Below are positions 1-64,000 of a DNA stretch of 64,000 nucleotides, piece by piece. How positions within the stretch are numbered: position 1 is the first letter of the stretch; each line of letters opens with the position of its first letter. Both the position numbers and the translations under genes were made by a program. Source of the stretch: Amoeboaphelidium protococcarum X5 (Eukaryota > Fungi > Aphelidiomycota); contig JALDTO010000181.1 in NCBI GenBank assembly GCA_023515725.1, forward strand, positions 252,927-316,926, written 5' to 3'. The notes under the pieces are model-generated. The model was given only the letters and a program-made list of their open reading frames with translations, had not been told where the DNA came from and searched no databases.

Positions 1-891
1 TTACCGTATAGAGCAAATCGGATCACTACTGACCACAGGCAAATGACAGTCTAAATTAAGAACAAAACTGCACCTGCCAGAACTAGTCACCGAAACAGCA
101 AGTAGTTACCTTATCCAATGCAGGTGTTTAAGAAAAAACAGTGATGATCCATCTTGAGAATACACTTGTCGCAATATCTGCAATGAATCGTGTCAATTGA
201 AACATCCAATGAACACTTGAAACATCGCTTGATCTGCGGATTCAACTAAACAGGCGATGAAACAGATTGAGAAAATTCATCATTAATTTCTGTACCGTTT
301 CTAGTAAGGCCAATATCTCTAGAGATGATCATTTACCCGACAATAATGCAGAATATGTAAATACTCAAAGTACTTATCAGTAAGAGTATTCTGACCAGCA
401 TTAGTTACTGTGAATCTACTTATATCATACTTAGAGCAGTATCATCAAGAATCAAAGGACATCCTACCACTAGAATCAAAGTGTACAACATCATCACCAT
501 CATGTATATAAACCTCTTGGCGTATGGAATTTACCACCCATTTGACTTTCTCATATTGAATGTCGATTAAATAATCTATTTGAAGATGTTATACTAATTA
601 TGCTCGACTACCTGCTAAATACGGAGCAAAACAGTGGAAAGAGAGCAAAAATGAAGTCTCGAAACAACTCTAAGGAAAGCAGCGAGAAGAATTGGAAATT
701 TAATCTCAAAAGGCAGTCGCGCCGATAAAGTTTTAGGGAGCTAATACAGTGGAAATAGAAAAATTCGCAAAAGAATACTGGTTAATTTCTTCTCCGTTGT
801 ACTGTAGTAAGTCCATCAAATTATATCCTCGCTGTCTTCCTTACTCTGGGAATTTCATCCGAATAGTTGCATCTATTAGAATTTTAACTCT

Positions 892-2517
892 ATGGCAATC
901 TGCAGGTAGTGGCGTAGATTTTAAAGCGGGCAGGGGAAATTGTCTCTCAGATTGGATGTATAACCGTAATAGTGTGGTGTTTACAGCACCAGGGGAATTA
1001 GAAGGTATAATGAAGATATGTTTGTGAAGTAGAAGATACAGCTGGGCAAGACTGATGCCATATTGCTAGGTGTTTTTGATGGTCATGGAGGTCCGAAAGC
1101 GTCAGAATATGTCTCTAGTAATCTTGCGACACAACTTTAGTCTGTATATAGTGGAATATATGATAGTGAGCAATCGCGACAGAAAGATGACAAAGTGACA
1201 GCACGGGGACTGCATTAACACTAATCTATGCTTGAGTAGAGTTTGAAGGAGACTTTTCGCCTGCTGGATTCTGAATTTCGATAATCACAGCCAGATGGAT
1301 CCAGAGATGGTACCACCGCTTCAGTCGCCGTACTCTAGTCTATACAAGTCCCATACAAACCGTCATCGCTTAATCCTCCTCTTCCATCTCTGCTGATGAC
1401 AGTTGCGCATCTTGGAGACACTCGAATTTTGATGAGCGATGTCATGCTGGGCAATGCGCAAGTTCTCACCACGGATCATTCTCCTACTCTGTCCTCTGAG
1501 AGGAAGCGGTTGGAGAAGGCTGGCGGATTTGTAGTGGCAGACTCCTTTGGTCATGTTAATGCATTAGGTGTGCTGGGCGTCACCAGGTCGATTGGTGTAA
1601 AATTCCTAAAAGATAAATACGGCGATGAAGTGCTTTCATGTGAACCAGATATTATACACCGATCGCTGACTGATAAAGACTCATTCCTACTATTCCTTAC
1701 TGATGGCGTGATGAGTGTCATGTCCAACCAGGAAGCTGTGGACATTGTAAAGCATTGTAAAGAGCCATAATCTGCAGCGTCAACTCTCGTTGATTACGCT
1801 GAGAGATTTGGCACGCAGGATAATTGCACAGCGCTAGTGTTCAGGCTAGAAGGCTGGAAGATGGATAAGAGTGCTGGTGCTCAGACAACGCGCGATTTCA
1901 CGGCTAATCTTCGAAAATTCAAGTTGAAGCACTCGAGCAGTGGGCGAGTCAGTCAAAGTCTATCTGCAGATTATAAAGATTTGGATGAAGATATTATGGA
2001 AGAGCTGGCCGGTTCTATGCTTATGAACAAGGTATTAGCCGAGGAGGGTGTTGATTAGTACAGCGTAGATCATATACGCTCCCAGCTGAATCCGTCTGAT
2101 GCTCTAAAGAGTGCTAAAAACTTTAAAGAAGTTCCCATCACGAGGTTTGTTTTGGAATTATTCGATGCTGCTGACAAAGATGCCGGTGATCTTGACGAAG
2201 ATTAGTCCCCCTCTACTGGCGATTTATCCAAGTTATCCCGAGATGAGGTGAAGGATTGCGTTCACTCTCTCGGTGTCGTGTTTAAAAGATACAACAAGTC
2301 AGACAATGGTTAATCTTCATAGCCTTCATCGCCATTAAAGTCATAATAGCAAAAAAAGCTAGTCGAAGTAGCTCCAGGAGATTTCATCTCTTAGCTACCG
2401 TTCCAAGGCTAGCTCATATCTGCTTCGTCTTTAATGGATTATCTGCAGAAAAGCTAGATTCGAATTCTGATCAAAGACACTAGCAAAATTACTAATACCG
2501 ATAACAACGCGTCATGA
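892..2517 (+). CDS. PP2C-family protein phosphatase (PTC6-like) with C-terminal extension
   Basis: One frame from ATG 892 to TGA 2517 with TAR=Gln; motifs RRYNED, GVFDGHGG, DGTTA, AHLGDTR, LGVTRSIG, LTDGV, GTQDNCT. Confidence 0.9.
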
Positions 2518-2829
2518 CATTTTTGATTGCTTTAATATTTTGTTATCTATTATATATATTGCTCCTATTCATCATTTTTCCTATGCTCTTCTTTTAATTC
2601 CGGATAAATATTAAGCTTTTTCAATGGTACAGCGTCTAACTAAGGCTTCAGTCGATAAGTTAGCTGTATTGTTTGATCGCTCAATGGGCAAACATCATCA
2701 CTGTCGTTAATCACTTGAATTCATCCCCTATTTACTTTCAAACAATCATATTTCTTTGTCAGTATAGATTTTTTCTTATATACAGTTCAAGTATTACTCT
2801 TGTTATATACACATAATAAAGCGAACAGT

Positions 2830-4274
2830 ATGAGTGCTAAAGAAAAGGGAAACTATGAGAAAGAGCTTCGGGAAATGCTGAGAGATCCGGAGAATGCGAA
2901 ATGCGGTGATTGTGGACAGAAAGGGCCTCGCTGGGCCTCTTACAACTTGGGAGTATTTCTATGCATAAGGTAAATTGTTGATTATGTGCATGATATGTAA
3001 TAGATTTGATTATTCGATAATGTAGATGCGGTGGTTTGCATAGAAAGTTGGGCACTCATCTGTCGAAGGTGAGGTCGATCACTCTCGATTAGTGGACGTT
3101 GGAGCAGATTTAGCAGATGCAGAAATGGGGTAATGTCAAAGCGAATAGGCAATTCTGTCCCCGGCCTGAACTCTTCCCTGTGCCCACAAATTCCTCATCT
3201 GATGGGGACATGGAGATGTACATCCGCGACAAGTATGAGTACAAAAAGTTCATGTTCCCAGAGTCTAGCAATAGTAGATTTAAGATCAGCGTATTGCCGC
3301 AGACTGCTGAGAAGTATCAACATTTGGTCAAGTAATTACAAGCGATGGGCTATCATTCAAATACATTATGTCTATACGCCTTGCAGGAACACGGCGGCAA
3401 TGTTTAGGATGCATCTCAGTGGTTATAGAAGTAATCAAGAGCTGTGTACGTTGATCCTCCATCGTTTGACGAGCGCCGCAAGTCGTTTATGATGGAGCAA
3501 GAGTAGCGGCGTAAGAGCGAAGAGGAGCAGAGACGAAAATCATCCGCCAATTCGTCAATATTGGCTGGTGATGACACTGCTCAACGTTCCCAAATCTAAT
3601 AGGCTGTGGGTAACGTGGCGCGCAGAGTGGATACTCGATCTGATTCTGGTCACTCTATCGGGGTAAAGATTACCACTCCAGTTATAGTGGAGGAATCGCT
3701 TCTTCTAGACGTGTTATCCACTGCACCTAACAATGCTTAGCCGGCTGGTGTGTAATATAATCAGAGTTAAAGCATGGCACAAGTACAGCCTCAGAATGGA
3801 ACTGCTTCTGCTACTGTGATGCAGCCAGAGTAGAGTAAGCCAATGCTGAATAAGAATAGTATATTGGCATTGTACAACTAACCGTCCACAATCTTATAAC
3901 TATAATAATCGCCATTTACTGGATCTCCTATGATGATGGCGCCTCCGTAATAGTAATAATAATAACAGTACTTCTCCTCAGGCTCTCAATTCAATCTGCA
4001 ATCAAATTTTGGATAAAGTTATACGTATGGTCCGGGAATCTAATAGGGTGGAAAGAATTAGTAATTTTAGCCAATGGGTTAGCCAGGATTGCAATAGTAG
4101 AATCCATTTGGACTTCCATTTTAGAATTCTCCAGTTTAGTAATAACAATATTAACAATAATTTTAACAACCTGGAACGTATTTCGATGGCAATAATTAAG
4201 GTGTAAACTCTAATCCTTTTCTGACTAATAGCAACTAAAAATAAAGTGGATAACGTCCAAACTTCCCGTTCTGA
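2830..4274 (+). CDS. ArfGAP with UBA-like domain and Gln-rich, NPF-containing tail; intron 2970-3025
   Basis: CGDCGQKGPRWASYNLGVFLCIR/CGGLHRKLG zinc finger joined across a GT-AG intron; LQAMGY UBA-like segment; NPF motifs; TGA at 4272. Confidence 0.88.
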
Positions 4275-4356
4275 TTATAAGATGTGATTATATTGTAACT
4301 GAATTTAGAATAAAAGATTAAGATTAGTATAAATAATGCACGTAAAGTATTCATTC

Positions 4357-5397
4357 TCACTTTGCCACTTCATTATTGTTAGAGTCTGCGTTTAATGACA
4401 AGTCCTTCATAAATGAACTAACATTTCGCTCATTTCTGACTTTATTGCTGAGATCTTACTTCGATAAAACTTCCAGATACTCTCTCTTACTCTCAGCAAT
4501 GGCATCAAGTAGATCATCCATTCCCTCGCCGGTGACAGCACTAACCCGAACAACTTTTAAAAGAGCATAGAAATCTTCCAATGCCAAGGCCATGGACGTG
4601 CAAAGTGAAGACATGAACGTGGAATCTTCCATCAAAGCCGCCTGAAAAGTGTCAAAATCTTTCATCCAATCAACCGCAAACTAGGCTTTATCGCTGACTT
4701 TATCAATCTTGTTTATAACCACAACCATTTTAAGAGGGAGCGGATGTTTAGCACCTGAAGCTTTACCACTCTAAACGGTAGTGGTGGATGTTGAGTGAGA
4801 ATCCTTGTATAAGATGGAGCAGGCGTACAACATGTTAGACATGAACGTGGTGGGATGAGTGATCCTTTACGCGTCAATCACGTACAAAAACACTGTCGGA
4901 TAAGAATTTATGAGACATTGCGTGATGATACTTCCACTAGCTGACCATGTGAACACTTCAATCTGGCCTGGAGTATCTACAAGCAAATAATCAAGTCTCT
5001 TATTGCCATGAACATCACCATCATCATCATCTTGGCCATCACCATCTTCTGCTTTAACATTAATCCTCTCATCCACCACATCCAATACTTGATCAAATTT
5101 AGTGGCAAACAGATTCAGACTAGTCATGATACCACCATTCGGACCCAGTTTATACTCCTTCATCACACCCTTGTAATCGATAGTGTCGCGTATATCTATA
5201 GTTGGTTCATAGGGAATGTGCAATACTGCAGGATCAAGATTGATGACAAACTACTCCTTGTCCCGTCGAGAGCATTCAGTTATCAGACGCTGCATCAGAG
5301 TAGTCTTTCCACTGCCAGCCATACCGATATTTAGCACACATGCCGGATACAGTTTATCCAGCTATTCCACATCTAACGCAGTTTAAGAAGAAGACAT
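4357..5397 (-). CDS. GPN1: GPN-loop GTPase 1
   Basis: [52 protein letters not shown]. Confidence 0.95.
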
Positions 5398-5602
5398 ATT
5401 AACTCTTATAGTGTACAAGTAATCAGCAGAAAATCGATTCAAAATTGTCCACTAGTGAAAAAAGAAGAAGAAATTCTCTCCGAGATCAAACGTTTCTCTC
5501 GCGCGTTTTGTTTCATCAGGGGAAGTAAAGGAAAAGTCGACAGGACGTTCATTTATTAGCGAGACTTATTAGCGAGCGAGCGTTTTGTGAGATACAGTAA
5601 GT

Positions 5603-7564
5603 ATGTCAGTTGAAGAAGGAGAAGAAGACTTGCTGCATGCATTGCTGGATGAAGATGATAGTGATACTGAAGCTGATGATGGCACCTTGGATGAGAGTGG
5701 AGTTCCCGGAACAATTAAATAAGCGTTGAGTGTAGTAAACTCTTATGCGCGCAAATGTTCAGGTATTTTCTTCGCTCTGATACAACCAAATGAGAGCCGA
5801 CGATGCTTTAAATATAGGTGTATTGTAGGCAACTAAACGCAAGTGTTATTGCGAGAACTGAATGCCACGTATAAGATGATTCTGAAAAGGCTGAAGAGTG
5901 AAGAGTAGTAATTAGAGGTGGCGAATGGATCCAAGTGGAGTAAAATACTGGAAAAGAACTATGAGTTAGTAAAGGAGCGCCAGAGTCTTTAGCCGTCGTT
6001 TGAAAAAGTTGAAACATTGGCCCTATCATCAGGAGAGGTTGATTCCACATCTGGTATATCTATATGTGATCGCGCTCTCTCTGCTGACAGTATTTAGACT
6101 TTAGTTAAGGATTCCAAAGTGGTACAGCTTAGTAACATTGTGGCTGGATCTGCTGTTGTTGCCGAGCTATCTCAACACAATTGGGTCACTTTTGGCATCA
6201 TCACAGAGAAAGCGGTGATGCACAACAAAGGCAAAGGTCCATTCGTGGTGTTGAAGATCAGTCAGATGAATGAGCTGGACTGTCCGATATTCTCCCTCTT
6301 TCTCAATGATGACGCGTATGAATAACACTGGAAATCACTGTCTGTGTCTGCTTAATCTTCTGTGATTCTCATTGCGAATCCAAACATTATTCCACCCACT
6401 GATAAAGTAAATAAGAACGTGGCATTTGCTGTGAGTAAGGCGAATCAATTCTTCCAAGTGGGCAAGTTTACTCATTTTGGACTGTGCAGAGGAGTGGCAT
6501 TTAAATCGCAAGCAGCATGTACTATGCCAGTTAATCAGAAAATTGGAGATTATTGTAGGCATCACATCAGTTAGATGAGGAAAAGATAGTTATAGAATAG
6601 GCCACACATGGCAAGTACAGTTCAACTTGACAAGTCCAATAAGTCATCAGATGGTGTCTATTTCGTTAATGGTTTCTTGACCTCTACCACTGCTGTCTCT
6701 ACTAAATAGCTATAGCACTAAGTAGCTAATGCTCCTACTACAGTTGTCAATAAGAACAGTAAAGCAAGTGCCTCTTCCAATAGAACATAACAGCCTATGA
6801 GTAAAGATTAGGAGAGACTGGTAAAGAAGATGTTAAAGTAAAAGTCTTTAGGTGGCAGATACGTGTAAATGTTGAGAACCGGGTAGGATATGTTTGAAAG
6901 TCATAAAGAGTCTACGAATTTGAGTCCTCAGAAGAGTGCTGACTCTAAACCTCTGACGGATCTAAGAAGTCTGTTTCAATCTTCTTCTGGTACTACGTCC
7001 GATAATGGCTCGTCTACCGCTGACTAGAGTGGATCTGATAAGAATGACACTGTGGAGTTGTAAATCGAATAGGATGAAGCACTCGGCGGTGGTGCGTCAG
7101 CTAGATCCTCTTCTATGAAGCGTATCATTGAATAGGCACAGAGAAAGTCTAAAAAGGCTAAAGTTAATGTCAGTTTATAGCCGCCTGCCTGTGATTAGAA
7201 CAATAAATAATCTTTGAAGAATACGCTTAAAGTCAATGCTGGTAGTGGAGTTCATTCAATGCAGATGCATCAGTTTTATTGCTTATAGTGCTCCAAGTTG
7301 TCATCATTTCAGAATGAGACGTGCGCATAATTAAAGCATTCATTTGAGGGGAAGACGGTTAGCAAAACCTTTTGGAAGTGTCTTTAATGCGATGCTCTAC
7401 CCGTTGAAGTTGTCAATAGCGAGAATCCTCCCACATTCTGTTGCAAAGGATGCAATGCTTCAGATTGGACTGAAGGTTACAGACCACAGGTATGCCTTTC
7501 TTGTAATAGTGAACACGATGATATTTATATGTAATTGTAGGGAAACACCTTGAAGAATTGCTGA
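5603..7564 (+). CDS. MCM10: Replication factor Mcm10 (OB fold, CCCH zinc finger, C-terminal zinc domain); probable intron 7490-7540
   Basis: WVTFGII..K, ILIANPNI, GLCRG..CT..VN..GDYCRHH; Cys-rich C-terminus; exact 3' end uncertain. Confidence 0.85.
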
Positions 7565-7665
7565 TGAGATAGCATGCTGAATCAAAAGTGTCAATAGCTA
7601 TTAATGTTGACCTGAATTATGATAAAATTGAACTTTTGATTTACTTTTCATTCCAAATGCTCAAC

Positions 7666-9165
<1,500 letters not shown>

Positions 9166-10110
9166 CTAATAATAATTTAAAAGTTGATAGTTGAGATTTA
9201 TAGTCAATGCCTAACGTATTACAATATGAATAAAGGAAATAGCTGATGGATAAAATCTCAAAGATGTTTTCTTTTTGCGATGGCGGCGCGAGAAGAAACA
9301 AAATTTTGAGCCGTTCCCTTTTCATTCTGTAGCGTTGGGGCCGTTGCTTTTGTGATGGTCTCATAACTTGTAGTATCTGAGCATACACTTCAATAATAGT
9401 AGGTAATGACTCTATAATATCGCGTTAGACCGTTTGGCCACATATTATGTGGTGATAAGCTGCGAGATTTTACAATTCTAATATATCAACATGGATCTTG
9501 CCCCAGACACGTACTGTATATGGAATCCCCGTAATTGCAATGAGGTCTCTAAAGCCTAAATATTTTTATTCAGCTTATCAAAATTTCAATAAAGTCTATT
9601 CGATCATGATTTTCAAATTCAATTATCAAGGACGCCTGTTTTATCTTTCGCCGTGTTGCAGTTCCCGTAGCGCTCAGAAAATGAATAATGCTCATGTAGG
9701 GCATATCCAACTCAGCGCTGTTAACAGTACCGAACTAGCCAAATTTCGGCTGCTTGCAATACACCATTGATACTGTCCATAGATTCAGGACAGAGCTATT
9801 GATGCGATAGTTCCCATTCTCATCAATCAGCCTCATCAATCCCATCGCGTAAATCCAGTTAACATTACTAGATTATAAACAAGGGTCTTTGATGCAGTAA
9901 ATATCAGACATTGAGAATATTCACTTTTGTTTGTGAACCTGACACAATTCGACTTAGGAGGGATGTAAATGATTGCAAAATTCCGGGTAACCCCTTTTTT
10001 AGCCGCGCCACTCAATCACGAAATTTTCAAAAGTTTTAGACATCTAAGTTTTCCTAGAAAACTGATTAAAGTGATATTGTTAATCTCTCGCATCACTATA
10101 TTATTATATC

Positions 10111-10481
10111 ATGATTACTGCTTTCTGGTTTTACTGTCTTTTCTAGCGCTGAGCGTTATTGGCGGCCACTTAAATGAGTAAGAGACGGTAAGTGGTAGCT
10201 TTTTCAAGCGTCCGTGGTATGCAGGATTGGGGAACTATGCGCGTCAATACGCGTTTTTAAGAGCTTGTAAAGTCGGTGACTTGGATACTTACAGAATGTC
10301 GGTTACGACATTTGGTATCGATCCTTCTATAGAATAGAACCAGTGCTTGATGTCTGCTGCAAAGAATGGCCACGCTGATATTGTGAGAGAGCTTTTGCTC
10401 GACATACGCGTTGATATCTATGATCATGACGCCACAGTCAAGCTAGTGCTGGATCTACCTTTATCTCTATCACAAATCTGA
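10111..10481 (+). pseudogene. Small secreted ankyrin-repeat protein with a 1-nt frameshift in the signal peptide (or a sequencing error)
   Basis: DPSIEQNQCLMSAAKNGHADIVRELLLDIRVD ankyrin repeat; ATG 10111 is one base out of frame with LVLLSFLALSVIGG. Confidence 0.5.
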
Positions 10482-10905
10482 GCAGCAGGTGCGCGATATT
10501 TTAATATATCAGTCAAACTAGTCATTTTATCATCAAATTTTAATTAGCTTCTGCTAGTCGCACTCGAAAAAAGATGAAAAGTTGACAATAAAAATTGATG
10601 TCAACGCATTCATGATCAGAAAATCGACTAGCGCGCTTGTTCGTTGTAGCCTTCAGCCGATTCAAATTCTACCAGTCTGGAAAGAGAGGCAATTCGCGCG
10701 GTTCACCATTTCTCTCTATCTTCGCTATGTCTCTCTCTCTCTCTCTCAATTTGTTTTGTTTCTTCTGTACCAAGAGGCGGCAACCTGTAAAAAATTCATA
10801 TTCTTACTGAACATCATCAGTCTGATCCTCGTTAATCTACTGTAATAATAATTAATATATTTGAGCCATATTTCCCTTCAAAAGTTGTGAATGACAAATT
10901 TATCA

Positions 10906-12570
10906 ATGAGCGATAAAAAAGTACCTGAATGGCGCAGAAATGCTTACAAGAATCGCGGCTCTTTGTAGAGTGAAGACATGAGACGTAGACGTGAGGAGCA
11001 GAGTGTCGAGTTGCGCAAGTCTAAGCGTGAAGAGTCTTTGGCTAAGCGTAGACAATACGTCGGTAGTGGTGCTGGTGCTGTATTGAGTGACAGCGAAGAT
11101 GAAAGTATTAACGGTGGTGGTACTGCTGGTGGATTTGGTGAATCTACCACAGCTGCCGGGGCCGTCTCTGCCAAGTAATTGTCTCTGAATGACCTACCAT
11201 CTATGGTTAATGATGTCTTTTCTAATGATGCGGCAGCGATTCTTGCAGCTGTCACCAAGTTCCGCAAGATTCTGAGTAAAGAGAAGAATCCGCCTATTGC
11301 AGAGGTTATCGGCACCGGGGTTGTGCCCAGATTTGTTGAACTATTGACAGCACCTGATCCACTTCTGTAATTTGAGGCTGCTTGGGCATTGACCAACATC
11401 GCTTCTGGTAGTTCAGATTAAACCAAGATTGTTCTGGAGGCCAACGCGGTGCCTTACTTCATCCAGCTGTTGAAGTCCGAGTCTAGCGATGTGAGGGAGT
11501 AGGCTGTCTGGGCTCTGGGTAATATTGCGGGTGACTCGCCCGACTGTCGTGACTTTGTGCTATAGCGAGGTGCTCTGGAGCCTTTACTAAAGATCATTAC
11601 GGAGAATCAGAAGTTGTCAATGTTGAGAAATGCAGTCTGGACTCTGAGCAATTTCTGCAGAGGTAAGAATCCTCCACCATCGTGGCCGTTGATATGTCCG
11701 GCATTGCCCGTCCTGGCCAAGTTGATGTACGTTATGGATGAAGAGGTGCTGACCGATGCCTGCTGGGCCGTGTCTTACCTGTCCGATGGACCTAATGAGA
11801 AGATTTAGGCGGTTATAGAGTCTGGTGTGGTGGTTCGCTTGTCTGAGCTGCTACTGCACTCGTCTTACTCGGTGTAGACTCCAGCTCTGCGCACTATCGG
11901 TAATATTGTGACTGGAGATGATGTGTAGACGTAGGTGGTAATTAATGCCGGTGCACTTCCTAATCTGTTGGCCATGTTGAGCAGTCCGCGTGATGGTATC
12001 CGCAAAGAAGCCTGCTGGACTATATCAAATATAACTGCCGGCACTGTCCCTCAGATTCAGGCTACGATTGATAATGGTCTATTCCCACCTCTACTCCAAC
12101 TGTTAGAGACTGCAGATTTTAAAATTCAAAAGGAAGCGTGCTGGGCAGTGTCCAATGCGACCACTGGCGGTCTGCATAAGCCTGATATCATTCGGTACTT
12201 GGTAAGTATTGGTGCTATCAAGCCGCTGTGCGATGTGCTTACTTGCAAGGATAACAAAGTGGTGCTGGTGGCTCTCGATGGATTGGAGAATATTCTCAAA
12301 GTTGGTGAAGATGATAAAGATAGTGCAGGTAACATGGGTACGAACGTGTATGCATTGGCCATTGAAGAAGCAGGTGGCATGGATACAATCTAAGCTTTGC
12401 AAGAGTCTGAAAATACCGAGATTTACAAGAAGGCTTATGGTTTGATTATCAAGTACTTTAGCGATGATGTTGAGGAAGATGCTGATATTGTGCCTACTGT
12501 TGATGCCAACACTGGTGCATTCACTTTCGGTAATCAATCTATTCAATCCAATGGATTTAATTTTAGTTGA
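10906..12570 (+). CDS. SRP1: Importin alpha
   Basis: IBB domain ([25 protein letters not shown]) and ARM repeats ([28 protein letters not shown]); alternative ATG at 10891. Confidence 0.97.
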
Positions 12571-12712
12571 GTATTAGCGATGGTATTTGCTGATAATAAT
12601 ATTGTGCTGGCAGAAATATAATAACATCATTTTTCATTATTCAATCTTCTTTATAAGTTTTGCATTGATTTTATTATTGAATAGCGTTGCATAAATTGAT
12701 AATACAGACAGT

Positions 12713-13618
12713 ATGATATCAGTGGCGGAGTAAAACTTTATTCTGGATGGCATTGAGTAAGGAGTGCGGTAAGATGGTAGAAGTAATGTGGAAACGCGAA
12801 ATTTCACTATTTAAAGTGGAGTATTGCCTTAATGCAATGGATCGGCGCGTGTGTTGAATGCTGATGGTACTGAAATTTTAGTATCTATTAGAGCCGAGTT
12901 GCAGCAGAGCTAGCACGTTGATTCTCTTTAAATTAAACTTTAAAATCCAGGTTTCGCCTCATTGAATACTGATAAGCAAGCCACCAATGGTGCTGGTCAG
13001 TTTCGATGTGCCATAGAGTTTGCCTGTAATTCTGAAAATGGTGTTAGATATGCGCCTGATGATTATATCGCGTTCTAGTATCAGCAGGCGATCGAGTCTA
13101 TTTACAGCTCAAGCTCAGTACTTGACTATGAGAAATTGAGCGTCATACCTGGCAGGACACGATGGGTGTTGTATGCAGATGTTCTTATACAGTCTGATAT
13201 TGGCGGCGGTGTTGTTGATTTGATATCTATTGGGGTCAACGCAGCATTGAAAGATTGTAAAATTCCTAATATTCGCGTTGAGGATGTGGATAAGAGAGCA
13301 GATGATACTAACATGGTGGATTATGAAGTTGATTTGGATGATTAAAGTATGACTCTGCTGCCATTGGTTGCTTTGCCTGGTGTGGTTACTTTTTACGCGA
13401 CGCCATCTCAGAGGCAGTATGTTGTTGATCCCTTGTTGGATGAATGTAAAGTGTCTGCTTGTCATACTGTGTGTGCTGTACATCGAAATGGTTCTATTCT
13501 GAATGTGTAAATGTTTGGGCATGGCAGTCTGGACACGCTGCAGTTGACTGAAATTCTGTAAACTGCCCCCTCTCTCGCATAGCGTTACTTTTAGCAAGTT
13601 GATTAGGATGCTAACTGA
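12713..13618 (+). CDS. RRP42: Exosome subunit Rrp42 (RNase PH family)
   Basis: MISVAEQNFILDGIEQGVRQDGR, LPQCNGSARV, WVLYADVL, ALKDCKIP. Confidence 0.88.
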
Positions 13619-13706
13619 CACTCTTCATGAATGATATAACTGAATCAAATAAGAAAATCTACGTTAAATCAAGACTAAATTATGGACAGATTGAACTATT
13701 TTTAAT

Positions 13707-15395
13707 TCAATTCCAAAGTATAATTTAGCCAGCTTTGTCAGCACTAACTAGTAATCCTTCGCCTTTAGGAGACCATTGAACAGCGTTAATTGCGTGCGAC
13801 TGATGAAGTCCGTCGAATACACGAACACTACTGTCATCTCTCAACGAGACAGGTTATCCTTGCTTGTGCACTTTCCATACATACATCTTACCGTCTTAAC
13901 CACCGCTCGCCACATATTAACCATCAGGACTGAGGCAGGCTTTAGAGAAATTACTACTACTCCGATAATTGTCATGCTTGAACTCTTGCTTCACCTCAAA
14001 TGTACGAATATCAATTAATTTAAGCGTATTATCTCGAGAACTAGTCAATATAGATTAAGAATCAGATGAAGTACACGTGGATGTTATTTGACCAGAATGA
14101 AGACCACTCAGAGTCTTGACACATTCCCTTATCCTCAAATCCCAGAAGCGGAGCTGATTATCAACGTGCCCACTGATAACACCTGAATCCTCTGTAAGAC
14201 ATAGATCATTCACACTTGAGTTGGTGAACATTGAATGTATACAGGCGCCCCTCTGAATATCCCACACTTTAATGGTGCGATCGTGACTACCAGATATCAC
14301 CCGCTTACAATCGATGGAGAATCGGGACGTTCTGACTGAAGCAACGTGTCCAGTTAATGTATGCTCAGATCGTCCTGTCACTAACGACCACAATCTAATG
14401 CTGTGATCATTACCAGCACCAAGAAGCAATTGGTCATTAGACCTCACTTGAACATACAAAACTGACTGCAAATGACCCGACAGAGAGTATTTAACCTGTT
14501 TAGTGGCGATATCATAAACTTTAACCTTCTTGTCTGTAGAAGCTGTAACGGCTATACTTCCATCAGAATTAAAGTCGACATGATTAATATCGTCATCATG
14601 AAGTTTATTGCATATGATCTCCTTTTCAGGCCATTTACACTTGTTCCAGGTGGGCACGCGCTGCAGAGGCATTTAACTATCGTCGAGCTCTGATGATGAT
14701 TGTAGACCACCAGACTATTCACCGCTAAACATATTCTTGGCGACCACATCTCTCAAACTTGAAATTCTACCAAGCGCGGCTGTGGTAAACTTTTACCTCT
14801 TCTCCATCATGCTATCATACATGTTATTGGCGGCATTCATCTTGGTTGCATCATCGGACGCCTTTCGCAGAAGTTTATTCAATAATTCTTGATTCTCTTA
14901 TTTTATGGCGGCCATCCTCTCATCAGATTACTACAATTCAAGCCGTAAAGTGTTCAGCTCATCCTGCAACAACTAGATGGTGTCGTTCTTTTACTGCACC
15001 AAATCAAGAGCATCATCAGCCCGTCGCTTCTCCTTCTCCAACTGCATGGTGACGCGCATGGTGGAATCTTCTTACTGCTTAAGCAATTTCTGAGTCGCCA
15101 CCAGTTCATCTCCGACTGACAGTAGTCGCTGAGTATTGTTCGATTGGGCTTTGTACAGCTCGTTCAATTCATGCTTTAACTCCTTTAGTTATGGGCTTTC
15201 AGTCTAGAGTTGCCCCTTCAAAGTCTCAACTTGTGTTGTTAGCTTTTCTATTTGCTCCTGCTAGTCCTCATTCTATTATCTCAACTAAAGATTATTAGAG
15301 ACTTGCAAATTCAAAGTATCAATTAATTCAACTATATTTTTATTTCGCAGCGTTTATTGTCGGATTTAGTCTTCAATTACAACTTGATATTACAT
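13707..15395 (-). CDS. ATG16: Atg16 with C-terminal WD40 propeller (ATG16L1-type)
   Basis: Coiled coil (ELNELYKAQ..LQDELNTLRLE..ENQELL) followed by WD40 repeats (TLTGH, SGSHDRTIKVWD). Confidence 0.88.
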
Positions 15396-15805
15396 TCTCT
15401 CTATATATTTAAGTATCGCTCGGGTTGCAACAATATTAGAGACTAAAAAAGATGGCCTACAACAAAGTCTAAAGGTCCTTGAATTCTTCACGCCCAGTTC
15501 GACTTTAGATCGCACTGAAGAATAAATGGAGCGGCCTATAACGCACTTTGGAGAGTTAAGATACGCTGATAAAGTTTGCGCCTTTAATGAAACAATCTTT
15601 GTAATATAAAACTTTCTTGTGTACGTGAGTTGCATTGCTCAAAACTCTGATCATCTTCTCCCCATTGTCACCGACAGCTCTGTTACTTTCGCTTGTTCTT
15701 GAGGGAGGCGCGACAAGACACTCGTTGATACGAAATCGCTTTGATCGCCATAGTCTAACGCTTACAAAGTAGCCACTGTCATTGGCGAGCAAAGGGTAGA
15801 ACATA

Positions 15806-16288
15806 ATGATACAAGATTTGATTAAAGAAAAGTAGATATAGCAGTCATAGAGGGAACGGCAATTAAAAGAAGATGAGCAGAAATTGTTGGAGTTGGCAGA
15901 TCTGTGCTCTGACAGTCTTGTCAATAACTTGAATGAAGAGTATTTAACATCATTTTTGGCGATACGATGAGTAATTTACATCAAATTACATGTAGCATAG
16001 CCAAGATTTTCTACAACTAAATGTAAATTGAAAGGTTGGTCAAGTCACTTTAAAAGCAGCACGACAAGACGGCCTCCAAGGTTCGATAGTACGCAGAGCT
16101 GGCAAATGAAATGTCCGCTTCGTTAAAAGTAGGATCGTGTCATATATTTAATCTTGATATTGCGACGCGTATGCTCTGTGTAGGGACTAGGAGATGTATA
16201 AAACTGGCTGGCAGTTCTTGATTATGAACTATAGGTGATCGAGTTGACTTTGCGCCTAGTTGCCTAGCAAGATGGCTCCGATCCATGA
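15806..16288 (+). CDS. BLOC1S1: BLOC-1/BORC subunit 1 (GCN5L1); introns 15940-15995 and 16129-16183
   Basis: Spliced product ..LVNNLNEDIAKIFYNQMQIE..SLKGLGDVQNWLAVLDYEL.. parallels BLOS1 LVDHLN..NQRKL..LKEIGDVENW. Confidence 0.8.
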
Positions 16289-16576
16289 CAACGGCATCTA
16301 ATAAAACTGACTTTCTGATTGACTGCAATGGCCAATCAATATGATGCATTTCATATCTCAACACTGAATCATTACACTTTATTATCTTTGAATATTATTA
16401 ATAAAATGTTATCGTTAAAAATGAATCGATTGGAAATTAAAACAGCACTCATACTGTGGATCAAATCGATTGTCATCATTGTTTCCGTCATCAGATTGGT
16501 GTCATTCGTTTCAAGTTTATTCAGATTCTTTTTGATACGATTGTCTCATGCCACAAGAGGAGAAGGAGGAGACATC

Positions 16577-17755
16577 ATGGATTCAGAAGATAATGATTAA
16601 GTATAGAAATCATAACTTGCAACGTTGCCGAATGAGATATTGGGTGAAATTGTTTAACAGTTAGACTTGAAATCCCTGATGGCTTTGAGTGAGACCACAG
16701 TCAGAATGCACAAATTGATCAAGACTGACAATTTGCTATGGAAGCGAAATCTTAAACGCGACTTTGGCCTCTTAATGCAAAGACTTTTCCCGAGGTCCTC
16801 TGCTGACTGTAATGAAGATTATGCTGCATCATTCCATTAATACAAGTTGAAATACATTCTTCTCTCCGGTTATCACGGCCAAAACTAGCATTTGTATCCT
16901 GTGATTCCAAGAACAGTTTCTTAATTGATCAATGTTGAGTTTGAGAAGAGTTGTCGTTCGATTCATTTTGGTTATACGTTGTTGATGCGCAGTCTCCTCG
17001 CTATTGTGATATTTCCTGTGCATTTCATACAAAAACTATGTTATTCTACAATATCAACTAAGGATACCAGTCTGAGATCTTTAATATGTGATATGGTGAT
17101 ACATTCGTAGTTGATATACAAGGATTTGCGCTTTCTCGAAGATATCAATGGTCAATAGTACATGCATTCATTCATGCCATTGTTGTCGCCTAACTAGAAC
17201 TATCAATGGTCTGTATTCTCGTTTTACACCATATGTTGTATTCCTCTGATACTCACTGATATTTTGTCAGCATCACTCGCGTCCATTTCGTAACTACTTG
17301 TAGAAGGGATATGTGCTGGTTCTGATGCGATTAAGAACTAATCTGCACCTGGAAATCAAAATCATCTACTATAGAGAGTTGTGCATGTATGTATATGGGC
17401 GAAAAATGTCACACTGGCATCAGTGTTTCTATCACTACAAAGCATTTATCTTTTCGCTCCTATTATACTGGCAGAGTGTGAAATTTACCAGCTAGATCAG
17501 CAATTTGGCGCGTGGAAAGCTTTTTTGCACAAGTCAAGCGTATTCGCTACTGTTGCGCAAATAGTCTGGACTTTTATAGTATTCTCAAGTGTCCAAGAGC
17601 GGACCGTTTCTGTTATTAAAGACCAGTAATAGCAACTGCTGTAGATAGTTCCACTTGATAGCATACTGATGCTTGCTAATGTCTTGGTAACTTTATTTTA
17701 ACAGTTCTGCAGATTGGTTTAAACTTGTTACCATTACGTGATTAATTTGTACTGA
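16577..17755 (+). CDS. F-box protein with hydrophobic, probably multi-pass C-terminus
   Basis: LATLPNEILGEIVQQLDLKSLMALSET..LLWK F-box; several hydrophobic stretches; in-frame upstream ATGs possible. Confidence 0.7.
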
Positions 17756-18021
17756 TGTTAAACAAACTTTGTCGTTACTCAATATTTTGGAATTTGAAGC
17801 TTTACACAATCCTATCTGTATTTGGCAGTTGCTTCACGCATAAAAGAGACTTGCTCTTCAAATACACATCGACTCTCAGCTTTTGTTGTTCAAATCTTCG
17901 AACTTTGAAATTCAGGCACAATCAAGGGTCTAAATCAACTTCAGTATGACGCGAGAATATGCTGCACAAAGATGCAAAATTTTTCAACCAATTGATATTT
18001 GGATTATTATCTCGATAAATA

Positions 18022-18885
18022 ATGTACTGGATTGATTGTGTTGCTATATTTGCTCTTGCATCAGGGGCCTTCAGTAAAACTGATATCCCTGAGAGTGGTA
18101 CGAATGGTGTTAGTGACTGGCTAATTGGTTCAACTGATGGTCATACTGACGAAGGGTCCATCGGGCCTTATCAGTTCTAAAATGAATAAGTGGCTACTGA
18201 TACTCTTTTGCATACTTTGAACAAGGTTATGGCTGATATCACTGCTGCTACGCGTGAAGATGCCCAAGATGGCGCAGAGTTTTCCATTTACTCTACTTTT
18301 AGCTCTGTCTAAGCAAGACTGAATAAACTGAAAGAATTGGCAAATAACCATTTTAAGATGCTGGAGCTTTGCCATAATTTATTACTGCAGCCGGTGTTTG
18401 GAGTGCCAATGTCATACTCCATGTCTCACGATATCCCCTTCTGGCGCTTTATCAGCAGACGTAGAGCAAACTAATTAGGACGCGTAACGAACAATTTAAG
18501 GTCAACTGTATCTGATTACTAACTGCGGTATAATACCTTTCAGCATGAAGTCAACACTATGGTAAGCAAATTATCCAATATACGGGGTTTAACGGGTAGA
18601 CAGTTTGGAAGCATACTTGATCTCAGTAGAGGAATTGGATTTATTGCGTATGAGCTGTATCTTGATGCAGAATCAATTAAATAGTAAATCTAAAAGTTCA
18701 TTGTGCTAAGAAATTAGCTGAGAAATGCCCGCGTTAAGTTTGGTGCAATAGAAAACACGGAATATCTACCGTAGTATGTTCCTGACTAGTTTTTCAAGAC
18801 TCTTTTCAGCAGAAGGCGCTATGGCTTGGACTCAAAAAAGATTGCGCGTCTGTATGCAATGCAAGGGTGGAAGAAAGAAGATTGA
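18022..18885 (+). CDS. Hypothetical secreted protein
   Basis: 287-codon open frame with TAR=Gln; N-terminal MYWIDCVAIFALASGAFS is signal-peptide-like. Confidence 0.7.
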
Positions 18886-18996
18886 CAATGATATATTGAT
18901 ATTGAATGAGAACTAAATGATTAGATAGATAAACATGATACATAATATAGCTTGTAATTGAATACTCGCTTCTCATCCACTTACAGGTTGAACATT

Positions 18997-20301
18997 TCAT
19001 CGTTTCTACGTGGGAGTAGTGGGCAATCTGACTTACACTCCTTCAAACCATGCGTTGAGCCATTGAATGTAGCCACCATCACCGATCATCGTGATATCTC
19101 TAAGAGTGAATTTCTCTGGCCGCAAACCTTTAAACACCACACTCGCAGCTGTATCCATAAAGCCCCCAAAGCTACTGATTTGAAACTTGAGTCTGATAGA
19201 GTTGAAACCAGATACAATTGTGCAGTTCTAGACAAATACATTAGCCAGAGGCTTGTCTACAAAATAAACTTTGCCTTTGACCAATTGTAAGTTCAGAGCC
19301 AGGGGAATAGGATTAGTGAAATTTACTGTTGCCTCGAATACAAAGTTCTTCAGACGCAGACGAACATTGGATATTGACGCGTTCCCAGACATTTCATTCT
19401 ACTACTCAACCATTGTTTGATTCCTGGTGTAAGACTTATCGGCATCAGTAGACTGCGCCGAACTTGAAGCGCTGGTATCAGGTATTTCAGTATCATTTGC
19501 AATTTCCTGTTTGGCATTTAGAGATGCAAAATTTCCAAGACTGGTCACTCTGAACGGAAAGCTACTGTAGTATGGAATGGACCAGCGAATGAATGCTAGG
19601 GCAGGATATCCAATGTGAACACTCATAATGCTTCTTTAATGGATCTAGATATTGTAAATCTCAGAACTTTGCGAGGTCAGTATACGCATCACCTCATTAC
19701 CAAAACTTCCCAGCATGTCCATATTAGTAATCTTCAACGGAGTATTGTAAGATCTATTGAGAATACCATTCTCGACCATATAGCCGGGCATTTTTATAGA
19801 CGCGAAATCACCATAAGCTGTGGAGTACGTTATTGTGAAGTCTTCCAAATACACAGGCACGAATGACCTCATTTACTGACTTTATACCACCGTCGCCTCA
19901 ACTGAAGAATTGGTCACATTTGATAACTACATGCTGCTGTACTGTCCATCATTTCTAGAGTTGAATTAATTGCGTATCATGACATATGCACTACCATAAG
20001 CTATGATACACACCAGAATTATAAGTAAAATTACCAGCGGTATAGTTATAATCATGGCCCGCTGACATTGAGACAGTCTCTGCCATTTACTTTTCGTCTT
20101 GGTGACAAGTTGATCATATGAGGATTATCGCTGCAAATATACAGGAGGAGCGATTACTGCATTTCCATCCGGAATTGGTGAAGGATTGCTTAGAGGCTCT
20201 TCCGGTAGAGATAAAGTTGCAGCAGGTGACTCGCTGATAGAATCACCTACGATATTTTCAAACTAAATGATATCCTATCCGACAAAATAAACTTTTGGCA
20301 T
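18997..20301 (-). CDS. Type II single-pass membrane protein, DUF3712/LEA2-like beta-rich lumenal part
   Basis: Frame joins two track ORFs; TM segment IIITIPLVILLIILVCIIAYG; C-terminal YIQWLNAWFEGVQVRLP. Confidence 0.65.
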
Positions 20302-20644
20302 ATTTAGTAATATATCGAACGTAATCTGAATTAGAATCTATGTCAGAAGCCCGGTCAAGTGTGGGAATCTAATTTACCAAAAGCTGGTTGGGTTGACATC
20401 TTGCCGTTCTGAGACTTGACAAACTCATGTGGAGGTGTTTCAAATTACATTCGCCGACGTGAAACGTGATTGTTTCAGAGGGATTAGCGGATGATGACGC
20501 GCGTGCTCCGTTGGCAAGTTCCCGTCTGCCTCGATCCGTATCGAAGCTTAGATCTGCCCAGAAATTGCCTACCGGAACTCTAAAAATAATCTAGTTTAAA
20601 TATCAATCTCATTTGAATAATTTAAATTATGAAAATAAAACTGG

Positions 20645-21733
20645 TCAATCATTTTTATACATGCTTCTAGCGACATCTTTGACTGCAGGAGATCTCTTCA
20701 AAATGTCAATCTGTCTAATAAGATTCTGAAACCAAACCACCTCTGAGGGATATTAAGGCTGCAAAATCTGTCCAAAATAGGATTCCAATTCTATTCTCAG
20801 GAATTTCATAAACTCTTCGCAATCCAGTTCGCTCGCCATGAAAATAAAGTCAGAATCATCTAGCTTTGAACGTTGAGAGTTTTCTTGAGCTGGCGGAACC
20901 AGAATATTTTCAAGTACACATTTTTGTAAGAGAGGATGTTTAATAGAAACCAGATTTTGAAGCAAATTCTAAGGCAATTATATGGTACGCTTCGGAGTTA
21001 TTTAACTAATCAAAAGCAATTTCGAACCAACTTCAACATCCCCTTAGTCAAATTAAGACCGCAAATTGCTCAGCTTGGAAAGTAGTCTCAACATCTAGTC
21101 GAGCTCTTGCGCATTCTTACATATAACTACAGTTAGATGACACTTTTAGTTGATGGCATCAGTAACAATTATCTCTGTCTCAAAATCTTTATGAAGATCG
21201 CCGCGCTAATACTCTCGATGCTTGGTATTCAGCAATGTATCATGAGCGAGGCCAATGACGCGATTAGATGTTGTCACCATAGATATCAAGTCAGTGCACT
21301 ATCTTTACTATAAATTTACATTATATAGCTCAGAGACGAATTAGGACGCGCCAGATCCGATAAACGCGATTGGCAGATATTACATGGACTCTCCGAATCG
21401 ATGATTGAATAATGTACCTACTTTCGATATATTCCAATTAACATTCCAATCTTTGCCCACCACAGACAACATATCACACGAAGGATCTGGAAATAAAGAT
21501 CTTTTGATGGAATTAATCTTGGACAGGATATCTCGGTTGCTATTCTGATCCTCTTGTTTTCTATATTCCTCGTCTTAAATCTTCTTCTCCGCAGATTATG
21601 AACTGGAACTATTCGCGTTATCCAAAGTGCTTCCTCGCTACAAAATAGCAACAGGCTTTTAAAGCCTCCTGTCATTCTAATTATTTCTATGAGGCCTGGT
21701 TTTTGTTGCTCTTTTATCACTATCCTTTCTCAT
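20645..21733 (-). CDS. SMG9: Divergent SMG9-like NMD factor with degenerate P-loop
   Basis: KPVAILQR; TTSNRVI; KCHLTVVI (cf. VCHVVIVV); SEVVWFQNLIRQIDILKRSPAV (cf. EKNWFHYAARIWDGVRKSSAL). Confidence 0.6.
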
Positions 21734-22147
21734 TGTTCGTTCCCGTTCTATGCAGTAAATAAGCGAATCGTAATTTACATCTCACATCAGATCTTAGCGA
21801 GCTGGCGCGAGCTTTGATCTCACGATTACTTCATAGTCAAGATTCATTGACTACCTACATTTATAAGCTTAATAGCCCAATAATATATACTATTTCCAGT
21901 GTATTTATAAATCACAAATCCATACGTGGCTATTTATAAGAACACTGTTTCTTCCTTCTCAATAGAGCCCATTGTTTCATCTTCTTGACAACCAAACTTT
22001 TGAGCCAACAATTATATCGTCAACGACTTGCTTTAGCTGAAAATCTAGATTGTAATCATTATTCTTCTTTACATAAATTTGTATTCTATTACTCTATATT
22101 AATTTGGAATCGCTGATATAATCTTGTTGATCAATTGAGTAATAAAT

Positions 22148-25100
22148 ATGGCTGATACACTGACATCGCAGTAGTAGCAGGTTGGATAAGACTATTAAGC
22201 TGATATAGTTGAGACAGAAGGTGGTGGCAGCTCTTCTCCATAGCAATAGCCTCAATTGGACTAGACACTGCTTTAGCCAGAGGACCAGAGCATAAACAGC
22301 TTTCCATCTAATAGAACAAGTGCATACTATGAGGGAGAGGCTGCAGGCAAGAAGGCTGGCGATTTGTTCTTCAACTTCAACACTCAAGATGACGATCCTG
22401 AAGAGACGGCCGCTCTGTAGAAAGGCAAGGAGTATTAGGCCACGTATATTGTGAGCGAATCCTCTGGAAAGTTTCGTGAAGTTATACTGACTGTTAGTCT
22501 GAGCGGTATCAGAGTCGCTGAGCCAGCTAATAAGGTATGTTTAAACTTGACTGTTTTCTTATTGATTGAATTATCATATGTCATTGTGATGGCGCACTTT
22601 TGTGTATGTGTAGAAGAGAACTAGAGACTTTGAGATTGACCAGATTCTGTAGTATTCTTATAATCGCTCTTAGAATAGATTCACCTTTGCCTACTTGGAG
22701 TCTGATGGAGTTCTGACCAACTACCGCTTCACGTCTAAAGACTTTTTTGATATTCATCAGAGTCTGGGTAGTGCTATTGCGTTGATGGTCAAGATGAAGG
22801 GTGGCGAATTCGAGCAGGGATTCGATCCTTAGCAAGATCAGTAGCAGTAACAGTAGGCTGGCGATAAAGATCATGCTGGTCAGAATCTTGCTGTGATCAC
22901 TGAAGGTGTCGCCGATGTTGAAGTCAGTAATGAAACGGACTAGTCCATTGCAGCTGATGAAAGGAATCATATGCAAAGCGCAGGTACCGACGGTCAGAGC
23001 TAACATTCTGTTGAGGATGGGTCTTCTCCGATGATAGTTCACAGTGGAGATGATGATAACATGAGTATCATGACTATGGAGACTCGTGATGACCAATTGG
23101 TATCTTAGGACGATGGTACTGATTATACCCAAGGCGCTGAAGGAGATGGAGACTAGGCTGGTGCTGCGGCTAGACAATCCAAGGATGGCAAGCGTAAAGG
23201 TAATCGTCAAGGCTTTAACAACACTGTCAGAGGCTGGTCTTTATTCAATAGTGGAAGCGTGAGAACTGGTAGTAAGAAGAGTCCTGCTGAGCTGGGCAGT
23301 ATCAATGAGACTGATTTGTCAAACTCCACCGCCAGCTCTGATACTATTGCTAGCAAGAATTCCGATAACGTTACCAAGAGAGTGAACACTCATGGATCCT
23401 CTGCAGATAAGCGTAGAAAGTCAGCCATGGAGCTATTTAAAGGCGGCGACTCCAAGTCTCCAACTAGTCAATTTCCAGGTATGAGCGATGCTCTAGCTTC
23501 TGCAAACTCTATTGATTCAGCCTCGGTGAAGGAGTTATCAATGCCTGCGGTTGATAAAAAGTACGATCAGTATGGAAGAGAGGTATTGATCAAGAATCTG
23601 AAGGGTGGAAAGTATGACATTACCGCTGGTACAGCTGAGGCTTTGGTTGCTAGTCTGGCTGAAGAAGCACCTCCAGACACGATCTATATCGAAATATTCC
23701 TTTTGACTTACAGGCACTTTATGACTCCGGTGCAGTTTATCAAGTTGTTGAGAGATCGCTTTCAGTATTAAGCAGACACTGCTCAAGCGTCTGCAATCAT
23801 CAGAGTTCGCGTTGTCAGTGTCTTTAAGAAGTGGGCTGAACGTCATTATTATGACTTTAGATCATAGGAGATGGTGGATGCGTTTAATGAATTTCTTAAT
23901 GATATCAATGCGTCGGACTGTGCTAAATATGGTGGTCAGATTAAGAACATTTTGGATGGCGAGGTGGAAAGATCAAAGACTTTCAAGCCTTTTGAGCGAC
24001 CTGTTGCGCCACCAGAGGTGAAGAAGCTGATTGATAGCATTGATTTTGTCACTTACTGGTCTCCGAAGAGAATTGCTTAGGAACTGACTTTGTCTGATTT
24101 GAAGCTATTCAGGTAGATTAAACCAGACGAGTTTTGTATCTTTCTTTGGGGAGATAAGAATGATACCAGAATTAACAACTTCAACTTTTACATTGAGCGA
24201 TTCAATCGTATTGGCTTCTGGGTGTCCAGTGTTGTATGTGCATACAAGGATGTGAAGAAGCGTGCTGATGCAATTAACAAATTCATTGAGATTATGAAGT
24301 ACATTCACAAGTTTGCCAATTACGGAACGCTGATGGCTATTATATCAGGATTGAACACCACATCTGTGTCTAGACTCAAGAAGACTTGGGAGTTGGTGAA
24401 TAAGGGAAAGCAGATAAATACGTACAAGGAACTTGAGGCAAAGATGAGTTATCGCGGTAATTTCAAGGCTTACCGTGAGATTGAAGCGTTCTCTAAGCCA
24501 CCATTTATCCCTTTCTTTGGTCTATATGTTAAAGATTTGACGTTTATGAATGATGGTAACCAGAAGCATCTTGCTATGCCTGCCAAGTAGGAGAGTAAGA
24601 ACCCTGCCGCCGCAGCTGTTGCCGGGCAGAAGAGCGCAGATATTAGTGCTGGTATAAGTCCGGCAACTTCATTGGCCCCATCTATTTTGAGAAATGTTGA
24701 TGAAGAATTAGAGTCTACCGCGTCACTGCAAACCAAGTCTTCAGAGGCGTCTGATGCCAAGAGCTCAAGAAATGCAACAACGTAGGAAGATGTGCCACCT
24801 CCAGCGTAGATGATCAATTTTGAAAAGTGTAAAACTATATTTGACAAGATTCACGCCATCCGAGTGTATCAATAGTCCACATACAAGTTTGAGGATGAGA
24901 AGGAAAAGGATGATGGCGGATTCTTCAACTAGCACTACCTGGGTAATGACGCTGATTTGGCTATCTATGTTGGATTCCCATATGGTCCTCCATGTATTGA
25001 TGATGAAAAACTACTGCTGGAGATGAGTCGCGATTGTGAGCCAAGTGAACGCGGTGGCTACGTTGCAAACTCCAAACCACAGCTCACTACAGCCAAGTGA
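22148..25100 (+). CDS. Ras guanine-nucleotide exchange factor (REM + CDC25 domains) with N-terminal PH/PTB-like region; intron 22535-22613
   Basis: IFLLTYRHFMTP, RVVSVFKKW, NYGTLMAIISGL, RLKKTW, PPFIPFFGLYVKDLTFMNDGN, INFEK. Confidence 0.92.
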
Positions 25101-25304
25101 ATGAACTCAGTGTCCATAGCACTCAAGATGGTGGCAATTAGAGAGAATAAGGATTTGCCGTGCGTATACATGTAGTTGTGATGAGAAATAGGAACGGTGA
25201 TATGATGAAAATAGAAGATTTTGAAAATTTAAAATTTACATATTACTTTTACTTATAACTTTAACACTCGGCCATATCTAGGTAGGATACAAAAAAGTAA
25301 TAGA

Positions 25305-26132
25305 TCATATTTCCTCTTCATGATCATCAGTTAAAGCAACACCACCGCGACTGGCTTCACTTCGACCAAGACTTGAATATCCACCAGCCGCCGCTCTACG
25401 TGAAAACGCGCTCTTGATATTAGCTGCTAAAGATTTCCAAAACTCGGCATTAGGCAACTAGTCCCATCCGCGATGACCTTGGCTTCTCCTCTAATACAGA
25501 CCAATCATCAGGTACGTTGAGAATGCAAGTGCAAATACGAATAGAAGCGTAGAGAAGAACCCCATACCGCGACTCACATTTGATGAGTTATCTTTCCCAC
25601 CACCATTAGTAGATGAAGGCGCATTTGAGCCGTAACATCCATACTTTGTCCTCCATTAGAGCAAGTAGACGCAGCCATCGTCGAACAAATATTTAGGAGA
25701 ACCAGCGTCGATCGATTTGTCGCAGAGAAATCTAACTATAGTCTTAGATGTATCCCCATTGTTGCATGAGGCTCCGTTAGCATACTCCAAAAACAGATTA
25801 CCATTAACCACCGCAAGTTTTTACTTCTCAAGCGAGCCTATAGACATACTCTTCTAACTAGATTTGTCACGAATGGCTGCTGCAGAATTCGCCCCCCTTA
25901 GCTCTGTGACATTATAGAGTTACTTGCACACATTTAAAAGCAATTCTGAATCCTAAGACTTGGAATTCACCGAGGATTTAGGCAGTGAAATAACGTAATT
26001 TTAATCGCTCTTTGCAAGGCCATTGAGGTCATATTTGGCACCATTGAACTCGACTTTACAATCGGTACCTCCATCTGCCAAAACAAATTAATGGAGAAGC
26101 ACTGAGACTAATAAATGAGCTATAAATTTCAT
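25305..26132 (-). CDS. Mannose-6-phosphate receptor domain protein (CD-MPR/Mrl1/Atg27 family)
   Basis: Signal peptide; YDLNGL, LNVC, LEYANGASC, IVRFLCD, CVYLLQWRTKYGC; TM; RGWDQLPNAEFW; YSSL sorting motif. Confidence 0.85.
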
Positions 26133-26396
26133 AATGATCACTGATCTCTCTACAAGTTACTGTACTACCGCAAACTACTGTATATGTTTAACTTTCTTCT
26201 GCGGACGACTCTGCTCTCAAAGGAAAGCTTACGCGCGATCATCGTCGCCTTTGGTTGAAACGGTCAGTGTCTCTTCGCTAGTCATATGGTTGGTTACACT
26301 GTACTGTACGTATAAAGTCAAGATGTAACTCGCTTAGTTGATAGCAGCTGATGGTATAAAATGATAATTATCAATATGATTTTATTAGACAGACAT

Positions 26397-26759
26397 TCAT
26401 TTTTATTCAAGCAAGTCGCCAAAGTATATGTTTGCATCTTGATGGACAATTTTTATACGCCCAGGTTATCCCATGTTGAAATCCATAATTTATCGCTGCC
26501 TTTTCTCTGACGGAAGGAGATTAGATGCCATGTTCGATACATTGTCAACTCCATATTGTCTTGATCGTGATGACTGAACAATGTTGTTAGTGTGATTAAT
26601 GGAACCTCTGGGTGTCATTGAACGCTTCTGCTACGTTCCTGAGACCGGAGATGCCAACTCTTGACTACCTATTAACATTCCAGACTCGTCTTAAATAATA
26701 TCTAAATCAGCCGTAGATGCACTATCCGAGTCAATTTCCAACATAGGATGCGCACTCAT
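26397..26759 (-). CDS. Small hypothetical disordered protein
   Basis: 120-codon ATG-to-TGA frame; C-terminal VHQDANIYFGDLLE. Confidence 0.5.
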
Positions 26760-27704
26760 TCCCACTCAGTTTAAATGTTGACGTTAAACAATAAATCGAT
26801 TTAAAAGCGGATCTTGGAGAAGTTTTCGCGGATAGAATTCTCGCTTTCTTCTAAAGTTGCGACACTAAGCCTCTGTTCTACCAATTATTTTCCCACCATC
26901 TGGGCTAAATCGAATACTTTTATCTTTACATGGATCGCTAAATTGGCGGCGATAATTAATAAAAAATTAAAAGGGTTTCAAAGAGTAAATCAAACATAGT
27001 ATCACTCGTTTAATATGAATGTGAAAGCGTGAAAGACAAGGTGATATGCGTTCCGTTCGTTCGAAAGTTTTTAAGGTATGTTGACGTGGCTCCCTTTTAT
27101 TATAATTCTAAGTATTGATGACTATACTTCTAATGTAGACTAGCGGGAGATAAAATCCAAGAACTGCCTTAATCTAGTTCTGCAAGTTGATATTATTAAG
27201 CACAGTATACAATGGACCTTGCTTGATTTTGCGAGATCGCATCCGTCAATTTAAAATAGAATATGCACAGTAGATTTATGGTTGTATATTCTTTATTCTC
27301 TGCTTGCATTGTTTTATTAAATTGTTAGAGTACAAAATATGTATTTACACGCGTCATTGGGCGAAACTTCACTGACATGTTTCGATTAAAGGCAGTCTAT
27401 ACTCATGATTACCCCAACTCATTAATCGAAATTGACGCTGTTCTTTCAACCAAGAAAGATTTGGAGAATTTTGAGGCAAACTGAGATTTTGAGACGAACG
27501 AGTCGGACTGCAGAGCAGATTGAGTTGGTAATAGAGGTGTGTTGCTTGTAAAAGAGATGACGCGTCTGAAACGTGATATTGTTTTGTTATACGCGTCTCT
27601 CTCTTTTCTCTCTCTTTACTGTAACGCAGGCTTCTTATTTCAAAACTATATATTTACTTTATCTATCCTGTAAAATTGTTAATAGTTTCTTTAATTACAG
27701 AAGA

Positions 27705-29570
27705 ATGAAGATCGAGGATGTCAATTTGTTGGTTGTTGGTGCTGGTGGAATTGGATGCGAATTGTTGAAGAATCTTGTACTTGCTGGCTTCCCTTAAATG
27801 ACTGTGGTGGATCTGGATACGATTGACTTGTCTAATTTGAACAGATAATTTCTATTTAGATATTATCATATAAAGTAGAGTAAATCTAAGGTGGCATGTG
27901 AGGCTGTGAAGGCCTTTGCTCATCCTTCTCTTCGGTCAAAATTGAATATCGAAGCTCTGCATGCGAACATTATAACTGATCCTCGATTTACCGTTGAATT
28001 TTTCTCCCAATTTGATATTATCATCAATGCTTTAGACAATCTGGAAGCGAGGAGTCATGTCAATAGAATGGCTGTTGTATGTAATAAGCCATTGATTGAA
28101 TCTGGTACAGCTGGTCTTAATGGATAGGCTACTGCGCACATTCCTGGAATCACACAGTGCTTTGACTGTGTTCCAAAGACTCCTGATACTAAATCTTTCG
28201 CTGTATGCACCATTAGAAGTACTCCAAGTCTTCCTATTCATTGTATTGTCTGGGCCAAGAGCTGGCTGTTTAATGTCCTGTTTGGAGAGTCATCCGAGTC
28301 TTAGGCTGCTGGAGGTGATGGTTTTAATAATGAAGATGATAACGCTGAGGAGTTGGTACAATTGTAACAGGAGTAACAAGAGTTGTCCCAGTTGAGATAG
28401 TTTCTTTTGTCTGAAGATGGTGTTTCTTCTTAGGAGGATGGTAAATTGATTGAACATCTTTACTCTTAGAGCGTATTTGACAAAATCTTTGATAAAGATG
28501 TCCGTAGAGTTGCCTCTGTTGACGAGATGTGGAAAAAACCTGGAAGAGTTAGACCGGTCCCATTGTCTGCTCAAGATCTTAAGACGGACAAAAATAATAT
28601 TGTTAGTAATACTAAAGCTGATAATACTAGCCGTGATGTCGATGATGAACATTCAGTGTGGTCTTTGTAAAGAAACTATGCCGTGTTCATTGAAAGTTGT
28701 TCCAAGTTGGCGCTTAGATTTAAAGACGACAATAGTGAAAGTTTAGATTTTGACAAGGATGATGAAGATGCAATGAGGTTTGTGACTGCTGCATCTAATC
28801 TGAGATCTCATATCTATCACATCAAGCCATAAAAGAGCTTGTTTGAAGCCAAGTAAATGGCTGGCAACATTATACCTGCCGTTGCATCTTCCAATGCAAT
28901 TGTAGCTGCTTTTCAGACCAGTATGGCTTTGAAGATTGCAGATAAACTTGAGAAGGGAGTGGGTTTGCAATAATGTTTGAAAAGCTTTATGTCCACTTCC
29001 GCAATTAAAAAGGTTTATTTGAGCTACGAAGGAAAGCACTGGTTATAGCCTGATCAACTTGAATCACCTGCAAAAGATTGCGCTGTTTGCAGTTCCCACA
29101 AGGTTCAGTATTAAATCCTGCAGTTGGATTGCCCAAACATCGAATTGAGTACGTTGGTCGAAGCTATGCGCAAGTCAATGGGTGGTAGTGACATTTCTAT
29201 CAGTACATCTGCTGGTTCTCTATTGTATGATGAAGATTTTGACGATAATCTGGAGAAGGCTTTGAAAGATTTCATGCCAAAGCAGAGTCAATAACTCGTG
29301 TTGAACATTCAAGATGATGATGAAATTTTTACTCCTCTCTAGCTCTTTGTCATTGATGGTGCTGGTGTTTAAGCTGATAAAATAGCGTTTAGTCCGTTGC
29401 TCAAAAGGCCTTTCGTCGTGTCCAATAAACGCCGCCGTTCAGGCAGCGACGAAGATGAAGCACCTCAAGGGGATGGTTCCAATGTTGAGAGCTCTGGTTC
29501 ACATCAATAAAAGAAGGCGAAAGTTGAAATCGTTATTGACGATAGCGATGCTATAGTATTTGACGAGTGA
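27705..29570 (+). CDS. UBA2: SUMO-activating enzyme subunit 2
   Basis: [28 protein letters not shown], catalytic [23 protein letters not shown]. Confidence 0.95.
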
Positions 29571-29949
29571 AGTTGCCGTTGTAATTCAATGTACTAGCTT
29601 ACTGTATATGATTCTCATGGATAGCGAAATGGTTTTGCATGCTCTGTCTGAAACGAACGCGCGCGCTCAAGCGAGCGAGCCGATGTTTTCAGCGACTCTC
29701 GCGATAGTTTCAGATCTTGAATCAATTATTTACGGCCTATCTTAATGACTTTATCATGTAATCCACATAATATTTACATCAGCATAAAGCTTACATTCTG
29801 AAACGCTCCATAATGAAATAGCCATGTAAATCGAACCAGATCTGGCCGAGTTGACTCCAGAGGCCTCAATTATTCAAAGGCGAGGCCTCGTTTCACAAGT
29901 CCGCGATTGAGTAAACAATGAGATTTCACAACTCCACAATTCTCACATC

Positions 29950-29950
<1 letters not shown>

Positions 29951-29980
<30 letters not shown>

Positions 29981-30008
29981 CTTCTTCTTCTTCTTCTTCT
30001 TCTTCTTC
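29951..30008. repeat. (CTT/GAA)n microsatellite, about 19 units
   Basis: Uninterrupted trinucleotide run. Confidence 0.97.
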
Positions 30009-30700
30009 AAACAACTCTTGCTAGATAATACAATCCAACATTATCATACTCTGATAGTTGGTATCTACTGGTCTATCTTTTCTCTGGTATGTTTCTCTCT
30101 CATTGCAACTCTGCTACTACTGTTGTATTCTCAAGCTTCTACTGAGTCCTCTCTGAAACTGTTCTGCATTACCTTCATGACTCTGTTTGAACTGCTCCGG
30201 TCTTGAACTGCTACAAATTCTAGCTTACTATATGGATCTACTTCTGGTTGCTTCACTTTCTTTGGCTTGACTGTATCGCTGCTGTCTCTTCCATCCACCT
30301 CTAAGTCTGCGGTAAGCTTGTTGTTTCAGTCCCGCCTCTATCTGCTTATGTCTTTGGCTTGATGTACTGCATCTACTGTATGCTGCTTAATCCTTTAACA
30401 ATGGTCCAATTGCTGTGCTTACTCGGTACGCTTATCTTTCAGTTATCACTTTTTGTAGTGTTCTTTCATTACAGGTGATATGTGTATCACAGTGCGTAAG
30501 ATGTCTGCTCTATGTTCTCCAGTTATAGGACTCTATGATCTGATAATACCTCGTTCTCCTTGCTGATTATGGTTGTGTCGCAAGTCTTAGTTCCTTTGTA
30601 ACATCTTAATGATGTCACAATGTCCCTCTTGCTCTCTGCCGTTGTATGTCGGTTCCCTGATCTGATCTCTATGATACCTTAGAGTAAAGTCGCTACTCTA
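29951..30700 (-). mobile_element. Decayed non-LTR retrotransposon-like fragment ending in (GAA)n
   Basis: Purine-rich minus strand with broken frames containing REPTYNGREQEGHCDII and VLSDHRVL (like APE-endonuclease C-terminal motifs); scattered TGA stops. Confidence 0.4.
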
Positions 30701-30726
30701 AGAAGTTTGCAACAAAGACGACGACA

Positions 30727-30854
30727 GCACGATTACTAAAGGTGCATAAAAAATATATAAAAAAGAACTAGATTAGCACGATAACTTACGGTGTCTAATT
30801 AAAGTAGCAAGACTTAAGTCTCTACTAGCACGATAATCTGCGGTGCATAAAAAA
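30727..30854. promoter_or_regulatory. Three spaced GCACGAT-N7-GGTGY boxes (GCAC-N11-GTGY palindromes)
   Basis: Copies start at 30727, 30776 and 30828; copies 1 and 3 continue as GGTGCATAAAAAAT. Confidence 0.55.
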
Positions 30855-30863
30855 TCTGGCCAA

Positions 30864-31105
30864 ATGGACCTTAATGGTACCATTTCCCACAACAAATGGG
30901 AGCGACTGGGCCCGAGCTGACTGCATGGTGAAACCTCGAATCTGTTACTCTTCACTGACCGTCTCAATGTTTTAGGCTAGTAAGTGGGACTGTCGCCGGG
31001 TAAGGGGAGCGTTCAGTTAAATTCACTGTTCGTAAAACCTTCTGGCCCAGAGATGACAGGTGGATCCCTGGTAGCAGTTCGGGTCTGGGTAGTGCCTTTG
31101 CACTA
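30864..31105 (+). ncRNA. Candidate structured non-coding RNA of unknown family
   Basis: 30906-30919 pairs with 31075-31088 over 14 bp including G-U pairs; nested stems; flanking hairpins; GC-rich intergenic island. Confidence 0.55.
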
Positions 31106-31276
31106 TTTAATACTTAATGGAATGATTTTATATATTGTACTTCATTCCAAATATTCTTCTATGCTTGTGTCTTTCTCTTTCTTTACTTGTTGTAACTTGA
31201 GTAGTCGCTTGGTTGTGAATAGCATCTTTTTCATCAATCGTTTATACCTTTTCAAACAACTACGAGATTGATTGTC

Positions 31277-32794
31277 ATGCTTCGTCAGATTGTAGCGCGT
31301 CACAGGTCGCGTGTATCACTAAGAAATGTAGATAATGCTTTAAATACAGTAAACCTCAAGTAGAATTACTCAGTTGCATCCTTCCGTAGTCTGAATTTAG
31401 ATCCTGCGATATTGGCCACTTTAGCCACAAATGATATTCTGATACCAACTGAAATTTAGTCAAAATGCATCGGTCCGCTGCTGAATAAGGAGAATGCTAT
31501 CGTATTGGCTGAATGTGGCAGTGGAAAGACACTAGCAGTCTTACTACCTCTTTTATAGAATTTACTTTAATTAAAGGGAGTTTCATTAGCTGGGGACAAG
31601 TATCAGATGCGATCTCTATTCATATCTCCGAATAATTAGTTGGCGCGTCAAGTCGCTGGTGTTGTTAATAAATTTGCTCCTGCTCTTGGGCTTAGTAGTA
31701 AGCTTTTAATTAATGAGGACTTTGAAGACTCTGGTAGTTTATATCTGCCAACTTAAACTGATTTAGTCATTTCTACATTTTAGACGCTTCACACGGTGTA
31801 ACACTTGCATAAATAGCTCTTCTCTCAACTTCAGCACCTGGTAGTGGACGAAGTAGATTTAATGTTTGGTGATGGCGAACGTTCGAAATCATATAGTCCG
31901 GTGACAACGTTCAGCAATATTCTGAAGTTCTCAAAATAATAATCATAGAATCGTGGCTAATCTAATCTGTAATGCATATTCGCGTGTGCGACTCTTCCTA
32001 AAAGATTGGTGTCTGCTGACTCAATAGTATCATCAAAGATTCGCGATGTTAAAATCATTAGTAGTTCCAATTATCACCGATTTCCTTCGTCACTTAGGCA
32101 GGAGTTTATTTAAATATCCTCGTCTTAATCTGATGGATCCGCTGATGTTCAATTCAACTCTGCTGAGGTATTTCAGCTCAAAATCAAGGAGCTCATGAAT
32201 ATCATACGCGAAAATGCCACCGGATAAAAAATGCTGGTATTCTGTAACTCTGTAAGTTAAGTGGACAAAGTTCATTAATAGCTCGGCGTAAAGTTGTAAG
32301 AATCACCAGCGTTGGCTAATATTACCGTGGATCGAATACACTCCAGGATTCAAAAAAGTTAAAAGTCTACTGTACTTTAGCGCTTTGTGGATTCTCTCGT
32401 GAAAGAGACTAGTCCAAGTTAGATTATCGTCACTGGAGACGTGCTATCTCGCGGTGTGGACTTTGATAAGTAGATTAGTAAAGTGGTGCAATTCGATTTT
32501 GCTACCAATGCCATTAATTACATGCATAGAGCAGGGAGAACTGCGCGCGCCAACAGGGAAGGAGAGCTGATTAGCTTCGTTACTGATGATGACAAGAATC
32601 TAGCTAAGTTTGTCATGGCTTATGTTGATTAGTAATAATAGAAAACATCAAGCGGTGAAAAGCCTCAACCAGCAGTAGATGAAAGTGCTGACAATTACAG
32701 AGGATTTGAAAAACTGTTCAGCCGAAAGAGATCATTAAGAGATAGTGTCAAGAGAAAAGAGAAGAAAGCTTTGATTACAGATATAACTGCATGA
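31277..32794 (+). CDS. DEAD-box RNA helicase, mitochondrial Mrh4/DDX28-like
   Basis: Arg-rich presequence; PTEIQ, AECGSGKT, DEVD, SRGVDF, YMHRAGRTAR; C-terminal LFSRKRSLR. Confidence 0.85.
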
Positions 32795-32846
32795 ATTGAG
32801 ATAATAAATACTTTATAGATCAGATTCCATATTGAATTATGCTTTC

Positions 32847-33755
32847 TCAGAATTCATGACGCGCCTATCCAACTAAAGAGTCTGAGAATGACTATTACAT
32901 CTTTTTCTGCTAATTCTTCCTCTTATTCTACCGTTTGATGCTCTGCTCTTATTCATCATCGGAAAATTCAGCTTCGTTCGCGCCAACTTCTTCATCGTAA
33001 AGATTACTCGCATCAGATCCTTTAATCTGCTTCAACTGTTCTGTCATTATCGGCTTCACGTTATCAGGACAGGAGTAAACCATAGCGCCAACTACGCATC
33101 TCCCAAGATCAAAATCTGCAGTAGTATTGAACTTAATAGAGTACAGCGGCTATGTGATGGGTCCAAATGTATCAAAGATGAGGCCGAGAACAGTGCGATC
33201 AGCAAACGCCAACAATGTTCCCTCATCAAGTGGCAACTGACCACTTAGGCCATCCATCGCACGCCCCTGAACCACCACTGTATCATCAACCACGGCGAGG
33301 ATCTAGCCCACGGGATATAGCAAGTAATTTTGCGGTAACTGTTTTATTGGCAGAGGCGGTATTTCAATTTTGTCAACTTCATGACGCGTCCTGGGTATAA
33401 ATTTTGCATCTGGAGAGTCCTCATCATCCATCTCACCTGAATTAATGATCGCATTTCTGCCATGAGATGCGCCATCGCCAACTACTTGACCTTCTTCGAG
33501 AATTACATCTTGTTCATCATCATCATCATCGGATATAGAGATATCACTTTCGCTATCATCTATAACAGTAGCATTCGGTAAATGTTTACTTATCAACTGA
33601 TCAAGACTCTTCTTTGACTGCAAGTAGGAGGCCAGTGATATCCTCTACGCATCCTTATTCACTTCTTCAATCTTTGGAGCAGCAGAAGCGATTTCTCTAC
33701 TCTCATGAAGATTTATTTAATCTATCAATTACTACGCAATAAACTAAAGATCCAT
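32847..33755 (-). CDS. NAF1: H/ACA snoRNP assembly factor Naf1
   Basis: PRTRHE, IFDTFGPITQPLYSIKF, KGSDASNLYDEEV..EFSDDEQE. Confidence 0.92.
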
Positions 33756-33977
33756 TCTTATTAACTTTTATCAATAACTGCTCAATGGACAATTAAAACT
33801 AAATTTTTTGACACGATTTCGCACAAGATCAGGAGGCAAAGCATTTACTGGAATTTCAGTCCATACAGACCCTGAAAGTAAAATTTTAATATAAATATGA
33901 TATTCAGAGGTAAAGAAGATATGATAATGAACAATTATGAGTGCTGACTACAAAATCATCTATTAGTTCAAAATTCT

Positions 33978-35555
33978 TCATGATCTGAGCAATGACACCG
34001 CCTTCATAAATTCACCAATGTTGTTCTCGTACTCGGTTAGATCTTCACCACAATATCGCTGCATTAAAGATAGAAGATCTGATTGAACTGATTACTTTCT
34101 TTAGACCAGACTCTGCAATTTGTCATTGGCTGTCAATATATGGGATTGAACCAAGTAATTTATGGTTTAATCATTCAAATTATCCGATACAAACTTGAGA
34201 CTATCAATACCATCCTAAAGTTGCTCCACTTGAGATGAAAACTTTAAACTCTTGATTCCCTGACACTTGAGGAGAACATCTAGTTACTTGACTTTATCCA
34301 TAGCCAGAGGATTGACTTATTTAACTACTACAATTAAAATATCAAACAGTGAGAGGCGCTTATTATTTGCTCTAATGTCTTTGAGTTTATGCACATCAGT
34401 CAGTCGCACAATAGAGTCTGTGGCAACCAGGGAGGCGACACGTCCATCGTTCATCTTCAAAATCAACTTGGACGCAGCGGACACAATGAGATCCAAGTCC
34501 ATTTACAGTGATAAAATAACATCAATTGCCTTTTAAATACCATCCAGTTAAGTGAAACACTCGGCGGACAACTCTTGATAGCTGTGAATAAACTTTATCG
34601 CTTCCAATCTCTCTTTAAACTGCCCAGTGTGAATAGCAAAGTACAAAAACTGCTCAGGAACATTCAAACCATCCAGGCCAACATTCTACAATTACTTGAA
34701 CTCCAAATCTGTGGGCATATACTTTAGGAGGAGTGATGCAGATCTCTGATCAATCTTTGAGCAATCCAAATCACTCACAGCATCACGAATCAGAGATGGA
34801 CTTAATCGCAACTATCGTAAAGTCAAGTCAATGGTGTGACTTCTCCTACCATTTATAATAGATTTACGCGGCAAGGTCAGAGGTGAATGGCCATCAGCGC
34901 CATCTTCAAATCCAGAATCTCGTCTCTCACTACCGAATGCACTATCAGCTGTTAGCGTAGAGTCTTAACTCTGAGCAGACAATAGAGGAGACAGCTGTGA
35001 TTTAAGAGCGAAGTTTTAATCCAGTTATTCAATTGCACTTTACGGTAGATCAATAGAGTTTAGCGATAGTGAAGAGGAAGGCTTCACCAGCGGTATAGGA
35101 CACAACTTATACTTTGGCTTCAAAGCATTCATATTCAATAACAGCGGAGGCATCGGTGGCGCTTTAGGAGGAGGCACAGGTACACAGGATTATTCATCTG
35201 GATGCATATTATTCAAACTATTAGACGCTGATGTATTCTACGTGCAAGAATCTTTCTAATCCTACACTGCAGCATCAGTCTACGTTCCTATTGTATTAAG
35301 TCCGACATTCAAAGTCTGAGTCTCGCTGTCAACGCCATCAATCGGAGAATCAGTTTAGGTGCAGCATTATGAGGTGAACATCATCTTCCCACGAACATCC
35401 TCCTTATCTTCAGTGCAAATACTCTATTAGCCACAACGATCAATTCCAGTCTGATTTTCACCAACAGGCTTGTATACGCCATAATACACTCCACTGATCA
35501 GAATAGAAAAACCAAATATGTTGGACAGGAAATCAAAAATACTCATGCCAGCCAT
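33978..35555 (-). CDS. Atypical formin: N-terminal TM anchor, TQT motifs, short FH1, degenerate FH2
   Basis: VPPPKAPPMPP; KPKYKL; RRSHTIDLTL; LLKYMPT..E; VPEQFL; KLKDIR..LSLFD. Confidence 0.7.
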
Positions 35556-36126
35556 ATCCAAATATTATTCTACGACGTTTTATCAAGTTAAGCGAAGACT
35601 GTGTATCAATCTAGATTACACTACGGTACTTCAATAAGAGAACAATCTGAGCAACAATTAGAGAGAGAGAGAGACAAAGTGAAATCAGATTTGGAACGGT
35701 CGGCCGCGGTCGTGAAGATGAAACGATTACAGTACAGTTCAGTGATTGAATGGTTGCCAGGATATTAAAGTTATTACCCACACATCCCATAATAATACAC
35801 TTGAATACATTGCCAGACAACCTTGATTGTTGATAGATTTATGATCTTTTTCTCTATTATACTTCCAGTGTACTTGAACCTCATAGCATCGCAATATTTT
35901 GACTCGCGCGTTGAAAGGCTAAATAAATCGCGCCAAGATTATGAATTTCTTAAAGCTCCATATATTATACAGATTTAGAGACAACTTAGTTTGAGAGATG
36001 GCACACTCTAAGAGATCTAAATAATCGTTGCTTTGAATACCATTCACAAACTCACAAGATGATTGAAGACTTAAGGTGTAAAAACGGTATATTTGACCAT
36101 AGAATTAATATATACACGTAGCATGA

Positions 36127-36484
36127 TCATAACTGAGTAACATCTTGAACCACTATCATTAGAAAGGCATCATCTACAAAATATTCAAGTATAGCCCCTT
36201 AGACCAAGATATGATATGGGTGAATAAAACTTACCACGAGTTACTACAACCTCATGCATATTAGAACGAACGCGTATGAATTTCAAAGCATCAGAATGAT
36301 TCAGCTCTGTGACTGAAGATGAGGCATTTCCACATAGTGCAGAATACCGCTGAGCATACTTCAGGCCGGCATCCTAATCTTGAAAAGTGTTCTCCACAAC
36401 AGCGTTATCCACAGCGGACAACACCACCACACCGAGCACGCCCTTCTTGTTAGATAATCGGCTCACGATCGCGGCCGAATCCAT
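36127..36484 (-). CDS. DYNLRB: Dynein light chain Roadblock/LC7; intron 36174-36234
   Basis: RLSNKKGVLGVVV, DALKFIRVRSNMHEVVV, FLMIVVQ. Confidence 0.9.
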
Positions 36485-36654
36485 TTAAAGTTTCTACTGT
36501 TTCTATTTGTTGATGAATTCTTATTTCAAAGTTGAATATTTATCAATAAAATAAATAATCTCGCCGAATTGTTTCTTCTTCTTTTAACCCATTTATTGTT
36601 TAGATCGATATAGAGCTAGATTTTAATATCTTTACATTACACATCAGAAGTATT

Positions 36655-38928
<2,274 letters not shown>

Positions 38929-39302
38929 TCATCAAAACTATGATTATAAATGCTTCCTAAAATTATATAATTTCCTATTATAAAAATGATCTTATCGCGT
39001 ATCTATTTACATTGACACTCTCACGCTCACTGTGTACAGTAAATTAATCAAACGCATTTCTCATTTTCTTCACTTCTCTAACGCCAAGTAAATTCTATGC
39101 GCATCTGTAGGAATTCAGTTGCTTTCCAATCACAGCCGTGCCATTTAAAGAGAAGTCTCTCTCTCTCTCTCTCTTCGTCGTTCAGCAGTCTCTCGCTCTT
39201 TCCATTTGCGCGATCTTTCCTTCGACGAGCTCAACCTTTTTTACTCCCTCAAGTCTTCATCACTCACTCAAGTAAAGAGCAAATCGTAATTGGAATATTA
39301 TT

Positions 39303-40340
39303 ATGTTGGGGGGATTAAGTAGAAGCGGATTAGTTGGTGCTGCTTCGTTGCAAAGGTGGGATTTATAGTTTAAGACTGAACATGGAATTTATATATTATC
39401 AACATGATGATCGTTCTGTAATGTAGAACTAGCAGTCTGACTGTGTTGAACTAATAGCGCGGAATGGCCACCTTGAAAGAACGTAATATTATCATTTCAG
39501 CATAATTCTTATAACTTATAATTTACCATGATGATATGAAGTATATGTGTAGTCTAGATGCGTTTAAAGGCTATTAAGAATATTGGAAAGATTACCAAGT
39601 CCATGAAGATGATTGCGTCCACCAAGTTATCTCGCGCTCAGCGTTCTATGGAGGTGGCTCGCGTGTATGGCGAGTGTTCAACCAGCGCATTCAAGCATAT
39701 GGAACTGAAGGAGCTAGAGAACGCAAAGACTCTGGTTATTGCTGCTACTTCTGATCGTGGTCTGTGTGGTGCCATCCACTCGACCGTGTCCAAGCCGGTG
39801 AAGGCTCTGTTGAAGAAGAACCCTGAGCAGTAGGTGTTCGTCATTGGTGATAAGCCGCGCATGTAGATTGTGAGGGAGAGCAAGACTGCCATAGTCATGT
39901 CTGCCAACGGTATCGGTAAGAATATTCCAACTTTTGCTGAGGCTGCTGCTCTGGTGGATGTTCTGCTGTCGAACGAGAATGTTAAATTCGACTTTGCCAA
40001 GATCTACTATAACACTTTCAAGAGTGCCATCTCCTATGAGTGTATCCCAAAGCCTGTCTACTCGCCTGACACCATCATAAATGCTGAGAAGTTGTCCCAG
40101 TTTGAGATTGAAGATGATGTGCTGAAGAACTATGCCGAGTTCTCAATGGCCAATGCTCTTTTCCAGGCTTTGGCTGAGGGACACGCTTCTGAGATGGCAG
40201 CACGTCGTACAGCTATGGAGAATGCCACTAAGAATGCCGGTGAGATTATCGACAAGTTGACCATGACTTATAACCGTTCTCGTCAGGCTGCTATTACGAA
40301 CGATTTGGTGGATATTATCACTGGTGCTTCTGCTCTGTGA
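39303..40340 (+). CDS. ATP3: Mitochondrial ATP synthase gamma subunit; introns 39356-39426 and 39483-39552
   Basis: MATLKE/LQMRLKAIKNIGKITKSMKMIA, SDRGLCG, RQAAITNDLVDIITGA. Confidence 0.96.
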
Positions 40341-40461
40341 TCTTATTAACACTCTGGCCACTGCTGCTGCTGCTGAGTAATCGTTACTTTAAATGAACAA
40401 GGGATTAAAAATACACTTACATTTAATCAAAAGTTATTCTATTATGATGATTTTAAATAGT

Positions 40462-41610
40462 TCAACTCTTACTAATGGTAGTAGCCTTTCTATAGCGGCT
40501 ATATTTACTAGCTAAACTCTTCAACTCTTCCTACACTATCATTTCATCGTATATTCTTGTAAATTATAACAGCATACAAATGTAAACTTACCACTGAGAG
40601 GTCTTGATCATTGATGTAATACATAACTTGCTGTAATGAATCCGCTGATTTAGTGGCGGGTTTAGATTCTTACACTGAGGTTGATTACGCGTCAGATTGC
40701 TATAAAGTGGCAACACTTTTCTGATCAACAGCCACTGTATATGGTAGTTATATACCTGAACCTACATGTTCATTCAAAGACACCGACTACTATTGTGTAT
40801 GGATATCAGTATATACCGGAGATTAAAGAGTAGGAGGTGCAAAATATTAAGGTGATACCACGTTCCCCTCCACTGAACTTGCCACTTGGTGTTGTGTATA
40901 AACGTTGGGATCTTACGCGTACAAGTATTATTACGCACCATTGGTTTCATTTATAGACGTACCTTGTACACTTTCAAACGAGGAATATTATTGACCACCG
41001 AGTGTATGAGCCTACTATTACTATAACGCTGGTTAAAATTACTACAGCTAATGTTATTGTTAATGATGATGATGGTACATTGAATAGCCTACATACGCGT
41101 TAGCATACGGATCAACATAGCTACCAACCAGATAAGCCGCGCCCATTGAGTAATCTGGCTAAAACTGCTATTACTACTATTATTACTGTTGATAAGTTTA
41201 GTACAGTTAATGCTGTTATTAAGAATTACTGCCAGAAGATTCAGAGTATCGCCGCTTAAACAGAGCCAAATCTTGAGGCGGAATCCCATCCATACCAATC
41301 ACCTGTACATCCAGCGAGTCTCGCCCGTCCATAGCATTCGGTACTCTATCAATAATCTCCTTGTGCACCTGTTCCAAATGTCGCACCATTCCCTGAGTGC
41401 TGTGCAGTCTCTTATTACAAATTGAGCACTTGAAATGCTTGGCCTTCTAATGATCTATGAGGACTTTTTCATCATCAAATTCTCTATCGCAGTACCTACA
41501 CATACAGAGACACTCTCAAATCATAATATATATAGATGCAAGATAACGCTTCAATTGCACACTTACCAGCACCACTATTTCGCTTATTGTCTCTTTTACT
41601 TCTTTCCCAT
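40462..41610 (-). CDS. ZNF207: BuGZ/ZNF207 zinc-finger protein; introns 41496-41566 and 40531-40591
   Basis: WCWYCDREFDDEKVLIDHQKAKHFKC..VPNA..GMDGIP; Q-rich middle; C-terminal DQDLSVEELKS. Confidence 0.9.
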
Positions 41611-41849
41611 TTGCTACTATCTATTAAATGAGCGAGCGCAATACTACTCAATTAAAATCTAATCAGATGATATCTTTTAATGAATATCGGCTGTAAAAGA
41701 AGAGATGAAGAGACAATGCTCCTTGTTATAAAGTCGCGCGAAATACTTTTAACTTGGGAGTTAGATACAAACGTAACTTAATCCAACGAGCAAATTATAT
41801 TTAATTAATTCAATGCCAAGTTTCTACTTCAACCGTCCCATGGTATTAA

Positions 41850-42320
41850 TCAAAAGTGCGCCTTGTAGTCACGAGGTCTTCTGTTTCTAATCTGAATGCC
41901 CTTGACCGCGTTTGTAAATAGACTTACACCACCCAGACTAGCCAACACGGCACTATAGGGCTCCTTCAGACGGTAAGCTTGGGGTGTTTTAGCCACAACC
42001 AGAACAGCTGAAGTCAGAGCTCCGATATCATAAGCCAGGCGATCTTGTCCAGCCTTGAGATACTATGCGGCGGCGAGGTAACCAATACTGCACAGAGCAC
42101 TAATCATAGAGGCTTGAGGATTACGCAGTCTAGTATAAGCATATGCGGAACCCAGAGCACATGCAACGCTTAAAGTGTAATGAGGCACGGGATCAACCAA
42201 GCTTGATGTTCTAGCCACGTCTGCTGCACCTCTTTCAGCCTTCTCCTTCGTGTAATCTTTGGCTTCTGTAGCCAGAACTTTAGCCTAATCCATTCTTTAT
42301 TAAGTTTCTGGTTGTACCAT
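41850..42320 (-). CDS. Small multi-pass membrane protein (TMEM14-like)
   Basis: 156-codon frame with about four Ala/Gly-rich hydrophobic segments. Confidence 0.6.
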
Positions 42321-42801
42321 TTTATTATTTCGTGATATTGATCTGGTTAACTATGATACTGAATGTCAAGATTGAAATAAAAGACGAATATTGTCGGACC
42401 AAGTATATTGGGAGTCTCTTTCTGACACGTTCAAAAGTGCGTCATATTTGCGTCGATTAGATGATATAAATGTCAGTGGGACGGTTGAATCGCACAATGA
42501 CTCAATTTGGTCAAATATTCAAATGTACACCATTCCATAACATTGAAATGGATCTATAAAACTGAAAATATGTACTTTTCTTATATGAAATAAAATGTCT
42601 TCATTCATTATGAGAAATGTATTTATCTCTATATACACTACACGCTTTTATATTGAGAGCAATGCTTGTTGTGGGAACGCGATCATCTTCAATAATTATC
42701 GCTCGCGTTTAAGCTTTCTTCTACCATATGCATTATTACTAACAGTGATTGTTTTCACCCATTATTTAACCAATAGAAATCTAAATATTCATTTTGAAAC
42801 A

Positions 42802-44616
42802 ATGCTAAGTCGTTAGCAAGTATATGAACCTCAAGCTGGATGCAAGGTGGTGCATTTCGACGAGGAAGGCAGCTGTGTTATACAAGTGTTCAACTTGGAT
42901 AAAGTACTGGTGTCTCAACTAGTTGAAGATAATTAGTCATCGTCATTGTAATCATAACGACAATAATAGAAATAGCGCGAGAGTGAATTTACAATTAAAG
43001 ATGCCATGACTGTAACGTATATGCGAGTATCTCTAGATTTGAATAAGCTAGCTTTACTCAGGGATTCATAGCGAATAGAAATTGCTGTGAGAGAAATTGG
43101 TATAATGTCACATACACCAGTGTTCTCCAAGAAGAATGTAATGATTGAAATTCTGGGCTTTCACTGGCTGCATTCATCCTGCCTACTTGTTATCAGTAAT
43201 TGTGGAATAGAATATGTTGAGATTGCAGAGAATTAGAACAAGGTGGTTAAATCCGTTCCATCTGACATATCATGGCATCATTACGTTCCTGGACTTTTAT
43301 TGACCATTGGCCATGGAAATGCAGTCTCTCTTTTCACCATTAATGCTACAGATGGTTTGGTTGAACAGTGGTCTAAAATTGTAATTAATACGCAGTAAAA
43401 GCTTTCACCTGTGAACACGAAGCTCTTTTAGTATTATTCGAGAAATTTTCTGATGATTATCAAGGATCAGAGTGCTCAAGTTTATTACATTGATACTACG
43501 AATGCAGTTTTGGTATTCCTGAGTAATATTGACATTTAAGCATTGTAATCTGAAAATTTTATCATAAATTCTTACGAGAATATGCTTGTATTGAGTAGTA
43601 TTGAGAATAACAAGTCGCTGGTATTTGATATTGCAATCTCTTGGTCAGTTCTATTTGAACATAAGTTTAATTGCGACTCGTAGCTCAAATGGTTTGCATA
43701 CCAGCAGTATTTGTACAATAATAAGAGTCAGATTTTTAGATTACAATTGGATACCTCTTAGGTTGATTCTGTCATAAAGAATGATATTTTGTAATTGTAA
43801 TTCTTAATTCGCAGATCTCATCTGGTAGAGTCTACTATTGTATCTACCAAGTTGTTGAAAATGTGCTCAGATGATTTTCTTGGCAATATAAATCTAGTGT
43901 TACAACTTTTGCGTCATGAGCTGGATGGTGTCAATATAATAGAGTAGATGAAGATTTAACATCAAGTATTACCCAATTTAGTGAAGCCTACTCGGATTCA
44001 AATCCCGCGTTGTAAAGTTATTCACAACACTGAGAATAGGTAATAGCGCATTAAGTTGACAGAGAAGTAGCTTTATGAGACAGTGTGGTAAGTCTTTATG
44101 TCTCAGTGTAAATAACTGGACATAGTTGTGAATGTTACCGTTGAATTTCTTTTGATCACTAAGGATAAGTTGGTAATGTAATAGCTCTAAACTGATCTGG
44201 TTAGATTACTCATTAAAATGGAAAACGTACATTTGCTATAGTCTCTTATTAACGATCGTGTCATTGTGGATTCTATAGAAGTTGCACATCTGCTGGTTCG
44301 TCACCCCAGGCTTCGTGGATATGGAATTGAGATGTACAAACGGCTTAAAATGTATGATCTCGTTGTCCAGTTGCTACTGGACAATTGCGAGGTAGTCGAA
44401 GCGGTCAAGGTTGTTAAGTAGTATGGCCTCATGCAGAATATTGCTCCTGCCAACTTTTTAAATGCGGCTGTGAAAGTTAAAGACAATTACCTGACATTTT
44501 ACAACGTGTATGCATTCCTTCAACAGCGTAATCTTTATCTGTACAACTCAATGAATTTCAGACCTCAAGAGGAATGTGACGATTACATTGCTCTGTTTAG
44601 AAGTAGGTTTGACTGA
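42802..44616 (+). CDS. RMC1: Regulator of MON1-CCZ1 (Mic1/C18orf8)
   Basis: ILGFHW..GIE propeller motif; C-terminal FLNAA..FYNVYAFLQQRN..FRPQEECDDYIALF Mic1 domain. Confidence 0.82.
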
Positions 44617-45125
44617 CTGACTGACTGATTTATTGAAACATTAGTGGTACTTAATATGAATATGTTGACTTTATTCTTTTAAGTTGATTGAGTCTTGCAA
44701 ACGATAGATCTTGAATAGTATCAGATGCGGGAATTGTCGCGTTCATAGGTGGGCTTTACTTGAGTGGTTTAACCAGAAATTGTAGCTTAAGTGGCTCGTT
44801 CTCTAATGATGGAGATTTGTCACTTGATCTGAAGATTTGCGGATCCTTTTTAGTCAGTTTTATACGTTTGACATATGATAAAGTTGGGAAGTATTTCATG
44901 CTACAAAAACTGTAGTATGAACATCTTCAATCAGTAGTTGAGTTCTGAAGTGAGAGTCACAGAGGAGTGGTGACGCGTTTCAAAACATTTAAGTTTGCAA
45001 AGCTGAAACAGTATCTTTTCACTTTAACTCTCTCTAAAACTCTCTATATAACTCTTATTCCTCCATATTTACGTACTGTACTTGTGCAATTGATATACTC
45101 TACCTTCATAAAATTCACATAAAAT

Positions 45126-46305
45126 ATGCCTTAAGTAGAAGAAGATCAAGGAGAGGAAATTGCGGGTCCAACTCCAATTACTAAACTAGAGGTATTTTTG
45201 TGATTCCATCTTTACGTCACACCAACACCATTTGATTATTATTGTAGGAGTGCGGAATTGGTGCAGCTGACGTGAAAAAGTTGGTCGAAGCTGGTTTTAA
45301 TACTGTGGAAGCAGTTGCGTATACACCAAAGAAGGTCATTTTGAATATCAAAGGCATAAGTGAGGCAAAAGCTGACAAGATTATCAACGAAGGTAAATTA
45401 CAGTTACTCTCCGCTCTCATGTCATCTCATCTTTAATGTATTATCTTCAATTCCTATAAGGTAGCTCACAAAATCATTCCTATGGGCTTTCAAAGTGCTA
45501 ATGCCGTTTATGAACAGAGGAAAAATGTGTTGTACATTTCTACTGGAAGTAAAGAGTTTGACAAGTTGCTCAATGGCGGCATTGAAACGGGCAGTATCAC
45601 TGAACTGTTTGGAGAATTTAGAACGGGAAAGTCTCAAGTAAGCTTTGAAATAGTCTCAAGTCATTATCAAATAACCGATACGTGTAGTTGTGCCATACTC
45701 TAGCTGTAACGTGTCAGCTGCCAGCTGATCAAGGCGGTGCTGAAGGGAAGTGTCTGTTTATCGACACTGAAGGCACCTTTCGACCAGAGCGTCTCGTCCC
45801 CATCGCAGAGAGATTTGGACTTAATCCTGAAGGATGTCTTGATAATATTGCGTATGCCAGAGCGTACAATTCTGATCATTAGAATCAGCTCTTGATACAA
45901 GCAAGTGCAATGATGGCCGATGAGCGTTTTGCTTTGCTCATTGTTGACTCTGCCACGGCGTTGTATCGAACTGATTTCAGTGGTCGTGGTGAACTGTCAG
46001 CTCGCCAGATGCATTTGGCTAAATTCTTGAGAAGTCTGCTACGTCTGGCGGATGAATTTGGTGTTGCGGTAGTTATCACAAATCAAGTCGTTGCGCAGGT
46101 TGACGGTGGAATGGCCATGTTCAATGCTGATCCAAAGAAGCCTATTGGTGGAAATATCATGGCGCATGCATCCACCACGCGTCTATCTCTCCGTAAAGGT
46201 CGTGGCGATTCTCGTATTGTGAAAGTTTATGATAGTCCGATGCTACCAGACTCTGAAGCAGTATTCAGCATTCAAAATGAAGGTATAACTGACTCTTCAG
46301 ATTGA
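45126..46305 (+). CDS. RAD51: Recombinase Rad51; introns 45192-45247, 45393-45464 and 45638-45687
   Basis: [47 protein letters not shown]. Confidence 0.97.
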
Positions 46306-46842
46306 ATTACTTCTGTATCAAGATGAAGCAATTACAATTTTTTCAACTAAAAGGCGTGTTACGCAGCATCTTGCTTTTAATTCTCTCAATGCCGCAATTA
46401 ATGCAGGCATATCTAAAATATCTAGCATAAACTTCCACTTCAAACAAATCGCGAGTTTTGTGCCTAATACGGAACAACTGTATTTCGTAGTCGGTCGGTA
46501 CAATGAGGACCAAAAGAATCACGAGAACTTCCGTCAAAGATTTACTTTCAACTACATTTAAAATCGTAAAATAACTTCTCAAGAGCAATAAATAAATAAA
46601 ATCAGTGTATTGAAACAGAGTTTGGGAGTCTATTCTGGAAGTCATGACGGTCCTACAGTAGTAATTGGTACGCGATACCCCTGACAAACTGATAAAATCA
46701 GCAATGAAGCGCAAGGTCAGCTCGCGCGTAAAAAGTTTCGTTCTCGTCGATCAACCTTAGAGCAACCTCAAATTTTTCGGCAATTCCTCTCCTCCACGTT
46801 CCGTTATCCTATAATATAAGCTGCTATAGACAGAAGAATAAA

Positions 46843-47330
46843 ATGGTAAGTACGTATTATAATCAGTTATCGTGCGCGTGGTTCAATGTTAAGAAATGAT
46901 GAGGATATATGGATAATGTCACGACAGAATTTACAATTGTTGAGTATCCATACTGCCTTCCTTCTGATTTAGGACGCGTTTACGTGATTACATTGGTTGG
47001 CGCCCGATGACTGAGGACTATTGACAGATAGAATCTAACTCTCTTAATATCATATATGTGTAGCCTAAATAAGTATTGGAATTGAAAGATTTTTTGACCG
47101 CCCTGCGCCGTCCAGATGCTAAATCCATCGTCATCAAGACTAATAAGAGAAACACAAAGTTCAAGTTGAGAACTAGCAAGAACCTGCTCACCATGGTCTT
47201 GACTGATAAGGAGAAGGTTGGTAAGTTGAAGGAGAGTCTGCCTGCAAGTAAGATTTCTTGATTATTACGCGTGTATAGTTGATTTTCACTGCTTGATTAA
47301 TTTGTAGACTTGGTTCCAACTGAGATTTGA
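46843..47330 (+). CDS. RPL38: 60S ribosomal protein L38; introns 46846-47063 and 47248-47307
   Basis: [32 protein letters not shown]. Confidence 0.92.
46894..46970 (+). ncRNA. Intronic box C/D snoRNA, snR52-like (guide for the 18S Am420 equivalent)
   Basis: Box C ATGATGA at 46896; box D CTGA at 46964; guide CTGCCTTCCTT antisense to conserved 18S AAGGAAGGCAG. Confidence 0.82.
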
Positions 47331-47435
47331 ATGTGACTCAATACATTTATAGTATCCGATTTTGTTTGTTTTGTTTTCGCTTGCATTCTATTCCATAATT
47401 TCTCTCTTTGCAATATATCATTAGCATTGATCAAT

Positions 47436-47846
47436 ATGGCTAAAGTAGTGCGTACATCTTAATTTGAGAAGAAGTCTATTCCGATATTACATTAGTGGAA
47501 TTCGCTGTATTAGAAATGGCCTGTAGAGCCAGCTCGAGAAGGTCGATCTATGCGCGATTTCCTATAGAAGAGGATCTAGCGTATGAGTAAAGGTGACGTC
47601 AAATCGGCAGATTAATCACAGTCTCTTAAAGCTGAATTGAAATACGCTCAAGATGTGCTTTAGAATAAATATGTCAATTAATATCCATAGCCTCAATCAT
47701 GGCGTCCAGTGCATAGAGAAGCTTATCCGCTGTTGTCGAATGAGGCGCGTTCGTCAAAGATCAGCTCTGTGTCTTTGTTTATACCAGTCATGACAGCGTC
47801 TCTGAAGCATAGATTTAGAAATATGAAGAAGGACATTTTCGGTTGA
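47436..47846 (+). CDS. Complex III assembly factor UQCC2/Cbp6-like
   Basis: QKWPVEPAREGRSMRDFL and LQNKYVNQYP motifs. Confidence 0.6.
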
Positions 47847-47903
47847 TGAATGATACATTGCTCTGTATAAATAAAAACGATTTAAAGTATGCTCTCTCAG
47901 TAT

Positions 47904-48548
47904 TCATTTAATGCTCGATTACTATAGACAAGTCTGAACCGCCTCGACAATTACTCTATGCTCAGCTTAATGCATACGAGATTCAAAATCTTCTAGTGAT
48001 TCCCCATTGATGAATTCAACCTCCTCCATTTCCACAACCTTTCCCATATCCACATCTTCAATCACATCATGAACCATCACGCCGCTCCTTCGCAAACTAG
48101 GATCATTTAGGTGGGCATCAAATGCGCGTTATATAGCATTAACACCGCTAAATTCACCAGGCAGAGCAGGATGTAGATTAATCACTCTTGGAACGGTTGG
48201 GTTATCATCAGTACTGTGTTGAAGCCGATCAAGAAACTCTTTGGATACTATCAACATCCAGCCAGCCATCACTACCAATTATACATTGCCGACGTCAAGT
48301 ATGATTTCTGCCAAGTCTTTATCAAACTGACTTCGCGTCGATCCCTTGTCTTTATATGATTTAAGAGAGTGTACCATTGTAGGTATTCCCGCTTCGCTGG
48401 CACGCGTAAGACCGTACGCGGATGCTTTGGATGATATTACCAAGGCAATCTCGACATTCCTCAGCTGACTAGAAGTTGCATCAATTATGGCTTACAGATT
48501 ACTTCCATTGCCTGATATAAGCACCACAATTCTCTATTTATTACTCAT
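47904..48548 (-). CDS. ADE8: Phosphoribosylglycinamide formyltransferase
   Basis: IVVLISGNGSNLQAIID, MAGWM, INLHPALPGEF, GVMVH..DMG. Confidence 0.95.
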
Positions 48549-48668
48549 ACGTTGTTATTACTATCGACGCCGAGTGAGCTGTACGACGACTTCTTTCTCT
48601 CGTTGTGTGGAAGAGTGATTGAATTTTACGAATTTATCATCTACGCATTTAAAGAATTTAAATAAAAT

Positions 48669-49301
48669 ATGGAGCAAACTAAATCTTTAGTCTTGGTAAA
48701 TATACCCGACGAAATTTTTGCTTATGCTTAATAAGCTCAGCGCAATGGGATATCAAAGGTACTCGAATGCTATACACCAGCTCTGGTGGAATTTAAAGTG
48801 ATGATTCCCGAAGTTGCTTCGACTATCGTGGAGATTGCACCGCTGACATCATTTGCTAGGATTCTATTATGCTTTTAAAATACTGATTAGGCATAGCGAT
48901 GTAAGCAGTACGTTAATGAGTAGAAGTAATCTAATATCAAGGCGTATCAGGTGAGTGATGCGTTGTTTGAATAGCCTGGCGAGTATGAACGGTATCTCAT
49001 ACCACCAGAGAATGATAAACTGTTTCTCATCAGTCCCCCAGCATCTCCTCCCAGCGACTGGGTATAGATAACTGAGAGTGATCCCACTAGTCACGATGCT
49101 GGATATCAGGAGATGCTCGTTAATCACTTAAATGATCGGCTCAGTGACCGGCTTCATTTGGGATAGAACGACAGCGAATCTCTGATGAGATCGAGACTGC
49201 CGCAGATTGTGATTGAAAATGTTGAGTAAGAACATCTATACGTGTAATCTCAAGTCCCTGGTAAAATTTTGAAAACTAAAATGCCCTCAGTATCAAGGTG
49301 A
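48669..49301 (+). CDS. RCN1: Calcipressin (regulator of calcineurin)
   Basis: LTSFARIL, KLFLISPPASPPSDW, LPQIVIE, LKTKMP. Confidence 0.9.
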
Positions 49302-49996
49302 TTATTTGTAAAAATTTTGACGTTCTTATAGCATTTTCTTTTTTCAATAGCCGAGATGTATTTCATTCTCTTTATAGAAAAGTTGAAAAATTGCTTTGAT
49401 TGTTAAACACAAACGTACTCTATATAAACGCGTCTAGTATTAGATGCTTTATATTCACACATGTAATTCTATTAATTTCTATGATGAGATTCTATTCATC
49501 CACACTATTTGATGCAGTTGTATTCTGTACCACTGCACATGATAGTTGCAATCTCTGAGATCTAATGAATCTTTTAGCACTATATCATCATTTTGTAGTA
49601 CTCACTCTTTATCTATACGAATTTGCATAAGAGTGGAGTGATTTTTTCTTGTTTCGTATGTGAATGCCTTACGCTGCTGTCACCTGACTGCATACTCAAT
49701 CTTTCAATTTGATGACACCGAAGCATCGTCCCTCTGGTGTTGGTCGTGCTTGAGCACAGTCTATCAATTTGCGCCTCTTCCGTTGAAGCAGTCGCGATTT
49801 TAAGAGTCGCACATTTCATTTAAATAACCAACTTCTTTAACTGCAATGAATGATTATACACAGTAAGAAAATTAACAATCATCAGATAACAGGCATAATT
49901 ATATATTTTTACACATCTTCTCAATCAGTTCGTAGACATATACTCAAGTACTCGCTCGTTCAAATAGTGTAACAAATATGCAACTAAAGTACACGC

Positions 49997-50982
<986 letters not shown>

Positions 50983-51197
50983 AGTGCTGAATTTTCAGAT
51001 ACAAAACAATTTTATAATGCTATCAAATAGCAATTAAAGCGACAAGGGACAGTTGTAAATTGATTCAAATAAAGAGAGATGAATCGCTGTGTGTGTGTTG
51101 TGATCTTAAGCAGGAAAGAAACAGACGAGCCGACCCGCGAAGACGTGATCGCCAGGAGAAGTCTATTACGCTAGAGTTAACTATATAATAAATTCAT

Positions 51198-51303
51198 GGG
51201 GAAAGTTATTCGGCCCGATCGGGCTCGCTTATTCGGCCCAATCCTATTCGGCCCAACAGTGAAACAAGAGACAATGGTTATTCGGCCCATATATTCAGCA
51301 CCA
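51198..51303 (+). repeat. Left TIR with TATTCGGCCC subrepeats
   Basis: Inverted match to 55038-55143. Confidence 0.92.
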
Positions 51304-51334
51304 AAAAACAAAATTTATTCATACACTCTCGATA

Positions 51335-53557
51335 TCACTTAGATTAAGACTTTTGCTTCTTATTTCTTAATTTTTCACCTGCGGCTGCATATCTCGTCTT
51401 TTTCCGTACGTTATTGCGTGGCCTACCTTTGCAAGGCTGACTGCCATCTGGTAGGCGGATCTCTTCATTCTCTTACTCCGTGATTTAGTCAGCTTCTGCC
51501 TCAGATTCTACAACGTGAGAGGAATTTTTCTCCTGTGGGCGCATAGACTACTCTTGCGATGCTGCAACCTGGTTCAACGCCTTTAAAGTCAGCTTTTTCC
51601 CCTTTATTGTACGAGCTTTATCATGAATGTTGACGAACACGCCGTGCATGTCCCGATCCAGCATCTTTTTCTCTTTTCTTGCAATATCCTCGTCCCCGAG
51701 AATTGGACGCGTCTCTTCGTGCCCAGCTGCAACAACTTTACAATACAAGTTCTCCATCGTCACTTCTGGCATGCTGTCTGAACTCTATTTACTAAATACA
51801 CGATACTCGGTTGGCTACTATTTATACCATCTTGGTTTGTACAAAGCTAGAGGTACAATCTACGCATGGACATCATTTATGTACCAAGCAAAATAATGCC
51901 TGCATGGGATGCCATATGTGACTGGCATGCAGCACGAGCATTATATCGAGAAGTCTGTGGAAATTACTAATTTTGCTCTGCTATTAGGAGGGATAATACT
52001 CTACACCCACACAATTCTACTCCCAGTCTCGTTCTAGATGGTTTATGGTGTTGGTGACGCATTAGTATCAAGAAATAGGTCATAGTGTACAGAGTCTAAG
52101 CTAGAGCCTTGAACACCAACTAATTCCTGAGCATCGCCTACAGCTATGCTCTCGTCAGCCAGTCTGTACTCTGCCACTCCTCGATACATTTATGCTAAGG
52201 TCTAAGCGAACGCAAATGTGCTTAGATTATCCTACAGATAAACCATCAGGTCTTCACCGTAATAACGACTGAGTCTCTCCAATTCACTGCTGTTATTTGC
52301 CACGCGTGACTAAGTCCAAGTACTGGATTACTCGAGGCCCTGAGCAAAAGATAACTTGCTTATCTATTCAATGGAATTAACTAAGGTGGTTTTGCCGTTT
52401 GCCACTTTCCTAACTTGGCTATTGAAAGATTCAGCGATGGATGACGCGCTCATGTCCATGTTAAAATAATGCATTTGATAACACTTGACCCACAGTGCCC
52501 ATGTGTCTCGACCAAGTTGTTCGTTCATATACTGCTCCATGATTGGGAATTCCTGGAGTAGGCGATGCCAGCGACGATTAAAGTCATCTGCACTAAGTGA
52601 GTAACGCATCGACGTGAAGTTTGCCAGAAATCTAGCTCTCTGCACCTTGTCTTTTATTCTGATGGAGCTACTCTTTACATTCTGCAATATGTGCCAAAAG
52701 CACAATGCGTGGTTTACTCCGTCATATTCCTTTAATGAACGCTGCAGAGCTAAATCCTTGTCAGAGTAAACAGTCTAAGGATACCAACTACTGTTGGTTA
52801 CCATCCAATTTAAGAACCAGCTAAAATCCTCCGACGTCTCTCTTTCCACTAATGCAGCTGCACCAAGACGGATCTTACCTTCTCTATCCACGACTACCAC
52901 TGCAACCAATGGCATGTTAAGACTGTTCTTTTTGTCGGTGGAATCAATGGTAATCATGTCGCCGTACAGTTGGAGATTTTGCCTCATTGCTGGCGTCATC
53001 CAACAGATCCTTCGTATCACATTCTACTCCTTGTACAGACCATGTACCCATTGCCCCTCTGCAGTCTTCTCCTGCAAGTATTACAACAAACTCTTAGAGG
53101 TGTCACCCTCTGTTTAACACTATGGAAGTCTCCTTATATAATTTTGGACTTACTGATAATCCCAGTTCTAATCTCTATACTTGACGCGTAAAACTTAAAG
53201 TACTACTGCAGGAGACTAGCCTGCCTATATCAACGCTATGATATCTTATTCTATCTGAGGTTATAATTGCGCGGATTCCTTCATCTTGGCTCGTTTCACG
53301 TATGGATTTAACTCAATAGCCGCTAAAGACTACGACTGGTGATTGTGGTTTAAATGGAAGCTCTGTGGGCAGACTCTGCCATTTCTAAAGACGAAAGTGC
53401 CTCTCCAAAGGCAGTTGGTCTTTTTGGAGAGCTTATTGCGTTGAGAAAATCCATCATCCTTGAGTACTCTAGTCGGTTTTCCGGCCTTTTAGCATTTAAG
53501 CCTCAAGTGACTAGCAGTCTTCTCATGTTTAACAATCACCCCAATGAGTTTTACCAT
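51335..53557 (-). CDS. MULE transposase (FAR1/WRKY-GCM1 zinc domain, DDE, SWIM), downstream frame
   Basis: KKTNC..HNH; IDST, SDKD, CFWH, AESFN; CSCC..GIPCRH; open to TGA 51335 with TAR=Gln. Confidence 0.88.
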
Positions 53558-55017
53558 CTCTAAGTATACTCCATAGCCTACTCCATCGAATCAAAGGATT
53601 TATTCATAAAATCTTCATCATCTTCCTACTCACCAGTCCTGACTGAATCCGCCTTAGTAGACTCAATCATTGATTCTTCCGGACGGCAATTCGCGGTCGT
53701 ACTCTTCTTCGACTCAGCAACTTCGAGCTGTTTGACAAATGGATTACTGTTGGATACAACATTAGCAAAGCTTACTTCATTTTTGGAAGCATCAAATCTG
53801 ACTACAATCTCAAAGCTTTGAGAGACGTGACTATGAAAGAATGGCGTTGGGTTGAGTTTACTTTCACCAAAGCTTTACTTCTATACTGTACTAGGCCTGC
53901 CATTCATGCCGGTCTCCTCACTTTACGCGTCATCATCCTGGCTTAAAACAGAGAACCGATTACTTTTGATGACCGAAGACTGAAATATACTCTCTTAATA
54001 CGTATACACTACTTTGGCAGGAGTTTTGGGAGCCACCACATGGTTAGTCTTATGCTATGAAGATGATCTGCACGCGTCCTTTTACTCTACTGCATTACTT
54101 TCAGCTTTATCGTTTTGAGAATTATTTTGGTCCACTTAAGAAGTCATGGAAGACATAACAGATTTCTGATCAGATGCAGCACTCATTTCTTCATCGGCGG
54201 AGACAGGTCTCTTGACGGCTGAAGATTGCGAAGGATTAGTCTACTCTGGCATAGCCAATAACGGGCTCTCTTTCTACTTGAGTTTCTCTTCTCGTTTTTG
54301 GTAGTAATTCTAAAAGGCCTGGAGTGACACTTTCAATTCCGCGTCGGAGAGTCCTGCATCCTTCATCGCTGCATACGAATCTGCATTGGGTAATTCGTCC
54401 TTGAAGTCGGTATACTTCGATTACGCGTCCCAGAAGTCTTTCCAACCTGGAAGCAATGCCCTTCTTGAGCTCTTATGGCCCTATAGAATTGCATTTGAAG
54501 GAAGTACGCTGATATTACTCAAAGATATGAAGTGATTGGCATTGCTTGGAGTGGACCAGGCAATGTGAAGGGTCTTTAAGTCCTGCAGCTTTAATCCCTT
54601 AGAGTCTTGAACATATCTCTTTGGAATAAAGGTGCATCCTCCGCTATTACTGATTATTTTATCTTCTACCTTCACAATTTAATCGTGTAGGGCTATAATG
54701 ACACCTAACGCATTGGCAATTGCAGCTATATGGAACTGTGCCAAGTATACACCATCAGTTTCAAGACTACGCACTAATTCTAGATATTCCCCCTATGAGT
54801 GCTCATACCTCATGTCACAATAGACACTCTTATTGTCTTTTACTTCTTTCAATGATAAGTTCTTTACCTTCTTCCACTTCTTCTCCGTACCATACATGCT
54901 GTATGATATCGCTCTGGATAAGCAATTACCATCTCCTAAAGGATCATAAGTGATAATACTGTCTAGAATATCTGAACTTAAATAAATATTGACAAATGAT
55001 GCAGATTTATTATTCAT
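53536..55017 (-). CDS. OTU-like cysteine protease plus linker; upstream frame of the transposase gene
   Basis: GDGNCLSRAIS, IAAIANALGV, NHFISL; frame ends just after FDSMEQAMEY. Confidence 0.75.
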
Positions 55018-55037
55018 ATTGGTCACTATAGAATAGT

Positions 55038-55143
55038 TGGTGCTGAATAAAAGGGCCGAATAGCTATTGTTTCACGTTTCACTTCGGGGCTGAATAGGAT
55101 TGGGCCGAATAAGCGAGCCCGATCGGGCCAAATACTTTTTCCC
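55038..55143 (-). repeat. Right TIR
   Basis: Inverted match to 51198-51303. Confidence 0.92.
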
Positions 55144-56479
55144 TAAATTCATCGGTCCACACTAAGGCATCGTCATTTCTTCACTGGAAATAAAGTATTG
55201 GATCAAGAATATGCATAGATACTAGACTAAAAATTTCAATCAAGATCAAGAAAGCAAGAGACAACTTGAATGGTTAAGGCCAGGCGTCCCTAGTTGATTT
55301 CACTTTTGACAGTGTAAGTAAAGAGTAACGAAAGACTAAGTACGAGTATATTTCAGTACAGAGAAGAAATCATAGTTCACAGTTAAGAGCTTTTATGGAG
55401 CTCTTAGCTCTTAATTACCGATATCACTTAAATGATGCTTAAGTAATAAGACTTCTGTTCTTACAGACAGACAGACAGTTTCCCATTCTGTTTCAGAACA
55501 CAAACACCTCTTCCATTTCTCCAATAAGATCGTAACAGATCATCAAGTACACCATAATCACGTACTACACGTACAATCAATCGGAAATATGGATTATTTA
55601 ACAAAGAACTTCAACAAATCAAAGGACCGTGGTGATTCTGAACATAAGAATTGCACGTAATTATTGCAAGAGAATTAGTATCTGCTCCATGCATTAAGTG
55701 AGTTGACCGAGAAGCATGGACAGCATGTCAAAACGACAAAAGATAATCTCCGTGTCAGCTATGCAAGAACAAATAATCAATATAGTTCGCGTTTCTTTGC
55801 TATTTGCTTGGTAAGCTATGATATTACTTTCAAGATAAAGATGAGGACAATTAGAACATTATGTAGATGTCATGTATGTTCATTATCGCCGTATTGATAT
55901 CTATAAGTCACTTTGCGATGTTCATTGACTGGTAAGCTGCTCAGCTTCTTTAGCTATGGAGTAACATTTTGGTGTTTATAATTCTATACATAGAACTCAG
56001 TTGAACCCATCACAAGTTTATCATGGTCGACGACGCGATCTTTAATGATATTCAATGATTACTTTACACCAAATACGCTCCAAATATAAACAAGATAATG
56101 CCATTGATTCTACAGTTGTTTTTATTATTCTCTGAGACTTTGATCGGCAGTTAAGCTTTGTTGAAACAGCAAGGAAGATCCTATCAAAAAGCTTTAGTCA
56201 TTTAAAAATCACATATCACTCTTTACTTCTGCCCAAATTAAAACAATTTACAAGATCTCCAATCTAACGTCCAGGGAGAATGATTAAGCAGCCAGTCTGA
56301 GTATTGAACGATTGATTAACAGACGGCCTGATTGTTTGATGAATGACAGTGACAAAGTGATTCATCGCGTCAGAATTTGATTCTATGACTTCCTTTTGAT
56401 ATGATATCTCATCTCTTCCTTTTCATTGTAAACTTACTGCTAGCAATCGACTTTATTTCAAAAATATAGTAAAGATAAT

Positions 56480-57043
56480 ATGTCTCAAAGCTCTGTTGAT
56501 ACGTTGATCAAGTAGGATCATGATAAGCTGAGATCGCTGTATTAGGATATCAAGAATGAAACCAACGTTGTGGAAAAGTAAAAGTTTACCAATGAGTTCA
56601 TAAAGACGCTGTCTGTGCACTCTGTAGCTGAGGAGATGATTGTCTATCCGGCTTTTGAGGCGCGTTTGGTTAAAGGACGTGACACTGCTGACCATAGCCG
56701 CGAAGAGCATGGTGAGATTAAGCATGAGCTTTACAAGTTGGACCAGATGACTGCTGATCAGAAGGGTTTCGATCAGTAGTTAGACAGAGTGTTTGAGATT
56801 CTTGATAAGCACTCGAAGGAGGAGGAAGAGGAGTTGCTGCCTGCATTGGCTAGAACAATGTATGAATCTGAGCTGACTGATATTGGCGAACAGTTCCAGG
56901 CTACCAAGACCAAAGTTCCAACTCACCCTCATCCTTGGGCACCTGATCGTCCACCATTTGAGACTATCGCTGGTATGCTTCAAGCGCCTCTGGATAAGTT
57001 GTACGATTGGATTGCGCGTGATTATCCTACTGCAACTCGTTGA
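56480..57043 (+). CDS. Hemerythrin/HHE cation-binding domain protein
   Basis: DH, HSVAEEMIVYP, EH, HSKEEE, PTHPHPWAP. Confidence 0.9.
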
Positions 57044-57182
57044 TTGAGCTGAATACTGTATATATGAGTATTGCTGTTGGCTGTTATGTGTAATTATGGT
57101 GAATGTAATGACAATAGGTGAAAGTAATAAATATATCCGATTCGAATACATGATTTTAGATTCCAACTTATCACTGTTCGAT

Positions 57183-58625
57183 TCAAACGTTAAGAGTGGA
57201 TGATTCAGTAAGCTTATCCTTGAAGGGTTCAAGAACCGGCTTAACACATTATTCAACAAAGTCTTTACATTGCTCTGGAGCTCTTCCCACAAATGAAGCA
57301 GGATTCAGCAAATCCGATAGCTGTTTATGCACAGGAGCAAAGTACTAATCTCTCTATATCCTGCTGATAAGATCATTGTCCAATCCTTCCAACTTGACGC
57401 GAGCAGAAGCTTCATGACTCAACACACGAATCTTCTCATGGCACTCCTGTCTACTGCCACCACATTTGACCATAGCCATGATGATATTCTCAGTAGCCAT
57501 GAACGGTAGTTCTTGATCGATTCTCTTCTTGATTACATTTGGATACACAACCAATCCTTCAGACACGTTCTATATAATACTCATAATGATGTCTGCAGTC
57601 AAGAATGCCTCGGGGATTGTAATGCGGCGATTAGCAGAGTCATCTAGTGTACGTTCAAACCACTGATTTGCAGCAGTGTTCTACGCGTTCGTCACCAGAG
57701 ACATGAGGTGGCGAGCCAGTCCGCAAGTTCTCTCACTTCTCATAGGATTTCTCTTGTATGCCATCGCGGAACTGCCAATTTGGTCCTTCTCAAATGGTTC
57801 CTCAATCTCCTTTAAATTAGCAAGTAGTCTAATATCAGTGGCAAACTTATGCGCACTAGCTCCAAAGCTGCTCAGAACATTCAGAACATCAAGATCAACT
57901 TTGCGAGAATACGTCTATCCAGTTACAGGATAAGATTTCTGGAAGCCAGCATACTTAGTCACCAACTTATCCAACTGCTATACCTTATCATGATCACCAT
58001 TGAACAAGGTCAGGAACGAAGCTTGAGTTCCCGTGGTTCCTTTAACTCCACGGAAGCCTAGCTCATCGCGAACGCGTTATAAAGCCTGTAAGTCCCAAAT
58101 GAACTCTTGCAGCCACAGGCAAGCGCGCTTTCCAACAGTAGTCAACTGTGCAGGCTGGAAATGCGTAAATCCAAGAGTGGGCAAGTCTGCGTACTTTTAA
58201 GCAAACTAGGCCAGTCTATCAACACAGCGAGCCAACTTTGGTAAAAGTATATCCAAAGCATCGCGCATCATGATCAGCTCAGAATTGTCCGTGACATAGC
58301 ATGAAGTGGCGCCCAAGTGAATAATTGGTGCAGCGAGAGGACAAGCAACACCGTAAGTATGCACATGAGCCATTACATCGTGGCGACGCTTTGCTTCCTC
58401 TGCAGCAGCCAGTTCCCAGTCTATATCGTCAATGTGCGACTTCATTTACTTGATCGCTTCATCAGTGATATCAGTCAAACCCAATTACTGCTCTCCTTTA
58501 GCCAGCCAGATCCACAACTGACGCCAAGTTTAAAACTTTCTAGCATCCGAAAAGTTATACGCCATCTCCTTGGACGCATACCTGGAAGTCAGCGGACTCT
58601 AATACTTTTCCTTGTCTTCGCGCAT
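57183..58625 (-). CDS. ADE13: Adenylosuccinate lyase
   Basis: [34 protein letters not shown]. Confidence 0.97.
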
Positions 58626-58773
58626 AATTAGTATTCGTACCAACAATTGTAAGCTAAAGCAGATTAAAAGTATACGAGATGATCAAAGCGATCGATCGTC
58701 GCTCGAGCTCTGCAGCTTTTACTTTTGTGATTTGAAAACACGTAAAATTGATCAAAATATAACAGCATTGATA

Positions 58774-60396
58774 ATGACATTGCAATAGTAATAAAAGACT
58801 TTTAGAGACTTTAAATTGGATGATAGATTGCTGAGAGCTCTAGAAAAGTAAAATTTTACTAAGCCGACTCTTATCTAGTCGAGTGTAATAGAGATTGCCT
58901 TGCAAGGGAAAGATATTGTTGGAAAGGCCAAGACTGGAAGTGGGAAATCGCTGAGCTATATTTTGCCCATTTTGCACAAGATTCTACAATTGCAATAGGC
59001 CAGTGGACGTGTAAAGTCTACCAAAGCAGTGATTATTGTCCCATCTCGTGAATTGGCCGCATAAGTCAAGCAGTAGATCAAATAGGTGACCACTTTCTGC
59101 AATGATTATGTCTCCGCTCTCAATATCACAAACGACAAGATCTAGCTGGTGATGACAGCTATCGCGCAAGAAGTTCCTGATATACTAATTGGAACGCCCA
59201 AGAGTCTATTGCAAGTTGCTGAATAGCTGCATGCATAGAGCAAACCCATGAGCGAGAGTATATAACATTTGGTGATTGATGAGGCTGATCTCCTTCTGTC
59301 GTTTGGCTATGAGAAGGATATGAAGTCGTTGCAAGACTACTTACCCAAGATTGTGTAAACGTACTTGATGTCTGCCACTCTTAATGCTGAAGTAGATCTA
59401 TTAAAGTCGCAGCTGTTGAGGAATCCTGCTATTATCAAACTGGAGGATGGAGCGGATAACGTGTCCAATATTTAGCAGTTCATTTTTGAGTGTGAAGAGA
59501 GTGACAAGTTCCTATACCTATTCTACACTCTTAAAATGAAGTTACTGCGTGGCAAGTGTCTCATCTTTGCGAATGGAGTTGATCGTGGATACAAGCTCAA
59601 GCTATTCTTGGAGTAATTCTCTATTAAAAGCGGTGTATTGAATGCAGAGTTGCCAGAGAATTCTAAATTGAACGTGATCAAGCAGTTTAACAGAGGAGCA
59701 TTTGACTACTTGATTGCGACTGAAGAAATCGCGGCTCAATCAACCAAAAAGATTGATGCTGAAAAGTCTCAGTTGGCTCATGAATCGTCCGTGTCTCGCG
59801 GCATAGACTTCAAGAATGTCGCGTGTGTTTGTAATTTGGATTTACCTCAATCTGTTAAAAATTACACTCATAGAATTGGTAGAACTGGCCGTGGAAATAG
59901 TCGCGGTGTTGCGCTCTCGTTCATCACCTCGTCTGATCACAGAGTATTGAAGAAGATTGAGTACAAGTTTAAGGGATTGATTCATGAATTTAAACAGCTG
60001 GATAGGAAAGACGCTGAGAACTTTCGTTATAGATGCGATGATGTTATGAAGCAAGTGAAGAAGAAATCTGCCGTGAAAGATGCGCGCTTCAAAGAGCTGA
60101 AGGGAGAGCTGTTGAACAATGAAAAGTTGAAGGCTCACTTTAAGGAGAATCCAACTGATTTGAACGCAATCCGTCATGATAAACCTCTGAATGTTCTTAA
60201 AGCTTAACCATAGTTAAAGCATGTGCCAGAGTACCTTATGCCATCCAGTTTAGGGAAACGTACTGCGCCCATGTCGAAGCATGAGATTGACAAGATTGAA
60301 TTCAAGAAGAGACGCGGTGGAGGTCGTCCATCTAAAAAGGCAAAAATCGATCCTCTAAAGTCTTTGAAGTTTAAACGTAAGTCAAAAGCGGCATGA
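58774..60396 (+). CDS. DBP9: DEAD-box helicase Dbp9/DDX56
   Basis: [48 protein letters not shown]. Confidence 0.93.
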
Positions 60397-60924
60397 GAAT
60401 TTAATATATAATTATCAACAGTGAACTTACTGCTTTTCACATCGGCGTGATTTCGCAAACTCGGCCCCACTTTAAAATGGGAACACTCGTGCAGATCTTG
60501 AAATAATGAACCTATTTGCTTTGTTATAAAGAGAATTCACAAAATGGCTAAAAATGAGAGGAAATACATATATTCAAATTTTAATGTACCACGAGTCATT
60601 AAATTATACGTCAGTGATGAATTAAATTGCTGTTCAACTAGAAGATGAGATGGCGCAGCTCACGAGCATTTAAAACTGCGGCGACGGGTAGAAGCACAGT
60701 GTTACCAGCTTGCAACGTTTGCACTGTTTCAGCTCTTGCTATATTTGCAAACGCGTTCACGTGCAGGAACAAGCCTACGCCAAAAAGCCACACTCCCTAC
60801 TAAATCAAAATTACAGTCAATATAGAAATTAAATCTTACCAACATCAAAGCAACAACTCTGGAAATGCTTAACTTTTTGTTTTGCTGTTGCGCAAGCAAA
60901 TTGATATCTGCCCTCAACTCGGCA

Positions 60925-61013
60925 ATTTCTTCCTGATGCTGTCTTCTTAACTCCGTCATTTCTTCCTGATGCAATCTTCTTAACTCCGTCATTTCTTCCT
61001 GATGCAATCTTCT
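60925..61013 (-). repeat. 33-bp tandem repeat (~2.7 copies) encoding ELRRLHQEEMT in a small coiled-coil ORF
   Basis: Units start at 60925, 60958 and 60991, within ORF 60729-61052. Confidence 0.85.
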
Positions 61014-61296
61014 CATCTCAGCCATTGCCAGCTGAAATTCTTCACATCTCATACATGCAAATTCTCTGTTCTCTTAAACAAACGTAGATTCTTCCAAAGA
61101 TGCCATAACTATTTGATACTATATAAATTTGACGCGTTGCAATGATTGATTTGAAAGGAGTAGAAAGAAGGGCCAAAGGTGAAACAGAAAAATCGGCATC
61201 GGTGGCACTCTTCACATCGGGTGAAACCACCAATCAGACGCTTTCCTACCTGTTCATTACGAACTCAAAACAGAAAAACGCGAAAAATAAAAAGCA

Positions 61297-61830
61297 ATGG
61301 TGTAAGATAAAAATTGATACGCTTTGCCTTATAATTTAAACTTCATTTAGTGTAGATCTTTTGTGTGTAATCAATGTCAAGAAACGATCAAGAAGCCTAA
61401 ATTGGATCAACACGCTCAGAGGTGTAGAGGCGCGACGTTTTCGTGTATTGATTGTAGCACTGATTTCTATGGCACTGAATATCGAAATCACACGTCTTGC
61501 ATAAGTGAGGCGGAAAAGTATCAGAAGACTTTATATAAACCTAAAGTTTCTTTTTAATAGTAGAGTGTGAAATCTGCAGCTGCGAGCCCAGCTTGTAAGA
61601 AATAAGAATAAGGTGATGATGATATCAAAAGATTAGCGCTAAAGTACACTAAGAAAATCGCGAAGAAGGAAAAGTAGATGTCACTGTAAAACCTGTTAGA
61701 TAAGGTGGCAGATAAAATCTCTAGAAAGAGCTCTTAATAGCAATAGTCTAGTGATATCAAGTCTAAAATTCTCAAGATGATCCGCATTGACAGTCACAAG
61801 GAAGACGACTCTCTATTTAAATTTGTGTGA
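61297..61830 (+). CDS. LYAR: LYAR-type C2HC zinc-finger nucleolar protein; intron 61302-61355
   Basis: MV/SFVCNQCQETIKKPKLDQH..CIDC..HTSCISEAEKY. Confidence 0.9.
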
Positions 61831-61905
61831 GTGTGATATCCATCACGCTAGTTTTATCCATACCCTACGCGTCTTAAATTGATTGAAGTATTATATATAT
61901 ATATT

Positions 61906-64000
61906 TCATTTTGCCTTTTGTCTTTAGATTCTAAATGTTTTGGTATTGATCTGACCTACTAGCAATCTACTTAAGAGGAAGAGGATTATGCTGAATACTT
62001 CAAACAGACAAGCAATGACAAAGTGACTTATCGAAGTTCCAATCTCTAACCAACTGCCATCATCACGTACCAAGAAGAAGAAATTCAAAGTGACAACATC
62101 CGTAACAGAAAGACTGAGTAAGAACAGGGCGAACGGAGGTAAATCTAACGCTGCAGAGAGTACTCCAAAGACTGCGCTGAGAAGAGCAAACGGAGTCAAT
62201 ATTTTCAGTACCAGCAGCCCGCCCATGAGGAAGGGATTGAACGTAGTTGTAAGTCGATAAACAGACTGCAGTGTGAATGATGAGACGGAAGCTATATTTC
62301 CAGTGCCAAAGAATGCGACATTGATAAAGAATAGAAACTGCAGAGCTAGAACCATGTCATGAAGATTGAGCTTCCTGTGAACTTGTAAGCTACTTTGCGA
62401 ATTATCTGATTACGTTGCATCTACCTCCAGTTCAAGCTTATCGCCATGTAATAGTTTTTCCATTTCCAACCAGCAGAGAAGAGTCATAAAATACACAGCA
62501 TAGAAAATAGACTCATAAGAGATAGAGAAGGTGATCATGAGAGGGGAGAAAGTGAGGAACACTCTGACTAATTGCAATCTGTAGTTATTAACAGATTGAC
62601 CATAAGACTTATATAAAGGCAGCAAAATGGATACCACTAAAATGAGCCATGAGCAAATCTAATTAAAATACGACAGTCCCGTCTTTGAATATAATCTATA
62701 TACACTCCAATTGGTAAATATAAGTGCCAAAGAGCTTAACACAATCTGAAAAGCTATAAGAGTATCTCCTGTACCGAATACTAACCACATGACACCAATT
62801 GATATGTGCATAACTCCTCCTAGAGTGAATAATAAAGCATTCTCCACCAACTGCGGTGACAATAAAGTAAATGACGAGGACAATACGCACAGAATCGGCC
62901 ATGTATATCGCAGATAAGATGACTATAGTCTGCTGGATGAATTAGATAGATAATATGCACCTAACCCGATAAAAAGCAAACTCAATACCACCCTATAGTG
63001 ATAGCTCATGACTAAAAGCTCCAATATTATCAGATATCCAGCTCCATACGCGATCAATTATCCGCGAGATATACGTTAACTTAAATCCTATACGGACCAT
63101 TATATAACAGATTGATTCCTAAAAATCTATGACCAGAATATAACGGGAAATAGAGCATAAGCATAATACATTGGCGGTGACTACTTCATATAGAATATCA
63201 CTGAGAATGGAAACATTCCCAGGGACGCCAAACTCCAATTATCAAATCGTGTTATCAGCTCATTATCCTTCCTTTGATAGACATACTTTTACAAGATGAA
63301 CACAGCACTGAATATAATCCAGCCCAGATATCCAGCACTGATTATCGATCTAAGAAAGAACCAGTCATAAGTCTATAGATACCTGAGCCCTTCCAGCGAT
63401 TTGGTCATAATCAACTCACATAGTTGAATTGATTCATCGTATTCTTTACGCACTATCAACTAATCAATCTATTCAAATAGTTACAGAGCATATTCATCTG
63501 ATAACTCAGAGAAAGCAACGAAGAAAGGCTCTCTCGAACGTCTCTGATCCTCTTTCACTCTATACATGGTATAGATTTAACGAGCATTAACAAGCATATG
63601 GGCAGCTTTTATTTGGTTGTCTGCTTATAGATATTCAATAGGCAATCGGCCAACCGAATTCACAGGATAATTTATTCCCAATAGACTCGCCATTAAAGGA
63701 GCGATATCCGCCTAATTCACATCAATCAACTAATTTGGTTAATCTTGAATCCCAGCTCCCCATGCAAGTAGTGGAGTTTATGTATTATCAGGATGTCCAT
63801 CACCATGAGATCCAAGTTCTCCCATACCATGATCTGCTGTGAATATATAAGCAGTCTTTTGGTCATGATTATAGTACTGGTCAAACCAAGTAGTGAAATT
63901 ACGCAGTTACTTATCAACAAATGCAATATTGTCCATATATTCATGTGAAGACGGTCTATGCGCATGACCATTAGTATCTATACCCAGGAGGTGCAGAAAT
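61906..64000 (-). CDS. MCD4: GPI ethanolamine phosphate transferase 1 (5' end outside the window)
   Basis: [45 protein letters not shown]. Confidence 0.95.

Follow-up and report, generated by a model that had tools for sequence, protein, structure and literature searches.

An intergenic element of the aphelid Amoeboaphelidium protococcarum X5, found at positions 30864-31105 on the forward strand of a 64,000-nucleotide stretch of contig JALDTO010000181.1 (hereafter, the window), is best explained as a member of a lineage-specific family of independently transcribed, small structured RNA genes, possibly of the polymerase III type, a reading to which we give a probability of roughly 0.5. This account is built upon five observations, namely a strand-specific fold, the number of copies in the genome, the profile of conservation along those copies, the uniqueness of an upstream motif and the exclusion of known RNA families; from these we infer transcription, the polymerase involved, the ends of the RNA and its function.

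When the forward strand of 30864-31105 is folded, its minimum free energy is -91.7 kcal/mol (z = -3.17), a value that none of 200 dinucleotide shuffles equals, while the reverse strand of the same interval yields z = -0.47; a second dinucleotide-shuffle test gave z = -3.8 for the window copy. The fold is real, exceeds chance and is specific to the forward-strand RNA, and the asymmetry between strands arises because the consensus fold has 75 pairs of which approximately 11 are G-U, workable on the forward strand only. An earlier note on this DNA had described an unassigned, strongly structured forward-strand RNA candidate and had proposed a comparison with shuffles, which the window copy does beat (z of -3.2 to -3.8); its description stands both in the strand specificity of the fold and in the lack of any Rfam match. 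Equally sound is the long pairing that it claimed: CTGGGCCCGAGCTG (30906-30919) pairs along its full length with CAGTTCGGGTCTGG (31075-31088), four G-U pairs included. Read as DNA, these 14-nt arms match at only 10 of 14 positions, and each of the four mismatches is a G-U pair on the forward strand, which, together with the z-scores of -3.2 on the forward and -0.5 on the reverse strand, bears out the contention that the arms belong to a forward-strand RNA rather than to a DNA palindrome.

At its 5' end the element carries a predicted hairpin at 30864-30883 that extends over 30859-30888 in seven of the eight copies described below. In these seven a single longer hairpin (GGCCAAAUGGACC..GGUACCAUGGCC) is intact, whereas a GG to TT change breaks that of the window copy; the second of the "two hairpins" originally placed in front of the rod is peculiar to the window copy. 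Folds and alignment delimit the 5' hairpin and the variable linker CACAACAAAUGGGAGCGA to 30864-30905, with the 10-mer ACCTTAATGG at 30868-30877, and this segment would be either the 5' portion of the RNA or else a promoter spacer. The linker is the most variable part of the element, and it is here that c4 bears a 10-nt deletion. The 5' strand of the rod follows at 30906-30956 and consists, according to the MFE fold, the RNAalifold consensus and pair counts, of 14 bp, a bulged A and 4 bp, then an inner rod interrupted by internal loops, and finally the junction UACUCUUCAC; the closing rod of the consensus thus measures 18 bp with one bulged A, and the inward extension by CTGC/GTAG reported in the earlier note is seen. 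In the consensus fold the junction leads to hairpin A (30957-30994), a 9-bp stem with an 18-nt loop holding GUANGU, which reads GUAAGU, GUGAGU, GUACGU or GUAUGU depending upon the copy, and to the long and irregular hairpin B (30995-31046), made up of GCCGGG-UA-AGG-GGA-GCG-UU-CAGU..ACUG-UU-CGU-AAAA-CCU-UCUGGC. Consensus fold, alignment and pair counts together identify hairpin B as the most invariant part of the element, its apical loop alone varying, and helices 4 and 5 are 98-100% paired with scarcely any variation.

The 3' strand of the inner and closing rod (31047-31088, ..CAGAGAUGACAGGUGGAUCC..GUAGCAGUUCGGGUCUGG), present in both the MFE and the consensus folds, is followed by the 3' hairpin UAGUGC-CUUU-GCACUA (31090-31105) and then by UUU. 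This perfect hairpin, listed by the earlier note as TAGTGC-CTTT-GCACTA, is unchanged in all eight copies. Beyond it, alignment and segment identities define a conserved downstream block (31106-31184) composed of an AT-rich hairpin at 31119-31148, the first T4 at 31126-31129 and a pyrimidine-rich end at which homology between the loci ceases; identity within the block is 0.8-0.97, excepting c7, in which a further insertion of approximately 215 bp lies at +264. The block may serve as a terminator or 3'-processing region, or may be the 3' tail of the RNA itself.

Several finer details of the structure first proposed for the window copy were not confirmed. The inner stem ACTGACCGTCTC/GGGAGCGTTCAGT is absent from the MFE and consensus folds, which use GUCUCA/UGGGAC and the long irregular hairpin 30995-31046 in its place, and the suggested pseudoknot GTTTTA/TAAAAC is restricted to c1 and c4, six of the eight copies having GTTATA instead. 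Likewise, the 12-bp stem ATCTGTTACTCT/AGAGATGACAGGT is weakened in five copies by a T to C change opposite A, and is broken in c6 and c7. As a separate observation, the four loop-A hexamers (window 30975-30984, the most variable loop position) are all plausible 5' splice-site hexamers, which may be a coincidence or a U1-binding mimic.

The genome (23.6 Mb) carries eight copies of the element (c1 to c8), 93-100% identical along the full 242 nt, a count that the earlier note had recommended obtaining. Flanking sequences pair the copies as c1/c5, c2/c6, c3/c7 and c4/c8, that is, as four loci, each present in two duplicated (homeologous) regions; genome-wide duplications have been described in the history of A. 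protococcarum (PMC10608142). When the copies were used to build a covariance model (R1; 204 positions, 64 pairs), a search of the genome with it at E<=10 recovered exactly these eight, and no more divergent paralogue was found at that threshold. Shuffle tests of six of the other copies returned z-scores of -2.5 to -3.8, c6 being an outlier at -0.9.

Across all 28 pairs of copies the RNA stretch is the best-kept part of the DNA that the copies share, with identities of 0.93-0.99 as compared with 0.87-0.98 for the region from -140 to 0, 0.8-0.97 for the 60 nt downstream and 0.4-0.9 for the distal portion of the shared unit, and identity falls abruptly beyond +300. These identities are mosaic (for example, c1/c4 reach 0.99 where c1/c5 reach only 0.73), and gene conversion has therefore acted between loci. 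Multicopy RNA genes typically show such a pattern; at the same time, homogenisation rather than selection could explain part of the conservation of the RNA stretch. The comparison of copies for covariation, which the earlier note had put forward as a means of checking the fold, gave no support to it: compensatory changes are found at none of the pairs among the eight copies. In the alignment 97.3% of cells are paired; approximately 17 cells break their pair versus approximately 8 in which a change on one side leaves pairing intact, roughly as expected under neutrality, and variable columns are only slightly less frequent in stems than in loops. Three copies appear damaged, namely c4, from which 10 nt are missing where the rod begins on its 5' side, as well as c6 and c7, in which common C to G and GGT to AGC changes, three in all, break the rod.

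In its genomic setting the element occupies, as first described, an intergenic island, here of approximately 1.7 kb, between a ThiF-family E1 gene (frame 27570-29567, 666 codons under code 6) and a helicase gene (frame at approximately 31277-32791 under code 6); such code 6 frames (TAA/TAG = Gln) are consistent with the genome of A. protococcarum. Pairwise BLAST of 10-kb loci and segment identities further place all eight copies within a shared non-coding unit that extends on the forward strand from approximately -1470 to +320 relative to 30864 (29394..31184), with a sharp right edge and a left edge that is ragged between -914 and -1470. In c1 and c5 alike, the E1 frame runs approximately 58 codons (29394-29567) into this repeated 1.8 kb unit, up to the first TGA, and thus the repeat seems to supply the coding sequence for the C-terminus of E1. 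At 29951-30008 the unit contains a perfect (CTT)19 microsatellite, in place of which other copies have a shorter one or none, and homology between copies persists on both of its sides.

The unit shows no sign of coding capacity, in that no code 6 ORF is consistent between its copies, the majority consensus opens no long frame, variable sites follow no 3-base pattern and indel lengths are not multiples of 3. On these grounds a coding region or decayed gene within the unit was rejected, as was a Fanzor/TnpB omega-RNA, which would be expected at or just past the 3' end of a TnpB-like ORF within a transposon, whereas code 6 translation shows an ORF neither in individual copies nor in their majority consensus. 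The suggestion of a retroelement-associated RNA is no more than a possibility: the element does sit in the 3' part of a dispersed unit of approximately 1.8 kb, but no ORF, LTR, TIR, poly-A or other tail repeat, or target-site duplication was found at that unit. A SINE or LINE-tail retroposon was set aside given eight copies at four loci only, the common context of approximately 1.8 kb, edges with neither tail nor duplication, and no tRNA-like head; a tRNA-derived element was likewise dismissed, no tRNA being present in the window or, for each copy, in the 5 kb of DNA to its left and right. Rfam families are also absent from these 5-kb flanks, and no partial copies or partner element occur elsewhere in the genome. 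Other DNA has entered the unit in two copies, with an insertion of approximately 1.2 kb in c4 (approximately 0.5-1.7 kb upstream of the RNA) and one of approximately 2.5 kb in c7 (approximately 1.1-3.6 kb upstream), the latter carrying a 492-codon frame under code 6. By eye, this frame contains a hAT-like TDSWTS motif.

Upstream of the RNA stretch, repeat search and alignment reveal three dyad repeats on the forward strand (30726..30855), of the form AGCACGAT(A/T)A-N5-GGTG(C/T) and most then followed by ATAAAAAA. Located at 30726-30754, 30775-30803 and 30827-30855, with spacings of 49 and 52 nt, each contains GATAA, and a fourth such repeat is present in six other copies. A genome-wide search with the dyad motif (AGCACGATAA-N5-GGTGC), allowing 0-1 mismatch, found it confined to the eight loci. 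As RNA, the upstream 224 nt yield z-scores that are not significant (-0.8 on the forward and +0.7 on the reverse strand); being unstructured on both strands, this region is therefore read as DNA-level promoter or enhancer sequence, and a longer structured transcript that takes in the dyad array was rejected. Further symmetric sites include a 9-bp inverted repeat, CTTAGAGTA-N7-TACTCTAAG, which does not vary among the copies and belongs to the conserved block proximally upstream (30678..30702, from sequence and alignment), and a perfect palindrome of 12 nt, AGACTTAAGTCT, in the interval from dyad 2 to dyad 3 (30810..30821, from sequence and alignment). By eye, the palindrome resembles CCTTAA(C/G) approximately 70 nt 5' of U3 and U5 and approximately 89 nt 5' of the RNase P-like gene.

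Comparison with the other RNA genes of this genome provides leads as to the class of promoter. In U2, U3, U4 and U5 genes, CCATCTTTCTTTTCTC, with variants, occupies -18..-3, its end being 2-3 nt short of the RNA start; U2, U4 and U5 have a TATA-like box at approximately -38 to -42, U3 and U5 carry AACCTTAAC or GCCTTAAC at approximately -64 to -72, and in the RNase P-like gene CAAGCCTTAAC is found at -89 and TATAAGAA at -36. Within the candidate unit the CCATCTTTCTTTTCTC box is absent, the best PWM score of 13 out of 25.6 being at background level. Both SRP RNA genes are preceded by an identical block, TTCATGTGCAACCTTAATGGCTTA (approximately -55 to -30), which contains ACCTTAATGG in a flank that has otherwise diverged, and at both a second GTGCAATATGG occurs approximately 33 nt farther upstream. 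The distance from the 10-mer ACCTTAATGG to the rod start at 30906 is 38-39 nt, and so is its distance to each of the two SRP RNA genes downstream of it. Its interpretation as a general promoter word was rejected, with 43 occurrences genome-wide versus 59 for a control, and since the chance of this sharing alone is estimated at p ~0.03 and enrichment is absent genome-wide, the shared 10-mer constitutes a lead rather than proof.

If followed, the SRP-like spacing of ACCTTAATGG would predict a start near 30906, the linker being promoter spacer. Alternatively, the AT-rich box at 30846-30855, whose position corresponds to that of the TATA boxes in the U2, U5 and RNase P genes, would predict a start at approximately 30877-30889, and retention of the 5' hairpin within the RNA would put it near 30857. 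The 5' end would fall somewhere in 30857-30908 and the 3' end near 31108 or 31130; immediately after the 3' hairpin there is only T3, a weak polymerase III terminator, and the first T4 comes at 31126-31129.

Known RNA classes were examined by means of an Rfam search covering 4227 families. At gathering score nothing was found in the window, at E<=10 nothing was found in 30600-31300, and at E<=10 a second copy gave a chance miRNA match on the wrong strand and nothing else; the cmscan-type check that the earlier note had advised thus produced no family match for either of the two copies. The same silence at E<=10 agrees with its statement that SRP, RNase P/MRP, snRNA, hammerhead and HDV motifs could not be matched, and speaks against self-cleaving ribozymes (hammerhead, HDV and others). 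Its suggestion of a divergent housekeeping RNA is largely excluded because the genome holds recognisable SRP, U2, U3, U4, U5 and RNase P-like RNAs at other places. SRP RNA is encoded by two genes (C264:281548-281824 and C205:741201-741477; Protozoa_SRP 76.7 bits, Metazoa_SRP 63.5 bits) that possess the UGUAAC Alu motif, end before a T5 run and share no similarity with the candidate. U2 (114 bits) and two copies each of U3 (51.8 bits), U4 (76.7 bits) and U5 (40 bits) likewise lie elsewhere, and the candidate matches none of their family models; an RNase P-like RNA with GGAAAGTCC occurs at C98:1147722 (20 bits).

An Sm-class snRNA was rejected since the candidate has CUAUUUAAUAAUG and not the Sm site AUUUUUGUG, and also has no CCATCTTTCTTTTCTC promoter box; the Sm site of U2, U4 and U5 in this genome is AUUUUUGU(G/C)G. 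RNase P/MRP was dismissed given the absence of the CR-I GGAAAGUCC/CR-V P4 motif in 30864-31184 in addition to the silence of Rfam, and inspection of the candidate by eye found no ACAGAGA/AGC context, boxes C/D or H/ACA. The 9-mer CAGUUCGGG common to the candidate and U5 is within chance, and RNAduplex of the candidate against U2, U4 and U5 gave whole-length duplexes only. A Y RNA was rejected, a search of the genome for TROVE (Ro60) having returned no match where control genomes responded, with Rfam also silent. For vault RNA, box-B-like GTTCGGGTC and box-A-like TGGCCAAATGG lie approximately 218 nt apart in the candidate (by eye), and a Vault-repeat domain search of the genome was blank, yet the control responded nowhere either; the same is true of the HEXIM search, and 7SK has no Rfam match. 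Relatives outside this genome were found neither in metagenome, viral or prokaryote genome contigs nor, via an overlapping ORF, in a protein collection. The notion of a telomerase-like core fails because no copy carries a template matching the telomere repeat of contig ends: 7- or 8-mers of the CCCTAA/CCCTG(CC) array are absent from the RNA of every copy. The arrays in question, irregular runs of CCCTAA and CCCTG(CC) units, are telomere-like and occur at the starts of C214, C244 (1-80) and C146 (1-60), and pure (TTAGGG)4 is present nowhere in the assembly.

The rival account that deserves the most attention, though we regard it as unlikely, is that the element is not a host gene but a conserved cis-acting structure in the 3' portion of an old non-coding repeat, dispersed and approximately 1.8 kb long. 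This repeat would be either a mobile element of the non-autonomous kind or a segment that duplication has spread, and its RNA or DNA structure would once have served propagation. Confinement of every copy to the common unit, with its sharp 3' and ragged 5' edges, is what such an account would predict, as are the insertion-like start of the unit within the last approximately 58 codons of E1 in c1 and c5, the three damaged copies, and the landing of other transposons in the unit of c4 (1.2 kb) and c7 (2.5 kb). A mobile origin is nonetheless difficult to reconcile with a unit that opens no ORF even in its majority consensus, displays no LTR, TIR, poly-A or target-site duplication, and has left neither partial copies nor a partner element elsewhere in the genome. 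Moreover, only four loci exist and all are common to both duplicated regions, which means that nothing has moved since the duplication, and where a dead repeat should decay evenly the RNA stretch is kept 2-3 times better than its surroundings.

Considerably less probable is that the unit is regulatory DNA, a promoter or enhancer cassette for the neighbouring genes, whose RNA fold is a by-product of DNA inverted repeats. Symmetric sites of DNA type are indeed present, namely the dyads, the palindrome AGACTTAAGTCT and the 9-bp inverted repeat, and at three of the four loci a forward-strand ORF begins 100-400 nt past the unit; at the c4/c8 locus, however, the downstream gene is convergent, GC-rich pairing over a distance of 170 nt is atypical of promoters, and a by-product of DNA symmetry would not account for the strong difference between strands or for arms that match at 10 of 14 positions as DNA with all four mismatches being G-U on the forward strand. 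Least probable of all, and to our mind very improbable, is a known RNA so divergent that it escapes Rfam models, such as RNase MRP, a 7SK-like RNA, a minor-spliceosome snRNA or a large U6-related RNA. Vacancies for such an RNA formally exist, given that genome-wide Rfam searches found neither RNase MRP nor U1, and that U6 was not found by RF00026 or by the words ACAGAGAAGATTAGCA(TGGCCCCTGC), the two near-matches appearing to be coding. In addition, the rod contains a GAUC/GAUC duplex, and the terminal hairpin with its U-run is faintly 7SK-like. One strand of U4 stem II is altered (UUACACAG), and U6 may therefore be divergent or interrupted. Set against this are the silence of Rfam at E<=10 for two copies, the lack of CR-I, ACAGAGA/AGC, Sm, C/D and H/ACA features in the candidate, and the presence of four loci per duplicated set versus one for SRP, U3, U4 and U5.

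Under the preferred reading, that of a lineage-specific RNA gene family, the eight-copy family would produce a forward-strand RNA of approximately 200-250 nt. In the core of this molecule a long closing rod would join the 5' and 3' parts and support a three-way apical domain bearing hairpins A and B, after which would come the terminal hairpin and U-run. Transcription of its own would be driven by the conserved region of approximately 240 bp upstream, in which three to four GATAA-containing dyads are accompanied by an AT-rich box, and the transcript may serve as a scaffold that binds proteins, most likely by way of the invariant hairpin B. Within this reading a polymerase III-type gene is the likeliest form, because a polymerase II snRNA box and Sm site are lacking, ACCTTAATGG is spaced as in SRP genes, and the 5' and 3' regions pair, as they do in many polymerase III RNAs. 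A more ambitious version, which we consider possible though somewhat doubtful, holds that the eight copies encode an abundant, aphelid-specific RNA of an undescribed class that is governed by a dedicated transcription-factor array, assembles into an RNP via hairpin B and has no conserved housekeeping counterpart.

Among characterized systems, one comparable in general form is found within the same genome. Like the SRP RNA genes, the candidate would specify an RNA of a few hundred nucleotides with a long G-U-rich rod and has no polymerase II proximal box. It differs from SRP RNA, however, in having neither sequence nor model similarity to it, no UGUAAC Alu motif and no helix 8 motifs, and it differs from the SRP genes in occupying four loci per duplicated set rather than one, in being followed by T3 rather than T5, and in possessing the dyad array, which is missing from those genes. 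The Class I RNAs of Dictyostelium are expressed RNAs of approximately 40-65 nt with an upstream element termed DUSE. The candidate family resembles them in its dispersed near-identical copies, family-specific upstream motif, paired ends and lack of relatives outside the lineage; unlike them, it is predicted from sequence, would measure approximately 200-250 nt and has a tandem dyad array upstream.

Similarly, 7SK and the ciliate-type telomerase RNA are polymerase III RNAs whose terminal hairpin and U-run are bound by LARP7-family proteins. With these the candidate shares a long-range closing stem, a multi-branch core and, at the 3' side, U residues after a hairpin, although it matches neither the 7SK nor the telomerase models of Rfam and has no CCCTAA/CCCTG template. 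There is also a likeness to MITE-like and other hairpin-forming repeats, which extends to inverted arms approximately 170 nt apart, a rod-like fold and the existence of several copies. In contrast to MITE-like elements, the arms of the candidate match at only 10 of 14 positions as DNA with mismatches that are G-U on one strand, target-site duplications are absent, and copies never occur outside the shared 1.8 kb context.

Aphelids form the lineage sister to Fungi and, to our knowledge, their non-coding RNAs are essentially uncharted. If expressed, the element would therefore represent a new RNP component in a lineage that is used to reconstruct the origin of fungi, as well as a convenient marker for the evolution of polymerase III or snRNA-type promoters. 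If it is instead a decaying repeat, it would serve as a cautionary case in which a good folding z-score and conservation by gene conversion mimic an RNA gene. In either event, the locations of the SRP, U2, U3, U4, U5 and RNase P-like RNAs, the snRNA promoter boxes and the irregular telomere repeat are aids to the annotation of this recoded genome.

Two further matters concern the placement of the copies and the content of the window. Seven of the eight copies lie within 76 kb of a contig end, and a subtelomeric placement was considered; the idea was dropped because several of these contig ends are assembly joins rather than telomeres. Specifically, C264 starts with the reverse complement of the sequence that ends C164, and C158 starts with that of the sequence that ends C155, so that these are joins and not chromosome ends. 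Far downstream of the element, the window also contains a 33-nt tandem repeat at 60925-61013, comprising 2.7 copies with 96% matches.
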